From positions 1 to 10,447 of the forward strand of contig JBLFWS010000118.1 in NCBI GenBank assembly GCA_047611865.1: a DNA stretch of 10,447 nt. The letters run 5' to 3'. The notes under the pieces were generated by a model. It was not told the DNA's origin. It was given only the letters and a program-made list of their open reading frames with translations, and did no database searches. The stretch comes from Chlamydiales bacterium. GTDB lineage: Bacteria > Chlamydiota > Chlamydiia > Chlamydiales > JBDQID01. Position 1 is the stretch's first letter. Each line of letters starts with the position of its first letter. The translations under genes and the position numbers were made by a program. Shown here one piece after another: positions 1 through 10,447 of the stretch.

Positions 1-273
1 TGAGATCGAATTGAACGGCCTAATACTTTGGGATCAGCTGCTAAACTGCTAATGTAATAACGATTCTCTGAAGATGTTTTACCATCGACGGTTCTTTCGC
101 TTTGGATACAGATGATACTTTTAAATTATTTCCAGTCTTTACGACCTTCAATGAAGTCGATGTTTTCTGTCGCGAAAACATGACGACTTTCTAATCGTCC
201 ATGGCCCTCGTTGGACTCTTCAATGCTTTGGTAGTCAATATTCTTCGTTCCGTGTTCTAGAGCTTGTTCAAAG
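1..273 (-). pseudogene. ISAs1-family (H-repeat) transposase, distal fragment; runs off the window edge
   Basis: Manual minus-strand translation FEQALEHGTKNIDYQSIEESNEGHGRLESRHVFATENIDFIEGRKDWK*FKSIICIQSERTVDGKTSSENRYYISSLAADPKVLGRSIRS contains the ISAs1 motifs GHGRxExR and RYYISSL. In-frame TAA at 128-126. Confidence 0.88.
266..273. repeat. 8-bp target-site duplication GTTCAAAG (left copy; right copy 1793-1800)
   Basis: Identical GTTCAAAG immediately outside both TIRs. 8 bp is the typical IS66 TSD length. Confidence 0.95.
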
Positions 274-1792
274 GTAACTATTCAGGTGGGCAGTAATCTA
301 GGGCGGCCTTGAATAGCCTCTGCAAGAACTTTCCAGATTTTCCATCCCTGCTTACGAGCTGTAGAAATGTAGCTGCGTATACGACAAAACACCTCTCCTC
401 CCTTCAGCTTCCGAAAACAACCAGAGATTTTTTGCTTCAGTTTCACCATTCGGATGTCTTGCTCTCCCTGATTATTTGTGAAAGGGACGGAAAAGTCACT
501 GATAAATCGCAACACGGATTCATGGTGATCTGCAAGACGATCCAAGAGATTCTTTCCCGGACGTCGCTTTCGTTTCCCTTTCTTGCTCTGCGGTAGAGGC
601 GGTAATTTGGTGTGATAAATGAGCCCTTTGAGAACTATTCCTCCATATTCTTCAATAAGAGCCTCTCTTTGGCTTTCCGAGAGACAAGCATCATCAATAT
701 GCTCCTCCACTTCCTTTTTCGCCTTGAGAAGAAAACCCTTCATCTCCTTTGCCCAATCTTCTTTCTCATGCTCATAGATAAAAGTGAGCTCTCGTAAGTG
801 ATGAGCATTACATAGCCCGTGTTGGATATGCTTATAGGTAAAGTAAGGAAACCAGTGATCGTGAATCGCCGTCCCCTGAAATTCGGAGAGAATGTCAAAT
901 GCGTTAATGGCCTCTTTGCCACGCTTAGTATGGATCCCAAAGAAGGTCGCGACTTCTGATGAAGCTACATGTATCCAGTGAAGTTTCTTCTCGCAACGCA
1001 TGCCTGTCTCATCGAAGTGTAAGACCTGTGAGGCAACAAGGTGCGCTTTGAGGTTAACCTCGAATACCTCAAGCTTCTCGAAAAGTCTACGATCAATATT
1101 CACACACGTTCCTGGAGAAATCGCGATTCCAAAGATATCGTTAAGCATCTGGGAAAGTCTATCAAAGGGGAGAAAGTGTTGATGAGAAAAGTAAGCTGCC
1201 AAGGCCTGTATCCGATCTCCATATTGAGTGTAGGCTGTAACATTTCCCGGGAATGAGCCTTTCGAAATGTCCCCACAGCAAGGACATCTCTTTGCCTCAA
1301 TCTGATGCTCTGTCACCTCAATCTTAGGTTCTGGCAAGTCAAAAACCTGACGTCGCTCAACGGGGGCTCCTTCTACCTCACCAAGAGCTACAAGAATCTG
1401 GGATGTACGTTACAATGTGGTCCGGCTCTTGAACTTGTTCAAGCGTTCTTCCCATATGACCATTTTGAGCTCCAGGTTTTTTCCTGATTTTCCTCTTTGG
1501 CTTTGTGTTTTTAAAGGTTTTTTGAGGCCATCACTGCTCGGAGGCTTGCCACTATTTTGAACTATTTTTAGCAACTTGAGCCTCGAGTTCACGTACACGG
1601 TTCATGAGTTGAAGAATCAGTTCTCGAGCCCAACTTGGTAGTGAATTGAGATCATTTTGACTGTTATCAGAGCTGTTGGCATTTTCATTGGATGTCATGC
1701 AGGAAAGTATATCAAATTTTCACTATCCACGAAAATCAAAATTTCGATTCTCTTTGTCACAGCTCCCTTTTCCTAGGGACCTGAATAGTTAC
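274..1792 (-). mobile_element. IS66-family insertion sequence, single-ORF ISBst12-like group, 1,519 bp
   Basis: Perfect 14-bp TIRs GTAACTATTCAGGT (274-287) / ACCTGAATAGTTAC (1779-1792) with GTAA termini; 8-bp TSD; one TnpC-like ORF and no room for tnpA/tnpB. Confidence 0.93.
282..1698 (-). pseudogene. tnpC: IS66 TnpC-like DDE transposase, frameshifted in its 5' part (282-1337 still open)
   Basis: ATG at 1698 gives MTSNEN...RVRELEAQVAKNS. Then an extra base at ~1560 (QNSGKPPSSDG), a missing A at ~1480 (KPGAQNGHMGRTL), and a lesion at ~1381 before EVEGAPVERRQVFDLPEP. Downstream are the CPCCG Zn ribbon and DDE motifs HFDETG / IHDHW / NNQGEQDIR. The TGA stop lies inside the TIR. Confidence 0.88.
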
Positions 1793-1922
1793 GTTCAAAG
1801 TAGTTGATTACCTCATCATGCAAAGTTGAGTGATTTCCCTTCAATGCCAGGATATAATCGCCTCCCTTTTCAACGACCTTTTCTGCTATGTCCTTTTGAG
1901 TACCCATGGCATCGATTGTAAC
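1793..1922 (-). pseudogene. ISAs1-family transposase, proximal fragment (5' part missing)
   Basis: Minus strand reads VTIDAMGTQKDIAEKVVEKGGDYILALKGNHSTLHDEVINYFE, a hallmark ISAs1 motif. It joins 1-273 in frame (NYFEQAL) once the IS66 and one TSD copy are removed. No ISAs1-like sequence is recognisable beyond ~1925. Confidence 0.88.
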
Positions 1923-2048
1923 GAATTTCTTTATTATCTACTTAAAAATTTTATCATCCCACTAACATCTTCTCTTTACGCTCGTTTTCCCAAGCTAAAA
2001 GAAAAAGGAGTACGACGATGCTCAGCGGAAACATAAAATAAATACCCT

Positions 2049-2194
2049 TAGGTCGTGTATTAAAATTACGAAACGCTGCTTTGAGATCGGTCATAACTCA
2101 CCTACCTGTCTAAGTATGGAGAGTTATGACCAATCCCAAATCAAAACAAAATGCTCTCAAAATCAGACATTCCCTAATTTTAATACACGATCTA
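2049..2194. mobile_element. MITE-like palindromic element, 146 bp
   Basis: Terminal IR TAGGTCGTGTATTAAAATTA (2049-2068) / TAATTTTAATACACGATCTA (2175-2194), 19/20 match, beginning and ending in TA. Internal 20-bp IR at 2080-2099 / 2121-2140 (18/20). No ORF. Confidence 0.7.
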
Positions 2195-2212
2195 CACCTA
2201 TAATAATTTTGA

Positions 2213-2242
2213 TTGACTCATTTTTTTTACAAATTATATAAT
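2213..2242 (+). promoter_or_regulatory. Candidate sigma70-type promoter for katG
   Basis: TTGACT (2213-2218)-N18-TATAAT (2237-2242); AAGGAG Shine-Dalgarno just upstream of the ATG at 2404. Confidence 0.5.
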
Positions 2243-2385
2243 TCCCATGAGATTGTCATACTAACATTTACTCAAAGATCCTAACTTAAGCTTAACATCT
2301 ATACGCTTGGCTGTTCTGGAAACTTTGCATACACACCTTCACTCAAAGGCAGGGCATATTTTCAAACTTGTCAAAAAAACTATAA

Positions 2386-4554
<2,169 letters not shown>

Positions 4555-4560
4555 TATAAC

Positions 4561-4589
4561 CCCCCGTCCTTTAGGGCGGGGGATATTTT
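4561..4589 (+). terminator. GC-rich hairpin after katG, probable intrinsic terminator
   Basis: CCCCCGTCC-TTTA-GGGCGGGGG (4561-4582) 6 nt after the stop, followed by ATATTTT. Confidence 0.6.
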
Positions 4590-4650
4590 GGATAAGAGTT
4601 TCGATCCCCTCCCAAAGAAACAACTGGGAAAAGCTGCCTTGCCTCAGATT

Positions 4651-4704
4651 TTCAGAACTTTTAACTGGAATAGCCTTGCTGAGAACACAAATTTAAATGG
4701 ATAA
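4651..4704 (+). repeat. Cassette-boundary repeat, copy A (reads FRTFNWNSLAENTNLNG*)
   Basis: 4651-4696 matches 6239-6284 at 39/46 nt without gaps, with mostly synonymous or conservative codon changes. Confidence 0.85.
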
Positions 4705-4709
4705 AAATT

Positions 4710-5216
4710 ATGTTTGAAAAAACTTTGTTATTTTCATTCTTATCAATGATTCTTATATGTTCTGGCTGTTCCCTCAAAACTGAAAACCCAGAAATATTTC
4801 AAAGATTCTCTCCATGTCCCAACAGCCCTAAGTGCGTTAGCAGTGTGAGTTCCAAAAGTGACCATTTCATTGATCCCATAACTTACACAGGCACAGCAAA
4901 TCCCATGGAAAGACTTTCTGAAATTATGAAAGAAATGCCAAGGGTTAAAACTATAACAGAAGAAGAAGATTACCTACATTATGAGGTCCGATCTATATTT
5001 TTTCGCTTCGTCGATGATGTTGAGTTCTCTCATGATAAAAAAGCTGGACTCATACACATAAAATCAGGTGCTGGAATAGGATATTATGATTTTGGCGTAA
5101 ACCGAAGAAGACTAGAAAAAGCCCGAAAAGAGTTTAACAATAGACTTACAAACGACATGCATAATGCCAAATCTTTAATTAATTCCTCACTCATTGAATC
5201 TGGGAAGGACGCTTAA
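4710..5216 (+). CDS. DUF1499-family putative lipoprotein, 168 aa
   Basis: Hydrophobic signal ending in LICSGC; motifs PCPNSPKCVSS, FRFVDDVEF and GYYDFGVNRRR are typical of DUF1499. Confidence 0.85.
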   Translation: MFEKTLLFSFLSMILICSGCSLKTENPEIFQRFSPCPNSPKCVSSVSSKSDHFIDPITYTGTANPMERLSEIMKEMPRVKTITEEEDYLHYEVRSIFFRFVDDVEFSHDKKAGLIHIKSGAGIGYYDFGVNRRRLEKARKEFNNRLTNDMHNAKSLINSSLIESGKDA

Positions 5217-5219
5217 GCT

Positions 5220-5756
5220 CTATTTCACCTTGTTATAAGCCTCAAGAAATTGTTGAAACTTTTCTAAGTGGCCTTCTTTTTTTGACCACTTTTGCAATTC
5301 ATCAAAATTCACCTCGGCAACTTCCAAGCAAATATCAATCGCTTGCTCCAAACCCTGCCTATCTCCCCAATGATAAAAACTGGCAAGACGGTCTTTAACA
5401 CTATCCACAGGACGAAGCATTTTCACAGTACCCATAGCGGTCTTAACATTGGAAAACTTATGAATGGCCTCATCACCCACAGCAACTGGTGGAGAGACAA
5501 ATTCCACAATCCATGGACAGTCTTTATGGCGAAAGTATTTTGAGACTTCTTCAAATTCACACTTTTTTAATACCTTTTTAACCTTTCGAAGATCCTCATA
5601 AGTGACAAAGTCAAGGTCATGAGATTGATACCGATTCTTTGAGTAAATCGTTACGCACGCACCTCCTACTAGAATGATCTCAATTCCCTCTTTCTGTAAT
5701 TCTTCTGACAAATGTCCTGCTAAATCTTCTAAGCTAATATTCTTCCAGTCAGGCAT
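5220..5756 (-). CDS. Putative nucleotidyltransferase (pol-beta superfamily, AbiEii/MNT-like), candidate toxin, 178 aa
   Basis: IILVGGACVTIYS...SHDLDFV gives the GG...DxD NTase signature. The start overlaps the upstream gene's stop (TAATG at 5758-5754). Confidence 0.75.
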   Translation of the reverse strand: MPDWKNISLEDLAGHLSEELQKEGIEIILVGGACVTIYSKNRYQSHDLDFVTYEDLRKVKKVLKKCEFEEVSKYFRHKDCPWIVEFVSPPVAVGDEAIHKFSNVKTAMGTVKMLRPVDSVKDRLASFYHWGDRQGLEQAIDICLEVAEVNFDELQKWSKKEGHLEKFQQFLEAYNKVK

Positions 5757-6091
5757 TATAGAGGCTTTCCTTTTCGTCGAGGGCGTTTTCGATCCGAAAT
5801 TTCATAATACTTTAAACGAAATTCTTCTGGCAAAAATGAATAGGCTTTTTCAAGAAATGCCTTAAGCTCTTTAAGCATTGAATAGCGTGGATTAAACTGG
5901 TAAAGCCTCGTTTTCCCTTGCATTTGACTAACAATAACTCCTCCCTTCTCGAGTCTTTCCAATGCCTTTTGAAAACCAAATAAGGACATTTTGAATACAC
6001 GGCTAAGCTCAGAAGCGTATGTTTTCTCATTCTTTAATAGATAGAATAAGACCTTCTCAATAACAGGATTTCCAAATAAACCCTCAAGCAT
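5756..6091 (-). CDS. Winged-helix (ArsR-like) DNA-binding protein, candidate antitoxin/autoregulator, 111 aa
   Basis: YASELSRVFKMSLFGFQKALERLEKGGVIVSQMQGKTRLYQFNP is an HTH plus wing; basic C-terminus; translationally coupled to the NTase gene. Confidence 0.8.
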   Translation of the reverse strand: MLEGLFGNPVIEKVLFYLLKNEKTYASELSRVFKMSLFGFQKALERLEKGGVIVSQMQGKTRLYQFNPRYSMLKELKAFLEKAYSFLPEEFRLKYYEISDRKRPRRKGKPL

Positions 6092-6092
6092 A

Positions 6093-6141
6093 ATCCACCA
6101 TCTTTTTTGGTTATACTACCAAGATTGTTGGTGGATGTCAA
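6093..6141 (-). promoter_or_regulatory. Promoter and inverted-repeat operator of the wHTH-NTase operon
   Basis: Minus strand TTGACA (6141-6136)-N17-TAGTAT (6118-6113). IR ATCCACCA (6093-6100) / TGGTGGAT (6129-6136) overlaps the RBS and the promoter spacer. Confidence 0.7.
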
Positions 6142-6217
6142 GGCGAAGCAAATAAATCTAGTGTTTCAGATATATAAACCGTTATAAATAAGAATAATAC
6201 ATGTAAGAATGGAAAAG

Positions 6218-6307
6218 AAATGGGGGCGGTTGGACGAATTCAGAACTTTTGACTGGAGTAGCATTGCTGAAAACACGAGGTTAATCAGTTCTATTTTAGC
6301 AGCGTAA
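6218..6307 (+). repeat. att-like core plus coding tail, copy B (KWGRLDEFRTFDWSSIAENTRLISSILAA*)
   Basis: AAATGGGGGCGGTTGGAC (6218-6235) matches 7098-7115 at 17/18. 6239-6284 matches 4651-4696. The frame is open to TAA 6305-6307, 2 bp from the convergent toxin stop. Confidence 0.8.
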
Positions 6308-6309
6308 TT

Positions 6310-6657
6310 TTACGGGTGGGCTGAAATTGAAATAATTGTAATTTCCTTCTTTTCTGGGCCGTAACACCAAAATACTCTGTAAGCAGCTGGAGTCTTATTC
6401 TGAGCATATGCTTCAAATACTTTTTGAGAAGAATCCCATGGATGCTCAAGCGAGGAATAAGGGTGAGTTTCTAAACCAGGATGTCTTGGATTTTCTCGCA
6501 GGTGTTTTAATGTTTTTCTCACCTGCTTGAAGAGCCCTTCCTGCCTTGAGCTTTTATTTTTTTGCTTTTTCTTTCTTTGAGCTTCTATCGTATTTGCTTG
6601 CTGTTCGAGTTCCAAATAAATCTCTTCAGCTTCATCAGTCCATTCTAGGTCAAACAT
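6310..6657 (-). CDS. RelE/ParE-superfamily-like putative toxin, 115 aa
   Basis: N-terminal FDLEWTDEAEE, LRENPRHPGLETH, and C-terminal YRVFWCYGPEKKEITIISISAHP fit the RelE-fold layout. Lies 15 bp downstream of an AbrB-like gene. Confidence 0.7.
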   Translation of the reverse strand: MFDLEWTDEAEEIYLELEQQANTIEAQRKKKQKNKSSRQEGLFKQVRKTLKHLRENPRHPGLETHPYSSLEHPWDSSQKVFEAYAQNKTPAAYRVFWCYGPEKKEITIISISAHP

Positions 6658-6672
6658 TCAGCCCCTTGTTTT

Positions 6673-6939
6673 TTACTCGTCGTCGTTGCCATTGTCATCC
6701 AAATTAATTACATTTTTCTTTAGACGGCCCTGCTTAGCTTGCTCCAGCCCTTTTAGAACTGACTCTTTAGCCTTCTTGTTTTTGTGAAGCCAAACTTCTC
6801 GTTCTGGTATTATGACTGCTTTTTCCAGAATAAATCGGCCTTCCATTTCTTCAGTTATGATATAACGCTCACCAGCATGTCGAGCACCTAAAGAGACCCT
6901 TCCTTTAGAGTCAACTGTGACATCGCCTAATGCTTTCAT
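6673..6939 (-). CDS. AbrB/MazE/MraZ-like (swapped-hairpin) putative antitoxin, 88 aa
   Basis: VTVDSKGRVSLG...GRFILEK AbrB-type motif; acidic C-terminus (LDDNGNDDE); AAGGAG SD at 6952-6947. Confidence 0.75.
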   Translation of the reverse strand: MKALGDVTVDSKGRVSLGARHAGERYIITEEMEGRFILEKAVIIPEREVWLHKNKKAKESVLKGLEQAKQGRLKKNVINLDDNGNDDE

Positions 6940-6968
6940 AAAAGCACTCCTTTTTTAAAGTTAACTCT

Positions 6969-7014
6969 ATTATAGCACAAGTGGGCAGGTAAGTCAAGTG
7001 GGGCAATCCCACTT
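6969..7014 (-). promoter_or_regulatory. Strong promoter with repeated operator half-sites for the AbrB-RelE operon
   Basis: Minus strand TTGACT (6997-6992)-N17-TATAAT (6974-6969) with extended TGn. AAGTGGG at 6979-6985 and 6996-7002; inverted CCCACTT at 7008-7014. Confidence 0.8.
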
Positions 7015-7100
7015 AAAAAGCAACAGAAAGCTATTTCAGAACGATTAAGTCACTCTTTTTAAAGACAGTATAAAGAAAGATAGGATGATACAAGAGAAAA

Positions 7101-7126
7101 TGGGGCCGGTTGGACTCGAACCAGCG
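7101..7126 (-). other. tRNA 3'-end fragment (T-arm + acceptor strand), att-like site; not an intact tRNA
   Basis: Minus strand CGCTGG-TTCGAGT-CCAAC-CGGCCCC-A: canonical T-loop, one T-stem mismatch, 7-nt acceptor strand plus discriminator. No anticodon or D arm beyond 7126. Confidence 0.75.
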
Positions 7127-7464
7127 CAGACAGATGAAAAAGAAACTGGATTCAGCCTATCGCCTTCTAAACCAAGCAGCGGAAATGCTAAGTTTTAAAA
7201 TCCAAACTCTGTGTATACGGACTTCTGTCTACAAATCCGCTTCAAAACCACAACTCTCAAAAACAAACAATAATCTACAGTTGACATTCCCCTCAAAAGA
7301 GACTAAATATTTTCTTATCAGAGCTAGATGATGTAAGGCACACCTCTCTGAAGGAGATGTGTCTATTTTGGCTACTCAACAAAGACATTACTGGGAAAGA
7401 AAGGTCAATCGTAAAAATCAAGGGTTGAAATATTTAACAACGAATTCGCCTAGAAAGGGGAAAT

Positions 7465-8622
7465 ATGCTTATCGGAGTCCCAAAGGAAAGATTAGAAGGA
7501 GAGCGTCGTGTCGCCATAACTCCAAAAATCTTGTCCAGGCTAAATAAACACAAGTTTCAGGTTCTTATCGAAAAAGGAGCTGGTGATGCCGCTGGATTTT
7601 CTGATGCGGAATACCAGGAACATGATGGTGTAAGTATCTCAAGCCGGTCTGAACTCTTTAGTAAAGCTGATATCATTACTTGTGTCCGTTGGGGATATGA
7701 CGAAGATGATATCAAGCTACTCCGTAAAGAACAAATTCTTATAGGAATGCTAAATCCACATAGCTCTGCAGAAGATATTATGTCTTTAGCAAATCTAGGA
7801 ATTTCTGCATTTTCCCTGGAGTTGATGCCGCGCATAAGCCGATCACAGAATATGGATGCTTTGAGCTCTCAAGCAACCGTTGCAGGATATAAAGCTGCAT
7901 TGTTAGGGGCCGATCAACTGCCGAAGATGTATCCCATGATGGTAACTCCTGCCGGGACAATAACCCCTGCTCACGTTCTAGTAATTGGTGCAGGTGTTGC
8001 AGGTCTCCAAGCAGTAGCTACGTCATTACGTCTTGGAGCTGTCGTTCATGCATATGACATTCGGCCAGAAGTTAAAGAGCAGGTCGAAAGTTTAGGGGCA
8101 AAATTCTTGGAAGAAACCCTTATAGCAGAAGAAAACACAAGCGATAATGGATATGCCCGAGAGATGGGAAAAGAATTTAACATCCGACAGCAAAAGCTTT
8201 TAACAAATGCACTTACTCATACTGATGTCGTTATCACTACAGCTGAAATCCCGGGAAAAAAGGCTCCTGTCTTAATCACAGAAGAAATGCTTAAAAGTAT
8301 GAAAGCTCAATCGATTATCATCGATCTCGCAGCTGAGAGTGGTGGAAATTGTGAGGTTACAAAAGCGGGGAAAACGCTAAATGTTCATGGAATAAAAGTC
8401 TTTGGAGTAAAAAATATAGCTTCTTCAATGGGCCACCATGCCAGCGATATGTATGCTCATAATATTGCGGCTTTTCTTTTGCATTCCATTAAAGATGGAA
8501 AATTTCAATGGAACTTCGATGACGTTATAATTAACGATACGCTCCTCACATATCAAGGAGATATCTATAACGAGCGCGTCAAACACTGGCTAGGCCTTTC
8601 AGAACAAACACAAAAAACTTAA
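7465..8622 (+). CDS. pntAA: NAD(P) transhydrogenase subunit alpha part 1 (soluble NAD(H)-binding domain I), 385 aa
   Basis: IGVPKE...ERRVAITP; RISRSQNMDALSSQA (RQD loop); GAGVAGLQA Rossmann motif; GYAREM mobile loop; DLAAESGGNCE. Confidence 0.95.
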   Translation: MLIGVPKERLEGERRVAITPKILSRLNKHKFQVLIEKGAGDAAGFSDAEYQEHDGVSISSRSELFSKADIITCVRWGYDEDDIKLLRKEQILIGMLNPHSSAEDIMSLANLGISAFSLELMPRISRSQNMDALSSQATVAGYKAALLGADQLPKMYPMMVTPAGTITPAHVLVIGAGVAGLQAVATSLRLGAVVHAYDIRPEVKEQVESLGAKFLEETLIAEENTSDNGYAREMGKEFNIRQQKLLTNALTHTDVVITTAEIPGKKAPVLITEEMLKSMKAQSIIIDLAAESGGNCEVTKAGKTLNVHGIKVFGVKNIASSMGHHASDMYAHNIAAFLLHSIKDGKFQWNFDDVIINDTLLTYQGDIYNERVKHWLGLSEQTQKT

Positions 8623-8642
8623 TAAAAGAGAGGACCCAGACT

Positions 8643-8924
8643 ATGGAAGTTTTTATCTTTACCTTAACAATATTTGCTTTGTCGCTTTTTCTTGGCTACG
8701 AGCTCATCAACAAAGTCCCGCCTCTCCTCCACACTCCTTTAATGTCAGGAGCTAATGCCATTTCCGGGATTACTTTAGTGGGGACCCTGGTTACTTCAGG
8801 ACTTCAATTAACTACCTTCACAACTATTTTAGGCTTTATCGCCGTAACATTTGCTACGGCTAATGTCGTTGGTGGCTTTGGAGTCACTCATCGCATGCTT
8901 AAAATGTTTATATCAAAAGGGTAA
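8643..8924 (+). CDS. pntAB: NAD(P) transhydrogenase subunit alpha part 2 (membrane), 93 aa
   Basis: VPPLLHTPLMSGANAISG and NVVGGFGVTHRMLKMF motifs; hydrophobic segments. Confidence 0.95.
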   Translation: MEVFIFTLTIFALSLFLGYELINKVPPLLHTPLMSGANAISGITLVGTLVTSGLQLTTFTTILGFIAVTFATANVVGGFGVTHRMLKMFISKG

Positions 8925-8928
8925 ATCC

Positions 8929-10332
8929 ATGTCCCCAGAGCTTATCAAACTTTTTTATCTCGTCGCAGGCTTACTTTTTGCCGTAGCTATCAAGATGCTT
9001 TCTCATCCTCGCACAGCTGTTAGAGGGAATCTTGTCGGAAGCTTAGGCATGCTTATAGCTGTCGTCGTTACCCTACTGGATCAGCGCATCTTAAGTTATG
9101 AAGTCATTGTTGCGGGAATTATAGTAGGCTCCTTTATAGGAATCTATCTGGCATTTAAGCCGCCAATGACGGACGTTCCGCAAGTGGTGGCCATATTCAA
9201 TGGTTTCGGCGGCGCAGCATCGGCCTTGGCTGTCGGTGCAGCTCTAGAGGAGCTACTGTCCGTAGGACTTGTTGAGGATATCACCCTTCAATTTTCTTTA
9301 GCCGCCCTTTTTTCCTGTCTGGTAGGTGGCATCTCTTTTACAGGAAGCGGTATTGCTTTTCTTAAACTACAGGGCCTCATGAGAGGTAGTCCTATTCTCC
9401 TTCCTGGACGTCATGTAATCAATGCCCTCTTATTAGTAGCCTGCCTGTATTTTTCGTATGATATGATCCTCAACCCTTCCACTTCCACATCATTCTGGAT
9501 AGTATTTGCCTTGTCTTCACTATTGGGAGTTCTTCTTGTTATTCCTATTGGCGGTGCAGATATGCCTGTAGTAATTTCATTGCTTAATTCCTATTCAGGT
9601 ATTGCAGCTGCTGCTGATGGATGGGCATTAAACAACAGCGTACTCATCATTGGAGGCTCGTTGGTGGGGGCTGCCGGATTTATTCTTACCATGCTCATGT
9701 CAAAAGCTATGAACCGCTCATTACCCAACATTATCTTTGCAGCTGTTGGTCAAGAGATCGCCGGTAGCAGTGAGCAATCGAAATATTATGAAGATAAAAT
9801 TAAACGAGCCTCTTCTGACGACGTAGCTATGATGCTGGAGGGAGCAAGAAAGGTTATTATAGTCCCTGGCTATGGCATGGCCGTAGCTCAAGCACAGTTT
9901 GCCATAAGTGATCTCTCAAGACTTCTAGAGAAAAGAGGAGTAGAAGTAAGCTATGCTATCCACCCCGTAGCAGGTAGGATGCCTGGGCATATGAATGTCC
10001 TTTTAGCAGAGGCAAAGGTGGAGTATGACAAGTTAAAAGACTTAGATTCTATCAATGATGAGTTCAGTAAAGCAGATGTTGCCTTGGTCATTGGAGCCAA
10101 TGACACGGTAAATATCAACGCTCGAAAGAATGATCCTAGCCTTCCTATCTCTGGAATGCCTATTCTTGATGTTGATAAAGCCACTAGCGTCGTTATCATC
10201 AAGCGCTCCCTCAGTGCAGGCTTTGCCAGTGTTCCCAACCCACTTTTTATTGGAGACAACGTTCTTATGTATTTTGGCGATGCCAAAGAACAAGTGCTAA
10301 AGTTGATCAAAACTATAAAAGAAATAGCATAA
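8929..10332 (+). CDS. pntB: NAD(P) transhydrogenase subunit beta, 467 aa
   Basis: Start reassigned to ATG 8929 (MSPELIK), 4 nt after the pntAB stop. Motifs IGGADMPVVISLLNSYSG, AMNRS, VPGYGMAVAQAQ, HPVAGRMPGHMNVLLAEA and GANDTVN. Confidence 0.96.
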   Translation: MSPELIKLFYLVAGLLFAVAIKMLSHPRTAVRGNLVGSLGMLIAVVVTLLDQRILSYEVIVAGIIVGSFIGIYLAFKPPMTDVPQVVAIFNGFGGAASALAVGAALEELLSVGLVEDITLQFSLAALFSCLVGGISFTGSGIAFLKLQGLMRGSPILLPGRHVINALLLVACLYFSYDMILNPSTSTSFWIVFALSSLLGVLLVIPIGGADMPVVISLLNSYSGIAAAADGWALNNSVLIIGGSLVGAAGFILTMLMSKAMNRSLPNIIFAAVGQEIAGSSEQSKYYEDKIKRASSDDVAMMLEGARKVIIVPGYGMAVAQAQFAISDLSRLLEKRGVEVSYAIHPVAGRMPGHMNVLLAEAKVEYDKLKDLDSINDEFSKADVALVIGANDTVNINARKNDPSLPISGMPILDVDKATSVVIIKRSLSAGFASVPNPLFIGDNVLMYFGDAKEQVLKLIKTIKEIA

Positions 10333-10339
10333 GGGAAAG

Positions 10340-10384
10340 ATGTTTATATCGCAAAATCCAATCACTGGGTTCGCGCCCCTATAA
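10340..10384 (+). pseudogene. Possible truncated gene start after pntB (MFISQNPITGFAPL*)
   Basis: AAGGGA SD-like sequence and ATG 7 nt after the pntB stop. The peptide resembles the S-x-NP-x-TG N-terminus of aldehyde dehydrogenases but stops after 14 codons. Confidence 0.3.
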
Positions 10385-10447
10385 GTGGAAGCATTTGGCG
10401 AAAAACACATTTGGGAATAAAGTCAAAAAAGTCGACATTATAGGAAT

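Follow-up and report, generated by a model that had tools for sequence, protein, structure and literature searches.

This locus raises the question of how two small gene-bearing segments, neither carrying a recombinase, came to lie one after the other between short repeats in the genome of a member of the Chlamydiales. The window, by which we mean the whole 10,447-nucleotide stretch that was analyzed (contig JBLFWS010000118.1), holds these segments, hereafter units 1 and 2, between positions 4651 and 7137. A first-pass annotation had described them as toxin–antitoxin (TA) cassettes, inserted in succession at a tRNA 3' end by a recombinase supplied in trans and stockpiled in the manner of an integron. 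The analysis presented here supports the site-specific joining at a tRNA but points to another kind of array. Positions 4651-7137 are likely what remains at one degraded end of an array in which small integrative elements targeting tRNA-Tyr(GTA) lie in tandem, and the window probably holds two integrase-less units of this array, left by tandem site-specific accretion at tRNA-Tyr-derived att sites and comparable to cis-mobilizable elements (CIMEs), which keep their att sites and lack recombination genes.

Repeats in the window and their tRNA-Tyr origin

The repeated features are the following:

6218-6235, minus strand: core1, the final 15 nt of tRNA-Tyr in antisense with 3 nt of flank, at the unit 1/unit 2 junction
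7098-7137, minus strand: core2 with a tRNA-Tyr(GTA) 3' fragment (acceptor 3' strand, T-arm, and part of the variable arm)
4651-4696, minus strand: tail1, the P-arm end of unit 1, whose core-proximal 18-22 nt fit the family motif
6239-6284, minus strand: tail2, the P-arm end of unit 2, which forms a conserved 39-nt junction block with core1
6142-6217, minus strand: arm1, the P' arm of unit 1
6998-7097, minus strand: arm2, the P' arm of unit 2

The core sequence, AAATGGGGGCGGTTGGAC, is found with no mismatch at 6218-6235 and with one mismatch at 7098-7115, a spacing of 880 bp. These are the only two matches in the window at three or fewer mismatches, compared with 0.01 expected by chance, and two or more matches occurred in 0 of 200 shuffles. 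The tails are identical at 39 of 46 nt (85%), and their first 18 nt occur at two places only in the window (0.03 expected). The core and tail repeats are real, far beyond chance. On the plus strand, arm1 and arm2 are 47% and 43% A, respectively, compared with 29% for the window, and they align to one another weakly and with many gaps. The cores, tails, and A-rich arms of the first-pass annotation were thus all recovered, while its claim of one shared architecture does not hold, as unit 1 has an additional plus-strand gene between tail1 and its operon. No core was found on the outer (left) side of tail1. There is also no third core in the window. Unit 2, with a repeat period of 880 bp, keeps both att sites, lying between core1 and core2 with its tail and arm. 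Unit 1 is ~1.6 kb in size, has genes on both strands, and keeps its att sites in part, as core1, arm1, and tail1 are present and the outer core is missing.

The core corresponds to the 3' end of tRNA-Tyr(GTA) in antisense. The last core had been noted to run on as the antisense of a tRNA T-arm, and the tRNA can now be named, since core2 extends into a 3' fragment of tRNA-Tyr of ~31-40 nt. Positions 7097-7134 are 92% identical to the tRNA-Tyr(GTA) 3' end on Neochlamydia pS13 (L001), and its alignment with intact tRNA-Tyr genes in five loci extends from the variable arm through to the 3' end. Nothing of the tRNA 5' half is present at 7098-7137. ARAGORN found no intact tRNA in the window, and Rfam returned no tRNA match there at E ≤ 10 and nothing else of relevance. 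When the whole region was compared with a plasmid collection, the tRNA-Tyr match described above and three short, weak matches within the toxin gene were the only results, and the junction itself had no match in that collection at E ≤ 1.

Cargo of the two units

The genes and promoters between the repeats are as follows:

4710-5216, plus strand: DUF1499 gene, 168 aa (Pfam PF07386, E 1.5e-30), extra cargo of unit 1
5220-5756, minus strand: P0003, small nucleotidyltransferase, 178 aa, candidate toxin of unit 1
5756-6091, minus strand: P0004, winged-helix regulator, 111 aa, candidate antitoxin or repressor of unit 1
6093-6141, minus strand: promoter of the unit 1 operon, TTGACA-17-TAGTAT at 6141-6113 (sigma-70-like, 10/12)
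6310-6657, minus strand: P0001, RelE/ParE-fold toxin candidate, 115 aa
6673-6939, minus strand: P0002, antitoxin candidate, 88 aa, upstream of P0001 with a 15-nt gap
6969-7014, minus strand: promoter of the unit 2 operon, TTGACT-17-TATAAT at 6997-6969 (sigma-70-like, 11/12)

The minus-strand two-gene operons with their own promoters and operators that had been proposed are consistent with these data. Each operon is directly preceded by one of the region's two best sigma-70-like matches, while promoter-like sites in total are not above shuffles (7 vs. 5.8). Possible operators are AAGTGGG twice and CCCACTT once at 6979-7014 for unit 2, and a 19-nt inverted repeat (6093-6111/6118-6136) at the unit 1 promoter. 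The cargo proteins of the two units are unrelated to each other by blastp, as had also been stated.

Unit 2 is a candidate type II TA pair of the RelE/ParE superfamily, consisting of a predicted toxin and an antitoxin predicted to bind it, based on the toxin fold, the retention of the gene pair in other contigs, and a model of the complex. P0001 has no sequence match in Pfam or NCBIfam, and none of its 3741 homologues carries a Pfam family. Its AF2 model has a pLDDT of 91, and the PDB matches listed by Foldseek are almost all RelE/YoeB/YafQ/ParE-type toxins, with a modest best E of 1.8e-3 and TM scores, by query, of 0.52-0.59. P0002 has no match in Pfam, PDB, or PADLOC, gives a poor AF2 model by itself (pLDDT 57), and is linked weakly (0.79) to AbrB/MazE in the atlas; 7 of its 30 homologues lie on contigs equal in size to contigs bearing P0001 homologues. 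The P0001-P0002 complex model scored 0.83, compared with 0.01 for the best of three controls, with at least 97% of contacts agreeing between runs and a partner pLDDT of at least 78. Of 157 solved complexes, 116 attain the mark that it passed, as do 2 of 215 mismatched pairs, counts that hold only roughly here, as alignments of different making were used. RelE-family complexes have already been solved, and the pass may therefore reflect likeness to these.

The unit 1 operon is a candidate TA-like pair by its gene order and by weak family matches. The stop codon of P0004 overlaps the start of P0003. P0003 falls narrowly short of the Pfam cut-offs for DUF6036 (E 2.3e-4) and for DUF2204 (E 6.1e-4), and the atlas clusters nearest to it bear DUF2204/DUF6036 and are commonest in Chlamydiota. 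P0004 matches PDC-M05A in PADLOC (E 1.8e-9) and, weakly, TrmB and ArsR-type HTH families. Assignment of the pair to the type IV TA system AbiE was considered and rejected: neither PF08843 nor PF13338 is matched, AbiEii appears only through PADLOC (E 0.016, for P0003), and both proteins are about half the usual size of AbiE proteins, with their best matches to DUF6036/DUF2204 and PDC-M05A instead.

The same junction and its integrase in other genomes

Further units with different cargo had been predicted to occur in relatives, and they do. An exact-pattern scan for the core yielded 35 loci, none of them on the window's own contig; 8 of these loci, in 7 MAGs, contain a total of 12 junctions with the conserved 39-nt core and tail block. 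By title, three of these MAGs are chlamydial, three are labeled "bacterium", and one is Roizmanbacteria. For the taxonomy of the window, PntAA was uninformative, its best match being 71% identical and those next in line, at 56% or less, coming from Acidobacteriota and others. The block that they have in common with tail2 and core1 of the window reads CCAaTCAAAAGTTCTGAATgCG-TCCAACCGCCCCCA-TtT. The tail had been described as conserved, and this stands within the window; across genomes, conservation is confined to the core-proximal ~22 nt. Core and 22-nt P-arm block are almost intact in 13 junctions, and the surroundings all differ. The cargo beyond the block includes AbiEi/AbiEii, Gp49/HI1420, NADAR, PBECR2, Bro-N, MFS, APH/GNAT, and ORFs without a family, and IS elements lie inside several mapped units. 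Seven units are bounded fully (window unit 2, two each in L034 and L036, and one each in L014 and L037), and TA-type genes are present in four of the seven. The same junction thus bounds other cargo in other genomes, and site-specific joining at a tRNA 3' end, rather than duplication, is supported.

The arrangement is most complete in L034, where two units, 1.6 and 1.5 kb in size, come after an intact tRNA-Tyr gene (8311-8392) and both end in tail and core. These two units differ in cargo and have related P' arms (70% over 124 nt). Between genomes, P' arms are mostly unrelated, the exceptions besides the L034 pair being L014/L037 and ~50 nt that an L034 arm shares with arm2 of the window. No arm-type sites common to the P' arms were established. 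The motif (A/G)TGGG(A/C/G)(C/T)A occurs twice, ~70 nt from the core, in the integrase arms of L014 and L037, once in L036, and once in arm2 of the window (control, 0.07 per 160 nt); as an integrase arm site, it is too thin to be more than a lead. A second copy of GTTCTGAA within the P' arms was dropped as a general feature, as a single arm among 16 has it and one more match is weak. L006 and L036 had been candidates for an empty and an occupied allele. Because the two contigs overlap by 127 nt at one end and at the other by 77 nt that reach onto the 3' part of the tRNA, they are read as one composite island of ~8 kb with a repeat of 77 nt or more at its borders, and they provide no evidence of an empty site.

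The window itself contains no integrase, in agreement with the first-pass annotation: its 12 ORFs gave no Phage_integrase match against Pfam, and tblastn of the family integrase against it gave nothing at E ≤ 1. Among the seven fully bounded units, none has a Phage_integrase or tblastn integrase match, a count that is biased, as units were found through the core and those without a core are invisible. An intact tRNA with a recombinase nearby, also anticipated, is lacking in the window and appears in parts elsewhere, the tRNA in L034 and the recombinase in L014 and L037. In the latter two loci, a gene for a 364-aa tyrosine integrase (Phage_integrase and Int_N) lies ~310 nt from the core, beside the arm, in the position and on the strand that the operons occupy in the window. 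The two copies, both from a single MAG, share 92% identity across 4625 nt, with the homology ending exactly at the end of the core and 22-nt block, where the neighbors differ. This adjacency and homology breakpoint suggest that the L014/L037 integrase is the one that acts on the site found in the window. The primase-type family DUF3987 is represented in the sibling element that bears it, whereas conjugation genes were not seen in any of the sibling elements. In L018, an N-terminal integrase stump adjoins the arm (E 5e-5).

Origin of the array and its likeness to known systems

From these observations, we propose that the family targets the last ~18 nt of tRNA-Tyr(GTA), a stretch made up of the 3' strands of the T-stem and the acceptor together with a TTT flank. 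A family tyrosine integrase would recombine the attP of an element (tail-core-arm) with a resident core, either in the live tRNA gene or in a displaced copy of its 3' end, and the crossover would fall in the 3' part of the core. Every integration would add one core, so that units would stack head to tail, in the minus-strand order core, P' arm, cargo, P arm (the "tail"), and next core. The outer core beside tail1 would since have been deleted and the 5' half of the tRNA lost through a later rearrangement, while the TA modules may have been kept because their loss is penalized. The array looks degraded, as it lacks the outer core and retains only the last ~31-40 nt of the tRNA. With the outer core deleted and the tRNA 5' half lost, it is probably fixed unless an integrase acts in trans, and such mobilization of the window units is possible.

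An alternative, which we hold to be unlikely, is that the 0.9-2 kb units never had an integrase, and that the integrase of a sibling element excises them as circles and reinserts them at any core, giving an integron-like stockpile of TA and defense modules. It would account for the lack of an integrase in seven of seven bounded units, several of which barely exceed their cargo (880 bp in the window, 1.5-1.8 kb in L034 and L036), for a junction block kept near-intact amid different surroundings, for the related arms on different cargo in L034, and for the same integrase element abutting different units in one MAG. The arrays in L014, L016, and L037 have no tRNA gene within 10-kb flanks, and from arrays such as these, away from tRNA genes, the cores themselves appear to act as targets. 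However, neither a circle nor an empty site was seen, nor any unit occurring in identical form at two places; the mostly unrelated P' arms speak against a single shared attP, and core-based ascertainment favors units that have kept their ends. The integrase stump in L018 and the IS elements in several units point to decay, and the outer core in the window is already gone. The units of 0.9-1.6 kb may instead be remnants of larger elements, as the stump beside the arm in L018 would suggest. Improbable as it is, the reading in which the tRNA-Tyr 3' end and its displaced copies serve as docking sites for recombinase-less 0.9-2 kb cassettes, each with a single module (TA, nuclease, NADAR, or others) and moved in trans by a sibling tyrosine integrase, has consequences of its own. 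If true, these cassettes would parallel the integron with double-strand tRNA att sites, and they might be at work in intracellular bacteria with few other routes to shuffle defense genes.

It is very unlikely that a large serine recombinase placed the units and that arm, core, and tail are the remains of the 3' end of its gene. On Neochlamydia pS13, a truncated "recombinase family protein" frame does extend into the 3' end of tRNA-Tyr; this stretch shares 67% identity across 233 nt with the arm that follows the tRNA in L008, and the window arms align to it weakly. Yet the latter alignments are short and gap-rich outside the core and tRNA part, and the recombinase beside a tail-type junction is a tyrosine integrase. 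Two reading frames looked open in the two tails of the window. However, past the 22 nt the 13 junctions have no conserved frame in common, and the tail as the end of any protein gene was rejected as well. An ordinary local duplication or a dispersed MITE/REP-type repeat with a coincidental likeness to a tRNA would suit the two copies of each repeat in the window but is scarcely credible, as the segments between the repeats encode unrelated proteins, the core fits the tRNA-Tyr genes of many loci, core2 has the T-arm as well, and the same junction joins unrelated cargo in eight other loci.

Tandem accretion at tRNA-Tyr, the reading that we favor, has parallels in several described systems. Islands and tandems bounded by tRNA fragments and placed by tyrosine integrases have been cataloged by Islander, and their crossovers are classed as lying either in the anticodon loop or at the T-stem/acceptor junction (PMC4383910). 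As in the islands described there, integration is into the 3' part of a tRNA, a displaced co-oriented 3' fragment marks each unit end (core1, core2, and the tRNA-Tyr fragment are all on the minus strand), units lie in tandem at one tRNA, and the crossover would belong to the T-stem/acceptor class. The window units differ in lacking an integrase, in their far smaller size (0.9-1.6 kb), and in that no live tRNA is in the window; an intact cognate tRNA at the other end of the array is seen in the relative L034. Islander counts tandems only if each member bears its own integrase (PMC4383910); here, an integrase is present in the sibling elements of L014 and L037 and absent from the window units.

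Tandem accretion and CIMEs have been described in streptococcal ICE/IME families, for which TA modules are common cargo (PMC5704250, which credits CIMEs to Pavlovic 2004 and Bellanger 2011). As in the CIMEs of that account, genes for integration and transfer are missing from the window units, which sit in tandem at the 3' end of a target gene, carry TA-type cargo, and retain att sites, both in unit 2 and some in unit 1. They occur in another host group and are much smaller, and they are CIME-like by sequence features alone.

Sedentary chromosomal integrons rich in TA and defense cassettes (PMC13108822; bioRxiv 10.1101/2024.07.02.601686) likewise hold small, recombinase-less units of variable cargo, often TA or defense genes, bounded by recombination sites. 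The window, in contrast, has no IntI, attI, or Pc platform, and its sites are tRNA-derived double-strand direct repeats rather than folded attC hairpins; single-strand folds of both junctions on both strands were no better than shuffles (z +0.38 to +1.23). Integron cassettes are mostly promoterless and in one orientation, whereas the window cargo has promoter matches of its own and, in unit 1, lies on both strands. Against TIGR02249, the model for integron integrases, the integrase of this family reaches 47.8 bits (cut-off 265), and it is an ordinary tyrosine integrase of larger sibling elements. Given this ordinary integrase, junctions that form no hairpin, and cargo with promoters of its own, the analogy with integrons does not hold as a statement of kind, and the window array was rejected as an integron.

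The pdif (dif) modules of Acinetobacter, moved by XerC/XerD (PMC6449649, PMC13141974), are also small and recombinase-less, some with only a TA pair, are bounded by short recombination sites, and are shuffled between replicons. As described in these accounts, they have 28-bp Xer sites in alternating orientation and reside on plasmids, whereas in the window a tRNA 3' end is directly repeated, apparently on a chromosome, and the likely recombinase is element-borne rather than the host Xer pair. A limited literature search on chlamydial tRNA and tandem islands found no published description of tRNA-Tyr arrays in Chlamydiota. Tandem islands at tRNA att sites are a known route of island building, here in a little-studied bacterial group.

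The finding marks tRNA-Tyr and its displaced 3' fragments as an insertion hotspot in a group that includes environmental Chlamydiota, with most of the mapped units lacking an integrase and carrying addiction-type or defense-type genes. The 39-nt block provides a marker for such islets in metagenome bins, and a candidate integrase/att pair is now in hand. If the small units prove not to be mobile, they would represent textbook island decay, with TA modules as what is left; if they are mobile in trans, a tRNA-att analogue would join integrons and dif modules.

Repeats and operons of the window

The window (10,447 bp, 42% G+C) contains an 18-nt core exactly at 6218-6235 (core1) and with 1 mismatch at 7098-7115 (core2), and no third copy even at ≤3 mismatches; the chance expectation is 0.01, and two or more copies arose in 0 of 200 shuffles. 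The first-pass annotation had described repeated cores, repeated tails and A-rich arms, and all three hold: the cores far exceed expectation, the 46-nt tails at 4651-4696 (tail1) and 6239-6284 (tail2) are 39/46 identical, with their first 18 nt confined to these two places, and the arms (promoter-to-core stretches) are 47% and 43% A vs 29% for the window, aligning with each other weakly. It had also given each minus-strand operon its own promoter, in agreement with the two best sigma-70-like matches in 4500-7500 (11/12 and 10/12), which lie directly 5' of the two operons, each set among short inverted or direct repeats.

Genes of the window
282-1337, minus strand: IS66-family transposase fragment (351-aa ORF)
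2404-4554, plus strand: katG (ORF and family match)
4710-5216, plus strand: DUF1499 gene (ORF and family match)
5220-5756, minus strand: P0003, small nucleotidyltransferase, candidate toxin of unit 1
5756-6091, minus strand: P0004, winged-helix protein, candidate regulator of unit 1
6310-6657, minus strand: P0001, 115 aa, candidate toxin of unit 2
6673-6939, minus strand: P0002, 88 aa, candidate antitoxin of unit 2
from 7465 on (to 10332), plus strand: pntAA, pntAB and pntB

A single architecture for unit 1 (tail1 to core1) and unit 2 (core1 to core2) stands for the repeats and operons but not for the whole gene content, as the plus-strand DUF1499 gene is a third gene between tail1 and the unit 1 operon. 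Likewise, tail1 carries the family motif as far as ...GTTCTGAA but is followed on its outer side by unrelated sequence, with no core.

The four cargo proteins are mutually unrelated, as had been noted. None of the 3741 homologues of P0001 is assigned to a Pfam family, and the nearest that bear a name come from Chlamydiae bins; the AlphaFold model of P0001 (pLDDT 91) retrieves, among the PDB matches listed, almost exclusively RelE/YoeB/YafQ/ParE-type toxins, at a modest best E of 1.8e-3 and a TM of 0.52-0.59 by query. P0002 has 30 homologues, 7 of them on contigs equal in length to contigs with P0001 homologues, an indication that the two genes are kept as a pair. Near-identical copies of the unit 2 pair exist on other contigs, with P0005/P0124 at 97%/91% identity. 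The P0001-P0002 complex model scored 0.83 vs 0.01 for the best of 3 controls, with at least 97% contact agreement between runs and a partner pLDDT of at least 78, and the contacts on P0002 fall in residues 42-80, its C-terminal half. The mark that it passes was reached by 116/157 solved complexes and 2/215 mismatched pairs, counts that hold roughly because our own alignments were used, and the pass may reflect likeness to RelE-family complexes, as these have already been solved. The modeling thus supports a predicted binding of P0002 to P0001. The unit 1 protein P0004 hits PDC-M05A, a PADLOC candidate (E 1.8e-9), and P0003 falls just under the cut-off for DUF6036/DUF2204, matches AbiEii weakly, and has nearest relatives that point to Chlamydiota or near; this operon is toxin-antitoxin-like by gene order only.

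Several features lie outside the units. The IS66 transposase ORF has a full DDE domain and looks N-terminally truncated because its zf-IS66 domain retains only the last 22 positions. Two nested inverted repeats 5' of katG (2049-2073/2170-2194, 25 nt, 88%; 2077-2102/2118-2143, 26 nt, 85%) are candidates for either a regulator site or a small mobile element. The pnt operon begins 330 bp away from the tRNA-Tyr fragment described below, on the side expected for another island, and pntAB may for this reason itself be acquired cargo; PntAA is 71% identical to its closest relative and ≤56% to the next, named Acidobacteriota, Terriglobia and others. The pntB ORF as called (TTG start, 8851-10332) overlaps pntAB (8643-8924) by 74 nt, and the actual start is probably downstream.

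A tRNA-Tyr 3' end and its junctions in relatives

The core had been read as tRNA-derived, with the last copy continuing as the antisense of a T-arm, and the tRNA can now be named as tRNA-Tyr(GTA). In a search of a plasmid collection, window 7097-7134 was 92% identical to Neochlamydia sp. S13 plasmid pS13, where the matched part is the 3' end of this gene and a tRNA-Thr adjoins. Against intact tRNA-Tyr genes from five loci the window matches the variable arm, T-arm and acceptor 3' strand, while its upstream sequence is unrelated to all five. Since the alignment is confined to ~31-40 nt, core2 is a displaced or truncated tRNA-Tyr 3' fragment on the minus strand, and core1 consists of the tRNA's final 15 nt with TTT as flank. 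The intact tRNA that the first-pass annotation had hoped to locate is not in the window, where ARAGORN detected 0 tRNA genes and an Rfam search gave no relevant match.

When a species-representative genome collection was scanned once for the exact core, one position being degenerate, 35 loci matched, and the contig of the window was not one of them. We calculate that chance alone would yield ~35 matches to such an 18-mer (one position two-fold) in 596 Gb. Consistent with this estimate, 15 loci titled as other phyla resemble the window junction regions over just 18-22 nt at the pattern. ARAGORN, run on the 19 loci with chlamydial, verrucomicrobial or unnamed titles, placed tRNA-Thr and tRNA-Tyr at the core match in 8, two of which are overlapping views of one contig.

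The core-like sites, listed with their flanks, fall into two junction kinds. Type A is the tail2+core1 junction of the window, with 12 further copies at 8 loci from 7 MAGs (two each in L014, L034, L036 and L037, one each in L016, L018, L024 and L026), so the predicted recurrence with different cargo is borne out. All 13 junctions keep a 39-nt block (22 nt of tail, a 14-nt tRNA end and TTT), and similarity ends on either side of it. Three of the 7 MAGs bear chlamydial titles; L026 (binned as Candidatus Roizmanbacteria) and L018 (an environmental MAG titled Chlamydia trachomatis) may carry binning or naming errors. The placement of the window in Chlamydiota or near is based on the tRNA-Tyr match, these three titles and the closest relatives of P0001 and P0003; PntAA was uninformative in this respect. 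Type B is a longer tRNA-Tyr 3' fragment beginning in the anticodon loop (L005, L008 at 11850-11907, L010, L021 at 11590-11643, L031, L036 at 6944-6997) and signals a second class of elements at that tRNA. The Islander account (PMC4383910) describes two crossover classes at tRNAs, anticodon-centred and at the T-stem/acceptor junction, and types A and B correspond to just these two. A 438-aa tyrosine integrase adjoins the type-B fragment of L031, whose title is Verrucomicrobia.

Cargo near type-A junctions (Pfam, 92 ORFs of ≥70 aa)
L014, L016, L024: AbiEi/AbiEii
L037, twice: Gp49/HI1420 (HigBA-like pair)
L034: NADAR, PBECR2-like nuclease (below cut-off), Bro-N
L018: MFS transporter
L016: APH, GNAT, hexapeptide-transferase and ABC-F genes
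L036: glyoxalase, HI1420-like antitoxin
inside several units: IS630-type transposases

L034 shows the layout expected from insertions one after another at a tRNA: an intact tRNA-Tyr (8311-8392), then a 1.6-kb and a 1.5-kb unit, both with tail+core at their end. ARAGORN found no tRNA within 10 kb of the arrays in L014, L016 and L037. L006 9800-10980 and L036 1-7020, which belong to one MAG, overlap by 127 nt at one end and 77 nt at the other; joined, they give a composite of ~8 kb with tRNA-Tyr, two type-A junctions and a type-B fragment in turn, in which the bounding repeat takes in at least 23 nt 3' of the tRNA. L016 4529-16106 is a long island closed by a type-A junction, with several GNAT/APH/hexapeptide-transferase genes, an ABC-F ATPase and an AbiE pair.

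A candidate recombinase of the family

A single MAG contributes L014 and L037 as separate contigs, and each encodes a 364-aa Phage_integrase+Int_N protein; the gene begins on the arm side at ~310 nt from the core, in the position and on the strand of the window operons. The integrases are 95% identical and their elements 92% identical across 4625 nt, and this homology breaks exactly where the core+22-nt block ends, with an AbiE unit after one element and a HigBA-like unit after the other; such a break reads as the signature of a site-specific joint. The window itself lacks an integrase, as had been stated, with no Phage_integrase match and no tblastn match to the family protein. The latter is a generic tyrosine recombinase, every NCBIfam match being far under cut-off.

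Two further observations concern recombinases elsewhere. On pS13 (L001 4928-6003), the frame of a truncated serine 'recombinase family protein' runs into the tRNA-Tyr 3' end, and L008 10016-10250, in the arm after the tRNA, is 67% identical to it over 233 nt; there may be a third kind of element at tRNA-Tyr. On Legionella adelaidensis plasmid 9 (L038 904-6068), a site-specific integrase 4 kb from tRNA-Met is 51% identical to that of L014, so this integrase family is common to another amoeba-associated lineage; ATGGGGCA-type motifs occur there after tRNA-Met and before the integrase gene.

A probable degraded tandem array

We consider it probable that site-specific insertions at an att site derived from tRNA-Tyr built up a tandem array, of which this region forms the end. 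Every insertion would recombine the tail-core-arm of an element with a resident core and leave one core more. Core2 has G where core1 and 10 of the 12 other type-A junctions have C, which fits a crossover 3' of this position, as judged from one site. With its outer core lost and its tRNA reduced to a part without the 5' half, the array looks degraded, so that the live tRNA-Tyr has to be at another place. In L034 (11522 onward) and L037 (11033 downward), AATCTC is the start of the sequence that follows the last, mutated core, and leftwards of the coreless tail1 (from 4651) the sequence starts AATCTGAGGCAAGG vs AATCTCATAGGCAAAA in L034. This comparison is as expected if 18 nt holding the outer core had been deleted from the window; longer alignments of the flanks were not significant.

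The small units themselves are either working non-autonomous cassettes or remnants of larger elements, and we regard the former as unlikely. It would accord with the well-preserved 39-nt block, with the related arms of both L034 units, and with the finding that 0 of the 7 units bounded on both sides (window unit 2, two each in L034 and L036, one each in L014 and L037) gave a Phage_integrase (Pfam) or family-integrase tblastn match. However, L018 keeps an integrase N-terminal stump beside the arm (E 5e-5), several units contain IS elements, the arms are mostly unrelated, and the sample is biased because units were found through their cores, all of which point to remnants.

The integron-like array of the first-pass annotation is to be set aside, as every defining feature tested fails in the window array: there is no integron integrase in the window (the family integrase reaches 47.8 bits vs a cut-off of 265 for that model), a single-strand folding test found no hairpin-type site at the junctions, and the cargo has its own promoters. 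The tandem array at tRNA-Tyr instead resembles cis-mobilizable elements (CIMEs), whose tandem accretion is a published notion (PMC5704250), and both window units fit CIMEs in tandem accretion as described there.

Follow-up and report, generated by a model that had tools for sequence, protein, structure and literature searches.

We find that positions 6218–6307 of the window are best explained, at a probability of roughly 85%, as the orphaned element-side half of the attP site of a large serine recombinase family that inserts mobile elements where tRNA and tmRNA genes have their 3' ends. The window, i.e., the whole stretch of DNA that was analysed, is contig C118 in full (10,447 bp), and the genome bin is a MAG of 3.59 Mb in 272 contigs with 95.5% completeness. 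According to the proposed mechanism, attP would sit in the last ~28–30 codons of the recombinase gene, and the free (attP) form of the protein would end in ...W-G-R-L-D-x-F-R-T-F-D-W plus about 16–30 residues. Recombination with a tRNA or tmRNA 3' end would set the element beside that RNA gene and would part the tail from its gene, which would then read into the antisense of the tRNA (...WGRLDSNQRR...) or of the tmRNA (...WRWRESNSRP). The core, arm and tail would remain as a scar at the far end of the inserted DNA. Within this scar, the 15-nt core would mimic the tRNA end, and the 18-nt arm would have two jobs, serving as codons and, putatively, as protein-binding DNA.

The frame of this unit is continuous with that of intact recombinases, which have two kinds of ending. 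Furthermore, recombinase stop codons overlap tRNA or tmRNA genes, and the tails have a coding-type substitution pattern. The arm would represent the element-side half of the recombinase attachment (binding) site; as the other half-site showed no inverted counterpart of the arm, its role in binding is one that we infer. The tail may be important for recombinase activity.

Organization of the repeats in the window

The repeats, the cargo between them and the tRNA-side junction are arranged as follows.

4651–4701 (+): copy A, comprising the arm TTCAGAACTTTTAACTGG and a shortened tail of the same family (NSLAENTNLNG, then stop), without the tRNA-like core
4710–6091: cargo between copy A and site B, with a DUF1499 protein (+) and a nucleotidyltransferase-like and winged-helix pair (-), assigned by Pfam
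6209–6307 (+): 32-codon ORF, from ATG at 6209 to TAA at 6305–6307 (translation)
6218–6235 (+): core of site B, AAA plus 15 nt that imitate the tRNA-Tyr 3' end (3' strands of acceptor and T-stem) in reverse complement
6236–6238 (+): variable triplet GAA, separating core from arm
6239–6256 (+): 18-nt arm TTCAGAACTTTTGACTGG, reading F-R-T-F-D-W
6257–6307 (+): orphan C-terminal tail as found in the attP form of a large serine recombinase, SSIAENTRLISSILAA and stop
6310–6939 (-): operon of two genes (115 aa and 88 aa), the cargo that separates site B from the tRNA-side junction
7098–7131 (+, gene sense on -): decayed partial tRNA-Tyr copy at the tRNA-side junction, from comparison with the tRNA-Tyr of contig C147

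The 6209–6307 ORF translates as MEKKWGRLDEFRTFDWSSIAENTRLISSILAA, followed by the stop. From stop to stop its frame spans just 39 codons and, as the first-pass annotation had described, the ORF ends 2 nt from the stop of the convergent ORF 6310–6657(-). The ATG at 6209 is probably fortuitous. Positions 6218–6307 consist of the 15-nt imitation of the tRNA-Tyr 3' end, the near-invariant 18-nt arm and a ~50-nt tail with its stop. In the recombinase frame the core reads K-W-G-R-L-D. It is identical to positions 7098–7115 at 17 of 18 nucleotides (94%), and it matches the genome's real tRNA-Tyr 3' end, located on contig C147, at 14 of 15.

Copy A, with the translation FRTFNWNSLAENTNLN, had been described as aligning with site B without gaps, and indeed does so at 85% identity (4651–4696 against 6239–6284). 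Lacking a core, it is an older or truncated scar. The copy A frame also continues the katG frame past the katG stop and its terminator hairpin at 4561–4582 (window 4555–4701), which is taken as coincidence.

At the tRNA-side junction, positions 7099–7131 resemble the tRNA-Tyr on C147 over 33 nt (91%), with the likeness fading past ~31 nt. The junction reads KWGRLDSNQRR, the ending that is found on integrated recombinases, and aligns to the end of recombinase P0082. The KWGRLDSNQR ending that had been attributed to a tRNA-side core was recovered at 7098–7115, but what lies there is a decayed partial copy and not a tRNA gene: positions 7098–7131 were called as a tRNA by neither ARAGORN nor Rfam, and these analyses found no tRNA genes or Rfam RNA families in the window.

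The genes around the repeats are katG, the DUF1499 gene, the nucleotidyltransferase-like/winged-helix pair, the two-gene operon, pntAB and an IS66 transposase gene; the names katG and pntAB are our presumptive reading of the ORF translations. A matching nucleotidyltransferase/winged-helix pair is present in a tRNA-Tyr array of another family (L018:3991–4680). The operon at 6310–6939 has a promoter-like site at 6997–6969(-). Its two genes had been called a toxin/antitoxin pair, and they are toxin-antitoxin-like by layout only, with no Pfam or NCBIfam match at the thresholds used.

A family of large serine recombinases owns the frame

We built a profile from 57 site peptides and ran it on a set of 1.84 billion representative proteins. 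This yielded 35 matches at E<=1e-3, all of which were short gene calls with the exception of one 528-aa repeat protein that matches part of the motif only, in five stretches. In at least 11 of the profile matches, the same frame contains a recombinase C-terminal region further upstream (...EKRQLLNLVFQNL...EPF..M.DYK..P..W). One match, P0004, has 83 longer homologues, which are large serine recombinases of ~495–550 aa, assigned to Chlamydiota or Rhabdochlamydiaceae wherever they are named. The Resolvase catalytic domain (PF00239), the Recombinase domain (PF07508) and the zinc ribbon (PF13408), the last with a coiled coil, identify the proteins as large serine recombinases; all three Pfam domains are present in P0042, P0055, P0039, P0082, L111 and L123. 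The C-termini of the 83 homologues were of the following kinds.

...WRWRESNS..., read off tmRNA: 37 of 83
...WGRLDSNQR..., antisense of tRNA-Tyr: 23 of 83
Read off another tRNA: 8 of 83
tRNA-Asn-like: 1 of 83
...W(G/R)(R/W)(L/R)D-x-FRTFDW-tail, in frame: 5 of 83
Truncated or other: 9 of 83

A single frame through core, arm and tail forms the C-terminus of L111, P0042 and P0055. The last two (518 and 509 aa, respectively) are full-length FRTF-tailed homologues with all three domains, while L111 is an intact 514-aa recombinase ending in WGRLGRFRTFDWGSIAESVKLISSLLVA and a stop, for which the window counterpart is WGRLDEFRTFDWSSIAENTRLISSILAA and a stop. Over their last 28 residues, L111 and the window align without gaps, with 21/28 amino acids and 67/87 nucleotides identical and the stop in the same position. 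The first-pass annotation had proposed, from the window alone, that the core continues in frame into what is probably a recombinase's displaced C-terminus, and the homologous tail of intact L111 bears this out. It had also suggested W...D.FRTF..W and W...DSN.R endings on large serine recombinases; both occur among the 83 homologues, the former as the five FRTF-type and the latter as the 23 WGRLDSNQR-type proteins.

In 20 genomic loci, the recombinase stop was found inside a convergent tRNA-Tyr (5), tmRNA (5), tRNA-Asn (3) or tRNA-Leu (1) gene, and at the remaining six loci the end is tRNA-like but was not called by ARAGORN. Species-representative genomes, when scanned, provided a second set of 80 recombinase loci, 72 of them with the C-terminus in view. 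The check that had been suggested, for tail matches at recombinase C-termini beside tRNAs, gave a positive result in this set, with 43 of the 72 stop codons lying inside a convergent tRNA or tmRNA gene; FRTF tails were present at three loci, and no tRNA or tmRNA was called at 26. Twelve kinds of target were called among the 72, i.e., eleven tRNAs and tmRNA, where two tRNA-Thr calls represent read-through past tRNA-Tyr. Overall, the targets of the family include tRNA-Tyr, Asn, Gln, Leu, Glu and others, as well as tmRNA. Relatives at 39–52% identity are held by Patescibacteria. In complete elements the distal site, cargo, recombinase and tRNA follow one another in this order (G249:C46, 9.3 kb; G240:C134).

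Residues 179–464 of P0042 align to the structure of the A118 integrase (4KIS/6DNW), and the swapped C-terminal residues fall beyond this aligned part. An AlphaFold2 model of the L111 recombinase (mean pLDDT 82.4, pTM 0.41) draws the tail as a helix; over the last four 10-residue blocks, mean pLDDT drops from 62 to 40, and the model therefore says nothing on docking. No description of the family turned up in the full-text literature searched.

A different large serine recombinase, 22–26% identical to the family, is encoded in the genome of the window itself (G000) at C94:7128–8861(-) (577 codons from stop to stop). Its frame runs through a convergent tRNA-Leu(caa) gene at 7203–7286(+), which is the same architecture in a second lineage.

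The core and arm recur across genomes

In a DNA search of 41 related genomes, positions 6214–6264 were found at 85–97% identity in other families of the same order, and the translated unit was matched in 129 of 301 genomes of the order (six-frame search, E<=1). Related copies often occur several to a genome, on one strand and 0.6–3 kb apart, and arrays of the unit frequently lie beside tRNA-Tyr or tmRNA genes. The core and arm recur far above chance: their pattern had 30 matches in five related genomes and none for the reversed control.

For the alignment we used 62 distinct copies from 63 unique sites, leaving out L010:10847, in which 4 nt and not 3 separate core and arm. The core derives from, or mimics, the 3' end of the target gene, being the reverse complement of either the tRNA-Tyr 3' end (TGGGGGCGGTTGGAC; 40 of the 62 sites) or, in the remainder, the tmRNA 3' end (TGGAGGTGGAGAGAC). 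Core type tracks the anchor gene in L019 (tRNA-Tyr) and L009 (tmRNA), with the exception of L018, a tRNA-Tyr array that has tmRNA-type cores. Every position of the triplet between core and arm is variable over the 62 sites, whereas the arm, TTCAGAACTTTTGAYTGG, is 90–100% conserved at all positions except +14 (C/T), third codon positions included. This conservation at wobble positions, which holds across recombinases that are just 46–80% identical, points to constraint at the DNA level on top of coding.

Near-identical GNAT acetyltransferase cassettes were seen at an equal distance after the site in two different families (L009:5422–5895 and L018:9455–9931), suggesting that small cargo units travel with the site. 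Left flanks likewise recur within and between genomes, i.e., at L009 sites 5334, 6421 and 8521, at L010 sites 3160, 3634 and 12226, and at L018 8058–8084 and 10781–10807. A left-flank repeat, ...GGCTTTTAAATTTTGGTAACGT, is present in G018 and G011, and in G017 a 27-nt flank precedes both a site and tRNA-Tyr. A simple serial-insertion model does not account for these recurring left flanks.

An ATG or TTG located one base before the core in 90% of sites opens a 10-codon frame (window 6217–6252 and the 62 sites; -19 to +13) that ends at the conserved TGA of the arm after TTT (UUU UGA context). This frame is probably a by-product of the tRNA-derived sequence. We had considered that a +1 frameshift at UUU UGA might connect such a mini-ORF with the tail, an idea that became superfluous once recombinase C-termini were found upstream in frame.

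The tails evolve like coding sequence

Coding constraint on the tails had been suggested from the two copies in the window, and the wider comparison agrees. Six tail families with 19 members have no stops in the frame of the first-pass annotation, where the synonymous fraction is 0.32. The corresponding fraction is 0.11–0.15 in four other frames, and 0.31 in frame -1, which shares the wobble position but contains eight stops. In eight disjoint, and hence independent, tail pairs, the differences at codon positions 1, 2 and 3 numbered 18, 24 and 43, respectively (chi-square p=0.002 for codon-position bias; p=0.00075 for the third-position excess). By these measures the tails evolve like coding sequence, and the conserved tail appears to be under selection. 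Two results had initially pointed away from a long gene: all but two of the 150 listed matches (148) occupy open frames of 18–118 aa, and Pfam recognized no recombinase in 102 ORFs from ten array loci. The window tail and L019:7116–7029 are 79.5% identical over 88 nt; this likeness ends at the shared stop, and the cargo beyond is unrelated. The tail is thus conserved independently of its neighbouring cargo.

The copy in the window is an orphan

With the query used, neither the window nor the 272 contigs of the 95.5%-complete MAG yielded a recombinase of this family, and the tRNA-proximal end of the element in the window holds no cognate recombinase. This copy is therefore an orphan scar rather than a live element and, with the recombinase gone from the window, the ORF is a fossil rather than a working gene. 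No significant recombinase remnant was detected upstream of site B. One suggestive stretch there, VDVKAKQINLVFQ, was rejected (i-E 5 in the window; E 0.21 among the 63 site flanks). Across the arrays, significant recombinase remnants lie to the left of the site in only two of 63 cases. The recombinase-free cassettes may have accumulated by serial insertion and subsequent decay, by moving in trans, or through the action of the tyrosine integrases of G132 on the same sites.

The latter are proteins of 347–364 aa, with DUF3987-like primase genes behind them, whose genes lie directly beside core and arm sites, on the opposite strand:

L021:3682–4773 (-): tyrosine integrase (PF00589)
L039:3165–4256 (-): tyrosine integrase (PF00589)
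L038:8777–9817 (+): tyrosine integrase (PF00589)

Since they adjoin the sites, a second type of enzyme or element may use the tRNA-Tyr imitation.

Alternative explanations

If the repeats were non-coding sites of tRNA-Tyr-specific tyrosine integrases, the open frame would be accidental. The three G132 integrases and their primase genes beside sites would agree with this, as would an arm whose wobble positions are as conserved as the others and the absence of any recombinase recognized by Pfam in the 102 ORFs neighbouring the sites at ten array loci. However, in L021 and L039, where this was measured, the tyrosine integrase gene occupies the other strand with its start ~315 nt away from the core, and hence cannot own the frame. 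In addition, intact serine recombinase ORFs traverse core, arm and tail, and the tails have a third-position excess and conserved stop positions. As the sole explanation, a non-coding tyrosine integrase site is already contradicted, and we regard this account as unlikely. A purely non-coding, att-like cassette boundary had been our main reading for a time, and was dropped once serine recombinase ORFs were seen to traverse the unit.

The first-pass annotation had also allowed that 6209–6307 might be a gene in its own right, encoding a 32-aa peptide from the in-frame ATG. The ATG at 6209, the coding-type substitution pattern and the 25–234-aa proteins that gene callers predicted on related copies speak for such a gene, yet the recombinase accounts for the coding constraint. 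Moreover, the start codon is not conserved: when compared with the window ORF, most related copies lack the in-frame ATG and often have a stop 1–3 codons before the W, and tmRNA-type cores have no start codon in frame. Upstream of the ORF, no promoter-like site was found on the + strand and no Shine-Dalgarno-like sequence was visible by eye before the ATG; nor did the peptide match Pfam or NCBIfam. We therefore consider a free-standing peptide very unlikely. Less probable still are folded, attC-like sites that delimit integron-type cassettes and recombine as single-stranded hairpins. Sites 0.6–3 kb apart on one strand, small cargo (toxin-antitoxin-like pairs, GNAT and Fic genes) and the same GNAT cassette after the site in two families are what such a system would produce, but neither strand of 6205–6310 or of 4630–4705 folds better than shuffled sequences (z +1.0 to +1.8). 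This folding control already contradicts attC-like sites. It is sequence and not structure that is conserved, and the 102 ORFs of the ten array loci yielded no tyrosine recombinase gene.

Position of the crossover

The putative place of strand exchange was sought in comparisons of GTCCA/TGGAC symmetry, T-stem covariation and paired junctions, in which host-specific covariation was observed at the tRNA-side junctions. We tentatively place the crossover at the left edge of the core, because tRNA-side cores co-vary with the host T-stem and because the G249 distal core differs from the host tRNA. Against the left edge, the attL/attR pair of G240 shares host-like bases. No joined (excised) form was seen in the contigs of four public runs, in three of which the locus was present; two of these three may be where it came from, and no RNA run was listed as containing it. 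In serine integrases, the zinc ribbon takes up a shifted position on attP as compared with attB half-sites. Opposite ...GGAC-TCGAAC in the tRNA, the arm has ...GGAC-GCAT-TCAGAAC, an offset that would be consistent with such a shift. In the Dehalococcoides study discussed below, a mid-T-loop crossover site was inferred in the part cited (PMC3146451).

Comparison with known systems

The closest precedent, by analogy, is found in the tandem islands of Dehalococcoides at the tmRNA gene (ssrA). In the sections of that study (McMurdie et al. 2011) on which we draw, the islands are bounded by repeats of the ssrA 3' end, a short conserved motif beginning TTCAG adjoins the repeat, and DsiB is a ~540-aa serine recombinase whose gene, dsiB, overlaps its att site (PMC3146451). 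In the same sections, islands that lack an integration module are interpreted as possibly cis-mobilizable, and the overlapping part is judged divergent and unlikely to be functional (PMC3146451). Judging by this description, the two systems are alike in having a serine recombinase, an att site overlapping its gene and tandem tmRNA islands. They differ, as far as those sections go, in that the present family has Chlamydiota hosts, Patescibacteria relatives and many tRNA targets besides tmRNA, and in that its tail, in the attP form, shows both a conserved FRTFDW motif and substitutions of the coding type. A small second recombinase was not noticed in the present family.

The integrase of phage Mx8 (IntP/IntX) has attP within its coding sequence, and integration makes a new int 3' end; according to the portion cited, the altered Int is reportedly still active with changed properties (PMC6070905). 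Unlike Mx8 Int, which is a tyrosine recombinase in that account, the frame owners here are serine recombinases and possess no tyrosine recombinase catalytic domain, so the resemblance is functional only. The archaeal SSV-type 'suicidal' integrases also have att inside the gene, and are described in the cited portion as tyrosine recombinases that integration splits and inactivates (PMC8371274). Here, in contrast to that description, integration exchanges nothing but the extreme C-terminal tail and leaves the domains for catalysis and DNA binding whole.

Repeated integration beside tRNA and tmRNA genes has been described for the tycheposons of Prochlorococcus, where, in the part of the preprint cited, it pushes older elements outward and leaves partial tRNAs and fragmented integrases (bioRxiv 10.1101/2020.12.28.424599). 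A tyrosine recombinase is given there for 910 of 937 tycheposons and a serine one for the rest, i.e., 27/937 large serine (bioRxiv 10.1101/2020.12.28.424599). Compared with the tycheposons as described in that part, the elements reported here differ in having attP embedded in the recombinase gene and a swapped tail, and in their host phylum. The relevant passage of the Islander paper has serine integrases as not known to target tRNA genes (PMC4383910).

Arrays of recombinase-free small cargo units with a recurring site are also a feature of integron cassettes and of CIMEs. Integrons contain cassette arrays in which small cargo units without their own recombinase are separated by a recurring attC site. 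Unlike attC, the site reported here is a piece of a serine recombinase gene plus a tRNA imitation, without folded structure; neither 6205–6310 nor 4630–4705 forms the imperfect palindrome, or single-stranded hairpin, of an attC site. CIMEs, or cis-mobilizable elements, are mentioned in the cited part of the Dehalococcoides study (PMC3146451).

New here are the breadth of tRNA targets, the spread over Chlamydiota and candidate-phyla bacteria and a conserved tail, apparently under selection, that is removed by integration. The serine recombinase account would name the enzyme for cassette arrays at tRNA and tmRNA genes 'with no integrase nearby' and would reveal a widespread serine recombinase family aimed at tRNA genes, with two unusual features, i.e., an att site inside its own gene and conservation of the very tail that integration removes. 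It would also make regulation of an integrase by an integration-dependent change of its own end, as in Mx8, testable for serine recombinases. Given that tRNA ends are conserved landing sites, the family could interest those who use serine integrases as tools.

A more speculative possibility, to which we give rather low odds, is that the exchange of tails is a built-in switch of recombinase activity or direction, linked to cassettes without a recombinase being moved in trans. The free-form tail (D-x-FRTFDW and an amphipathic helix) would then be needed for integration, or would tune it, and the tRNA-antisense residues replacing it after insertion would change the activity or direction of the enzyme. 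Were this so, the recombinase would carry a self-encoded memory of its integration state, either in addition to a separate directionality factor or in place of one and, if cassettes do move in trans, Chlamydiota and Patescibacteria would possess a tRNA-anchored gene-capture system.

Additional observations

The tmRNA gene of G000 (C108:10948–11352) lies 150 nt from a contig end, and a downstream array or repeat may have interrupted the assembly there. In the window, the AT-rich gap upstream of katG contains two nested inverted repeats of 25 and 26 nt (2049–2194; 85–88% complementary), near the IS66 transposase gene (282–1337, -). These inverted repeats may be the ends of a small mobile element.
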